A stretch of 51,430 nucleotides of DNA, filler included, from Malassezia furfur (lineage: Eukaryota): the NCBI GenBank assembly GCA_052055015.1. It is 2 parts of 2 records of this genome, joined end to end, with 100 filler letters (N's around TTAATTAATTAA, not from the genome) between each part and the next. Parts side by side here need not be neighbours in the genome. Positions count along the whole stretch, not along the records: positions 25,782 to 51,430 come from JBQJIT010000135.1; 1 more part is not named here. One strand, written 5' to 3'. Numbering within the stretch: the first letter of the stretch is position 1; every line of letters starts with the position of its first letter. The position numbers and the translations under genes are program-made. The notes beneath the pieces were generated by a model. The model made no database searches and was not told where the DNA came from. It saw nothing but the letters and a program-made list of their open reading frames with translations. This document shows, one piece after another, positions 1-51,430 of this stretch.

Positions 1-1353
1 GTCCGACGGCGCGTCGTCCTCGGCGTCGCGCTGCACAAAGCGCGCGCGCGCGGCGACGACCGGCACGGCAAACACGTCGCCGCGGTGCAGCACGCGTGGG
101 CGGTGCTCGAGGTGCGCGCGCAACGCATCGAGGCACGCGGCCTCCAGTGCACGATCGGTCGAGAGCGGCGACGCAACGCGCGCAACGCTCAGCGTGTCGG
201 CGCGCGGCATCAGCGGCGGCTGTGCCGGCGTGCCGGCGAGCGCACGCACCTCGACGTCGCTCGCGTCGCGCAGCACCTCGACTTCGTCGGCGACGTGCGT
301 CGGCAGCGGCTGCAGCGCGACGTCGAGCGCGTCCGCCGACAGCGCCGCGTCGCCGGCCAGGTTCCACGCGAGCGTCGGCGGGATCGCCGCGTGCTCCGTG
401 CGGCCGGACACGACGCGCACGAGGCGCGGCGCTCGCGCGGCGTCCGGCACCTCGGCAAGGGCCCAGTCGCCGTTGAACGCCGCGAGACGCGCGAGCGCTG
501 CGTCGCTCACGAGCACGACACTCTCGGTGTCGATGTAGGTGTCGGTGCCCGTGGCCTTGTGCCAGTGTGCGATGGCGTCTTCCAGCACGCCGCGGTCCGC
601 GTCCAGCGCGACGCGCAGCACGGTGCGATGCGCGGTCACGGCGTGCGCCTCATCGTCGAGCGTCGCACGCGCGAGCGACCGCTCCAAGAAGGTCTCGTCG
701 AGCACGAGCTCGGCGTCGGGCGCCGGCGCTGCAGAAGCATCCGGCGCGGGCGCATGCGGCCCATGCGGTGCACCTGGCGGCGTCGCGCCGCCGTCCACTA
801 GGTAGAGTGCGGTGGTGCGTGCGTCGACGGCGCCCTGCGCGACCGGCTCCGTGTGCAGGCAGTGTGCGGCGCACGGCAGGCCCGGCGCGTGTATGGCGCC
901 GCCCGAGCGCACCATGTGCCCGTCGAGCTGAGCAAGGAGAGCGCGCGAGTCCTGGTGCTGCGTGTACGCCGTGTACGCGTCGTGCGGCAGCGTCAGGTAC
1001 ACACATGTGAGCGGCACCGGCTGGACGGCGCACACGGCGACCGACTCGGCGCCCTGGATGCTGCGCCAGGCGTGCGCGAGCGGCACAAACACGGCGAGCT
1101 CTCCGCGCTCGATGCCGAACGAGTCCTCCATCTCGGGCGGCGCCATGTGCGCCCAGGCGAGCGTGCCGGCCGCGAGAAGCGACGCGCGTTTTTCGCGGGC
1201 GTCCGCCGCGGACGCGACCGAGACGGCGAGCGGCGCGGCGCTCACCTCTCCGTGCCGGAGCACGTCGGCAAGCGACGCAGTGACGTACACATCGTCCCAC
1301 GCCACATCCTGCGCGAGCGTGTACGCGCGTGCGCGCACGTACGGCAAGGCCAT
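1..1353 (-). CDS. PEX6: Peroxisomal AAA-ATPase Pex6, N-terminal part (runs off the window edge)
   Basis: Open frame from ATG at 1353 to base 1 (absent from the ORF track because no stop lies in the window). MALPYVRARAY...; the segment VARVASPLSTDRALEAACLDALRAHLEHRPRVLHRGDVFAVPV resembles the fungal Pex6 N-domain. AAA domains not in window. Confidence 0.7.
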   Translation of the reverse strand, partial: MALPYVRARAYTLAQDVAWDDVYVTASLADVLRHGEVSAAPLAVSVASAADAREKRASLLAAGTLAWAHMAPPEMEDSFGIERGELAVFVPLAHAWRSIQGAESVAVCAVQPVPLTCVYLTLPHDAYTAYTQHQDSRALLAQLDGHMVRSGGAIHAPGLPCAAHCLHTEPVAQGAVDARTTALYLVDGGATPPGAPHGPHAPAPDASAAPAPDAELVLDETFLERSLARATLDDEAHAVTAHRTVLRVALDADRGVLEDAIAHWHKATGTDTYIDTESVVLVSDAALARLAAFNGDWALAEVPDAARAPRLVRVVSGRTEHAAIPPTLAWNLAGDAALSADALDVALQPLPTHVADEVEVLRDASDVEVRALAGTPAQPPLMPRADTLSVARVASPLSTDRALEAACLDALRAHLEHRPRVLHRGDVFAVPVVAARARFVQRDAEDDAPSD

Positions 1354-1364
1354 CGTGCGAAGCA

Positions 1365-1390
1365 AGCGCCACGTGTCGGCACGTGGCGCT
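1365..1390. promoter_or_regulatory. Inverted pair of CACGTG E-boxes in the 63-bp PEX6/STT3 divergent spacer
   Basis: AGCGCCACGTG-TCGG-CACGTGGCGCT is a perfect 11-bp inverted repeat. Confidence 0.5.
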
Positions 1391-1416
1391 GCACGCCCCG
1401 CGCACGCACGACGACG

Positions 1417-3660
1417 ATGAGCACGGTGCGAGGCGACCGCCTCGCGGACGCGGATGCGCGCGTGATGCTGTCGCTGCTGCGCACAGTCATCCTGATCATG
1501 ATCATTGGAGCCGCGGTGGCCTCGCGGCTGTTCGCGGTGGTGCGCTACGAGTCGATCATCCACGAGTTCGACCCGTGGTTCAACTACCGGGCGACCAAGG
1601 TGCTCACCAAGGACGGCTACTACCGGTTCTGGAACTGGTTCGACCCCACCGCGTGGTACCCACTCGGGCGCGCCGCGGGCGGCACCGTGTTCCCCGGCCT
1701 GATGATCACGAGCGGCACGCTGTACAACATCCTGCACTTTTTCAACATCCCCGTCAACATTCGCGACATCTGCGTGATGCTCGCGCCGCTGTTCAGCGGA
1801 TTCACGGCGCTCGCCGCATACGCCTTCACCAAGACGATGAAGGACGAGTCGGCCGGCCTGCTCGCCGCGCTGTTTGTCGGCATCGCGCCGGGCTACATCT
1901 CGCGCTCGGTCGCTGGCTCGTACGACAACGAGGCGATCGCCATCTTCCTGCTGCTCTTCACCTTCTACCTGTGGATCCGCGCGGTGAAGGACGGCAGTAT
2001 GCTGTACGGCGTCTTCACCGCGCTCTTCTACTTCTACATGGTTGCAGCGTGGGGCGGCTACGTGTTCATCACCAACATGATTCCGCTGCACGTGTTTGTG
2101 CTGTTGCTCATGGGTCGCTACAGCACGCGCGTGTACGTCGCCTACTCGTCGTTCTACGTGATTGGAACGCTGGCGAGCATGCAGATCCCCTTTGTTGGCT
2201 TCCAGCCCGTGCGCACCAGCGAGCACATGGCCGCGCTCGGCGTGTTTGGCCTGCTGCAGCTCGTGGCGCTCACCGAGCTGATGCGCTCGTACGTCAACAC
2301 GAGCCAGTTTAAGCTGCTCGTGCGCGCGTTTGTCGTGGTGGTCGCGGCACTCGCGTTTGCCGCGCTCGTCGCGCTGACGTACGGCGGGTACATCGCGCCG
2401 TGGACCGGCCGCTTCTACTCCCTCTGGGACACGGGCTACGCCAAGAAGCACATCCCGATCATCGCCTCGGTCTCGGAGCACCAGCCGCCCGCGTGGCCCG
2501 CGTACTTCATGGACCTGCAGGCGCTCATCGTCTTCTTCCCGGTGGGCGTCTTCTTCCTGTTCAAGCAGCTGCGCGACGAGCACGTGTTTGTGATCATCTA
2601 CGCGGTGATGGGCTCCTACTTCTCGGGCGTGATGGTGCGCCTGATGCTCACGCTCACACCGTGCGTGTGCGTGTGCGCGGCGGTCGCCGTCAGCACGCTG
2701 CTCGACACGTTTGCAACGCCGAACCCGCCACCGGCGCCGATGCCTTCGGCCACCAAGAAGAGCGCCAAGGGCAAGCGCGACGCCAGCGACGAGGTGCCCG
2801 ACGTGCCCGACGTGCCGCGCCGCGCGCCGCGCATCGCGTCGCTCGCGACGCGCGCGCTCGTGTTTGTGTCGATGCTCAGCATGCTGGTCCTGTTTGTGCT
2901 GCACTGCACCTACACGACCGCCTCGGCGTACTCGTCGCCATCGGTGGTGCTGGCCTCGTCGCGCCCGGACGGGAGCATGTCGATGATCGACGACTTCCGC
3001 GAGGCGTACTACTGGCTCCACGAAAACACCAAGCGCGACGCCAAAGTGATGAGCTGGTGGGACTACGGCTACCAGATCGCCGGGTTCGCCGACCGCCCGA
3101 CGCTCGTCGACAACAACACGTGGAACAACACGCACATTGCGACCGTCGGCCGCGCCATGGCGACGACTGAGGAAAAGGCGTACCCGATTCTACGCAAGCA
3201 CGACGTGGACTACATCCTGATCATCTTTGGTGGGCTCATCGGCTACAGCGGCGACGACCTCAACAAGTTCCTGTGGATGATCCGCATCTCGCAGGGCATC
3301 TGGCCCGAGGAGATCAACGAGAGCAAGTTCTTCACGCCCAACGGCGAGTACCGCGTCGACGACCAGGCCACGCCCACCATGCGCGAGAGCCTCATGTACA
3401 AGATGAGCTACTACCGCTTCAACGAGCTGTTCGGCGGCGGGCCAGCGACCGACCGCGTGCGCGGCTCGCGCGGGCCGTCCAAGTCGCCGGAGCTGAGCAT
3501 CCTCGACGAGGTGTTCACCTCGCAAAACTGGCTCGTGCGCATATACCAGGTGAAGAAGGAGGACCCACTCGCACGTCGCTTGGCGCGCGCTCGCGCATTT
3601 GAGCAGGGCGAGCGCCAAAAGCACGCCGAGTTTGCGACACACGGCAACGTCGTTTCCTAG
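1417..3660 (+). CDS. STT3: Oligosaccharyltransferase catalytic subunit STT3
   Basis: IIHEFDPWFNYR, GSYDNE, SVSEHQP, WWDYG and DNNTWNNTHIA motifs; multi-TM. Likely start ATG 1417 (MSTVRGD), not the ORF-track start. Confidence 0.97.
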   Translation: MSTVRGDRLADADARVMLSLLRTVILIMIIGAAVASRLFAVVRYESIIHEFDPWFNYRATKVLTKDGYYRFWNWFDPTAWYPLGRAAGGTVFPGLMITSGTLYNILHFFNIPVNIRDICVMLAPLFSGFTALAAYAFTKTMKDESAGLLAALFVGIAPGYISRSVAGSYDNEAIAIFLLLFTFYLWIRAVKDGSMLYGVFTALFYFYMVAAWGGYVFITNMIPLHVFVLLLMGRYSTRVYVAYSSFYVIGTLASMQIPFVGFQPVRTSEHMAALGVFGLLQLVALTELMRSYVNTSQFKLLVRAFVVVVAALAFAALVALTYGGYIAPWTGRFYSLWDTGYAKKHIPIIASVSEHQPPAWPAYFMDLQALIVFFPVGVFFLFKQLRDEHVFVIIYAVMGSYFSGVMVRLMLTLTPCVCVCAAVAVSTLLDTFATPNPPPAPMPSATKKSAKGKRDASDEVPDVPDVPRRAPRIASLATRALVFVSMLSMLVLFVLHCTYTTASAYSSPSVVLASSRPDGSMSMIDDFREAYYWLHENTKRDAKVMSWWDYGYQIAGFADRPTLVDNNTWNNTHIATVGRAMATTEEKAYPILRKHDVDYILIIFGGLIGYSGDDLNKFLWMIRISQGIWPEEINESKFFTPNGEYRVDDQATPTMRESLMYKMSYYRFNELFGGGPATDRVRGSRGPSKSPELSILDEVFTSQNWLVRIYQVKKEDPLARRLARARAFEQGERQKHAEFATHGNVVS

Positions 3661-3923
3661 ACAGACAATCTACCGTGTTTTTTTCTCCCCAAGGCCGCCG
3701 GCCACCCTTGCACAGCGTACAGGCCGTGCCCGTGCTGCTCTGCGGCACACGTCAGTGAGATGGCGCCCACCGCGCAGCGTGCGCTGCGTGTCGCCTCGCC
3801 ACACACGCAGCGCGTCGCGGGGCGCCAGAGCAAGGGCGCATGTGGGATCGCCGATCGCCGCGTGCGCCGCAGCCCACCACCTGAGCGACCGTCGGCTGCA
3901 TGGCGGCCGCCTCGTTCCGTGGG

Positions 3924-5352
3924 CTACAGCGGTACAGATTGGGTCGCGCCAAAGGGCACCGTACGTAGGAAGGCCGCAGGCAGGCGCTCCAACTCGAGCG
4001 CGTGCGCCAAGTCCTTGGGCGGATCGTCCCAGCGCTCGTCTGCATCGTTAGCCGCGCCCATGCGCGCCATACGTACCGCTCATACTCCACGTTCCCCAGT
4101 GCATTGCAAAGCTCGTGCGCGCGCCCACATCGCGCGCTACACACACCGAGCCATGCGGGTCCATGTGCTGCAGGCTGAGATGCCAGCGTGGCTCGTACGA
4201 TCCGATTGGGATCGTCGCCAGCGCAAACGGTCCGTACATGCGGCCCACCGCCTGGAACAGCGAGGGGCTGTAGCCCGAGTCGCCGCAGAAAAAGAGACGC
4301 GCGTCGGGCTCGTCGGCCGCTTCCACCTGCACTGCGTACGAGTTCCACAGCGACTTGTTGGTATCGAGCGGCGTGCGTGCACTCCAGTGGCTCGCGGGCA
4401 CCGCCGCGACGCGCAGCGTGCGCTCGGCAGAGCGCACACCGGCATCCGCCTGCACAGAGACGCGGAACGCCGACTGCGCCTCTTCCCACCAGCTCAGCTC
4501 GGTGATCTGTTCCGGACGCACCCCGCTGCGGACCAGCAGCGGCGCCACATTCTGCGGCACGATCCACCGCGTGCGGTGGGGGATGTGGGGGACGATAGAC
4601 AGGTCGAGATGGTCAAAGTGACTAGGTCAGACGCTCCACGTACTTGTGCGACACTAGCACCACGTCGACGTTGCGGATCTCGTCAATGGTGCACGGCATC
4701 GGCCGCATCCGCGTCGGGCTCAAAACACTCTCCAGCGGCTGCTTGCCAAACACAGGGTCCGTCAGCACCGTAAGGCCATGCATCTGAACCAAACAGGTGC
4801 TTTGCCCGATCCTACACAAGGTTAGTCGCCGCACCCACACACACACACGTACCACGTATAAGTAATCCCCGAGGCGGGCGCCGCAGGCTCCGTTCCCGAG
4901 CCCCACAGGCGCGCCGTGTCCAACTGCTGCACGGGCAGCAGTGCCTCAATTTTTTTGCGACCTTCTTCGGTCTTCTCGTCCTGCGCAAAGCCGCCATCCC
5001 AGCCAAAGCGGCCGTGGTACAACGCGGTGTGCACCACCTTCCACCACATCCACTCCCACATGCCCTGTTCGCGCCATTCCGGTGTCACGTTCAGGTATCG
5101 ACCGCAAAACCGGAGCGGTGCAAAGCGTGACATGATGTCGGCGCGCTCTTTCTCACTCGCACAGCCGAACCAAGCGGCATCCTTCTCATCGCCGCGCAAC
5201 TGCAGCGGGTGCTTGCGTTGACGCGCGCGCAGTGCGAGATGCCGGTGCGTCTCTTGGAATAGGTAAAATACACCCCAGGCACCTGCCCAGGCGCCTAGCG
5301 CATACCCGAGCGTACGGCCCGGCGACCGTCCCAGCGCACGCAGCACCTCCAT
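3924..5352 (-). CDS. FMP30: N-acyl-phosphatidylethanolamine phospholipase D (metallo-beta-lactamase fold, FMP30-like), 3 introns
   Basis: Splicing 4812-4852, 4622-4643 and 4040-4076 gives YTWIGQST, TDPVF, SHNHFDHLD, GDSGY, PIGSYEP, MHWGTW..DE..DPP; stop at 3924-3926. Confidence 0.88.
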
Positions 5353-5446
5353 CGACGACGTGAACAGTGCGGCGGGAAAATCGGCTCACCTAAGCCGGGG
5401 GCACGCGGCGTTTTGCCCCGCACAACCCCGCACGCATTAAAAAAAA

Positions 5447-5564
5447 TTCTCCCGCCGGGACTCGAACCCGGGACAACGGCGTTTCTATCCGCAGCGAAGC
5501 GGGCCGTCACAGGGGCTAGAACCTCTATAAGCACCGTGTCATAAACCAACTAGACGACAGGAGA
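5447..5564 (-). tRNA. tRNA-Ile(UAU) with 43-nt intron (5483-5525)
   Basis: Acceptor TCTCCTG/CGGGAGA-A; anticodon stem CGGTG/CGCCG with loop CT-TAT-A|A; T arm CCGGG-TTCGAGT-CCCGG; 75 nt mature; T8 Pol III terminator immediately downstream (5439-5446). Confidence 0.93.
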
Positions 5565-6344
5565 ACAAAATCACAAGGTTTGTCAAATGTGCTATCTTAA
5601 ACATGTGGACCGCGGCGGGGTTTCCCCAGCCCTGGTCCGGGGTTTCCGCGCACCGGCCACGCCATCACGTTGCCGACGAGCATGCTCTCATAAATTTAGC
5701 TAGTTGCAGTAGCATGGCTATGGGGGGTTGAGGCTGCGCACGGCAGCAGACGAGGCGCTCGCACCCTCAATTCAGCTCAGGCCGATTCCCCCAGCGCACG
5801 GGTAGACACCGGGTGCATTGTTAATCATCTGACACTCACGATATACTCCGCTTTCCGTATTCATCGAGTGGCGCATTACCCCTGAACGTCGCGCGTGGGA
5901 TTTTCATGCACGCTGTCACCTCCTGCTTTTGCTCGCACCTGCTCGGCGCCTTCTTGCCACGCCCCGCCCGGCCAGATGACAGCTACCAGGTAAGCCTCCA
6001 CATGTTACGTGCATAGACGCGCATGATCGTAGATGCAGAGTACTTTAAGGCGCGTCAGCCAAGGCCCAGGTCCTTGCGAAATTGTGCGCGCAACCCCACT
6101 CTAGCGACGTTTCGAGGAAGACACCCGTTCCTTTGGTCAACGCCCACCATTGCGACGCCAGCATGACTCAAGAGAGCCTTCATGGGCCGCACCGTGCGAT
6201 GAGGCGACGCTGGCGGGCTCCGCACAACCATGCAGCGCTCGATGCGCGCGCTGCGGGGGAGCGCACGTTCTTTGGAGGTTCGTTGCGCCATCATGCACTC
6301 ATGCAGAATACAACCCGCTCAGTGCCTTTACCATCGAGTCGGAT

Positions 6345-7787
6345 ATGTCTTCCTGGCGTCCTGCCGGTCAGACCTCCTCGCGTGGATCCAGCCGTGGCCA
6401 GCGCGGCTCGGATAGTAGTACGGACGCCGGAAACGACAGTAGCCGCGCCGGGAGCGGTCGCCGCTCGTCTTCGTCGTCCAGTCGTGCGACTCGGACCAGC
6501 TCATCGAGGAGCAGGGCAAGCCCGACATCGACAAGTTCCCAGGGCGGTGGTGCGCGCAGCTCCTCGTCCCGGCATCGCAGCAGCAGCCGGCGTAGCGGCA
6601 GCAACGATGACGACGACGACGATAACGACGACGACTCGACTAGCTCATACCCCAGCCTGTCGTCTGCTAACGACTTTGGCAGTGCGAGCACTGTGCAGTC
6701 CTTGACCCCAGTGTACGGTGTGAGCAGCAGCAGCTCCAGCGCTGTGCCGACGATCGCGGGAAACAATGCGTCGTCGTCAGGCACGGGCGTGGGCGGCAGT
6801 GACTTGAGTGTCGGAGCAGTGGTCGGCATCGCTGTGGGCGGTGCCGCTGGTCTGGCACTATTTGCCCTCATTGCGTTGCTGATTGCGCGGTGGGCCTCGA
6901 CCGAGCACGAAAAGCAGGAGCGGGAGATCATGCAGCAGCCCTACACCCCTCCGACCATGTCCGAGTACAACATGCCGCCGAACAACTCCAACCTCTCGTT
7001 TGCGCCCTCGTACGACCCGTATGCGGAGCCCATGCACCCGGCCACTTATGAGGGCTACTATGCGGGCAACGGCTATGCTTACCGCGACCCGATCAGTGAG
7101 GCCGCTGCGCAGATTCAAGTGCCTGCGCCGGTTGCGCAACCGGACATCAATGCGAGTTATGTGCCCGGCCAGCCGGTCGATGGGATGCAGGCGCAGGCGA
7201 TCGACGGGGCAGCTACGGTGCCCAAGCGACGCTTGCGGAAAAAACGCGAGTCGCGCGAGGACAACTGGGTCGACGCCGAAATTGACCCCGTGACTGACTA
7301 TGGTGCGGATCCATACCGCACCGCCGGTGTCGGGACGCAGTGGACATCGCCCGAGGAGATCGAAGCGCTGGCGCATCGCGCTCCCTCGGAGGGTCCGCAC
7401 AGTTTCCCGAGCAGCTCGGAACTCACGAGCGAAAAGCAAGACTATGACGATGAGGTGCCCGTGTACCAGCTCGACACGTCCTCCGAGCGGCGCCGGCGCC
7501 GGCGCCGGCGCGCGGCCAGCTCGCACCGCACACCCAACTCGGAGTGGAGTCAGGACATGCTGGATGCGGTGCCTGCATCGCAGGGATATTCGCGGAGTTT
7601 GTACGATGCTACGGAAGACACGACGACGTTGAGCGAACTGCCCTATGCCAAGTCGTCGACGCGCTCGCGGCGAGCGGCGCGCGACTTGAACCCAGCGCAC
7701 GACATTGATCTGGACGCGACGCTGGCTGTTGAGAACCTGCGTGCAGAGCGCGGGCACGCTCCACGCTCCCATCAGGACTTTTACTAG
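6345..7787 (+). CDS. Ser/Arg-rich single-pass membrane protein (Mid2/Skg6-like architecture), function unknown
   Basis: Ser-rich N-region, TM segment LSVGAVVGIAVGGAAGLALFALIALLIARW, Tyr/Pro-rich tail. Start uncertain: a possible 29-nt intron 6278-6306 (GTTCGT..CTCATGCAG) would extend it to ATG 6163. Confidence 0.65.
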   Translation: MSSWRPAGQTSSRGSSRGQRGSDSSTDAGNDSSRAGSGRRSSSSSSRATRTSSSRSRASPTSTSSQGGGARSSSSRHRSSSRRSGSNDDDDDDNDDDSTSSYPSLSSANDFGSASTVQSLTPVYGVSSSSSSAVPTIAGNNASSSGTGVGGSDLSVGAVVGIAVGGAAGLALFALIALLIARWASTEHEKQEREIMQQPYTPPTMSEYNMPPNNSNLSFAPSYDPYAEPMHPATYEGYYAGNGYAYRDPISEAAAQIQVPAPVAQPDINASYVPGQPVDGMQAQAIDGAATVPKRRLRKKRESREDNWVDAEIDPVTDYGADPYRTAGVGTQWTSPEEIEALAHRAPSEGPHSFPSSSELTSEKQDYDDEVPVYQLDTSSERRRRRRRRAASSHRTPNSEWSQDMLDAVPASQGYSRSLYDATEDTTTLSELPYAKSSTRSRRAARDLNPAHDIDLDATLAVENLRAERGHAPRSHQDFY

Positions 7788-7929
7788 TGAAATAGGATGA
7801 CCGTCTCCACCGAGACGAACCGTGCGGCGTGCGTGTGGGGAGGGGCAAGAAAGGGCGGCTGCGCCTCCACTCCGCACAAAACTTGGTGTCGGCCGAGACC
7901 CGGAGGGCCTCGGCGAGCGCGCAACGTCG

Positions 7930-10203
7930 ATGAGCGGCGGAAGTCCCTCGGGGATGAAGGACGACTCGCAGGATACGCCCGTGTCTGTGCCAGTCGACAA
8001 GGGCCTAGGCGGCTCAGCGCTATCGCAGCGTTTCCATTTCCGGCCATACGAGTCGGTGTCGGTGTCCGACAATGAGGAGCCCGATTTTGCCAACGAGGGG
8101 TCGTCGCAGCCCTTCCTGCAGCCCGGCGCGCCGCGCAGCATGACGATGCGCGACCGGCTGGGCACGCTGGGTATGATCCCTGTGCTGCTGCTGTACGTCG
8201 TGCACTGGGTGCTGCTGAAATGGAAGGCCATTGCGTTTGTGGTGACGCTCGGCCTGTCGGCGGCTCTGCTCATCTTCAACATGAGCCGCCCGGAATGGCG
8301 CGAGATGGCCTACTACCGGTATGTGGTATACTAATGCAACAGTGTGGACCCCAATGCGCGCGTTCCGCTTGATGCGCAGGGTGTGCCGATCTCGGTGCGC
8401 CCGTCGCACCCTATTATCCCCCCCAAGATGCACCAGTGCCCTGGTCCGCACGGCAAGGTGGTGCCGCTGTCGCCCACCGGGGCGCACCCCACGCCCGACA
8501 CACATCCCAAGGCGATCGTGGGCGACCACAAGCTCGTGGGTCTGGATGACGAGCAGTGCATCACGTACCGTGAGCGCTACGGCATGTACACCGACGAGGC
8601 GCTCAACATCACCTACCGGCTACCGGACGAGCTGCTTCCGCAGGCGAACGACCAGCTGATCTACGATGAGGACCCCGACAATCCGTTGCCTGTCGGCCAC
8701 AAAAAGGCGCGCACCGCCTCGGTGCAAGAGACGCGCGAGCGCCTCGGCTACGACCCCCTGCACGGGATGAAGCGCGACTTCAACGTGCCCACCAACGTTT
8801 GGGAGGACCGGTTGCGGGCGGACCTCGCGCGGTACAACACGCGTGATGCCGACGAGGTGTATGTGCCCGACTGGCGACAACTGATGGACAACTGCTACGC
8901 GCAGCGCCTTGCGGAGCGCGGCGTGAACAGCAGCGTGGCCGCCGGTGCCCCGAGCGAGACCAAGGCGCACACGTTCAGCACCGCACAGGCGGCGTGGGAC
9001 AGCGAGGCGACCAAGCTGCGCGGCACGGACCCCAAGACGAAGCGCACGGCGCTGGTGCTGCGCAGCTACGAGGGCTATCCGTGGCGCGAGGACGACATCC
9101 TCAACCTGCGTGCGCTTATCAGCGAGCTGTCCCTCAACAATCCCAACACGCCGTACGACATTCGAATCCTGGTCGAGGTGAAGAACCGCGACCTGAGCGT
9201 TTTTACGTCCGAGTGGGACCGGTACCGTGTGCTGGTCTCCTCGGTGCCGCGCGAGTTCTGGGGCCTGGTCGACTTCTGGACAGAAAAGGAGCTTGAGGTG
9301 CTGTATGCGGGTCTGCCTGGGCGCTTTATCAACAACATGATTGCGCAGACCTCGTACCGCTCGTGCCTGATGGCGCTGCAAAAGTTCTGGCTGGACCACC
9401 AGGAGTACGACTACGTGTACAACTGGGAGATGGACGTGCGCTACATCGGCAACTACCTCGACTTCTTTGAGGGGATCGAGGAATATTCGCGCCGCGAGCC
9501 GCTCGTGCCTGGCATGAACAAGTACGACACATGGTACGTGCGCAACGTGTCCAAGTCCGAGAGCAACTGGCTCAGCCCGCCGCTGGAGACGAGCGGCATG
9601 GGCGAGGAGGCCGACATGATCACGCTCGGCCCCATCTTTGACCCGCGCGGCTCGGGGTGGTACTGGACGCACGACGTGCAAAACTACCCGCGCGGGCGCG
9701 ACACGGACCGGCGCGCGTCGATCGGGACCAACATGCGCCTCTCGCGCGGCCTGCTGGAGGCGATGAACGTGGTCAACGCCGAGGCGAAAAAGTCGCTGCA
9801 CTGCGAGGCGTGGCCCACCACGCTGGTGCTCCACTCGCAGATGGAGCGCTCCGAGGACCACTCGTTCTACCCCACCGCGGGCTTCACGTACAGCCTGCCG
9901 CTGCCGTTCAAGGGCGTGTTCGCGCCGCACCCCATCTACTTCCGGCACGAATGGGACCCGCGCGAGCTGGAGCGCCTGCTCAACCGGCAAAACTTTTACA
10001 TGAAGAAGAACGAAAACCTCCACAAGGATTCGTCGTTCTACTACCACTCGCAGCACTCCAAGGAGTTGTACATGGGCTGGAAGGGCAGCGAGGACGTGTG
10101 CCGCGCCCCGTCGATGCTGCACCCGATCAAGCGCGTCGACTTTGTGCACGACCCAGCTACGACCACCACCACCACCACCACCGCGACCCCTAGCGCTCTG
10201 TAG
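7930..10203 (+). CDS. DUF3405-family type II membrane protein, 1 intron (8319-8342)
   Basis: N-terminal TM; 24-nt intron GTATGT..CTAATGCAACAG joins ORFs 7822 and 8344; RTALVLRSY..DDILNLRALISELSL, WEMDVRY, EEADMITLGPIFDP match my recollection of DUF3405. Confidence 0.8.
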
Positions 10204-12190
10204 ATGCCAGTATGGATAATTGCGCTTGCAGCGGCGCATGCGCCGCGGCGGCCGCCACGAGCTCGGCATCCGGCGAGGCGTGCAGCACATTGCGCACCTG
10301 ACGCGCGCGCTCCGCACGCACGCCGGGCGCAATGTGCAGCGTCTGCAGCACGCCGGCAAACATGGCCGGCGTCGCACGCGGCACCGGCACGCCGTGCAGC
10401 ACCGCCGCCGCCTCGCGCGTGCCGTGCTGTGCCGCGCCCGCGCTCATGTGCTCGAGCAGCGCGTAGACCAGCGCCCAGCTCTCGTGCGTGCCGTCGCGCA
10501 CGAGCGCCTGCAGCAGCAGCGTCCACGTGGGCGCACGCAGCTCGATGTGTGCACGCTGCATGACGCGCAGCATCGTCCACAGCGCGCCGCCGGGCGCCTG
10601 CACAAACTTGTGCGGTGCCGCAGCGCTCCATGCGGGGATCAGCGCCTCAAACACGCGCACCGTCAGGTGCCGCGGGGGCAGACGCCGGATGCAGTGTGCG
10701 TACAGGCGCTGCAGCAGCGCCTCATCGCCCGCGCACAGCTCCACGAGCGCACGCAGGACGCATGCGACAACATACGGCGACGCCAGGTGCCGCACGCGCC
10801 GCCCGCGCGCATCGGCGCGCCGCGCGTCGCTGTTGGCGTGCGATGCGGCGGCGTGCGATGCAGCCAGCGGCGCCGCGGGGGGTATCTGCTCGGCGGCCTG
10901 CAGCAGCGCGGGGTCCAGGCCCGGCACCGGCTGGAAGCGCCACTGAAACACGCGCAGCGTGCCGTGCCAGTCGCGCTCCTTGTGCCGCGCACGCACGAGT
11001 GCCGTGTCGTACAGCGTGCGGTCGTGGCGCTCGATCGCCGTGCGCACGGGGCGCAGGAAACGGCCCGTGGCTACCGCGCCGCCCGCGCGCCCACGGCGCG
11101 CATCGCGCGGTACCTCGATCGCCGTGTTCCGCCCGGCGTGCGCGAGAAAGGTTGCCAGCACGTCGACGCTTGGCGCCGCAAACGCGTGCAGCAGCACAAA
11201 CCGCGCATGCGCTAGGTCGCCCGCGTGCAGTGCGTCCAGCACGCGCGTGTCGACCGCGTGCTGCATCGGCGCCGGCGGCATCGTGGCGCGGTAGTGCCGC
11301 GGCGCACGCGCCGCCGACGGCACTGCGTGGGTGCCGCGCAGCAGCGCTTCGGTCGCAGCATCCAGCGCGTACGGAGCGGCAGATGTCGAGGTGCGTGCGT
11401 GCGCCCATGCGTGCGCCTCACGCACTGCACCACCATGGACCATGGCACGCACCGCGCGGTTGTACAGGCGCGCGAGCTGCCGGTCGCCGGCCTGGGCGTC
11501 GACCGGCACGAACGGAGCGCCGGCGACGGTGCGCGCCCAGAGCGCCGCAGGGCCCTCGTCACGCCACGCGCCGGTGCGGTACAGGTGCGTGACGCCGGTG
11601 GTGAGTGCCGAGATGTAGCCCTTGACCGCGACGAGGATGCACGCGCGCTGCACCACACCAGCGTCGCTCCCCGTGAGCCAATGCATCGCCTGGTCGACGT
11701 GCCAGCGACCGTCGTGGGCGGTGCTGCCGCCGAGCTCAGCAGCGTGCGGCACAAGGGTGAGCCATCGGAGCGCCGCGTCTGTGTCGTTGTGTGCGGCACA
11801 GTGCCGCGCGGCGTGTGCGTACTCGACGATCGGTGTGCCGAGCGGGGTGTCGAGCGACTCGAGCTGGCTAAGTGCGCGCATGGCGTCGCCAAACTCGCGA
11901 CTGCGCAGTAGACGCTGGAGGAGCGCCGCGGGCGGTGCGAGCGTGTCGTCATCAGACGACACGCCGACGTGCATCGTCGACACGGGCGTCTGGTACTCCT
12001 CGCTGGGCAGCTCGAACAGCGCGTAATCGACGCCGCGAGGATCGAGCTGCATGTTGGAGCCCGTGTCGGCCGGCTCGCGTACGCTGTAGGCGGTCCGCAC
12101 GCTCTCGCGTGGGACGTACGCGGCACGCGCGTGCAGCGCACGCAGCATGCCCACACGCCCCCGCAAGGTGCGCGGCGCACGAACGAGCAT
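10190..12190 (-). CDS. Helical-repeat (PPR-like) protein with probable mitochondrial presequence
   Basis: ~666-codon ORF from MLVRAPRTLRGRVGMLRALHAR (Arg-rich, acid-free); PPR-like segments LYNRAVRAMVHGG and TWTLLLQALVRDG. Confidence 0.6.
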   Translation of the reverse strand: MLVRAPRTLRGRVGMLRALHARAAYVPRESVRTAYSVREPADTGSNMQLDPRGVDYALFELPSEEYQTPVSTMHVGVSSDDDTLAPPAALLQRLLRSREFGDAMRALSQLESLDTPLGTPIVEYAHAARHCAAHNDTDAALRWLTLVPHAAELGGSTAHDGRWHVDQAMHWLTGSDAGVVQRACILVAVKGYISALTTGVTHLYRTGAWRDEGPAALWARTVAGAPFVPVDAQAGDRQLARLYNRAVRAMVHGGAVREAHAWAHARTSTSAAPYALDAATEALLRGTHAVPSAARAPRHYRATMPPAPMQHAVDTRVLDALHAGDLAHARFVLLHAFAAPSVDVLATFLAHAGRNTAIEVPRDARRGRAGGAVATGRFLRPVRTAIERHDRTLYDTALVRARHKERDWHGTLRVFQWRFQPVPGLDPALLQAAEQIPPAAPLAASHAAASHANSDARRADARGRRVRHLASPYVVACVLRALVELCAGDEALLQRLYAHCIRRLPPRHLTVRVFEALIPAWSAAAPHKFVQAPGGALWTMLRVMQRAHIELRAPTWTLLLQALVRDGTHESWALVYALLEHMSAGAAQHGTREAAAVLHGVPVPRATPAMFAGVLQTLHIAPGVRAERARQVRNVLHASPDAELVAAAAAHAPLQAQLSILASTER

Positions 12191-12221
12191 CGTGGGAGGA
12201 CGGTGCACGTGACTTCCACGT

Positions 12222-12253
<32 letters not shown>
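12222..12253. repeat. (CGG)~10 microsatellite in divergent spacer
   Basis: Direct reading. Confidence 0.9.
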
Positions 12254-12288
12254 TTGACACCTCCACCGACGCGCTTCCACACTCCAGC

Positions 12289-13758
12289 ATGCTGCGTCTG
12301 GCTGTGCTTGCCGCATTTGCGAGTGCGGCGCTTGCGCAAGCCGCGCTCTTTTCACCGCAGAGTCCAGTGCTCAAGCTGACCCCTGCGAACTTCGACAAGG
12401 AGATCCTGCAGATCGAGAAGCCCGCGTTGGTCGCCTTCACGGCGCCGTGGTGCGGACACTGCAAAAACCTCGCGCCGCAGTACCAGCGCGTCGCCGCCGA
12501 GCTCGACGGCGTAGTCAAGATCGCCTACGTGGACTGTGACGACCGTGCGAGTGAGCCGCTGTGTGCCAAGTACAACGTGCGCGGCTTCCCCTCGCTGAAG
12601 CTCTTCCCCTCCACCAAGAAGCGCCTGCCCCGTGATTACAACGGCGAGCGCAGCGCGAACGCCATCACCGAGTACGTCGTGAGCGCGCTCCCGGCCGAGT
12701 CGGTGCGCCGCCTCGACGTGGGCAAGCTTCCCGGCTTCCTCAAGAAGGACCCGGACAGCCCCAAGGTGCTCCTCGTCTCGCCCAAGTCCAAGTCCTCGCC
12801 CATGTACCGCTCGCTCGCGCTCGACTTCCGCGGGCGCGTGCCGTTCGGCTACCTATACGCGCTGAAGGACGAAGTGTTTGGTGCGGTGAAGGAGACGCTC
12901 GGCGTCACGCTCGACATCCACCGCGTGCCGGCCCTGTACATTGTGACGGGGCCGCCGGGCACACCGAAGCTGCACAAGTACCGCGGCGCGATGAAGTACA
13001 AGCACATCCGCCGCTGGCTCGACGAGGCGATTGATGGCAAGATCGCGCCGGAGGAGCCCGAGGTGCCCGCCGACGCCGCCGACGCCGCCGAGGAGCCCAC
13101 GTTGAAGGAGAAAGCCCAGCCCATCAAGAGCTCGCCCGAGGAGGAATTTGCCGCATTCAAGAAAGCCGGACTGAGCGACGAAGATGCGCGCGCCGCCATG
13201 CGCCTCAGTGAGCAGCTGCAGGGCGGCGAAGACGCCCAGGCACAGCTCGAGGAGCAGCGCAAGGCCGCCAAGGAGAAGGAGGCACGCCGCCGGCAGGTCG
13301 AGGCGATCCGCCGCGCGAGTGCCAAGCTCAAACAAAAGGGCGGGATGCCGGAGGCGGAGCGCGACCCGATGACGGGCGAGATGCTGATGGACAAGATGCA
13401 GGACCTCATTGGGGACAAGTGGGGCTCGTCGCTTGCAGCGCTCACGATCGAGGCCAAGGAGAAGGCTGAAAAGATCATTATGGAGAACCCCGCCAAGGCG
13501 ATGCACGCGACCCAAGAAGCGGAACAGTTCCTCATGGACGGCATCAACAACGATATCCGCGCCATCGAGGACCAGCTCACGGCCGGTGCCGATGAGGAGG
13601 GCTACCCGCTCACCAAGGACATGGAGGAGAGCATGCGGAAGCACCTCGAACTGCTTATGGGTATGATCCAGACCATCAACCTGCGCAAGGAGGCGCGGAA
13701 TAAGAAGAAGACCGAGGCTGAGATCGCCGAGGAGGTGCTCGCCCGCTTCGAGCTATAG
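12289..13758 (+). CDS. Protein disulfide isomerase family (Mpd1/P5-like) with long helical C-terminal extension
   Basis: Signal peptide MLRLAVLAAFASAALA, APWCGHCK, GFPSLK, second non-catalytic Trx-like domain, C-terminal ARFEL. Confidence 0.88.
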   Translation: MLRLAVLAAFASAALAQAALFSPQSPVLKLTPANFDKEILQIEKPALVAFTAPWCGHCKNLAPQYQRVAAELDGVVKIAYVDCDDRASEPLCAKYNVRGFPSLKLFPSTKKRLPRDYNGERSANAITEYVVSALPAESVRRLDVGKLPGFLKKDPDSPKVLLVSPKSKSSPMYRSLALDFRGRVPFGYLYALKDEVFGAVKETLGVTLDIHRVPALYIVTGPPGTPKLHKYRGAMKYKHIRRWLDEAIDGKIAPEEPEVPADAADAAEEPTLKEKAQPIKSSPEEEFAAFKKAGLSDEDARAAMRLSEQLQGGEDAQAQLEEQRKAAKEKEARRRQVEAIRRASAKLKQKGGMPEAERDPMTGEMLMDKMQDLIGDKWGSSLAALTIEAKEKAEKIIMENPAKAMHATQEAEQFLMDGINNDIRAIEDQLTAGADEEGYPLTKDMEESMRKHLELLMGMIQTINLRKEARNKKKTEAEIAEEVLARFEL

Positions 13759-13761
13759 TTG

Positions 13762-15183
13762 CTATGTATAGCAATGGGACATGAGGCGCTCGACGTGCCG
13801 CAGGGCTACATTGAACACGGGATGTGTCACGCCCACCGCATCGCTCGGCGCCGACTCACCGCCGCTCGGCACCCACGCCAGGCTCTGGGCGTACACAGAG
13901 CGCTGCAGCACATCGGTGCGCCCACATGCTTTGGACGCCCGCGCTGCCGCCGCAGGGTTTGGACGCACGTGGTGCTGCGTCATGGACAGTCCAGATAGGT
14001 TGTAGCAGGTGTGGTATGCATCCGGCCGCTTCCCGGGCTTGTCGCATAGACCTCCAGTGTCGAGCTGCGCGACGGCGAGGATGTAGGTCTGCAGTGCATG
14101 GCGGTCGTACAGGTCCTCGTCGTGGTCACTCACCGAGTCCCACGACGTATCACCGTCATCATCTGCGGCCACCTCTGCGGGAGGAGAAAGCACCAGCCCT
14201 TCAAGGCACGTCATGAGGCCTCCGCCGCAGAACCATCCGTAACAGCCGTCCACGAGCTTGTTGGTTCGCCCACGGAAGCCGCCGCCCTCGTATGCGGTAC
14301 CCTGCAGCGAGGTACCCCACCGAAGCAGCGCCTGCGTGTCCACATGTCCCGCGCGCCCGAGCTGCGCAAGGTGCGCGTGCGAGGCAAGCGCACAGAACGC
14401 ATACCCACCGTGCGCTTCACCCTGCGCTGGCTGGTCTTGCACCGCGCCAAGGGGATGCACCGCGCCATCGTGCACCGTGTATTCCGCGCAGCTCATTGCG
14501 GCAAAGCCGCCCTCATACGTCTGGCAGCTGGCAAGGTAGTCGCCAACGCCGTCCAGCAGCTCGTCCGTCGCCAGACCCAACAGACTCGCGACGACCAACA
14601 CACAGTACGTGGCGCGCACATCGATCTCGCCCTGTTCATGGACCAGGAAGGAGCCGTCAGGCTGCTTGAGACGCAGCATCCACGCATACATCTTGTCCTT
14701 CTCGATACAGTCCCATCCGCCGCGCCCCACCTCGACGCTCTGGCCTTGCTCGATGTCGATGGCAGTCGGCACGCCTCCAGGTCCGCCGACGATCGCCAAC
14801 GCACACACGGCCGCATACGTGCTCATCAGATGACCCATCTGACCAGGGCCGCCGCCGAATCCGCCGCGCTCCGTGTCCTGGAAATGCACGAGGGTTGAAA
14901 TGGCTCGTGCTCGCTTGGCACCAGTGAGCGGCATGCCCATCAAATCAAGCGAGTGGGCAATCCAGTACAGTAGCCAGGCCCTGTTTGAGTCAAATGCAAC
15001 ATAGCGCGCCGACAGCGGCTCGAGAATCCGCGAGAGGAATGCCGCGTGCTCCCTGCGTCGCAGAGCCGGAAGTGGGCTTGCGCCGTTCTCGAACGGCTCG
15101 ACGAGCTCGTAAATCGACTCCTCTGTGTGCTTCTGGTCAATTGACGTCTGTGTGGGACACAGGTCGTCCGGCGTGGGCCACAT
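13762..15183 (-). CDS. RAM1: Protein farnesyltransferase beta subunit
   Basis: WLLYWIAHSL, GGFGGGPGQMGHL, GEIDVRATY, EAHGGYAFC, GRTNKLVDGCY, DKPGKRPDAYHTCY. Confidence 0.93.
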   Translation of the reverse strand: MWPTPDDLCPTQTSIDQKHTEESIYELVEPFENGASPLPALRRREHAAFLSRILEPLSARYVAFDSNRAWLLYWIAHSLDLMGMPLTGAKRARAISTLVHFQDTERGGFGGGPGQMGHLMSTYAAVCALAIVGGPGGVPTAIDIEQGQSVEVGRGGWDCIEKDKMYAWMLRLKQPDGSFLVHEQGEIDVRATYCVLVVASLLGLATDELLDGVGDYLASCQTYEGGFAAMSCAEYTVHDGAVHPLGAVQDQPAQGEAHGGYAFCALASHAHLAQLGRAGHVDTQALLRWGTSLQGTAYEGGGFRGRTNKLVDGCYGWFCGGGLMTCLEGLVLSPPAEVAADDDGDTSWDSVSDHDEDLYDRHALQTYILAVAQLDTGGLCDKPGKRPDAYHTCYNLSGLSMTQHHVRPNPAAAARASKACGRTDVLQRSVYAQSLAWVPSGGESAPSDAVGVTHPVFNVALRHVERLMSHCYT

Positions 15184-15288
15184 ATTGTACAAAAGACAGC
15201 CGGGGCGCTGCGTCTTCGCGACGCTTTGTCCACGCCCTCCTTTGTCTTCGGGTGGAGCGCCCGATGTAGAACCGATCGGGAGGACTAC

Positions 15289-16237
15289 CTACCAACCCCG
15301 CACTTCCACCTCGCACACGTTTTCGAGAAAGTGCCGGCTTGCTCCCGTCACAAGACTCGCATCCGAGGCGAAGGCGGGTGCTGCACTAGAGAGTCCGGAT
15401 GGATGGAGATGCGGTAGGCGAACGAACGCTTCGAGCGCCGAGCGCCGTTTGCGATGCATGTCAGGGTCGTCAAATGGCCGACACAGCTTGGGAATCAGCG
15501 CCGCAATCTCCGTCGTGGATACGGCGTATTGAAGAGATAGGCTGCGTAATGCAAGCACTGTATTAGCGATTCTTGCCTCTTGGGTAGACACACGTACCAA
15601 ACTGCTCCATCGTCCACGTAGCCCACATAGGCTGCGAAAACGCGAGCGCATCGCGCCCGCCATCAGCCGTTTCGATCAGGAGATCGGTGCCCATGTCAGC
15701 GAGTGCATTGATCTTGGCGCTGTGCTTGCGCTAGAATGGTGAGCGAGGAAGGACGACGTACAAGCCGATCGAGCATTTTCGCGAGCTGTGCACTCGCCTG
15801 TTCGAGATTCTGCAAGAGCGGCACGACACTGGACCGTATTTGCTCGTCGTCGCGGGCAGTCTGTGTGTCTGCGTTGGTGGGCCGCAGCAAACTGGGTTAA
15901 GTAGTGACACGTACTTGCTGATCTCCTCCCATGTCTGCTTCGCGTCGGATGCCCATTTGATTCCTTCAACGGTGTGTTCCTCTTCCCAAGCCGTCGCTTC
16001 CTTCAAAAAGTCTTGTAAGAGCGCGCGAAGACGCCGGTGGTATGTCTGCTCGGCAGTGCGTGGTATCAAGAATGCGTCGTGTGGATCGCGCGGTTCTGGC
16101 GCCGTCCGGGGCGAGCCAACCTTGCCCGCTCCTCCGTGTGGCGGTGTGCTCGACGGCGATGCCGTGTTCTCCGCCAGTTTGGCGAACGGCGAGTTGGCCG
16201 CACGCCGGCTCGGCGTCGCCGGAGGCCGTTTGGGCAT
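15289..16237 (-). CDS. Conserved-looking helical hypothetical protein, possibly CINP-like; 3 introns
   Basis: Introns 15892-15914, 15731-15761 and 15558-15597 join three ORF fragments into one frame ending ...ENVCEVEVRGW*; contains QPMWATWTMEQFVLAL. Confidence 0.65.
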
Positions 16238-16294
16238 GCTTGGTGGAAATTCGCCCGATTTCGCGCAAGCCCTCCACTTCCACGTGCGACCATC

Positions 16295-18451
16295 ATGGTG
16301 ACGCTACCCCAGACGCGCAGGCGTACACCGAGCGGGAGCGACGCAGCGTACCAGTCGCTCCGGCGGCTCCTCCTGTCGGCGCCGGCCAACTCGGAGCAGC
16401 TTGAGGCAATGGACAGGAATGCACTTTATGGCTCGATTGGGTTCTACTTATCGGCAATGGCGCTCCCCAACGTGCGGGAGTTTGCCGAGGCCATCGCTAC
16501 TTCGCAGTCTCTGTGGACGCCGACGTCCGATTCGGCGCATGTCCTGGTAAACCGCACCATGTCCATCACACAAGCGCTCGTCTTTGCGACGGATGAGCGC
16601 ATCCAGCTGATTATGGAGAACGTCGCGCGTCACTCTCCTGAGCGGGCCGGCAAAGATCTGTGCAAATGGGTCCGGGCCGTACTCGATGGAATCCAAAAGG
16701 GTATTGACACACAAGGGACGCGCACCACCACACTGATTCCGCGACTCGCAGTAGTCACAGGATTATTGCGCGGCGTTGAGGCCGCTCGGCAGGAGCGCCG
16801 GCACGCCAAAAAGCCATCGGCCAGCGCGTCGCTCCACCTGCGCTCGCTCGCGTCGACGCTCGAGCGGGAATGGGCGGACTACTGTGTTGACCAGCTGACG
16901 CTCCTTGGCGAAGAGCACGAACCACGTTCCGTGCGCGGTGCTCGTCTTGCCACGGTCGCACTCGCAGCGCAGTGCATTGACCTGGTGCCCGAGTCTCGGC
17001 TGCAACGTATCGAGGATCGTGCCTGGATCGACACCGTGCTTCCGGCCTTGCTGGATATCTTCGGGTGCGCCGACTCGCTTAAGCACTTGGATGGTTTGAT
17101 GAAATCGGTCACACACTCGGCACAGGGCATCTACGTGCCGGCCGACGCACCGTGCACGCGGTGGGCGTCTAGCGTCGAGGCGCACGCCCTCTATCCGCTC
17201 GCGGGTCCTGTCTCGCGCCTGTTAGCAGATGCGCTCCGGCGGCAGTGCACTGCGCTTGCCCCCACTGATGCGGAAGAGGCGCTGGGCGAAAAGGGCACCG
17301 ACCTCCTGCCCACACTGCATCGCATCGGCTTCCAGCTGGACGCCGCCTGGTGCAGCAGCCCGCTGGCGGGCGCAGAGACCGAGGACATTGAAATGGCCAG
17401 TCGCGAGAGGACCAAAGCCCTCTGGCAGGTCATGAAGACGCTGCTTTTTGCCGTGACGATGGTGCTCGATGCAGTGGTCGATGCGGTGGTCGAGCAGTGT
17501 CCCTCGCCGAGTGAGACGTACGACCCACCGCGCAACGCCATGTCGCCGACGGGGTACCCGGCGATGGCCTCCAGCAATACCCCTCTGCCCTACTTGCATG
17601 TGATCACCGACGTGGTACACATCTATCTGCCCTTTTACTTTATTACGACGCAGTTTGGTCTTGACGGCTTCGAGTCGTACCGCAAAGTGTTCTACTCTGC
17701 CCTGGACGTCATCGGGCGGGACCCCGAGACGTGCACGCAGCTCACGGCGGCGCTCGCCGATGCTGTGTTCCGCGGCGTGTCGCCCGAGGCGGTCACCGCG
17801 CAGGGAGCCGACTATGCGCAGCGCATCCACACAACCTACTTTCTGCTCGTCGCAGAGCAGCTCGTGAGCGACGTCCCCGAGGCCATGGTGGACCGCCTGC
17901 TTCTGCCCATCTGCCGTCCCTACCTGGAAGACACGACGTTCCAGGACGCATTTGAATCGGCGCATTCGGTGGTATTGGCGCTGTTTAGCGCGCAGAGTCC
18001 ATGTACGCTGGACCTGACGCCCTTCTATGTACAATTGCTGCTCAGCAGCTTCCCCGGCCATCTCAACGACACGCAGCTCCACACGGCACTCACCACCGTG
18101 GTAGCCTCGCTCTCGGACCGGAGCGACTCGCTGGCGTGGTGGTGTGTGGAGCAGCTCAGCGACGAGCTGAGCCAGGCGCGCATGGCGGACCAGGAGGACC
18201 GCACCCTTACGCTGGCGCGCTGCCTGGCGTCGCTCATTTCTCACGTGAACCTCGTCCTGCTCCGCTCGCTGCTCAACAAGGTCAGTGCGCAGATCCTCAT
18301 GCTGCCCGAGGCGAGCGCCGCGCGCACCGAGCTCGTCGAGGCCACCTTTGCGGCGCTGGGGGATATGAATGCTTCGACGCGGGAAGAGGGTATGCGCTGG
18401 TGGCTCGAAAAGAGCCCCAGCTTTACGCGAGGCATGCCGGCGGACGCCTAG
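16295..18451 (+). CDS. PEX8: Peroxin Pex8 (Pex17-type)
   Basis: LWQVMKTLLFAVTMVL, FYFITTQFG..GFESY, FESAHSVVLALFS motifs typical of fungal Pex8; no C-terminal PTS1. Confidence 0.75.
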   Translation: MVTLPQTRRRTPSGSDAAYQSLRRLLLSAPANSEQLEAMDRNALYGSIGFYLSAMALPNVREFAEAIATSQSLWTPTSDSAHVLVNRTMSITQALVFATDERIQLIMENVARHSPERAGKDLCKWVRAVLDGIQKGIDTQGTRTTTLIPRLAVVTGLLRGVEAARQERRHAKKPSASASLHLRSLASTLEREWADYCVDQLTLLGEEHEPRSVRGARLATVALAAQCIDLVPESRLQRIEDRAWIDTVLPALLDIFGCADSLKHLDGLMKSVTHSAQGIYVPADAPCTRWASSVEAHALYPLAGPVSRLLADALRRQCTALAPTDAEEALGEKGTDLLPTLHRIGFQLDAAWCSSPLAGAETEDIEMASRERTKALWQVMKTLLFAVTMVLDAVVDAVVEQCPSPSETYDPPRNAMSPTGYPAMASSNTPLPYLHVITDVVHIYLPFYFITTQFGLDGFESYRKVFYSALDVIGRDPETCTQLTAALADAVFRGVSPEAVTAQGADYAQRIHTTYFLLVAEQLVSDVPEAMVDRLLLPICRPYLEDTTFQDAFESAHSVVLALFSAQSPCTLDLTPFYVQLLLSSFPGHLNDTQLHTALTTVVASLSDRSDSLAWWCVEQLSDELSQARMADQEDRTLTLARCLASLISHVNLVLLRSLLNKVSAQILMLPEASAARTELVEATFAALGDMNASTREEGMRWWLEKSPSFTRGMPADA

Positions 18452-19027
18452 TAGATTGCACGGTCGCAGCGCGTCTCCTTGTGGCTGGGTCAGGATAGAC
18501 TGGACGTACATTTGGCCACAGCGGTTGCTGCAGTAGCGTTCGCCACAGGCCATACAGCGCGCGTCGCCCCAATAGCCACAAACGGCGCACAGCGGCCGCG
18601 AGGGATATGTGGGCTTATCCAGCAGGAACGCGGGCATGGCCTGCAGATGCCCGAGACTTGCGGCCTCGTCCAGCAGCGCATTGGCGCCGCGCCGCGCCTG
18701 CAACAGGCGGCGCACGGCGGGTGTCGTCTTGTTCAACTGCTTGTCCGCGGCGACGGGGGGCGCATTGGCGTCTGAGGCGGACTGCAAGAGCACATGCGAT
18801 ATGGCCTGCTCCGCGGCTACCGTGGGTTCCTGCAGCGCGGTGCGTTCCGCTGGGAAGCACGTCGCGCCCAATTCCAGCAGGCGCCGATGACGTCGTTGCT
18901 GCCCGAGGATCGCATTGCGTTCTCGGCGTGCGGCAGATTCTGCCTCCGATACAGCGCGTGCCGGCTGCGCTCGCGCTCGCGCGCGCAGCGGCATGGAACG
19001 GCCATGCGCCGCCGATCTACGTGCCAT
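18448..19027 (-). CDS. VPS71: SWR1 complex HIT zinc-finger subunit Vps71/Swc6, 1 intron (18485-18509)
   Basis: RPLCAVCGYWGDARCMACGERYCSNRCGQI|HKETRC completes the zf-HIT only after splicing. Confidence 0.85.
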
Positions 19028-19756
19028 GGCCTCTGGAGCGCGTCGCGGCGAGCCTTTCCTCCACCCGGGCACGGGCGTCACGCGTGAGGGTTTCCCAGTC
19101 GACGCGGTTATGCACGTGACTGCATGGATCGGCGCTATCACACCGAAGCTTGGGGAGAACTTCGGCGTATTCTTACATATCAGTGGCTGCAGCGATCTGC
19201 AGCCATGCAGCCGATGTGTCGCGGTGCGGCGATAGATCATCCGAGTTAGCGCAATCCACGAACGGGCCTAGGGCAGTCTCATCGCGTCTGGCCGCGACGG
19301 TGTGACGCTCGCTGCGAGCGGCCGGCGGCGGTTAGTGTGAACGGAACCGATTGGCGAATGCAGCCAAGGGTATTTTGATTTCGGATTCCAAAGATGTTGA
19401 CAATTTGCGCTTGCCTGGCATTGTGATGCACCGTGTGTAGCTGCAGTCTATTCAAACACGCACGCGTAGACGGAGGGTCAACTTAGCCAGCACGTCCAAT
19501 TGACCAGCCAGGTGCGCCGCATATTGGACTCCAAACCGAGGCTCGCGGTCCACGGAGTAGTGCTCAACGGGGATTGCTGCTCTCCCCGTCCGTCCGCTGT
19601 GCTACGCTCGTGTCCCTACGGTCCCTCCTTCGTTGCATCGTGTGCGTGCAGAGCCTCAGCATACGCGCAACGTGTCCATCTCTCGTTCCGTGACCGTGCT
19701 GATCTTCCGTTGTTGGCACCGATCGTGTACTTTTTGATCCGCCGTACCCGACATTG

Positions 19757-21408
19757 ATGGATCCTACCTCTCGTGTGCGCCCGGCCCGCCTCGGCGCGGC
19801 GCCGCCCTCACTCATTCCGAACGCGAAGCAGATCGCACAGCCCCGTGGCCAGCGCGCTGCGCTGGCCGATGTGAGCAACCGTGATCCCCACCAGCAGGTA
19901 CGGCCGCGCCCCGTTTGCTGACCCAGCCTCTCGCCCCGCCCGGCAAGCCAAAGGACGTAAAGCGCGGACCGCTACCAATGCCGCCGACGGCTGGCACATT
20001 CCCTGGCCATGGCGATGCGCCGGCAGGGCTCCAGGCAGATGCCGCCCGCCCGGGCAGCCGCGTCACGCTCTCGCACTCTAGCACACAGACCGTCGCAAAG
20101 GCAGATGCGGTTCCAGGAGGCGCGGCACTGCCAATCGCGTCCGGGTCGTTCTCGACGCAGGATATCTCGATGTCGACCGATCCCGGTGCGCTAGGCATCG
20201 CCGTCGAATCGCATACTCATCCATCTGTTTCGTCGCAGTCCTCGCTCGACGAGCGGCTGAGCGCCTCGCGATCAACCGAAAGCCTCGCGACGGAGGACAG
20301 CGAGGCACTCGCTGTGCTCGAGCTTGACATTGATCCGACTGGCCTCGTCACCCTCCCCCTCGAGTACGAGCTGGAGGCGCAGCAGCGTGTCGCCGAGATC
20401 TGCGATGAGTTCGAAAAGACTGTGCTCATGCCGCAGGCGCTCGCTGCGCAGGCCGAGCGCCGCGAACTCGTGCAGCGCGGTGAGCTTGATCCGGCGGCTG
20501 CGGCGCTCGACGACGAGATCATGCGGATGGGCCTGGACCCGGAAGAAGCGCGTGACGCGAGTATGGTCGCCGAATACGCCGCGGACATCTTCGAGTATAT
20601 GGCATGCTGTGAGCGCGAGTCCATGGCGAACCCCAACTACATGGACTTCCAGGACGAGATCCAGTGGCACATGCGTGCGACGCTGATTGACTGGTTGCTC
20701 CAGGTGCACATGCGCTACCACATGCTTCCCGAGACGCTGTGGATCGCTGTCAACCTGGTCGACCGTTTCCTGAGCGCGCGCATTGTGAGCCTCGCCAAGC
20801 TGCAGCTTGTTGGTGTCACGGCCATGTTTATCGCGGCTAAGTACGAAGAGATTTTGGCGCCCAGCGTGGAAGAGTTTGTGTTCATGACCGAGAACGGCTA
20901 CTCGCGCGAAGAGATCCTCAAGGGCGAGCGTATCGTGCTCTCTACCCTTGACTTCAACGTCTCCACCTACTGCTCGCCGTACTCGTGGGTGCGGCGCATC
21001 TCCAAGGCAGACGACTACGATATTCAAACCCGCACTCTGTGCAAGTTCCTCATGGAGGTGACGCTTCTCAACCATTACTTCTTGCGCGCGCGGCCAAGTC
21101 TAATCGCGGCGATCGGTATGTACCTCGCAAAGCGCATGCTAGGCGGCGTATGGGACAGCGCGTTTGTCTACTACTCGCACTTCTGCGAAGAACAGCTGAT
21201 CCCGGGCGCTTGTTTGCTGCTCGAGCGCCTGATCGAGCCTGGCTTCGAGGCACAGTTCGTCTACAAGAAGTACGCGAGTAAAAAATTCCTGAAGGCCAGC
21301 ATCTACGCCCGCAACTGGGCCCTGCGTAACCACCATGCGTTCCTGTCTGCCCATCCCTCCCCCCCATCCCTCCAACCCGCGGGATACTCATGCACTACCC
21401 AAGCCTAA
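19757..21408 (+). CDS. B-type (G2/M) cyclin, 1 intron (19898-19926)
   Basis: Destruction box RAALADVSN in exon 1; cyclin box MRATLIDWL, IAAKYEE, RRISKADDYD. Confidence 0.95.
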
Positions 21409-21545
21409 CTGCGCACTCCCGCTCTCATTTGATGCGTGACCCTCTCTTGCTAATGTAATGATCCATCTGCACCAGCCCCGATACCACTTCCCGGGCCGCA
21501 CCATCCTCTTTCGCCAGTTACTACGCTCATTTCAAGACGATCCGT

Positions 21546-22612
21546 TTATAGTGCCTGGTCCCTAGATGCGTGCTTGTTTCCTCGAAAGACGCGAAAGTTT
21601 TCGGTCAGCCGCGCGCCCAGCGCAGCAGGGTCTTCTCCGCGAACCTGCGCAATCAGCGCCACCACGTCGTGCACGCTCCGCGCCAGCTCGGCACAGCAGT
21701 TCTGGTCCGACTCGCTCAGCACACGGTCCAGATCGCACGCAGCGATTTGCGCGTCGAGGTTTTTTTGACGGTGGTTGATGGTTCTGCGTCAGAGTGTACA
21801 CGTACAAAGAGAACGAAATGTACACGTTGGGATGCGCCTGCTGCACACCACGGATGCTTTCGGGACTCAGCGTACAGCTGTGCAACACGAGTCCTGTCGT
21901 CAGGGCATCAACATACGGATATCGGCAAACGACTTCTCCTTGCGCATTTCGTCCAGGAAGGCAGTCGTCTGCCCAGCTGCACGGACGCTATGCATGCTGA
22001 CACTGCGACCCAGCGCACAAGCCATCTGCACCTGGGGACGCAGCACCGCGAGCTGGTGGTCAATCGGAGTCTGGAGCCGCGTGAGTTGGCGTCCACCGAC
22101 ACGCGGGTCCGGGATCCGGAAACTGCGGTCGAGTCCGACTTCACCCACGAGGGCTTGGGGGAAGGATTTGAGGTGCGCAGACAGCTGGTCGAGAGCCTCG
22201 CTGAGCGGCGTCGGCGACGGCAAGGCGTCGTACAATGCAGCCGTCTCGTCGTCCTGGGCCTCGCCGAACAGCCGGGCATAATGGGTGCGGGCATCCGGAG
22301 TCTTCTCGAGCGAGAGGGTATGTGCCGCCCATGGATGGTATCCTACTGGTGAGCACATCACTTACCGAAGCAAGGCACGACCTTGCCGTCGTCCACCGTG
22401 CGCGCCAGGTCCGCGACGCGAGGTTGGTCCACCGTGTCCGTGGACATGACGCAGATCTGGCGCAGGTCGACGCGCTTCACCTCCTCAACCCAGTCCTCCC
22501 ATTTCCTTCCATGCCGCAGTTCCTCGGTGGGATGGCAATGCGCTGCGGTGAGCCAGGCACCGTACCCTGCGTCAGTGCGGCGGCCACCTACATCAACCAA
22601 AGTGGAGGTCAT
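21546..22612 (-). CDS. TatD-family metallohydrolase (Scn1/Cut9-interacting type), 5 introns incl. a 1-nt exon
   Basis: Introns 22567-22591, 22543-22565, 22343-22365, 21894-21916, 21784-21805 give LVDAHCHP, FGYHPW, VGEVGLD, SMHSV, LHSC, LSESD. Confidence 0.85.
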
Positions 22613-22758
22613 GCTGGGGAAGAGGGCTCCACATTCGTGGATCTATGTAGTCGCATCAATCCCATACGCGCTGGGGTCGGCGGTCCGAGGCCGCGCCTTC
22701 TGGTGTGCAACGTGGCCCTACTCCGCCATCGAGACGTTGCGGAGCGTGTATTGTCGCG

Positions 22759-24935
22759 ATGGACCAGTCATTGATCAGTGCGTAGTGATGGTCGTGTGGA
22801 GAAAGTGTTACTAACACATGGTCCTTGCGGGCCTGAACAGAGCTTGTTAACAAGGTACGTTGCGCGCCGACTCACCGTCCAGCTACAAGATGCGTTCACC
22901 AACGTACGTACTCACCCACCACTCACGCCAGGTCGGCATCCAAAACCCCATTGATCTGCCGCAGATCACGGTGCTTGGCAGCCAGTCGTCGGGTAAGAGC
23001 AGTGTGTTGGAGAACATCGTCGGGCGGGACTTCCTGCCGCGTGGCACAGGCATTGTGACGCGTCGTCCGCTCGTGCTGCAGCTCATCCACCGCGTGCCGG
23101 ACAGTGGTGAGATTGAGCCGCGTGGCGACAACGCGACGAACCCCAACGAATGGGGCGAGTTCCTGCACCTGCCCGGCGAAAAGTTTTACGACTTTGACAA
23201 GATCCGCGAGGAGATTGTGCGCGACACCGAGGCCAAGACGGGCAAGAACGCGGGAATCAGCTCGGCGCCGATCAACCTGCGCATCTACAGCCCCCATGTG
23301 CTCACCCTTACGCTGGTGGATTTGCCTGGTCTGACCAAAAACCCGGTAGGCGACCAGCCGCGCGACATTGAGCGCCAGATTCGGGATATGGTGTACAAGT
23401 TCATTGCCAAGCCCAACGCGGTGATCCTGGCCGTGACGGCGGCCAACACCGACTTGGCCAACTCGGATGGTCTGAAACTCGCCGCCGAGGTCGACCCCGA
23501 TGGCACGCGCACGGTCGGTGTCCTGACGAAGGTGGACCTGATGGATGCGGGCACCGATGTGGTCGACATTCTGGCGGGCCGTGTCATCCCGCTGCGTCTG
23601 GGCTACGTGCCTGTGGTGAACCGTGGTCAGCGCGACATTGACAACAAGAAGCGCGTCGCGGATGCGCTCGAGGCCGAGCGCAACTTCTTCGAGAGCCACC
23701 CCAGCTACCAGAGCAAGGCGGCCTACTGCGGTACGCCCTTCCTGGCGCGGAAACTCAACACGATCCTCATGCACCACATCCGGAGCACGCTGCCGGACAT
23801 TAAGACCAAGATCCAGACGCAGCTCACCAAGTTCCAGATGGAGCTGCAGGCGCTTGGCGGCTCGCACGGCGAGCAGAACAGCGCCGGTGCTGTACTGTCG
23901 ATCATCACCGACTTCTGCAACGAGTTCCGCACGGTGATCGACGGGAACAGCAACGACCTGAGTGTGAATGAACTAGCGGGCGGTGCGCGTATCAGCTTCG
24001 TGTTCCACGAGCTGTTCAGCAACGGTGTCAAGGCGATCGATCCGTTTGACAACGTCAAGGACGCCGACATCCGCACGATTCTCTACAACTCGTCCGGCTC
24101 GTCGCCGGCGCTGTTCGTGGGGACGACCGCGTTCGAGGTGATTGTCAAACAGCAAATCAAGCGTCTCGAGGACCCGAGCATCAAGTGCTGCTCGCTGGTG
24201 TACGACGAGCTGGTGCGCATCCTGTCGCAGCTGCTCTCGAAGAATGCCGCGTTCCGTCGGTTCCCGGCGCTGCGCGAGCGCTTCAATCTGGTGGTGATCC
24301 AGTTCTTCAAGCGGTGCATGGCGCCGACGACCAAGCTGGTGAGCGACATCATCGCGTCGGAGGCATGCTACCTGAACACGGGCCACCCCGACTTCTTGTC
24401 GGGCCACAAAGCCCTAGCGATTGTGAGCGAGCGTCTGAATGCGTCGCAGAACACTGCCGCACCCACGCCCGAGTACCGCAGCGGGCGCCCTATCCCGCCG
24501 GGCCTGGCGAACAACAACAAGGACTTGGACGTGGACATCAAGGAGTCGGGCGGCTTCTTTGGTTCCTTCTTCCCGAACAAGAACCGCTCGGCCGCGAAAA
24601 AGGGCGCGATGGAGGCGCCGCCGCCGAGCCTGAAGGCCTCGGGCACGCTCACCGACCGCGAGGCGATGGAGACGGATGTGATCAAGCTGCTGATTACGTC
24701 CTACTTCAACATTACGAAGCGGACGGTGATCGACATGATCCCCAAGGCGATCATGCTCAACCTCGTGAGTCACGCCAAGGACTCGATGCAGCGCGAGCTG
24801 CTCCAGGAGCTGTACCAGCCCGAGGTGCTCAAGGACCTCATGAAGGAGTCGGACCACGTCATCGCGCGCCGCCGCGAGTGTGTCAAGATGATTGCGGCGC
24901 TCGAGAGCGCCTCGGAAATAGTCGCGACGGTGTAG
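22759..24935 (+). CDS. VPS1: Dynamin-like GTPase Vps1, 3 introns with 14- and 21-nt microexons
   Basis: Splicing 22778-22840, 22855-22882, 22904-22931 gives [49 protein letters not shown] domain. Confidence 0.95.
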
Positions 24936-25038
24936 CGGGGAAGCCCAGACGAGCGAATGTGCCACGTGACATGTCCACGAGGACCGGCCGTGGGGTCGCG
25001 CAGTTCTCCTGCCACGAAGAGTAGTGTGCTTGTGTAAG

Positions 25039-25681
25039 ATGTCTCAGACGAACGGTGTTGCAAATGGCGTGCCGGGCGCGCAGGTGCCGAACAAAGCATC
25101 GGAGATCGGATGGACGTTTGTGCCCCAGTACTACACGTGCATGAACCAGGATCCGTCGCGCCTGCACTGCTTCTACACGAAGAAGAGCACGCTGGTGCAT
25201 GCCGACGAGAAGGAGGATGCGCAGCCGAGCTTCGGCCAGCAGGAAATCCACCAGCGCCTGCAGGCGCTCAACTTCGAGAATACCAAGGTATACGTGTCCA
25301 CCGTCGACAGCCAGGCCTCTGCCGACGGCGGCATCATCATCCAGGTCATTGGCGAGCTGTCCAACCGCGGCGGCAACTGGCGTAAGTTCTCGCAGACCTT
25401 CTTCCTTGCGCAGCAGCCGAACGGCTACTATGTGCTCAACGATATCTTCCGCTACCTCTCGGATGACGACGACGACGAGAGCACCGCGGCCGACGAGGCA
25501 CAGCCTGTTGCGGAGCAGCCCGTGCACGACACGACGCCGGCCGTGCCGCAGCCTGCCCAGGGGGTGCCCACACCCGCTGCGGCCGCCGCAGTGCCGGAAT
25601 CCAAGCCCGCGCCCGCGATCCCGGAGGCTGCGTCGGCCCCGGCGCAGGTCGCGGCCGCGGCACCCGCCGCAGACGCTGCAG
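25039..25681 (+). CDS. NTF2-like domain protein G3BP/Nxt3/Bre5 (truncated by gap)
   Basis: EIGWTFVPQYY, GQQEIH, IIIQVIGELSN, KFSQTFFLA, GYYVLNDIFRYL followed by Pro/Ala-rich linker. Confidence 0.9.
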
Positions 25682-25781
25682 NNNNNNNNNNNNNNNNNNN
25701 NNNNNNNNNNNNNNNNNNNNNNNNNTTAATTAATTAANNNNNNNNNNNNNNNNNNNNNNNNNNNNNNNNNNNNNNNNNNNN
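25682..25781. other. Artificial contig-joining linker N44-TTAATTAATTAA-N44
   Basis: Exactly 100 nt with a central six-frame stop spacer; assembly artefact. Confidence 0.95.
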
Positions 25782-26027
25782 GGCGCCAGCGGCGGCGGGC
25801 GCGGGCGGCGGCGGCGACGCGGGCACGGGTGTGTCGATGGACGACGAGGCGGCCGAGTGCCGGTCCTCGGCGAGCTGGGCGTCGCTGATCGCACGGGCGG
25901 CGCGCGTGACGCTGCCGTGCTCGACGTCGAGCATCACGCGGAGCATCTCGTCGTCCGGCTGCTGCATCGGCGGGACGCCGCGCAGGGCGAGCTCTGCACG
26001 GAGCGCCTCGACCGGATCCACGTCCAT
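25782..26027 (-). CDS. Unknown protein, N-terminal fragment (CUE-like helical start), truncated by gap
   Basis: ATG 26027; PDDEMLRVMLDVEHGSVTRAARAI loosely CUE-like. Confidence 0.45.
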
Positions 26028-26120
26028 CGGCGGTGTGGGGCAACTACGGAGGGCGCCGCTACGTGCGGGCGCGCCTGGGGCGCCGGCGTCCCCTCGGCCG
26101 AGCGGGTGCGCCGTGCGCGC

Positions 26121-28495
26121 TCAGGCCGCCTTGCTCGCCTGGGCGAGGTAGGTGGTGCCCACGTCGCTCGCCGCGTCCCAGAAGCGCTCGTCGACCGGCG
26201 GGCGCTCAGGCGCATACGGCTTCTCGGCGTCGACGTGCTTGTGTGGCTCGCGCGTGCGCTCAAGGCGCTCGACAAGCGACACACGGTTCTCGTACTGCAT
26301 GCGGCGCACCGCACGTTCCTCGGCGCTGTCGCGCCAGACGATGCGCGTCAAAACGTGGTGCACCACCATGGCCAGCACCTGGTACGCCTGCTCACACACG
26401 AGCGCCACGAGAAACGACGACACCAGCGCGCGCGCCGCGGGGCCGTCGGGCAGCAGGCCGGGCAGCAATGCCGCGCACCCGGCCTTGGGCGCCGCTGCGG
26501 AACCGGCGACGCGCAGTGTCGTGTGCACGGCGCGCTTCAGCCCGGCGCCCTTGTGCTGCGCCTCAAACAGGTACACGAGCGACGCGTTCGTAAACACGCC
26601 GACGCGCACGAGACTCGCCAACACCTCGAGCCATGAGCCGATCGTTTCGGTGCGCACCGGCACGGGGCGGCGCATGTTGACGACGATCTTGTACGCGTCC
26701 GAGCGCAGCTCGAACCAGTTGTTCACGTAGCCCATCACCGGCGCGAGCGGCCAGATGGTCGACCAGAGCGCGATCGTGCCGAACTGCGTGCCCATCTCGG
26801 CGTAGTCCACAAACAGGTCGTACGTCGGCAGCGCAAACTCGGCGCCGACGCGCTGCAGGAACGTGCGCTCCGCCTGGTCGCTCGCAAACGACACGCGGTG
26901 CGCCGAGCGCGTGCGCCGCCGGCCCGCCCAGTACGCCGCCGCGCGCGCTTTCCAGCGCACCAGCGCACGCAGCACAATCGGCACCAGCACCTCGGACACG
27001 GTGTTCATCACCTGCCCCGTGACGCACAGCGCAAAGAGCTGGTCGTGCAGGCGCGCGGGGTGCACGGTAAAGTGCAGCTGCGCGGGCATCTGGAAGTGTG
27101 GCTGCCGCGACAGCAGCTGGAAGGCGCGCGTGAGGTAGCCGCGGGCAAACAGCGCCTGCATCAGCCGCTCGCCAAACGGAATGTACACGTAGGCAGTGAG
27201 CACCAGACCGCCGTACGCCACGAGCGACTGCAGCCCAAAGATCTTCAGCGTGAGGCTCGCGTTGTACGAGCGCACCGTCGCATGGTTCTCGTAGTCGGTC
27301 AGCAGGCGCGCGACCGCCTGCCACGCCGCCTGCAGCGCGGGGATGCACGTCGAGAAGAGGATCGTCGGCACGAGCGGCACAATGTGCTGCCCCGGGCCGT
27401 CGTACACCTCGGCGACGATCACCTCGATGAAGAAGATCACCGTCAGCGCCGAAAAGAGCAGCACGACAAACACCGCGACGACCGGCAGGCTCGCCATCAC
27501 GACACGCAGCTCGCGGCGCCACCACTCAAACACCTCCACTTGCTCGCCGGTGACCGCGTCGCGCTCCACGGTGCGCGGGCGGAACGCGGCGCGCGGCTCG
27601 GCGACGTTGCGCACGCCCGTCGTGCCCCAGCGCACCGCGTACCGCCGCTCGCGCAGGCGCCACACCTCGACAAACATGCACGCCCACACCGTCAGGGCCA
27701 CCGAGTACGCGGGGTTGTACAGCTCGCTGCACACAAAGAAGACGAGGCCGAGCATCGCCGCAGGCGCGAGCGCCATAAAGTAGGTGTTCAGAAACGCGAA
27801 GTAGAGCGCAATCTGCTCGCCAAAGTGGAAGCGCAGCCGGTCGATCTCGTCGTCGCTGATGCCCAGCATCACCGAGCGCAGCGACACATTCGCCCACGCC
27901 TTGATCCACGCCGCATCAAACACACGGTCGTGCACGGGCATCATGTCCACCAGGTGCGGGAACGGCGCATGCCGCAGCGTCAGCCCCGCACCCCCTAGCT
28001 CATCGCGCCGGCCCTGCAGGCGGTCGCGGGGCATCGCCGTCAGCAGATGGTGCACGTAGCGCACGCGGTCCGCTGGCGAAATCACCCCACCGTCGTCGGT
28101 GTACACGGCACCGAATGTGTACCGCTTGGACGCCTCGTGCAGCCCGCTCACTTCCACCACGCCCGACAGAAAGTCGTGCACGCTGCGTCAGATCGGGCTC
28201 GGCGCACGTACCGCTCGCGCTCACGCACGTCCACCAGCACGTCGTCCGGCGCATTCACAAACACCCACAGGTGGCTCGCGTCGTTCGGCGCGACGCGCGA
28301 CGTGACACGCAGACGCTGCGCACGGATCGTGCGCACCAGCGCCTCCAGCTCTGCCGTGCGCGCCTCGACGACGTCGCGCGGCATGCGCTTCGCGTCCCCG
28401 TGGTACTCGGGTGGAATCGCCTCAAATTTCAACACATAATCTACGAGCGGCTCGCTCAGCACCTCGCGCTCGCGCGCGCGCCCCGCCCAGCTCAT
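26121..28495 (-). CDS. IST2: Anoctamin/TMEM16 lipid scramblase-channel (Ist2-like), 1 intron (28183-28211)
   Basis: FHFGEQIALYFAFL, LTDYENH, DYAEMGTQFG, WPLAP..NNWFELRSDA, IGSWLEVL. Confidence 0.92.
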
Positions 28496-28549
28496 GGCGC
28501 AACGCACGGCCGCGCCCGGCCCCCAACCCTCCTCCCCCGACCGCCCAGA

Positions 28550-30258
28550 TCACGTGCGGTCTGGGCGAGGGGCGGTGCGCTGCACGTCTGCCTCGCCGTG
28601 GGCGCGCAGGCGCCGCAGCGCCGCGGCAGGCTTGGCGAGCAGGTCGAGGCGCTCTGTGGCGACCTGGCTGCTCTTGTCGACATGCGGGTGATGTGGGTTG
28701 ATCTGCTCGTCTGGCGGCTGCTCTCCATGCACCGCGCGGGAAAAGGGCTGCGCGGGGCGTTCGTAGACCTTCACCTCGCCGTTCGCCTCCGACTTTTCCA
28801 AGTCCTCGGACAGCGGCTCCTTGTCGGCGAAGAGCGATGCAAAAAAATCGCGCCAGCTGTGCTGCTCGTGCTCGGACACGGGTGCGGTACGCGTGCGGGT
28901 GACGGTCAGGGTGCGCGTCTGCCGGACGACGTGCGGACCAAAGTAGACGATCGGCACCGTGATGCCATGCGTGAGCACCGACGAGAACACGCAGAACAGC
29001 ACGACAGGTGCCACGACGCGGCGCAGGTGGTTGCGTGTGCCGTCGTCGGGCACCTTGCGGATGGCCACCTCGATGTAGTACACGGCGCCGACGCCGATCG
29101 GGCCAAACCACCCCGCAAAGCACGCCTCCTTCCAGGTGCGCAGCGTGGGGATGATCTTGTACGTGAGCATCACCCACGGCAGGCGGCGGAAGAGGATCAC
29201 GAGGATACCCAGCACCACGACGCGCCACCCATTCATCCCGATCGCCATGTCGCTGTAGTCTTGCCATGGGATGATCATGCCAATGTACAAAAAGATGGCC
29301 GTATTGAACAGCATGTCCAGAATCTCTTGGAAGTCGGTCTCCTCCTGTCGCAGGCGGAACCAGTCGTCCCACGTGAAGCTGTTGCCCGCCACAAAGCACG
29401 CCAAAATGTCGTCCGTGCCAAACAGACCCGCCGTCCCCAGCGTGAACATGGCGAGCGCAAAGCCGTAGCTGAAGAAGTTGTGCATGTCGATCAGTTTGTG
29501 CTCCGCGGCCCAGCGCAGCACCTTGCGTGCCAGATAGCCCAGCAGCGCGCCGTACACACACGACAGCAGGATTTGGTACACAATCACGCTGTAGAACCAG
29601 CGCCAGACCTCGTCGCCGACCGACTCGCCGTAGTCGGAGTGCGTGCGTGCCAGCAGGTACACGGCCAGGAACAAAAAGGGGAAGCCCAGCCCGTCGTTTG
29701 CGCCGCTCTCGGCCAGGATAATGTGCCGCACACGCTCCTCGACGTGCTCCTCCGCAAACCGACCCGAAGTGATCGAGTTGGCCAGCACAGGGTCGGTCGG
29801 CGTGACGGCAGCGGCGATGCACAGCGCCTCTAGGTACGACAGGTCCTTGATCATCGCCCAGACAAACAGCGCCGTGGTGAACCACGCGGCGGTCATCACC
29901 ATGAGGAGCAGCACCGTCAAACTGTACCTTTTCTTCCAGAGGTACTTTTCCGGCAAGCTGATCCCGGTAAACAGCACCTGGACGCCAATCACCAGTCGCG
30001 CGAGCTGGTAGGTGACCTCGTTCGTGTCCTCCTCACTGCCCCACGAAAACGGGTCGACCCAGTTCAGGACGTGCGGGCCGGCCAAAATGCTGCATGAGAC
30101 GTCACAACGTACCCGACCGTCGTGGCGAGCAGCGGCTCCGAGAGGTAGAGTCGCTCTTTCACCACATAACTAAACAGACCATAGAATACAATGAACCCGC
30201 CCATGATGGCGAGCCCCTTGGAGACCTGCGAGAGCTCGGTCTCGATAATGTCCAACAT
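28550..30258 (-). CDS. NHA1: Plasma-membrane Na+(K+)/H+ antiporter (CPA1), 1 intron (30090-30112)
   Basis: VKERLYLSE, TPTDPVLA, AESGANDGLGFPF, GTDDILACF, FAGWFGPIGVGA. Confidence 0.92.
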
Positions 30259-30648
30259 CAGAAGAAATCACAGGCGCGCCTGTGTAGAACGTGTGTTATT
30301 GAGTGGGAAGTCAGGAACGAGAAGGATGCGCTGTGCTGCAGAGAATGTTCATAGAAGGAGCAAGGCACGACTGGAACTGCAACGCGTGTCCAGCCAACGC
30401 GGTCGTCGACGTCTATGTTGCTCTATCGCGCGCGACGCACGCAAGATTCGGTGTGTCGCTGACTAATGTGGGCCGGCGTCGCAAGCACACAGCGTGCGCG
30501 TGTGCAAAGAAGGACGCCGTGCCGTCACTCTTCTCATCGAATGAGGCCCCCAGCGGTGGAAATGCACGCTGCAGACTAATTTGGATGAGGTCCTGACGCG
30601 AGACTGACACACAAACGACACACCAGGCATGGTTTTCCAAAAGGTTCA

Positions 30649-31621
30649 TTAGCGCAGAGCCCACCTGCGTCAGTCGCCCCACGCACATCTGTACATCAAA
30701 CAGCTCCTCGGGGAAGCCGAGCTGGACCTCGTAGTGAACCACCTCGAGCTTGGCCGCAGCAAAGAGGCGCTCATAGAGCTTGCGCGAGCTGAAATGAGCT
30801 CATCCAACGTACCGCGTCACCGAAAAGTCCTCCTCGTCGTACCACGTCGCCTCGGTGCCGTCCTCACTGTCGCGACACATGTTTTCCTTCACCACAATTA
30901 CGCCGCCGGGGTATGCGTCCTCGCCGCTGCCCGACGGTGGACGCAGCGCCTTTTGTGCCTCTTCCAGGAACGCAAGCAGATCCTTCTCAGACAGGTGCTG
31001 AAGACACCACTGGCACCAAATGACGTCGTATTGCACGAGCTCGTCCATCGATGGCGGCGCCTCGCCGTTCATGATGGTCGGCGCAAGCTGCAGCGACTCA
31101 TCCTTCACCGCCGTATACGGACGCGCAATCGGAAAGCCCTGCAGCGGCGAGGTGTGGAAGAAGGCTGCTTTCTTCGCGTGGAACGGCGAGGTCGCCTCAG
31201 TCTGTTTAAGCGGTGCCCAGTTGGGCGAGTTGCGCTTCGCCTCCTGGAGGAACTTGTGCACCGGTTCGACGAGATGCACCTCGTCGACGAGCGGCAGCAA
31301 ACTGTGCTCCGACACGCGGCCAATGCCTGCGCCACAATCGAGTGCCCTCGTGACCGTCTTACCCGGCCCACCGCGCTGCTCGATGCGGTGCGCGAGCCAC
31401 TCCTGCGGCGTACCGTTGTAGGAGCACGGCGCAGTGCTGCTCAGCGACGGCAGCACACGAAGAAGAAAAGTACGCGAGCCAAGTGCATCGATGCGCGGCA
31501 GCGTGCCGTTTCCGAACCCGCCGAGCACACCGTCGACGGTCGCAGGCACACTTTCCCAATACTCAATTCCCTTGGCTACATCCGGTGTCGGATGCACCAC
31601 GCGCACCACATTCGCCGTCAT
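30649..31621 (-). CDS. TAE1: Alpha-N-terminal protein methyltransferase, 2 introns (30789-30812, 30665-30686)
   Basis: YWESVPATVDGVLGGFG, ALDCGAGIGRV, YDVIWCQWC, KEN, DFSVTR, spliced end GFPEELFDVQMWALR*. Confidence 0.92.
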
Positions 31622-31650
31622 CGACGAAAAAGGTGGAGGGGCGTCCTAGT

Positions 31651-32685
31651 CTATTCGGCCCACTCACGGAGCATCGCATTAAAGCGCTCGGGGAACTGGG
31701 CGTGCAGCGCGTGGCCGCCGCCGGCCCACTCGACGTACTCAGCATTGGCCATCTGGTCACGCATGTAGCGCGAGTGGCTCGTGTGCACCAGCTGGTCCCA
31801 GTCGCCGGTCATGATGCGGATTTTTGGGATGTCGGCGTTGATGCGTGCGAGCGCCTCGGGCGGCACCTTGTGCGTGAGCGCGGCCGAGATCTGCGACAGC
31901 GCACCATGCCCCGTGGGGCGCCGCGCAAACCCAAAGCGCCACATGAACAGTGGGCGCGTCACGTCGCGGTTCGTGCGCGTGGGGTCCCGAGCGCTCTTCG
32001 CATCAAGCCATTCAGATGGGAAGAGCACGTCGATCATGCGGTGCACGCGGCCCTCGGGCGTGCCGTAGCCAAAAATCTGCTCTGAAATTCCCGAGGAAAT
32101 CGCCTTGAGGCCCAGGTAGGGCGGCAGGTTATGCTTCTCGCCGGCGGTGGTGCTCAGAAGAAGTAGGGTACAGAACAGCTTGGGCTCCTTCCGCGCGAGC
32201 TCGAGGGCGATCATGCCGCCCATCGACACGCCGATCAGGTTGATGCTGCGCTCCTGCGTCCAGCCAATGTGCTCAAAGACCTCGAGCACGTCCAGCGCGA
32301 AATCGCTCGTCCGGTAGCGCGTCTTGGGCGCGTCCGTGTTGCCATAACCCCGGTTGTCCAGCACCAGCACCGAGAACTCGGGGTCGGAGCCAAACTCTTC
32401 CACCTGGTCGAGCCAGCCAAAGCACGAGTTGTTCAGGCCCATGATGAATGCAAGTCGCTTGGGGCCCTTGCCGTGCAGCTCATAGTATATGTCGAAGCCC
32501 GGCTTGCCGTCCATGGAATGTTTGGCATCCACACGGTCCTTGGCGATGCGCAGCGGCCCTTTGGAGACCAGCGTCGCCGGGTTGAACACAGACGGCTTGT
32601 ATGCATCGCCCGCGTCGATGCGTGCGCGCTCGAGCAATTCCGCCGTCGCACCTTTGTAGGCAGCCCCGACTGGAATTGTGCTCAT
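31651..32685 (-). CDS. Alpha/beta hydrolase
   Basis: IYYELHGKGP, LDNRGYGNTD, nucleophile elbow GVSMGG, GDWD, GGGH. Confidence 0.9.
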   Translation of the reverse strand: MSTIPVGAAYKGATAELLERARIDAGDAYKPSVFNPATLVSKGPLRIAKDRVDAKHSMDGKPGFDIYYELHGKGPKRLAFIMGLNNSCFGWLDQVEEFGSDPEFSVLVLDNRGYGNTDAPKTRYRTSDFALDVLEVFEHIGWTQERSINLIGVSMGGMIALELARKEPKLFCTLLLLSTTAGEKHNLPPYLGLKAISSGISEQIFGYGTPEGRVHRMIDVLFPSEWLDAKSARDPTRTNRDVTRPLFMWRFGFARRPTGHGALSQISAALTHKVPPEALARINADIPKIRIMTGDWDQLVHTSHSRYMRDQMANAEYVEWAGGGHALHAQFPERFNAMLREWAE

Positions 32686-32726
32686 GTTGTGGAGTAAAGC
32701 GGAGTTCACGCACGACCCCATTCGCC

Positions 32727-34748
32727 ATGGCGCTGCGGACGTGCCTGTCCGTCAGCGCGGGAGTGCGCGCGGCCCTCCAAGAGGGGCGGCCCATTGTTGC
32801 TTTGGAGTCGACCATTATCACGCATGGGCTTCCGAAGCCCATAAACTACGAAACGGCCGTCGCCGCCGAAGAGGCGGTGCGCAAGGCCGGCGCCGAGCCG
32901 GCGACCATTGCCTTGCTCGACGGCCAGGCGCACATCGGCCTGACACGCAGCCAGCTCGCACGCATCTCCGAGGCCAAGGAGAATGTGTACAAGGCGAGCC
33001 GAGCGAACCTGGCGCAAACCCTCGCCAAGGGCAAAGGGCATGTGGGGGGCACGACGGTGAGCGGCACCATGGCGCTTGCACACCTCGCCGGTGTCCGCGT
33101 ATTTGCGACGGGCGGCATTGGCGGTGTGCATCGCGGTGCCGAGTCATCTATGGACATTTCCGCGGACCTCATCGAGCTCGGACGGACGCCGGTCGCGGTC
33201 TTCAGCTCGGGCGCCAAATCCATCCTGGACATTCCCCGGACGCTCGAGTACCTCGAAACGCAGGGGGTGCCGGTCATGTCGTTCAACCCTTCGGGCGAGT
33301 TTCCGAGCTTTTACTCGGCGCGCTCAGGACTGTACGTGCCGAGCGTCAGCGGCGCCCTCGAAGCCGCGCGGATCATTGCCTACAACCGTGCATTGCAGCT
33401 ACAGAACGGCCTGCTCTTTGGCGTCTCCATCCCGCCCAAGTTTGAGGAGGAAGGCGCAGCCATCCAGGAGGCGGTTGAGGTGGCCGTCAAAGAGAGCGTC
33501 GAGCTGGGCATCGACCGACAAGGCAAACTCGCGACCCCATGGCTCTTGAAGCGTGTTGCCGAATTGGCACAGCAGTCGGTGACGAGCAACATTGGGCTCG
33601 TGCTAAGCAACGCGCGCGTCGCTGCAGAATGTGCCGTCGCTCTCGCGAATCTATCGCAGGAAGAGGACGTGCAACCTCCTTCGCGTATGGTATGTGCATG
33701 GCTCACGCAGTAGGCGCACAAAACAAGCTGCAATGCACTCGTCGTGGGTTGTGCTGCCGTGGATGTCACCGCACAGTGGACCTCGTCTCCAGCCGTGCGT
33801 AGCACCGCCAAGGGACATGTGCGCTTTTCGCTTGGCGGCGTCGCACAAAACATGGCCTGCGCCGCTCAGACGCTTCTGGCAGACAGCGCGTCGGTTTTGC
33901 TGGCTGCGCCCATCAATCCGTTGGACGTATTGGGCAGCTTTGCGCAAGCCGAGATGACACGCAAGCACCTCCAGCGCGATGCACTGATTCTGGTGCATGG
34001 GCGTACAGCGGCTTGCAACCTCCTTCTGAACGAGCACGGCGATTTAGAGACCGGCGTGGCCGACATGGAGGTCGTGGAAGCGTCCCTGACACCAAATGTC
34101 GTGGAGAGTGTCTTCCGCAAACACTGCACCAACGATCTGCGTGTGGTGGGCGTCGACGCAAACGTGCTTCCTCCCACGCTGGCAAAACTGGCACAGTTGT
34201 GCAACGAACAGAGTATACCCCTGCTCTTTGAGCCTACCTCGGTAGCCAAGTCGGATCGGCTGGTGCATGCATTGCTGGGCACACCGTACCGAGCGGCATT
34301 TGCAACACCCAATACGTTGGAGCTGGCACACATGGCCCAGATGCTGCGCGACAGGGGCGTACGAGGCATGCCGATCGAAGTAACTCGGACGCTGCTGGAC
34401 GTCCTTCCGCAAGGCGCACAGGCCCAGGTACGCGACGCCAGTGTGCTGTCGCACCTGGTCGATGTACAGCTTATCAAGATGGGCCCATCTGGTGTGCTTG
34501 TGGTGCTCAGGAAGGGCGACGAAACCCAGGTCGCCTACGCACCGGCTCATGTCCTGGAACCGTCCAAGCTCGTCAATACAACAGGGGCAGGCGACACATT
34601 TACTGGAGCCATTCTGGCGGCAATCAGTGAAACGCACACTGGAATGAGTTGGTCTATGGACAGTCTGTTATCACTCGTCGACCGAGGCCAAGCGGCTGCC
34701 GTCCACACACTGTACAGCGACGAGGCCGTCGCGCCCTCTTTCACGTAG
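32727..34748 (+). CDS. Bifunctional pseudouridine-5'-phosphate glycosidase (PsuG/IndA) + PfkB pseudouridine kinase, 1 intron (33690-33713)
   Basis: VALESTIITHG, TTVSGT, FATGGIGGVHRG, DISADL, GAKSILD; then GGVAQN, FEPTS, TPN..EL, NTTGAGDTF. Confidence 0.92.
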
Positions 34749-34820
34749 CTGTCAAGTAACACATACCTCCACCTCCACCACCAGAACGCCCCCAGCATCG
34801 GCACGAGAACGGCGAACGCC

Positions 34821-35590
34821 ATGGTGTCATCGCGGTTCTTGCGTTTTTTCTTCTTGGCTATTCTGCTTGTTGTCGTACCGTCCTTCGTGTACCTATCACA
34901 GCGCCAAAACGGGTTTGTACGCGACCCAGAAACGGGTGAATGGTTTTCTGAGGATTCCTACAAGCACGGAAACAAACCAGCACAGCTAGAGCAAGGACAT
35001 GGGCCTCTCGTGTCCAACATGTTCAAAGGGTTCTCTAATCTCTGGAATCTTGGACATGATGCGTCTAGCACGACAACCTCTGCGCCGACCACCTCACTAA
35101 ACGCCCCTGCACCCACAGCCGCGGCGGTCGACGAGCCCGAGGTTGAAGGTGCATACGCGCACCAGATGACCAATGCCACGGCCAAGTACGTCTTCAGCTA
35201 ACACACAGGGCCGCTCTCGGTCGCGCAACCTGGCATTTCTTGCACACGATGACATTACGATTCCCTGAAAACCCTAGCAAGCAGCAGTCCGAGGACCTGC
35301 GTTCCTTCTTCTACTTGTTCTCCAAACTATACCCATGCGGAGACTGCGCCGCGCATTTTCAGAAGTTATTGGAGGAGCGGCCACCACAAGTATTGTCGCG
35401 CCGTAACGCAGCGTTGTGGCTCTGTGGTGTACACAACGCCGTGAACGAGCGGTTGGGCAAGCCAGAATTCGACTGCAAGCTTCTAAACTCGACCTACGAT
35501 TGTGGCTGCGGCCCAGAATCGGTCACGCCACTATCCTCTATCCATCCCGAAGAAGCCACCGGTCTTGCCCACATTATGCCGATTGCATAG
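34821..35590 (+). CDS. ERV2: ER FAD-linked sulfhydryl oxidase Erv2, 1 intron (35186-35208)
   Basis: N-terminal TM; spliced NATAKAALGRATWHFLHT; YPCGDCAAHF, WLCGVHNAVNERLGK, YDCGC. Confidence 0.93.
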
Positions 35591-35885
35591 TGTACCACCC
35601 GTAATCCCACGAACGATCGGGCAAAATTTCGCGATCGAAAATCTCGCATGCGTTCCGTGGCTACGCCCACCCGCACACCCCACCCCCGCGCAGCTGCGGA
35701 CTGATCTGTGCGGGCAACTTCGCTCCACTTGTAAGCTTCGAGAACCTCGGAAATTGTCCCATGCTTGCGGGTGAGGCAGTGCGTTACGTAACAATGCATA
35801 CGCCGTGGCCCGTGCCACCTCAAGAATCCACCGTGCTGATCACACAACGGGGAAACACTGGTCTACAGGCCCGACGGGAACAGCG

Positions 35886-35895
35886 TATAAATATA
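35886..35895 (+). promoter_or_regulatory. TATA box of the Gly-rich gene
   Basis: TATAAATATA ~45 nt upstream of ATG 35934. Confidence 0.6.
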
Positions 35896-35933
35896 GAATA
35901 GATCAGTCCCGAGATCGTTAGCATTAATCAAAC

Positions 35934-36941
35934 ATGTCCAACTTCTTGAACAACTTGACCGGCGGCGGCCAGAACGAGCAGGGTGGTACGTGCACATCTT
36001 GAAGGAACATGCATACTAACGCAACAGGCGGCTTCGCCAACAACCTTCTGCACAAGGTCGCTGACAAGGTCGGCGGCAACCACGGCCAGGGCAGCCAGGG
36101 CGGCGTTGGTGGCTTCGTCAACAACCTGATGGGCGGCAACAACCAGGGCAGCCAGGGCGGCTACGGCGGCAACCAGGGCGGCAACTTCGGTGGCAGCTCG
36201 GACAACTACGGCAGCAACCAGGGCGGCAGCTTCGGCGGCAGCTCGGACAACTACGGCAGCAACCAGGGCGGCAGCTTCGGCGGCAACTCTGGTAGCTACG
36301 GTGGTAGCCAGGGCGGCTACGGCGGCAACTCGGACAACTTCGGTTCGGGTGGCTCGTCGGGCGGCTACGGCGGCAGCAGCTCCGACAACTTCGGCGGCAG
36401 CTCTGGCGGCTACAGTGGTGGCTCCGACAACTTCGGTGGTAACTCGGGCGGCTTCGGCGGCGGCGAGTCTGGCCGTCACCACCACCGTCACCACGGCGGT
36501 GGTGGCAACGACAACTTCGGTGGCAGCTCGGGCGGCTACGGCGGCAACTCGGACAGCTTCGGTTCGGGTGGCTCGTCGGGCGGCTATGGCGGCGGCTCCG
36601 ACAACTTCAGCTCCAGCGGCAGCGGTGGCTTCGGCGGTAGCTCTGGCGGCTACGGCGGTAGCTCTGGCGGCTACGGCGGTAGCTCTGGCGGCTACGGCGG
36701 CAGCTCCGACAACTTCGGTGGCAACTCTGGTGGCTACGGTGGCGGCTCGGACAACTTTGGTGGCAGCCAGGGTGGTTTCGGCGGCAACCAGGGCGGCTTT
36801 GGCGGCGGCTCTGACAACTTTGGTGGCAACCAGGGTGGCTTTGGCGGCAGCCAGGGCGGCTACGGCGGTAGCCAGGGCGGCTACGGTGGCAACCAGGGTG
36901 GCTACGGTGGCAACCAGGGCGGCTACGGTGGCAACTACTAA
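35934..36941 (+). CDS. Gly/Ser/Asn/Gln/Tyr/Phe-rich low-complexity (prion-like) protein, 1 intron (35986-36027)
   Basis: MSNFLNNLTGGGQNEQGGGFANN... then GGSSDNFGG, GGYGG and NQGG repeats; strong GGC/GGT/AAC/TAC codon bias. Confidence 0.85.
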
Positions 36942-37105
36942 ATGGATCTCCCCTTCAACCCATCATATCAATAAATGCATGCCACAGCAGTGTTCCCTTA
37001 ATTGAATGCAGATCTTGTTCTCATGGTCATTGTAAATTGACACTCTATGTAGGAGTTCCAATAATGAGCGTTTAAGTTTGTGTGATACTCCTGTGTGGTG
37101 CTGCA

Positions 37106-37805
37106 TCAGAGAGTGAAGTCGTGGAGCTGCATTAGAGAACAAGTGGGCACATACCGAAGGCGCGATGACTTGGAGCCATTCGTTACATGTCCGGATATAG
37201 GCATCGTCACCCGCATCGATGGGACCGTCCGGGCCCCACACCCATAGCGAGCTCCCGGCATCTGCTACAGGGCGCAAAGAGTGTTTGGTTGGGGCCAGTT
37301 GGGTGGACAACCGAGAAACGTCTCCGTAGTCATCGTCCTCCGAGAGGGGTTCCCGGGGTTCCCCGAATGGCACTCCCACATCGTATGCCTCTCCTTCATC
37401 TTCATCCTCATCATCAAGAGCAAACCGCGAACCACGTACAGGTACAGGGGGTTGCACAGGTCGTGTCTTTGCCTGTTTGCGCTGTTTGGAAGGCGCAGGT
37501 TCTTGTTCGGTTTCATCTGTAATGGTCTCCTCTTGCACACAGAAAAAGCCCAGCCTGTACGATTCTGGCAGCTCTAAGCGTGTCCCATATACACGTCGCC
37601 CTCGGAATGCCGACACTGCCTCCGACGAGCCATCGCCAGATTCTGCATCGATGGGTTGGGATAAAAAGAAGGTGTCCACAGGTGCTGGACCAGTGTAATC
37701 AATGGAGAATGGCATTAGATGGGCAATGACGGATTCTGTCGGCGCATAGGCCGTGTCCGAACTCTTCAGGCGTAGTGCTAGCGGTAAAAACGTCTCAGTG
37801 TCCAT
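37106..37805 (-). CDS. RNH203: Ribonuclease H2 subunit C, 1 intron (37127-37154)
   Basis: HLMPFSIDYTGPAPVDTFF, SAFRGRRVYG, WVWGPD..DDAYIR..EW..IA..LH. Confidence 0.85.
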
Positions 37806-37879
37806 CGCCTTTCACGTCTAACCCCAGGTGGAGTAGGTTAATGACACAAATGCGCACATTTCATTTAATCCTTTCGTAG

Positions 37880-38695
37880 CTACAATGTGCCTCGCTGCAT
37901 GTCCGCATCGGTCAATGGCACATACTAGGTCAAAAGAGCTCACGTACCATTACACCAAAGAGCTTGCTTTTCTTCACTTCACCTTGTTCAGACTTGTCGA
38001 TTTGCAGGAGATCCCTTTGTATTAGCGAAACAAGCACAGATATACGCACTGGATCCCCGTAGCAGGGTTGTCCACAGGGACAATGAGTCTGCCGGGGCTT
38101 TTCAGTTGCTGTACCAGAGCTTCTGGCACAGTCGGAGCTGCCGCTCCTACATGAATGGCATCGTAGGGCCCCATGGGTGTATAGCCTGTGGTGAGTAGGT
38201 CACCTACCATCGCGCCCGTCGCCCGTTACCACTGTGATGCGTTTCGAAGCCAGTTCTGCCTGTAGTCCGTCTTTTTCCATGTTGGCAACACTAAAGTCGG
38301 CTAGCTCTTTGAGGTGTTCCACGCCAACAACGTGTCCTTGCTCGCCCTGACCCTGGATGTTGGTGAGGTGATGGAATACGGAGAGCATGTAGCCCGATCC
38401 TGAGCCCACGTCCAAAGCCGAGCTGCCAGGCTTCAGGTAAGGAAGCAGCAATTCAGCAACATGGGCATGCATGTGAGGCGCAGAGATGGTTGCATTGTAT
38501 CCGATTGACTGCGGGGAATCCTCATACGCCCTGGAGCGGGATCTCGGCAAAACATAGTTTGCGCGGTCGACGCGTAGCATGGCCTAGGTAAGACCGTACA
38601 CCTACTTCTGCGACACGTGTAGAATGAATGAGGCCTGCGCTCTGCATATTCGCAATGAGCTCCGCATTCGTCTTACCGGTACAAAGCCACGCCAT
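37880..38695 (-). CDS. pcm2: Protein-L-isoaspartate O-methyltransferase, 4 introns
   Basis: [67 protein letters not shown] after splicing 38584-38605, 38186-38207, 38015-38049, 37925-37947. Confidence 0.93.
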
Positions 38696-38748
38696 GGTGG
38701 GAGGAGACAAGGAGTGCACGGACCAATTGGGGTCGAGGGGATTATAAG

Positions 38749-40202
38749 CTACAATTCGTCGCGCGCCGGCATAGGCGTCTGTGTCTGCTCCGGAGCCGAG
38801 GTTGTCTCCGATGCCGATGAGGTGGAAGCCATTCCCTGAAGACCCCTCAGGAAAGAGTGTATATTGATCTGGACCTCATCGTCAACAAGAACGGTGGCCT
38901 GCTCTTCGGCAGTGGTCTGCGAGGGGGTTGGCTGTTCGGATGCGGCCTCCGCTCCCGCCTGGTAGTACGGGGATTCCTTTTTCGCACGCTCGAGAATCTC
39001 ATACAGGCCTTCGACGTTCTGCTCGTCGAATTCATCCCCAAACAAATCGATCGTGTAGGCTTGGTCTGTTGCTCCGTCGGCCGTGACGTCAAAGTCGAGC
39101 GACTCGTCATCAGCAGTATGCTCGTCCAACGTATCGCCATGAACATGGTCTTTAATCATCCCAAACTCCTTCAGGTACGCACTCCGCTCCTCCGGCTCGT
39201 CTGGCGTTACGAGGCGGCACTGAATCGGATGCACAGGTACCTCAGAGGGACGCGCAAATGCAGTAATGTTGCAAAGCGCGGGTGTGTGGATATTGATGAT
39301 GCTGTGTGAGATGGACAACGTACTAGCCGCAGGTCTGCAGCTCGTTAATCGACTCGATCTTGTCTTTCTTGTCTGAGGGACAGAAATACTGGGTTAGCTG
39401 GGTAACGTACGCGAACAAGCGTAGTGCGAGGGAGTCCATTGAGGTCACAGATCGTACCATCTGTCCACTTCTGCTCCAAGTACAGATTCTGGTCCGAGTA
39501 CAGCGTTTCTTCGTCCTTCTTGATGCTCGAGGAGCCGACGGGACGAAGGCTCGAGGGGTGTGCAGATTTGTCGGTTGTCGCATCCAGTTCGGGCGTACGA
39601 CCGAGGTCCTCTGACCACTTCCCCATGATGTATACGTTGTTTTCGGGGTCCTCGGGACCCAGCGAGGCCAGTCCCTTCACAAGCGATGCCTCCATCAGCT
39701 TCGTCGCAGGAACCTGCCGCAGCTCGTAGTCGTAGCAGAAGCGGTACCCAAAGTAGCCATTCATGTATTCAATACAAAGGCCACGCTGTTGCTGGAGCAA
39801 ATACAGGGCATGGCCCAAAATCTCGTTCTGTTCGTACGGCGTCAGGGGTAGGCGTTGGTGTTTCTGTGCAGTGCCTTCGGTGACGTGTGCAGGAGGATAG
39901 CGACAAAGGTAGCATTCCCTTGGTGTGATGCGGTATAGTTCGTAGTCTGCTTCATCTCCCCAAGTGAGCGTCATATTCTTGAAGGCGCCCTCCGGTTTGA
40001 CCAATTCGGCGTCCTCGTCATACTCGCCGCGAAGGAGCCGAAGCGAATCCGACTGCGTAATGGTCCGATTTTTTTCAAAAAGCACATCATAGGTTGTAGA
40101 CCGCAGGATGTTGCGCGCATATTCCATGCTGTCCATCGTGTTGACCAGGTGCACCAGTGCTGGCGCGAGCAACAGCGTCACCCAAAGTCTGGACGCTGGC
40201 AT
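38749..40202 (-). CDS. YOS9: ERAD lectin OS-9/Yos9, 2 introns (39389-39410, 39302-39323)
   Basis: Signal peptide; MRH domain GYFGYRFCY..RQ, WTDGTICDLNGLPRTT..YFC, INELQTCGYIINIHTPALC; C-terminal RDEL. Confidence 0.85.
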
Positions 40203-40318
40203 CGTGCCGCCGGAGGATGTGGAGGTCGGTGGGGGCGAAGGAACCCCCCCCCCCACACTTGGACAAGTCGGTTGGAAATGATGCGTTGCTTGGTACCTTA
40301 TTCTATTCGACATGATCA

Positions 40319-41153
40319 TTAACGGTTATCCGTACCACCAAATCCTGCGCTTGTATGCGTGCCTGATCCCGATGCGGCCGGCATCGGTTGCGTGCTTCCA
40401 TAGTAGGGATCGTAGGGCCCGTATGGCGGCATCGTGCCGTAATTCCGGTGGTGGTCCACCAACCTAGAACCCCTCCCTGGCCCGAACAGACGCGCCGCCA
40501 GTGCGCCGAGTCCCAGACCTGTCCAGAATCCTGGGCGTCCTGAGACGGTCTTACCCGTCCCAGGGTACGGCGGTGGCGCCGGGCCGTTGGGGTCGGAACC
40601 CCCGGCATGTGCGGGATCCAAACGGGGGCCCAGAATCGAGTACAGACAGCAGAGCAGAATGTACACAAAAAAGCTCCAAAACACGACGAGGAATGCGGTG
40701 GATGCCCACCCTCCCTTCTCGCTCGACTCGGCGCGGACCAGTTCATACTTGAGTCCACACGATCCACGGAGCACATAGTCATCGTCGGCACTCTTCCAAC
40801 CTTCGCAAGAGACACGCACGGCGCCAAAGCTCAGCCCCTGTGGCAACTCGGCTTCACACTGCGTCAGCACCAAAACCTACCCTCCATTGACGATCGCCTC
40901 GGCTAACACACTGCACCACGTTCGGTTGGAACTGAGCACACGGTTTGCCCACGCACTGCAGCTGGGGAATGGGGTCAGTGCGCCGCGCCGTCGTTTCCTT
41001 ATGGCGGTAGAATGTCAGTGCCTTGATCTCGTCGAAGCGGACTTTGGTGTAGTCCTGCTTCGATGCAGGCACCCATCCTGCCCATGCCATGCAGGGGAGG
41101 CACGCTAAGCTCGCGGCAAGGAGCAGGCAGCGAAGCCACACTTGGGTCTGCAT
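40319..41153 (-). CDS. SARAF/TMEM66 (DUF1183) store-operated Ca2+ entry-associated factor, 1 intron (40859-40880)
   Basis: ALTFY..TTARRTDPIPQLQCVG, QWRCEAEL, VSCEGW..DDYVLRGSCGLKY, TM, PGFWTG, C-terminal SAGFGGT..R. Confidence 0.9.
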
Positions 41154-41239
41154 GTTGGTGGATGCGGAGGGGATCGACGCCACCTCCACTGTGCCCTAGC
41201 TCCACCCCACGCGCCCTTGCTACCCAACCTTCCACAACC

Positions 41240-41468
41240 ATGAGCGGCCAGAACGCAGCAAACAAGAGCTTCAACCCCCTCGACTTCATTGCGCAGCAGT
41301 CGAAGAACCTGAAGGCGTACGTGTCTACACTTACGCAGGAAATATGAGCACAACATGGAGAACTACGAGCGCAACACGGGCCATAAGAACCCGCTTGCTT
41401 CGGATGGTGCTGGTAAGGACAACCAGATGCACATCCAGCAGGGGTCGTCGGGCAACAGCACCAAGTAG
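41240..41468 (+). CDS. Putative 68-aa hydrophilic microprotein, 1 intron (41317-41338)
   Basis: ATG in CAACCATG context; 22-nt intron GTACGT..CTTACGCAG; spliced frame open to TAG with C/G-ending codons. Confidence 0.65.
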
Positions 41469-41735
41469 GCTTGTTGCGACGTCGATGCCCACCGTTCCCG
41501 GCTGCGAGCCGCAGTAAAGGCTGCCAGCCAAGTAGATGAAGACCAAAACTTTGTTCGTACGGAAATGTGCCTTGGTGCGCTATGCTGCCCCCATTCCAGC
41601 CTGCATGTACGTGTGGCGTGCACGACACGCGCGTACCGCTGCACCGTACGCCCGCCGTGTCGGGGTGGCACCCGGTGCCGCACGGACGATCACCGCCACG
41701 TGGTCGATGTCTGTGCGTCGCTTTCTTGCCACCGT

Positions 41736-42279
41736 ATGCGCTGGGTGCGACCAAGTGTGCCCCTCTCCCGTCTCGCCCTCCGCACCCCCGCCGTGTAGGT
41801 TGCCGTGTTCTGAAGCAGTCGATTCACGCATTCCAACGCCATGTCGCGCACCGAGAAAGAGTGGCGTGCCGTCCTCTCGCCCGAGCAGGTAGGTCGTGTG
41901 ACTGACGCAGTTTCGTGTGCTGCGTGAGAAAGGCACGGAGCGTGCCGGTACGGGCAAGTACAACAAACACAGTGCCCCTGGTGTGTACACGTGTGCAGGC
42001 TGCGACGCGCCGCTGTACAAAAGTGCGACCAAGTTTGACAGCGGGTGTGGCTGGCCGGCGTTCTTTGATGCGATCCCTGGCGCGATCGACCGGCACGACG
42101 ACTTCTCGTTCGGCATGGTGCGTCGTCGATATCTCACGCAGAAACGTACCGAGATTACATGCCACAATTGCGGTGGGCACCTCGGCCATGTCTTTTACGG
42201 CGAAGGGTTCCCTACGCCGACCGACGAGCGCCACTGTGTGAACTCCGTGTCACTCGCGTTCCACGACGAGAAGCTGTAA
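41736..42279 (+). CDS. MXR2: Methionine-R-sulfoxide reductase MsrB, 3 introns, probable mitochondrial presequence exon
   Basis: [58 protein letters not shown]; introns 41795-41818, 41889-41910, 42118-42141; second ATG at 41841. Confidence 0.92.
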
Positions 42280-42306
42280 GCAGGGGTATACACTAGAATA
42301 CAATGC

Positions 42307-42792
42307 CTATTCGGTGTCGTGGTCATGCTCCGGCGTGTCGGTCGAGTGGGCGGTGCGCGACTCGCTCGCTTGCAGCATCTGCGCGAGCTGCTCCCGCACT
42401 TGCTGCGCAACGCGGCCGCTGGGCCCCAGCAGCGCCTCGCCGTCGCCATCGCCGCCGCCTGCCGACTCGGACATGGCATGCGGCGCGGCAAGTTTCCCGA
42501 CGAGGTCGGGGAAGAGGGGATTTTGGTCCAGTTCGCGCAGCAGGTCGCTGTGCCGCAGGCGTGCATCGCGAAAGACGTAGTGGTCCGGCCGCTTCTTGAG
42601 TGCATCCATCATGGCGTTGTCGGCCTGCTCGACAAACGCGGCGTGGTGCGCACTTTGCTGGAACTCGTGCAGGATCTGCTTGCGGATCAGATCAAAGTGC
42701 CCCTGGCGCTTGAACTCTTCGACAAGCGCCTCGGGCGTCCACTGCGTCGAGGGCGCGGCCTGCTTGTCCTGTGCTGCGGGAGACTCGGACAT
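42307..42792 (-). CDS. SHG1: COMPASS subunit Shg1/BOD1-domain protein
   Basis: TPEALVEEFKRQGHFDLIRKQILHEF matches the Shg1/BOD1 N-terminal motif. Confidence 0.75.
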   Translation of the reverse strand: MSESPAAQDKQAAPSTQWTPEALVEEFKRQGHFDLIRKQILHEFQQSAHHAAFVEQADNAMMDALKKRPDHYVFRDARLRHSDLLRELDQNPLFPDLVGKLAAPHAMSESAGGGDGDGEALLGPSGRVAQQVREQLAQMLQASESRTAHSTDTPEHDHDTE

Positions 42793-42826
42793 GTCTGTGG
42801 TCAGCGTGCTCGGCAGGAAGCCGGGC

Positions 42827-42960
42827 GCAAGTCAGAAACCGATGAATCCACAATGGCGTGCACCACGACCGCATCTGACACTTTGTACACTGTGTCGCGG
42901 CAGGCTTGCGCCAGGATACACGCCTTCGGTCCGCCCATCGGAAATGTTTCATCCTCGTGG
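42827..42960 (-). ncRNA. snR70: Box C/D snoRNA, snR70-like (18S Cm1639 guide), intronic
   Basis: Box C AGGATGA (42955-42949); guide CGATGGGCGG before D' CCGA, complementary to 18S CCGCCCGUCG; extra GTGTACAAAG complementary to the adjacent 18S CUUUGUACAC; box D CTGA (42835-42832); lies inside intron 42795-42978. End coordinates approximate. Confidence 0.82.
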
Positions 42961-43023
42961 CCCACGGCGGCGACGTACTCTCTGTGTGTTAGTCTGTCCC
43001 AACGCGTAGGGGGAAGGAGGGGG

Positions 43024-43122
43024 AATGATCAGACAAGGCTGAAACTGATAACAAAGACGTATTCTCCATCTTTAAATGCAGAGTAATTCTAGAGCTTTGG
43101 TACATTGTGGTTCATCACACAA
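43024..43122 (-). ncRNA. snR41: Box C/D snoRNA, snR41-like (18S Gm1126 guide) with second 18S guide, intronic
   Basis: Box C GTGATGA (43118-43112); AGCTCTAGAATTAC complementary to 18S GUAAUUCUAGAGCU; AGTTTCAGCCTTG before box D CTGA (43032-43029) complementary to 18S CAAGGCUGAAACU; inside intron 42982-43151. End coordinates approximate. Confidence 0.88.
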
Positions 43123-43264
43123 GAGGGTCGGGGGGATGGGGCGACACCTACCTTCTTCACAGCGGCATGACGGCGCAGAGCAAAACCCGGCGGCGGCCGT
43201 TGGCGCACGTGACCCCGGCGTGGTCTGGGCGGCACGCCGGGGCCGCGTGGGGTGTGTCCACACC

Positions 43265-44713
43265 ATGTCCTCGTTTGAAAGTTGGCAGTCCCCGCTTTCG
43301 AGCCGCTATGCGAGCAAAGAGATGTCGTCGCTCTTCTCGAATGCGACGCGTTTCAGCACGTGGCGCGAGCTGTGGCTGAACCTCGCGATCGCCGAGAAGG
43401 AGCTGGGCCTGCCCATCCCCCAGGAGGCCATCGACCAGATGAAGGCGCACCTCACGCTCGATGAGGAGCAGATGAAGCTCGCGGCCGAGGAAGAGAAGCG
43501 CCGCCGTCACGACGTTATGGCGCACGTCCACGTGTTCGGCCAAGTGGCCCCTGCCGCGGCGCCGTTCATCCACCTCGGTGCGACGTCGTGCTATGTCACC
43601 GACAACGCGGACCTGATCTTTTTGCGCCGTGGCCTGGACCTGCTGCTGCCGAAGCTTGCGCTGGTGATCCAGCGTCTGGCGTCGTTCGCGAACAAGTACC
43701 GTGACCAGCCGACGCTCGGTTTCACGCACATGCAGCCCGCGCAGCTGACGACGGTCGGCAAGCGTGCGACGCTGTGGATCCAGGACTTCTTGTGGGATCT
43801 GCGCAACCTGAAGCGTGCGCGCGACGACCTTGGCTTCCGTGGCGTGAAGGGCACGACCGGCACGCAGGCGAGCTTCTTGCAGCTCTTCGACGGCGACCAC
43901 GACAAGGTGGAGCAGCTCGACGAGCGCGTCACGGCGCTGTTCGACTTCCCCTATGCGCTGCCGGTGACCGGGCAGACGTACCCCCGCAAGATCGACATCG
44001 ATGTGCTGTCCACGCTGGCATCCTTCTCGGCGTCGGCGCTCAAGATGGCCACCGACATCCGCCTGCTGTGCCACCTCAAGGAGGTGGAGGAGCCGTTCGA
44101 GAAGGACCAGATCGGCTCGAGTGCGATGGCGTACAAGCGCAACCCGATGCGCAGCGAACGTGTGTGCGGCCTGGCACGCTGGCTCGGCAACACGCTCAAC
44201 AACGCGCGCGAGACGCACGGCGGGCAGTGGATGGAGCGCACGCTGGACGACAGTGCGAACCGCCGCCTGTCGATCCCCGAGGCGTTCCTGACCGCCGACG
44301 TGATCCTGACGCTGCTGCAGAACATCACCGAGGGGCTCGTGGTGTACCCCGCGATCATCAAGCGGCACATCGACGCCGAGCTGCCGTTCATGGCCACCGA
44401 GAACGTGATTATGGCTATGGTGCGTGCGGGCGGCGACCGCCAGGTGTGCCACGAGCACATCCGTGTGCTGTCGCACCAGGCGGCGCGCGTCGTCAAGGAG
44501 GAGGGCGGCGAGAATGACCTGATCGAGCGCATCCGCAACGAGCCCTACTTTGCGCCGATCGTCCCGCGCCTCGACGCGCTGCTCGACCCCAAGAGCTTCA
44601 CGGGCCGTGCGCCCGAGCAGGTCGACAGCTTCCTCAAGAAGTGGGTGCAGCCCGCGCTCCAGCCGTACGAGGCGCAGCTCCAGAGCGCCACCAAGGCCGA
44701 GCTCTCCGTGTAG
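43265..44713 (+). CDS. ADE13: Adenylosuccinate lyase
   Basis: [48 protein letters not shown]. Confidence 0.97.
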
Positions 44714-44714
44714 G

Positions 44715-46505
44715 TCAGTAGTACATCGCCGATCGCGCAGCAATCAGCGGCGCGTCCGCCTGCCGCCGCGCCGCTCGCAGCCACGCGTCCGTCCAGCGCC
44801 GCATGCGCGCACGGGCCGCTTCGCTCCCGACGTTCACCGTGGGGATCGTGCGCTGGTGCGGCAGCGCCGTCATGAACGCGGTCAGCTCGTAGAAGCTCGA
44901 GTGCTCCGAGTACGGCACACTGTACACCTGGGTATCGGCGGTGCTGTCGCGCGTCGGCGCCAGCGCCGCGCGGTCAAACGTGGGGGGGACGAGCTTGGGC
45001 ACCTGCGGCGCGAGCGGAGCGTCGGGGACCACGCCGCGGTCCCCGCCGCGGAACGACCAGCCCGTCGGCCGGAAGGCGAGCGTGTGTGTGATGCCCATGC
45101 CGCGCGCACGCAGCGTCTCGGCCCACGTCTGCAGCGCGTCGGGCGACAGCGCAAACAGGTTCGTGACGTGCACGCGCGCCTCGGTCGGGTCGCGCGTGAG
45201 CCGCGCGGAGAGCTCGGCGTCTTCGAGCTGCGCATAGATGTGGTACTTGCGCGTGTCTACGCAGTAGATCGACGTCTGCAGCGCGCGCGCGAGCGCCAGG
45301 ACCAGCTTCTCCTTGCCGATCGAGTAGGTGCCGACGACGACGAGCACGTCGGCCGGCGCGGCCGCCTGCGTGCGACTGGTGCTCCACGGGAGCGTCGCCT
45401 GCTGTGTGCGTGGCTTGTGCCCTTGCACGGTGGCGGTCACCAGCTCGACACACGCATCAATCACCTCGGGCTGCGCGGGGAAGCAGTAGCGCGGGTTCAG
45501 GTAGGTCGTATCGAGGTACACAATGTCGACGCCCTGCTGCAGCGCGGGGTGCGCAAGCTGCTGTGGGCATGCGCGAAAGTCGCCGCAGTGCAGGTAGCGG
45601 TACGTGCGCATCGGCGCGTCGGGGCGCGTCGTCTGCCGCCCCTCGAACAGCATAATGCACGCGCCGGGACAGTGGTTGGCGTCGATCAGCGTGACATGCA
45701 CCTCGGTGCCGGGCAGGCGCACGGGCGTGTCCATGGGCAGCGCATGCACATACTGTGCGTCCACGCCGAGCTTGGAGCACACGAGCCGCGCCGTCGGCGA
45801 CGAGCAGTAGATGGGCCCGTGCGTCCATTTGCGGGACAGACCGCCGTAGTGGTCCGAGTGGAAGTGCGTGAGGACGTATGCGACGCACCCGTCAATCGCA
45901 CCGTATGAAAACGCGTCGACGGCAATCGGCATTCCCTCGAGGACCTTGTAAAAGGGCGCACGGCGCACGCGGCCTTTGGTGTCGCGCGCCTTGGGCGGTG
46001 CGTTCTCGGCCTTTTGCGCGCCCAACAGGCGCGCCAGGAAAGACGGCGGGGTAGCAGTGGCAGGCTTTGTTGGTGAGGGTGCCTCGGTGGGTATGTTGCC
46101 TGCAAGTGCGTCCTTGTCGTCGTCTTCGTCGTCAGCGCACGGATCCATGCATGCGGCTTCGGCGGCGTCGGCATCGAGCGCCTCGTCCACTTCTTCGGTC
46201 TTGCATGCTGGCACATCGGGGTCCGTTGGCGTGCACGGCGCCTCGGCCTCCTGCGCGCCCGGTACATCGTCCGCGCCCGGGTCGCCGCACCCACTCGCGT
46301 GCCGCTGAATTTCTTCCGAGGAGAACGTCTGCGCACACAGCGGGCACACGACCTGCTCCTGCGCCGCGGCCCGGCTCGCTTGCAGCGCGGCCTGCAACTC
46401 GGCGTCTGTGTCGTGCTCCGCACGCCGTTTCGGGCTGCGCCCGGTGCCGCCGCCCAGGAACGCGGCGAGCGACGGCTGGCTCAGCGCGCGTTTGGGTGGC
46501 GGCAT
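44715..46505 (-). CDS. PSO2: DNA interstrand cross-link repair nuclease Snm1/Pso2
   Basis: UBZ-like CPLC..HASGC, THFHSDHYGGL, DANHCPGA, HCGDFRA, YLDTTY, GTYSIGKEK, VPYSEHSS. Confidence 0.93.
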   Translation of the reverse strand: MPPPKRALSQPSLAAFLGGGTGRSPKRRAEHDTDAELQAALQASRAAAQEQVVCPLCAQTFSSEEIQRHASGCGDPGADDVPGAQEAEAPCTPTDPDVPACKTEEVDEALDADAAEAACMDPCADDEDDDKDALAGNIPTEAPSPTKPATATPPSFLARLLGAQKAENAPPKARDTKGRVRRAPFYKVLEGMPIAVDAFSYGAIDGCVAYVLTHFHSDHYGGLSRKWTHGPIYCSSPTARLVCSKLGVDAQYVHALPMDTPVRLPGTEVHVTLIDANHCPGACIMLFEGRQTTRPDAPMRTYRYLHCGDFRACPQQLAHPALQQGVDIVYLDTTYLNPRYCFPAQPEVIDACVELVTATVQGHKPRTQQATLPWSTSRTQAAAPADVLVVVGTYSIGKEKLVLALARALQTSIYCVDTRKYHIYAQLEDAELSARLTRDPTEARVHVTNLFALSPDALQTWAETLRARGMGITHTLAFRPTGWSFRGGDRGVVPDAPLAPQVPKLVPPTFDRAALAPTRDSTADTQVYSVPYSEHSSFYELTAFMTALPHQRTIPTVNVGSEAARARMRRWTDAWLRAARRQADAPLIAARSAMYY

Positions 46506-46561
46506 ACGCACACCTCCACCTCCACCACCCCCCACGGTGCGGAGGCGCCTCGCGGCCGCAT

Positions 46562-47619
46562 ATGGCCGCCAACTACTGGTACTCGACGCAATGGTAGGTC
46601 GCACAGCTCATGCAGCAATACCTGGCTGCTGGAGCGCTCCGTCCTTGATGCGGTCCTCGAAGAGGACACCAAGTTTGCGAGCGCGCAGGAGATCGCGGCG
46701 GTGACGACCTGGTGCATCCACGGTACGTGCGCAGTTGGCTGATGCAGCGATCGCCATGCTGTGCAAGCGGCTGAACCTGCGCCAGCGCGTGGTCGCAACA
46801 GCGAGCGTCTACTTCCAGCGGTTCTACAGCAAAAACACGTTCGCAAGCACGGATCCGTTCCTGCTGCTCACCGCGTGCGTCTACCTGGCGGCCAAGGTCG
46901 AGGAGGCCGCCGTGCGCATCCGCACGCTGTGCGGCGAGGCCTCCAAGATGTTTGCCGAGATGGGCTACAAGGAGCTGCCGAACTCGATCTCGCTCGTGGC
47001 CGAGATGGAGTTTTACCTGCTGGAGGAGCTCGAGTTCGATCTGATCGTCTTTCAGCCGTACGATACCCTGCAGCGCCTGTGCGACGCATGCAGCGCGCTC
47101 ATCGCGCCCGATCGGCCCATGCAGACGACCCTGCCGCGCAGCACATCGCCCTCGACGCCCATGCCGACACCCGACGAGCCGCAGACCGCGCGCGGCCCCC
47201 AGCTGCTCCAGATGGCCTGGTTCCTGGCCAACGACTTGTACAAAACGCGGCTACCGCTCGAGCACCCGCCGTACGTGCTGGCGATCGCGTGCCTCTACCT
47301 TGCGCTCGTGCTGCTTCCTACGAGTGCCGAGCACATCCAGCTCACGCTCGCTCGCGACGTGCCGCAGTGCCCGCCGCCGGTGCTCGTCGAGTTTTTGAGC
47401 GGGCTGAACGTGTCGCTGCCGCTCGTCGCGAGCGTCGTGCAGGACATGCTGACCTATTACGAGCTATGGCACGAGCTGCTCCAGCCGGGTGCAGACGGTA
47501 CGCCGAGCCTCTTGAAGGACGCCGCGGGGATCTTTGCGCGGGTCCAGCGCATGCATGCCCTGTACCGTGCGTCGCTGCTGCATCATGCGCCGGTGCGCCC
47601 CGCAGCATACACCTCCTGA
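46562..47619 (+). CDS. SSN8: Cyclin C (Mediator kinase module), 2 introns (46594-46615, 46723-46747)
   Basis: MAANYWYSTQ, LRQRVVATASVYFQRFY, CVYLAAKVEE, EMEFYLLEELEFDLIVFQPY. Confidence 0.93.
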
Positions 47620-48404
47620 ATCGTCTTGGCAAACTGGACAGGATCGTGCGCAAAGCGCCCCAGGAAGAGGCCGTCGACACCCTCGTAGATGTGCTCGTAA
47701 AGCCCAGGCTTGGCCGAGCCGCCATAGAGGATCCGCAGCGACGCATCGCGCCGGTCTGGAAACTCGTCCAAGCACCGCGCGCGCAGCGCCTGGGTCACTG
47801 CGACGATGTGCGCGGCACTTGCGGGCTGCGCCTTGCCGATCGCCCAGACGGGCTCGTACGCAAGCACCACGTCGGCGTCCGTCGGCACCGCCTCGAGCAC
47901 CGCAAGCGCCTGCTGCCAGCACTCGCTGACCGCGAGCCCGGTGTCGTCGCCGGGGAACGTCACCTCACCCACACACACGAGCGGGGTCATGCCATTGCGC
48001 ACGACCGCGCCCGCCTTGCTTGCGACGATCGCGTCCGTCTCGCCAAACAGGCTGCGGCGCTCGGCATGCCCGATCTCGACGAGGCGGCAGCCGGCCTGCG
48101 CTAGCGTCTTGGCCGACACTTCGCCCGTGTAGGCGCCTGCGTCCTGGTCGTGTGTGTCCTGTGCACCCAGCCACACCTCCGCGTGTGCGTCCTGCAGGAG
48201 ATCGCGCACACCCGTGAGCGAGACAAAGTCGGGAATCACGAAGACATCGAGCGCCTGGTGCCCTGCCGCATCGCGCGGGGGGAAATCCGGTAGCTCGTTG
48301 AGCGTGCGAACGACGTCGCGTATATACGTGCGCGTCTTGTCCAGATCAAAATACATCTTGAGCGATGTGCCGACGAGACGGCGGCGCGATCCCGTGGCTG
48401 GCAT
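47583..48404 (-). CDS. Atypical triosephosphate-isomerase-family protein (possible tetrose-phosphate isomerase)
   Basis: VGTSLKMY (canonical GNWK), GAYTGEVS, EIGHAERR, AYEPVWAIG, YGGSAKPG, GLFLGRFAHD. Confidence 0.88.
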   Translation of the reverse strand: MPATGSRRRLVGTSLKMYFDLDKTRTYIRDVVRTLNELPDFPPRDAAGHQALDVFVIPDFVSLTGVRDLLQDAHAEVWLGAQDTHDQDAGAYTGEVSAKTLAQAGCRLVEIGHAERRSLFGETDAIVASKAGAVVRNGMTPLVCVGEVTFPGDDTGLAVSECWQQALAVLEAVPTDADVVLAYEPVWAIGKAQPASAAHIVAVTQALRARCLDEFPDRRDASLRILYGGSAKPGLYEHIYEGVDGLFLGRFAHDPVQFAKTIQEVYAAGRTGA

Positions 48405-48456
48405 GGTGGGAAACGTACGGCGCACGGACGCGAGCAGCCTCCACCTTCTTCGCACG

Positions 48457-48793
48457 ATGGAAAACGCAATGGAAACGGTGGGCCGCAAATGCACGGCGGA
48501 GATGGGTGCGCATCGCGACTAACGCAGCCGACTTTGAGCGGTGCATCGTCGCAAACAAGGGCGACGGCAGCAAGTGCGCCGAGTCGCAGCAGGCGCTCGC
48601 GCAGTGTGCGGCGCGCGCCGTGCCCATGCTGCAGACCGTCAAGGAGCAGTGTGGCCCCGCGATCCGTGCATACGACGCGTGCATGCACAACAACGCCAAC
48701 AAGAGCGATGACGAGCTCACCGAAGCGTGCACGCCCGCGCTGCGTGCGCTGTGGGCGTGTACGGAGCGTGTCAAGGCCGAATCGTCCACCTAA
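48457..48793 (+). CDS. MIX14: Mitochondrial IMS protein with four CX9C motifs (Mix14/CHCHD5-like), 1 intron (48506-48527)
   Basis: CTAEMADFERC, CAESQQALAQC, CGPAIRAYDAC, CTPALRALWAC after splicing. Confidence 0.85.
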
Positions 48794-48798
48794 GATCC

Positions 48799-49274
48799 CT
48801 ATACAAATAGACGCGACAGTCCCAACCGCGCGACCCATGCACCAATCGTCTCGCGCATCGGCGCCGTCTTTTGTGCGACCTTGGCAAGCGTCGTGGCGCG
48901 CGCTGTGGGCGAGCGCATGCGCCGCGCGGCCGCAATGGCATACACCTGCCGGGCGTGGGTCAGCGCCACACCGCCCAGACCCCACAGCATGCCCTGCCAG
49001 ATCGGCGAGATGAATTGCTCCATGAATAGCGTCCACAAGAAAGGGAGCCTGCGATGTGAGGAGAGTGGGCGACCTACCATGCGACACGCGTCGTGTCCTG
49101 CCACGGCGTCCGTGGCTCCTCGACCGGCACTACGCCCGTACCGTCTGGCTCTGCGACACGCACATGCTTGCGTATGGTGGTAAGGAAAAACTGCTCCTGC
49201 CGCAGATCCGGCAGTGTCGCGCGCGGGACGCGCACGGGCGGCTCCGCGGACCGGCTGGACCGCACCGCGCTCAT
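48799..49274 (-). CDS. DUF1770-like small membrane protein, 1 intron (49049-49077)
   Basis: LPDLRQEQFFLTTI and EQFISPIWQGMLWGL resemble the two DUF1770 blocks. Confidence 0.72.
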
Positions 49275-49316
49275 CACGGTGGCAGCAGTTTAGTCAGCAC
49301 ACGCTCCGGTCCGACG

Positions 49317-49790
49317 ATGGCGTCCGCGGCTCCGAGCGCGACGGCGGGCGGCGCGGGCGGCGCGGGCGCTGCAGCGGCACCGGCAACGGTGTCTGGCACA
49401 CCTCTTGCACCAAGCACCACGGCGGCGAGCGGTGCGCCGCTCTCAGTGGCGGCGCTCGATGCGTCGCTCGCCGAGCTGTCGACGACGCTGCTTCCTGCTA
49501 CGCGGCACGCGGGGGATACACTGATGGAGCGCGTGTACGTGCGCTGCTGATACAGGATGTATGCACTGTGCCACGATGATGATGCGTCCGAGGCGCTTGA
49601 CCAGCTGGATGCGCGGCTCGCGGAGCTACAAAAATTCCTACGAGACACGGGGTTGAGCGGTATTCCGTTGAGCATTGACGCGTCGCGCGCGACCGATATC
49701 CCTGCCGAGACGCGCAGCACCTTCGAGATGCGTGCGCGGCTCAGCGATGCGACGACGCTGGTGTCCAGTATTTTGCGGGCCGACGAGTAG
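49317..49790 (+). CDS. Small helical hypothetical protein, 1 intron (49535-49555, 21 nt)
   Basis: GTACGT..CTGATACAG intron joins ORF 49056 frame to ORF 49557; Ala-rich N-term then amphipathic helices. Confidence 0.6.
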
Positions 49791-49794
49791 AATT

Positions 49795-50617
49795 TCAGCT
49801 CCGTAGCGCCACGATACGGTCCGGCGCCAGCTCGAGCGCCTCGGCAAACTTGAGCCCGCTCTTTTCGCCGCCATCGAGCGGAAGCGGAGTCGTGTAGGAG
49901 ACGCCGTCGGCACCGATGGGCTTGGCTCCCACGGTGACGATCACCGACTGCACCATCCCGGGCTGCTCCGCGTTCGCGGCAAGCAGCGAGTCGATCACCG
50001 TGGCGCCGCCCTCGACCATCACCGAGAAGAGGTGGTGATCGTGAAGCGTTGCGCGGATCGCCGGCCATGTGAGCTTGTCGTCGGTCTCAGACTCGACGAG
50101 GGCGACTTCGGCGCCGGCATGGGTAAGCATCTCGCGGCGGCGGTGCCAGTCGGCCACGTCGGCGGCGTGGTGGGGCCGCGCGGCGAGAATCAGAGGTACA
50201 CGCCCGGAGCCGTTCGTGGCGTTGCGGATGAGCTGGCTAGAGAGCGGCGTTTGCAGCTCGTTGTCGAGCACGACGGGCCGGGGGTGTTTGTTGGTGGCGG
50301 ACCCGAGGCGGACTGGCGGTGAGCCGGGTTTCGGAGGTGCAGACGTACCGTTGAGCTGGGGGTCATCGTGGAGCACCGTGCCGATGCCCACAAGGATTGC
50401 GTCGTGCAATGCACGAAGCCTGCCGGTCAGTTTACCCCACATACCGATGGGTCATTTCCATGCTGGCCTCGCCGCTGATCTGCACGCGCTGGCGCTGCGC
50501 GCCTGCAATCTTGCCATCGGTTGACTGCGCAAACGTGAGTGTGATGCACTTGTGCCCAGCGGTGGGCGCGTACGACGCGAGGAAGGTGTCGAGCGGCTGC
50601 GCGGCTGCGCCGGTCAT
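49795..50617 (-). CDS. RIB7: Pyrimidine reductase of riboflavin synthesis (RibD C-terminal fold), 1 intron (50420-50444)
   Basis: TLTFAQSTDGKIA, MTHRLRALHDAILVGIGTVLHDDPQL, PRPVVLD, SVMVEGGATVI. Confidence 0.92.
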
Positions 50618-50643
50618 GGTGTGGAGGTTCTTCCGGCTAAACG

Positions 50644-51430
50644 ATGGTGGAGACCGTGTACATTGCCCGGCATGCCTTCCGGATGGCCATTTCGCACTTT
50701 AACCATGACGCGCAGGTCGCACGGGATCCGCCGCTGACCGCGCACGGCGACGAGCAGGCGCGCGACCTGGCCGCATTCTTTGCCGCGATGCCCGAGGACG
50801 AGCGGCCGGAGCTGGTGGTGAGCTCGCCGTACTCGCGGTGCATCACGACGATTATGCCGACCGTCGAGCGTCTCGGCATCGAGCTAGTCATCGAGCCTGG
50901 GCTCGCCGAGTGGTTCGCGCCCGTGTGGCCCGAGTCGAGCGGGCAGCACCCGTCGCCGCGGCGTGCCGAGCACGTGCAGCAGCACTTTGCCGGCGTCTCG
51001 ACGCGGTGGACGCCGCTGCTGTACCCTGACCCGCGCGGCGAGACAGTGCGTGACGTGCACGAGCGCGTATACGAGTGCTTCCGGCGCATCGAGTCGCGGC
51101 TCAACGCGTGGGGCATCCGGCGCGTGCTGCTCGTGTCGCATGCGGCGTCGATCATTGCGCTGGGGCGCATGCTGCTCAGCGACGGCGACGTGCGCCGCGC
51201 GACGCAGCCCGTGCGCGCCGGTACCGCGAGCGTGAGCAAGTACACGCGTGGCGACGATGCGCGGTGGACACAGGTGTACAATGGCAATACGTCGTTTCTA
51301 CCAGGAGGCTCGGAGCGCGAGTGGGATTTTACGTTCGTGCCCGACAACAACACCGAGCCGGGAATGGGCGCCGATTGGCACGACCAGTACGCACCGCAGG
51401 ACGGTACGCTGGTGTTCCGTGCACGCTCGC
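50644..51430 (+). CDS. Histidine-phosphatase/phosphoglycerate-mutase-like protein (Tfc7/tau55-like), runs off the window
   Basis: MVETVYIARHAFR, RDPPLTAHGDEQA, SSPYSRC, EPGLAEWF, LLVSHAA, NGNTSFLPGGSEREWDF; not in ORF track (no stop in window). Confidence 0.85.
   Translation, partial: MVETVYIARHAFRMAISHFNHDAQVARDPPLTAHGDEQARDLAAFFAAMPEDERPELVVSSPYSRCITTIMPTVERLGIELVIEPGLAEWFAPVWPESSGQHPSPRRAEHVQQHFAGVSTRWTPLLYPDPRGETVRDVHERVYECFRRIESRLNAWGIRRVLLVSHAASIIALGRMLLSDGDVRRATQPVRAGTASVSKYTRGDDARWTQVYNGNTSFLPGGSEREWDFTFVPDNNTEPGMGADWHDQYAPQDGTLVFRARS

Follow-up and report, generated by a model that had tools for sequence, protein, structure and literature searches.

The window, by which is meant the whole stretch of Malassezia furfur DNA that was analyzed (51,430 nucleotides), carries on its minus strand, from 22612 down to 21546, a gene of the TatD family. 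Its parts are listed here in the order of reading, with positions counted along the window.

22592..22612, minus strand: exon 1, the start codon and six codons (MTSTLVD), the last of which encodes the Asp of D-x-H-x-H.
22567..22591, minus strand: putative intron 1, 25 nt, phase 0, with donor GTAGGT, branch CTGAC and acceptor CAG.
22566..22566, minus strand: candidate one-nucleotide exon G, which begins the GCG codon for Ala in D-A-H-C-H.
22543..22565, minus strand: putative intron 2, 23 nt, phase 1, with donor GTACGG, branch CTCAC and acceptor CAG.
22366..22542, minus strand: exon 3, CG CAT TGC CAT ... (AHCHPTEE ... VVPCFG).
22343..22365, minus strand: intron 3, 23 nt, GTAAGT ... CTCAC ... TAG, with FGYHPW as the joined product.
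21917..22342, minus strand: exon 4, the TatD_DNase core, identified by Pfam and homolog matches.
21894..21916, minus strand: intron 4, 23 nt, GTATGT ... CTGAC ... CAG.
21806..21893, minus strand: exon 5, placed by alignment of the five-intron model with orthologs.
21784..21805, minus strand: intron 5, 22 nt, GTACGT ... CTGAC ... CAG.
21546..21783, minus strand: exon 6 including the stop codon, which closes the 316-aa model.

Removal of introns 3, 4 and 5 restores FGYHPW, DIRLVLHSCTLS and SFSLTINHRQ, all of which agree with the orthologs; the orthologs' counterpart of FGYHPW is FG[FIV]HPW. The five-intron model is an uninterrupted protein of 316 aa, and its residues 5-304 align to residues 6-319 of P0005. 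With this end-to-end alignment to Malassezia orthologs, the TatD gene is taken to be intact.

By its relatives, the gene product is a TatD/Scn1-family (YMR262W type) predicted metal-dependent hydrolase of a Malassezia-type yeast. The largest exon (exon 4, P0002), when used as the query, recovered 113 proteins, every one of them with Pfam PF01026. The best matches to this exon were Malassezia proteins named "Cut9-interacting protein scn1" or "similar to YMR262W", with 53-63% identity. Against the TatD_DNase profile, which has a cut-off of 27 bits, exon 4 alone scored 27.2 bits, P0119 55.6 and the ortholog P0011 93.6. In the amidohydrolase superfamily the H-x-H binds metal. A TIM-barrel fold with the H-x-H on strand beta-1 was found in the ortholog P0011, which stands in for the window's own protein. 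The AlphaFold model of P0011 has a pLDDT of 93.8, and its strand beta-1 consists of residues 6-10 (VDAHC). A fold search with this model gave solved TatD proteins as the best matches, with E values of 3e-12 to 3e-9; the matches include 2gzx, 6l25, human TATDN3 (2y1h) and E. coli YjjV (1zzm). A PDB sequence search with P0011 gave 0 hits. The splice site between D7 and A8 is predicted to fall inside strand beta-1, where a 16-residue insert would split the strand.

The minus strand opens with ATG (22612-22610) followed by ACC TCC ACT TTG GTT GAT. After GAT come gtaggtggccgccgcactgacgcag (22591-22567, 25 nt), a single G (22566), gtacggtgcctggctcaccgcag (22565-22543, 23 nt) and then CG CAT TGC CAT CCC; the coordinates 22543-22591 and the letters that the initial annotation gave for this site are exact when read on the minus strand. 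The single base has a YAG directly upstream and a GT directly downstream (cag-G-gtacgg, 22569-22560). The unspliced frame is open and in translation reads MTSTLVD-VGGRRTDAGYGAWLTA-AHCHPTEE.... Taking out 25, 23 or 49 nt shifts the frame, which is kept only if 48 nt or nothing is removed.

Splice models were enumerated by allowing one or two GT-AG introns of 15-70 nt each and an ATG-started frame into HCHP. This gave 32 models, and D-x-H-x-H results only from 25+23. Thus removal of both units does yield LVDAHCHP, as first proposed, and the companion claim that skipping the G shifts the frame follows from the lengths 25, 23 and 49, with no in-frame product in the enumeration. The best single-intron alternative is a 45-nt intron running from GTGGCC (22587) to the CAG at 22543, which is in frame and gives D-V-A-H-C-H (LVD-V-AHCHP). 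The same family of alternatives includes one non-canonical 48-nt intron with GT..CA or TA..AG ends. Such an intron would produce the same mRNA as the model with a one-base exon, and a cDNA deletion alone could not distinguish it from 25+23 with the G kept. We consider either of these other splice patterns improbable, for reasons that come from the homologs, the window's other introns and the relatives of the gene.

H[CS]HP lies near the N-terminus in 68 of the 113 homologs, and D-x-H-x-H is uninterrupted in 65 of the 68. The spacing D-x-x-H-x-H, which the 45-nt intron would create, occurs in none of these 68 motif-bearing proteins. The three exceptions to the uninterrupted motif are P0007, P0009 and P0012. 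P0009 and P0012 come from ORF calling without splicing, so that they include the phase-0 intron found in the M. nana / M. sympodialis group: their ...LTQ-AHCHP corresponds to ctgacgcag-GCG. By the enumeration and by the 65 of 68 homologs together, the base G is needed both for the frame and for D-x-H-x-H. On a profile built from the 65 N-termini the spliced model scored 50.2 bits, the 45-nt model 44.5, the read-through 43.8 and the product without exon 1 43.4; the lead of the spliced model is modest, about 6 bits.

The homologs also bear on a coding reading of the same DNA, in which the 48 nt stay unspliced and encode a 16-residue insert that separates D from AHCH, with only an incidental likeness to intron signals. 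This has little probability. Such an insert is absent from the 65 homologs, two of the three exceptions are plainly unspliced ORF calls, and the insert would split the predicted strand beta-1. However, the residues just before AHCH (WLTA; WLIV in P0118) are hydrophobic and could mimic a strand.

Orthologous DNA, the comparison that had been suggested for this site, was obtained from a metagenome scan. It returned 44 loci, five of them Malassezia-type and belonging to three lineages that are less close to the window than P0117-P0119, and the site was read in four (L001, L002, L044 and L003); the match figures of L004 are identical to those of L003. A scan of prokaryote genome contigs with the degenerate motif AHCHPTE[ED] gave 4 loci that are bacterial by their record titles and were set aside. 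L001 reads ...TTG GAT GCC CAC TGC CAC, and L002 and L044 read ...ATC GAT GCA CAT TGC CAT; all three are intron-free at the site. They thus serve as a ruler, according to which nothing belongs between D and A. L003 reads GTC GAT, then gtacgtgcgcacggctgacgcag (23 nt, phase 0), then GCG CAT, so that its intron has the same position and phase as intron 1. The exons of L003 read as P0011, an M. sympodialis protein, and P0011 reads the junction as spliced, which argues against a coding insert. From the phase-0 intron of L003 it follows that the codon boundary is a real intron position in the genus. L001 and L003 have in common a divergent neighbor gene starting MDQSLI, which identifies them as orthologous loci.

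The window's mini-introns were described by a grammar consisting of donor GT[AG]NG, branch CTNAY and acceptor YAG, with a length of 18-34 nt and a spacing of 4-12 nt from after the branch A through the AG. On both strands of the 51-kb window there are 54 matches, versus 19.1 +/- 4.7 (maximum 35) in 300 first-order Markov simulations. One pair of matches in the window lies exactly 1 nt apart, at 22566; no such pair appeared in any of the 300 simulations. In addition, a census was made of 30 non-redundant, hand-picked, ORF-joining intron candidates from the 51-kb window, a heuristic set that is homology-backed only for this gene's three introns. The candidates range from 21 to 33 nt, most often 22 nt. 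Among their donors are GTACGT (13), GTAGGT (6), GTATGT (4) and GTACGG (2), and among their branches CTCAC (9), CTGAC (8), CTAAC (4), CTCAT (3), CTGAT (3) and CTTAC (2).

Introns 1 and 2 are each complete alone. Their lengths of 25 and 23 nt lie within the census range, and their donor and branch types occur in the census. By manual count both have GT, a G at +5, CTNAC and a CAG 5-6 nt past the branch A, which is the geometry of introns 3-5. Both are typical of the window's mini-introns in length and signals. The initial annotation had described the site as two complete mini-introns around one G; every signal is indeed present, and the comparative tests agree with the splicing presumed for them. 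The 45-nt intron, by contrast, has a donor (GTGGCC) without the +5 G that is found in every census donor, and its length falls outside the range of 21-33 nt. The introns of this Malassezia-type yeast are of the ultra-short class. In the curated annotation of M. sympodialis, introns average 30 bp and RNA-seq supports 99% of them (PMC5389616). An Rfam scan of the window gave 0 matches.

A tandem-duplication origin of introns 1 and 2 was considered and set aside as unsupported; the score of their alignment is equalled by 13.8% of 435 unrelated intron pairs. Sequence alone cannot match the M. sympodialis intron to intron 1 or to intron 2, as 5 and 9 of 30 unrelated introns score equally. Only position and phase point to a possible homology with intron 1.

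The window's own 84-aa read-through ORF is present on 41 contigs, which argues against an assembly error. The window's clade has 8 further ORFs of this kind with 83-99% identity (P0116-P0118, P0128-P0132), and a distant clade has two, P0119, which is 61% identical to the window's ORF, and P0127. The total is 11 ORFs, nine from the window's clade with 6 distinct inserts and two from the distant clade. These 11 unspliced calls bear out the early expectation that the unit reads through in frame and that gene finders would pass straight through it. P0119 reads MTARLVD-VRRLTDVGYVRHAYP-AHCHP and P0127 reads ...VRRPTDVGYVGNADA....

The inserts were back-translated, allowing any synonymous codons that let them spell intron + G + intron under the mini-intron grammar. 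All 11 read-through ORFs are compatible (25+G+23 or 22+G+23), a result obtained from proteins only, with the wobble bases for AG-G-GT deduced. Of 27,922 control peptide windows cut from 131 long ORFs of the window, 0 are compatible, which argues against a coding insert whose intron-like signals are incidental. The insert of P0007 is incompatible with intron + G + intron.

The pattern of conservation in these ORFs follows the splice signals. The seven residues MTSTLVD are invariant in all nine window-clade ORFs, and so is AHCHPTEELRHG. All 11 ORFs keep the Gly-Tyr pair whose codons in the read-through frame supply AG-G-GTAY. Compared with each other, the two clades share V (GT donor), T-D (cTGAC), G-Y (AG-G-GTAY) and two Arg in the spacer of intron 1. 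Their intron 2 bodies (GAWLTA, VRHAYP, VGNADA) are unrelated. The conserved residues of the supposed coding insert are thus those that spell splice signals: V, TD, GY, and LT or AY/AD. The same pattern weighs against a single intron of 45 or 48 nt. Such an intron needs no internal signals, yet branch 1, the YAG, the G and GTAY are all kept in the clade with 61% identity, although the intron-2 body there is completely different. Furthermore, the Gly-to-Arg change in P0117 alters the putative GTGGCC donor further, and the GT..CA end of a 48-nt intron is lost in P0118 (GCA to GTA).

The pattern of change leads in the same direction. In the window's clade, variable positions make up 9 of 16 in the insert versus 13 of 67 in the exons (Fisher p=0.005), and P0119 and P0127 differ at 5 of 15 insert positions versus 10 of 218 elsewhere (p=0.001). 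A coding insert would therefore have to change 3-7 times faster than the exons, and by radical substitutions. The mean BLOSUM62 score is -1.5 (radical) for insert changes versus +1.2 (conservative) for exon changes (Mann-Whitney p=0.0014). This comparison has small counts and includes changes inherited from a common ancestor, and position 84, scored as exon, belongs to intron 3. The nine insert changes, reconstructed as single-base changes, are four in the spacer, GTACGG to GTACGT, CTGAC to CTAAC, CTCAC to CTCAT, and CAG to TAG twice. All nine keep the splice consensus, and the resulting forms are all used elsewhere in the window. On the other side, none of the 11 ORFs of the two clades has a stop or a frame break across the unit, and the length difference between the clades is exactly 3 nt, located in intron 1; a coding insert would show this pattern as well.

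The coding reading is also favored by P0007, an automated NCBI annotation from Malassezia sp. CBS 17886 that has VCGYAACTRALTPA, 14 aa, between LVD and AHCHP, at the same site. An insert in orthologous proteins was what the initial annotation had named as evidence against splicing. Formally P0007 has one, by automated annotation, while 65 of the 68 homologs have no interruption. The P0007 insert has G-Y and L-T in common with the window's insert, which suggests that it holds a homolog of intron 2. An attempt to explain this insert as introns plus a one-base exon failed; ~7 nt are left for intron 1, and no canonical solution restores D-A-H-C-H.

Four other proteins, P0004, P0010, P0013 and P0015, start at an internal MSTD or MATD; two of them are named annotations, from M. 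cuniculi and M. equina. These starts would fit a gene whose 5' end is decaying, with the enzyme made from an internal Met (MSTD...) and lacking the HxH motif, or not made at all. This is very improbable. The invariance of MTSTLVD and AHCHPTEELRHG in the nine window-clade ORFs stands against it, as other exon positions vary, and so does the uninterrupted five-intron model with its end-to-end alignment. The short annotations are more simply explained as missed first exons.

The protein collections searched contained no spliced product of the species or of its two nearest clades. Among proteins of 248-2000 aa the best match was 63% identical, and among those of 46-147 aa only the unspliced 84-aa ORFs were found. 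Among proteins of 148-2000 aa, 97 candidates had shared words and none scored. A phmmer search against 1.84 billion representatives gave 11 hits.

Together, these data make it quite probable that the 49 nt consist of two independent U2-type mini-introns, of 25 and 23 nt, around a one-nucleotide exon, G 22566. We infer the splicing, and its sequential order, from comparison. Each intron would carry its own donor, branch and acceptor in the geometry of the genome's other 21-33-nt introns, and each would be recognized by intron definition, as the organism's introns are only 22-25 nt long. Measured from the first base of the intron 2 donor, the branch A of intron 1 is 7 nt upstream and the AG of intron 1 is 1 nt upstream. 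With the branch and acceptor of intron 1 within 7 nt of this donor, two spliceosomes presumably cannot occupy the site together, and the introns would be removed one after the other. Either order appears possible because each excision would leave the other intron intact.

The mature mRNA would read GAT-G-CG-CAT, in which the G opens the Ala codon GCG, and would be translated as MTSTLVDAHCHP. This would restore D-x-H-x-H in strand beta-1 of the 316-aa TatD/Scn1-family predicted hydrolase. The spliced model predicts the N-terminal peptide MTSTLVDAHCHPTEELR or its des-Met form. Two by-products are likely. Removal of all 49 nt in one step, which is canonical, would cause a frameshift and a stop after about 27 codons. 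Retention of both introns would give an in-frame isoform longer by 16 aa.

The arrangement has consequences for annotation. ORF callers, and at least one eukaryotic annotation, either pass straight through the unit or lose part of the N-terminus; P0007 keeps the insert. Because the unit is in frame and stop-free, the N-terminus is misread, or cut as in P0004, P0010, P0013 and P0015 with their internal Met, and a misread N-terminus leaves a predicted enzyme without an intact metal-binding motif.

Within the genus, the same codon shows varied intron states. A phase-0 intron is present in L003, P0009 and P0012, and what appears to be a phase-1 acceptor in the P0120 clade and P0007. As a speculation, lineages with no intron, the phase-0 intron, both introns or the phase-1 acceptor might represent a route for a 1-nt intron shift. 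With such varied states at a single codon, the site offers a small-scale test of models for how introns are gained, are lost or slide. A broader proposal, which we regard as possible but doubtful, is that intron-G-intron is stable in at least two Malassezia lineages and is an intermediate for a 1-base intron move without a stwintron, frame-safe and the most compact. Loss of the intron 2 DNA would give the phase-0 intron of the M. sympodialis group, and if intron 1 were lost instead, the outcome would be the phase-1 acceptor to which read-through ORFs from other lineages point. Selection of a kind that maintains a 3n+1 length without stops may also act on the unit (in-frame read-through of 48 or 45 nt, with a 3-nt indel), so that failed splicing would still give an in-frame protein.

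If this broader proposal is true, the 49 nt would be the most compact two-intron unit described, and two spliceosome cycles would be forced onto a stretch shorter than the footprint of one spliceosome. If the two-intron model is confirmed in RNA, G 22566 would be a further fungal one-base exon, the first known in Malassezia, and the first one-base exon with near-minimum spliceosomal introns on both sides. The site would also provide a compact natural 49-nt substrate for studying the order of two splicing reactions whose signals lie within 7 nt. A literature search on one-base exons gave no Malassezia case among the matches listed, and one on Malassezia introns and microexons gave no Malassezia nuclear microexon among the matches listed.

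Several known systems resemble this site. In a stwintron, an internal intron interrupts a signal of the external intron and must leave first, as the source defines it (Fekete et al. 2017, PMC5587772). The initial annotation used the term "stwintron-like", which we do not retain. Neither intron interrupts the other's signals, and the sole shared feature is the probable consecutive removal. The signals of both units are intact in the primary sequence, with no G/GT..AG/T or A/GT..AG/G nesting, and the unit is not a stwintron since either removal order leaves the other intron intact. The [D1,2]/[A2,3] stwintrons and the 1-nt intron-shift model are similar in having two consecutive reactions within one short intervening region, and the shift model also in that the canonical introns of orthologs lie one base apart (PMC5587772). 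Unlike the stwintrons described there, the two units here leave each other's signals uninterrupted, neither is created by removal of the other, a single base is retained in the mRNA, and no order of removal is dictated by the structure (PMC5587772).

The description of one-nucleotide exons as "very rarely documented" is fair, but they have already been published for Arabidopsis, Fusarium and Coprinopsis (13 exons). Coprinopsis introns are not known to belong to the 22-25-nt class. For Coprinopsis cinerea, the long-read annotation lists, for 1 nt, 13 exons in 13 genes (PMC12230235). This fungus also belongs to the Basidiomycota, and omission of its 1-3-nt exons likewise breaks gene models; the difference is that the part of the report drawn on here is a genome-wide count without case descriptions (PMC12230235).

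In Arabidopsis thaliana, APC11 has a constitutive one-base internal exon, A333, for which the report gives proof from cDNA and point mutants (Guo & Liu 2015, PMC4674806). As at the Malassezia site, GT-AG introns lie on both sides, and the exon, which had been annotated wrongly, is essential for the frame; its authors likewise make a case for intron definition, with the two introns removed consecutively (PMC4674806). APC11 differs in being a plant gene whose exon is an A, 333 nt into a 422-nt region, with flanking introns far longer than 25 and 23 nt according to the same source (PMC4674806). The proof differs as well: cDNA sequencing and mutants for APC11 (PMC4674806), sequence comparison for the Malassezia G exon.

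The one-nucleotide exon of the Fusarium P450 CYP621A is, in the authors' own description, the second example overall and the first in fungi (Nelson & Syed 2026, PMC12940212). It resembles the Malassezia site in being fungal, in the identical core AG-G-GT and in the place of the G within a codon of a strictly conserved motif; there too, the ruler is provided by intron-free relatives, and orthologs have the same arrangement (PMC12940212). It differs, as reported, in belonging to the Ascomycota, in that its G is the second base of a Gly codon, in having 18 SRA reads and in a composite intervening region of about 139 nt versus a median intron of 56 nt (PMC12940212). One-base exons are thus a kind already known. 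What is new here is the lineage, the compactness (a 49-nt unit with near-minimum introns), the conservation in two clades and the in-frame camouflage.

The annotated protein P0007 from Malassezia sp. CBS 17886 carries at residues 15-28 a 14-residue insert, VCGYAACTRALTPA, located exactly between the Asp and Ala of the D-A-H-C-H motif. G-Y and L-T are common to this insert and the in-frame read-through of the window's TatD gene. A solution consisting of canonical introns and a one-base exon was sought for the P0007 insert and none was found. These 14 residues could derive from what is left of intron 1, could come from faulty annotation, or could be a genuine insertion. In the P0133 lineage a much longer sequence separates this Asp from the Ala. 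Residues 1-90 of P0133, a Logan/ENA ORF, begin with MAGLLVD and reach AHCHP after about 80 further residues in frame. This stretch closes with ...PALTAA-AHCHP, which is compatible with a phase-1 acceptor.

Four orthologous or related proteins, P0004, P0010 (M. cuniculi), P0013 and P0015 (M. equina), have an annotated or called start at an internal Met (MSTD/MATD), and because of this start they lack the metal-binding H-x-H motif. The tiny first exon or exons of the TatD gene seem to be regularly missed in the annotation and ORF calls of orthologs.

In the more distant clade of the Logan ORFs P0119/P0127, residues 8-22 and 82-88 correspond to three consecutive mini-introns, probably of 22, 23 and 21 nt. 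All are read through in frame with no stop, and therefore one ORF caller's 233-residue "protein" contains all three. In the window's clade, the 84-residue unspliced read-through ORFs P0117, P0118 and P0131 show a Lys to Arg change at their last residue, 84, which falls within intron 3 (22343-22365, minus strand). This would reflect a single-base change of the intron 3 donor from GTAAGT to GTAGGT, again inside the repertoire of donors used by other mini-introns of the window.

The divergent neighbor of the TatD gene, which we take to be a dynamin/Vps1-like gene, starts on the plus strand at ATG 22759, and 146 bp separate this codon from the ATG of TatD. Its apparent 5' structure is as follows.

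Apparent 5' features of the dynamin/Vps1-like neighbor
from ATG 22759, plus strand, first exon, 19 nt
22778-22840, plus strand, intron, 63 nt
22841-22854, plus strand, exon, 14 nt
22855-22882, plus strand, intron, 28 nt
22883-22903, plus strand, exon, 21 nt
22904-22931, plus strand, intron, 28 nt

The apparent splicing of the 22759-22931 region gives a 30-residue N-terminal reading. From this structure, very short exons strung between mini-introns appear to occur in this genome beyond the TatD site.

Follow-up and report, generated by a model that had tools for sequence, protein, structure and literature searches.

The window analysed here is a 51,430-nt stretch of Malassezia furfur DNA. Within it two divergent genes, ADE13 on the plus strand and an SHG1-like gene on the minus strand, flank a segment whose minus strand carries two predicted introns, each holding one box C/D-shaped RNA. 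The genes and predicted transcript features are the following.

43265..44713, plus strand: ADE13 (adenylosuccinate lyase) ORF, divergent; Pfam Lyase_1 and ADSL_C
43152..43264, minus strand: presumed exon 1 and divergent promoter interval with ADE13, from the sequence
43168-43157, minus strand: upstream ORF (uORF) ATGCCGCTGTGA in exon 1, followed by AGAAG
42982..43151, minus strand: predicted intron 1, 170 nt; GTAGGT at 43151, CTAAC at 42992-42988, CAG end at 42982
42979..42981, minus strand: putative micro-exon AGA, 3 nt, between predicted introns 1 and 2, from the sequence
42795..42978, minus strand: predicted intron 2, 184 nt; GTACGT at 42978, CTGAC at 42804-42800, CAG end at 42795
42307..42792, minus strand: SHG1-like ORF, 161 aa and stop; Pfam PF05205 COMPASS-Shg1, E 1.4e-11

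We take position 42792 to be the SHG1 start codon, because all six Malassezia Shg1 homologues (139-162 aa) begin with an MSE-type N-terminus; the predicted protein is 98% identical to a protein in ENA and 85% identical to the M. brasiliensis homologue. On the minus strand the end of intron 2 is followed by AC and then by this ATG, a gap of 2 nt, and the predicted spliced junction reads GAAGAAG-AGA-ACATGTCC (exon 1, micro-exon, SHG1 exon). The ATG of ADE13 lies 113 nt from the first 5′ splice site, and it is plausible that ADE13 and SHG1 share a promoter across this gap of ~110 nt. The positions and lengths of both introns, the AGA exon and the uORF had been given in an earlier reading of the same DNA (the original prediction), and all of them were confirmed when we re-verified them on the minus strand.

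The RNA in intron 1 (snoRNA 1) and the RNA in intron 2 (snoRNA 2) have the following elements.

43027..43122, minus strand: snoRNA 1, box C/D, assigned to the snR41/Afu_455 family from Rfam, guides and conservation
43118-43112, minus strand: snoRNA 1 C box, GTGATGA
43096-43082, minus strand: snoRNA 1 D′ guide AGCTCTAGAATTACT, pairs with 18S 151-165
43081-43078, minus strand: snoRNA 1 D′ box, CTGC
43070-43063, minus strand: snoRNA 1 possible C′ box GATGGAGA
43046-43033, minus strand: snoRNA 1 D guide AGTTTCAGCCTTGT, pairs with 18S 1121-1134
43032-43029, minus strand: snoRNA 1 D box, CTGA
42832..42955, minus strand: snoRNA 2, box C/D, assigned to the snR70 family from its guide, its accessory element and our own profile
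42955-42949, minus strand: snoRNA 2 variant C box, AGGATGA
42940-42931, minus strand: snoRNA 2 D′ guide CGATGGGCGG, 10 nt, pairs with 18S 1636-1645
42929-42926, minus strand: snoRNA 2 D′ box, CCGA, preceded by a spacer A
within 42914-42900, minus strand: snoRNA 2 short hairpin with a GCAA loop
42890-42881, minus strand: snoRNA 2 accessory pairing element GTGTACAAAG, pairs with 18S 1625-1634
42852-42847, minus strand: snoRNA 2 C′ box, TGTGGA
within 42846-42836, minus strand: snoRNA 2 probable helix strand TTCATCGG
42835-42832, minus strand: snoRNA 2 D box, CTGA

Pairing was assessed against a complete rRNA unit (L026; 5.8S, 25S and an 18S of fungal length, 1800 nt), which was found with a 20-nt 18S motif among eukaryotic rDNA contigs inside bacterial assemblies. 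This rRNA comes from a non-Malassezia eukaryote, and target positions follow its numbering (hence G1125, not 1126). The three guides form 15, 14 and 10 bp and lie directly before CTGC, CTGA and A+CCGA, respectively; their targets are A155, G1125 and C1639 in the numbering of the reference. A scan of the whole window for perfect 11-nt rRNA complements gave 194, against 145.5 ± 10.8 in shuffles, and was too noisy for use; the complement runs at 4914-4929, 30216-30229 and 40696, which we inspected, had no C/D boxes nearby.

No Rfam model reached its gathering threshold anywhere in the window. The sole Rfam match with E ≤ 0.05 across these 51 kb was the A. fumigatus snoRNA Afu_455 (RF01860), which aligned with snoRNA 1 over its full length at 41.3 bits, below the gathering score of 48 (E 2e-5 in a local search, 0.0018 window-wide). 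The snR41 model (RF01218) also aligned full-length with snoRNA 1, at 24.3 bits (gathering score 50), and ascomycete copies scored 60.9-66.4 bits in the same scan. In the cmscan alignment snoRNA 1 and the model agree mostly at the C box and across the 3′ half that holds the D guide; identities over the D′ guide are sparse, and we attribute the score below gathering to this difference in the D′ guide. The D box and the 14-nt D guide are identical to the Afu_455 consensus and match the snR41 consensus. This guide forms 14 bp around G1125 of the reference 18S, which we take to be the site of yeast Gm1126, because the two consensus sequences share the guide. A table in PMC8307265 gives Gm1126 of yeast 18S, and also A541, as targets of snR41. 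The D′ guide of snoRNA 1, in contrast, forms 15 bp with 18S 151-165 beside CTGC, and its target is A155, not the A541 of yeast snR41. Among 105 fungal metagenome loci that we gathered with the D-guide pattern of snoRNA 1, 60 have an snR41-type copy with a D′ guide that pairs with 18S 1571-1581. The predicted fold of snoRNA 1 was no better than that of shuffled sequences (z +0.82), and a clear terminal stem was not seen. Judged by these features, snoRNA 1 belongs to the snR41/Afu_455 family through its D-guide half only.

The other half of snoRNA 1 resembles a different snoRNA. In the guide CTCTAGAATTAC the second A of GGTAATTC falls at the fifth position, as in U45-type snoRNAs (human SNORD45 and the fungal U45 of Luo et al. 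2013). For human 18S, SNORD45B is listed with the targets A159 and U172 (PMC3766210, Table 3). These two human positions are 13 nt apart, as are A155 and U168 of the reference 18S. We assume the two pairs of positions to be equivalent. In 52 of the 105 fungal loci the A155 guide serves as D guide in an snoRNA of its own, upstream of the snR41-type RNA, whereas at D′ of the snR41-type snoRNA itself it was found, when compared across these loci, only in the window and in two of them (L053 and L060, described below). Since its D′ guide leads to A155 and its D guide to the Gm1126 site, we read snoRNA 1 as a double guide that merges the U45 and snR41 functions, which are separate in other fungi. 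Switches of guide target of a similar kind are known among fungi (PMC5824354).

The second RNA is best understood by comparison with yeast snR70, which is listed as the guide for 18S Cm1639 (PMC8307265, table). In yeast snR70 the guide is very short and the D′ box, though conserved, departs from the consensus; a loop between D′ and C′ pairs with the stretch of rRNA next to the target on its upstream side and stimulates methylation (van Nues et al. 2011; PMC3116282). snoRNA 2 resembles it: its D′ guide for C1639 is short, its D′ box is divergent, and the part from D′ to C′ is structured, with a loop that would pair upstream. C1639 is at the fifth position from D′, and the guide is invariant in three species (M. 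furfur and those represented by L053 and L060), as is the accessory loop GTGTACAA. The target of the accessory element adjoins that of the guide, immediately upstream on 18S; the accessory pairing comprises 10 bp in the window and 8 bp in L053 and L060. An adjacent pair of rRNA complements such as this one arose in 3/1000 shuffles. Chance alone often yields 10-base rRNA complements (snoRNA 2 has 6, against a shuffle mean of 1.9), and our guide call is therefore based on position, adjacency and conservation. The consensus of the C box is RUGAUGA and that of the D box CUGA. The C box of snoRNA 2 departs from the former at position 2 (G for U), with the core GGATGA kept in all three species. Its D′ box is CCGA, whereas most snR70-type copies from the metagenomes have CAGA or CATA.

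Rfam had no match to snoRNA 2: a search of intron 2 alone with E ≤ 10 returned only a 10-nt chance match. We regard this silence as uninformative, because Rfam also misses snR70-type fungal loci; at E ≤ 0.01 its snR70 model was unreported in seven scanned fungal loci, six of which have an snR70-type guide motif. That motif is present in 86 of the 105 loci, starting 85-182 nt past the snR41-type D box, and most of the copies we printed (judged by eye, uncounted) have a C box, the guide, CAGA/CATA, GTACAA, a C′-like box and CTGA. A profile of our own (R1) was made from 62 non-redundant snR70-type sequences with Malassezia-like ones excluded. Since RNAalifold found zero consensus pairs in the 62-sequence alignment, R1 models sequence only. 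Run on 59 kb, it matched only once at E ≤ 1, at 42831-42954 of the window (17.6 bits, E 1.3e-4), and with filters off it scored 12.8 bits in L053 (E 5.5e-4) and 12.1 bits in L060 (E 8.8e-4). By guide, accessory element and profile, snoRNA 2 belongs to the snR70 family. The original prediction of an snR41/snR70-like pair thus holds for the families, their order and one snoRNA per intron-like unit, and needs correction for snoRNA 1, whose D′ guide is of the U45 type (A155) and not for A541. The Infernal/Rfam search proposed there as a check found Afu_455 on snoRNA 1, below its gathering score, and no match for snoRNA 2.

A second methylation guide in snoRNA 2, the segment TTCATCGGTTT before box D, was considered and rejected in favour of an intramolecular helix. 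Its pairing with 18S 1398-1408 contains two G-U pairs and is broken in L053; further pairings found by hand, a bulged one with 18S 1651-1661 and one with 5.8S, were set aside for the same helix. Here TTCATCGG is complementary to CCGATG, which flanks the guide on its 5′ side, and snR70-type RNAs of other lineages keep this complementarity although their sequences differ (ACGA/TCGT, ACGC/GCGT, GATGC/GCATC). A helix of at least four Watson-Crick pairs can form in 64/65 sequences, against 847/2264 cross-type pairings, a statistic of helix length and not of tree-aware covariation. The minimum-energy fold of snoRNA 2 has GGGC/GCCC and CGAG/CTTG pairs around the boxes, and its internal stems show compensatory changes. 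TTCATCGG thus appears better explained as a helix strand than as a guide.

Matches to Shg1 or ADE13 accompany the snoRNAs in only 2 of the 105 loci, L053 and L060, in addition to the window. Both are metagenome contigs, and they probably come from relatives of Malassezia. Their ADE13 is 87-89% identical to that of the window and their Shg1 about 42-44%, and the latter had no close match among named Malassezia Shg1 proteins. The gene order is that of the window, with divergent ADE13, snoRNA 1, snoRNA 2 and SHG1. Across the alignment of the three species 73% of the columns are invariant in snoRNA 1 (70 of 96) and 57% in snoRNA 2, against 6-22% in the intron flanks. Although Shg1 and the flanks have diverged, the splice signals are all kept in the three species. 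The 5′ splice site, branch-like site and YAG of intron 1 are at matching positions in L053 and L060, with GTAAGT before snoRNA 1 and a branch site and CAG after it. Where the window has AGA, the relatives have putative micro-exons of 5 nt (ACTAA) and 4 nt (ATAT), and the variation in length, 3, 5 and 4 nt, fits an untranslated leader. Their intron 2 begins with GTATGT or GTACGT and ends with CTAAC and TAG, which leaves 2 nt (L053) and 1 nt (L060) ahead of the SHG1 start codon. The synteny expected from the original prediction was thus found in two Malassezia-like contigs, and the signals for splicing straight onto the SHG1 ATG are conserved in both, from which we infer splicing itself. The further proposal that a snoRNA host unit is fused to SHG1 is a reading of DNA only.

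Taken together, these observations probably describe the Malassezia form of the fungal snR41-snR70(-snR51) cluster, with the SHG1 mRNA as its spliced host transcript. The transcript would start in the ~110-nt gap beside ADE13 and carry two introns, each with one box C/D snoRNA. Splicing would join exon 1, the 3-nt micro-exon and an exon starting 2 nt before the SHG1 ATG, so that the SHG1 mRNA would be what splicing leaves over when the snoRNAs are produced. The second 3′ splice site lies right beside the ATG, and a transcript that uses it must therefore carry the SHG1 ORF next. The excised introns would be debranched and then trimmed to ends protected by the snoRNP. The D guide of snoRNA 1 would direct 2′-O-methylation at the Gm1126 site of 18S, and its D′ guide would target A155, the site of U45-type snoRNAs. 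snoRNA 2 would methylate C1639 through its 10-nt D′ guide, with its loop assisting by pairing with the 10 nt directly upstream of the target, an effect for which there is experimental proof in yeast snR70. The transcription start, splicing and its order, accumulation of the snoRNAs, the methylations and translation of SHG1 from the spliced mRNA are each deduced from the sequence; a single transcript that serves both snoRNA production and SHG1 is the likely arrangement and the one we favour.

The snoRNAs and introns could also be real while most SHG1 protein comes from a separate short-leader mRNA starting inside intron 2, within the 40 nt between the snoRNA 2 D box and the ATG. The two functions would then share DNA and not a productive transcript, and the spliced RNA, on account of its upstream ATG, would remain a by-product that is untranslated or unstable. 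In all three species exon 1 does contain an upstream ATG, whose frame runs for 3, 3 and 8 sense codons and closes with TGA ahead of the 5′ splice site, and in the spliced leader this ORF would end 8-17 nt before the main ATG (10 nt in the window). So short a distance would disfavour reinitiation, and the upstream ATG, if used, would hinder translation of SHG1 from the spliced mRNA. However, it is equally possible that the conserved CATG belongs to the ADE13 promoter as a DNA motif, or that it lies upstream of the transcription start site, and the main ATG has an A at -3 in all three species. The low coding potential reported for published fungal cluster hosts (PMC3596301) would also suit a short-leader mRNA, a reading that we nevertheless consider unlikely. 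Release of the snoRNAs by endonucleases and exonucleases from an unspliced dicistronic precursor, as in S. cerevisiae, with the splice-like signals unused, seems very unlikely: in the three species consensus 5′ splice sites, branch sites of the CTRAC type and YAG frame each snoRNA while the surroundings have diverged, the three clusters studied are all intronic in Basidiomycota (PMC3596301), and a conserved spacer hairpin was not seen by eye. It is scarcely credible that one or both segments are a chance resemblance or a functionless decayed relic, as the below-gathering (snoRNA 1) or absent (snoRNA 2) Rfam match and the non-consensus C box of snoRNA 2 might suggest, given boxes and guides that are invariant in three divergent species, 73% and 57% invariant columns where the flanks have 6-22%, stems with compensatory changes, an independent profile that matches snoRNA 2 and a layout common to 86/105 fungal loci.

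The favoured reading, a spliced SHG1 mRNA as snoRNA host, extends a known fungal system. Luo et al. 2013 (PMC3596301) describe snR41-snR70-snR51 as cluster III, one of three studied clusters that they report in nearly all analysed fungi. In Basidiomycota, Ustilago maydis included, the cluster snoRNAs are all intronic, and the hosts have little coding potential. Small or absent internal exons and stepwise splicing are reported there for Hemiascomycetes, Euascomycetes and Archiascomycetes, and Candida and Y. lipolytica are likewise given as having internal exons that are tiny or missing (PMC3596301). The Malassezia locus agrees with cluster III in having an snR41-type snoRNA followed by an snR70-type one on one strand, one per intron, their bodies here 72 nt apart. 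It differs from it in three respects. First, the last exon is the SHG1 ORF, beginning 1-2 nt before the ATG in the three species, whereas the published hosts are described as low in coding potential. Second, neither the window nor the relatives' 4-kb loci yielded the third member, snR51. Third, the published account of exon loss concerns the three ascomycete groups just named, not Basidiomycota. The absence of a visible snR51 had been part of the original prediction, and both searches of the window agree with it: Rfam gave zero snR51 matches with E ≤ 0.05, and snR51-type guide words (at most 1-2 mismatches) were absent from the window, L053 and L060 except for one match, at minus-strand position 21983 of the window, that is likely due to chance.

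The arrangement is therefore less unusual than it was first rated, since intronic cluster III and tiny or absent internal exons had already been published (PMC3596301). Given that report and PMC8476143, the cluster, the layout of one snoRNA per intron and the tiny exon are not new; specific to the Malassezia locus are the protein-coding terminal exon SHG1, the absent snR51 and the merged U45/snR41 guide. Among the titles and abstracts listed for Malassezia snoRNAs and for snoRNAs in UTR introns (Cryptococcus), none described the locus. Although it opens no new kind of biology, two previously unannotated snoRNAs of a human skin yeast can now be annotated and three 18S methylation sites predicted, and two guide functions that other fungi keep apart are found in one double-guide RNA. 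If the shared transcript is real, the host of a fungal snoRNA cluster became the leader of a protein-coding gene, which would be useful for studying the evolution of host genes and the splicing of 3-5-nt exons. A more far-reaching version is that in Malassezia an ancestral non-coding snR41-snR70 host merged with SHG1, so that the SHG1 mRNA, which codes for a subunit of the H3K4 methyltransferase complex, can arise only when the two rRNA-methylation guides are spliced out; the upstream ATG and the 3-5-nt micro-exon would then set the translated share of a heavily transcribed host, and SHG1 dosage would be tied to snoRNA and ribosome production. We think this version decidedly doubtful.

Malassezia sympodialis was among the eight intron-poor fungi studied by Lim et al. 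2021 (PMC8476143), where introns at conserved positions in RPL7 and NOG2 were tied to the snoRNAs inside them, host and snoRNA being co-transcribed. Those hosts act in ribosome biogenesis and have their introns within the coding sequence, whereas SHG1 codes for a subunit of COMPASS and the two snoRNA introns precede its coding sequence, in the 5′ leader. The locus described here is a further example of a compact, intron-poor genome in which snoRNA-bearing introns are kept. The SHG1 coding sequence of L053 contains an intron of 28 nt, placed by hand, that restores the LVDEF...RQGHFD frame; very short ordinary introns can thus occur in this lineage, and those of 170-184 nt look sized by their snoRNA cargo.

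In snR70-type snoRNAs, the sequence flanking the D′ guide on its 5′ side is complementary to the spacer between boxes C′ and D, both in an alignment of 62 such sequences (Malassezia-like ones excluded) and in the snoRNA of the window. The putative helix strands in the window, assigned by sequence complementarity, are:

42941-42936, minus strand, D′-guide 5′ flank
42844-42839, minus strand, C′-D spacer

The letters of the complementary strands differ by lineage, which suggests that they form a conserved intramolecular helix; such a helix may partly mask the guide. We found no mention of a helix between guide flank and spacer of snR70 in the passages of PMC3116282 that we consulted.

Rfam 15 matched Afu_455, the family of the snR41-type snoRNA, and Afu_294 in the seven fungal loci scanned (L053, L060, L076, L084, L093, L103 and L127), and gave no match to snR70 at E ≤ 0.01 in any of them. 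The snR70-type guide motif is present in six of the seven, the exception being L076. The Rfam snR70 model seems too narrow for fungi other than budding yeasts.

Among the 105 fungal metagenome loci fetched with the snR41-type D-guide pattern, 52 (within the range L055-L156) carry a separate U45-type snoRNA 5′ of the snR41-type one, at a distance of ~230-470 nt among the matches listed. This U45-type snoRNA has a D guide for 18S A155 and another element with complementarity to 25S 2995-3006. The D′ guide of the snR41-type snoRNA itself targets 18S 1571-1581, the region of the yeast snR57 site, in 60 of the 105 copies.

Two further observations concern SHG1 and its leader in the two syntenic Malassezia-like contigs, L053 and L060. 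The SHG1 coding sequence of L053 contains a 28-nt intron (minus strand, approximately locus 1700-1730, ~55-85 nt past the ATG) with the signals GTACGT ... CTGAT ... AAG, the removal of which restores the conserved LVDEF...RQGHFD frame; the window copy has no intron at the matching place. The gap between ADE13 and SHG1 is poorly conserved, except for a small block at the upstream ATG (window 43161-43175, minus strand, and the matching columns in both contigs), which reads GC.G.CATG and is TGCGGCCATGA in L053 and L060 alike. This block could mark where a uORF or transcription begins, or it could be bound by a factor.

Elsewhere in the window, 4914-4929 on the plus strand is a 16-nt perfect complement to reference 25S 1507-1522, with no C/D boxes nearby; we regard it as a chance match in GC-rich sequence.

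Contigs that match a 20-nt eukaryotic 18S motif exactly occur in 51 or more assemblies of bacteria or archaea (L001-L051). All five of these contigs scanned with Rfam (L009, L017, L023, L026 and L042) contain eukaryotic rRNA genes, and their presence in such assemblies is contamination. The rDNA unit of L026, the source of our rRNA numbering, is complete, and its 25S contains a group I intron.
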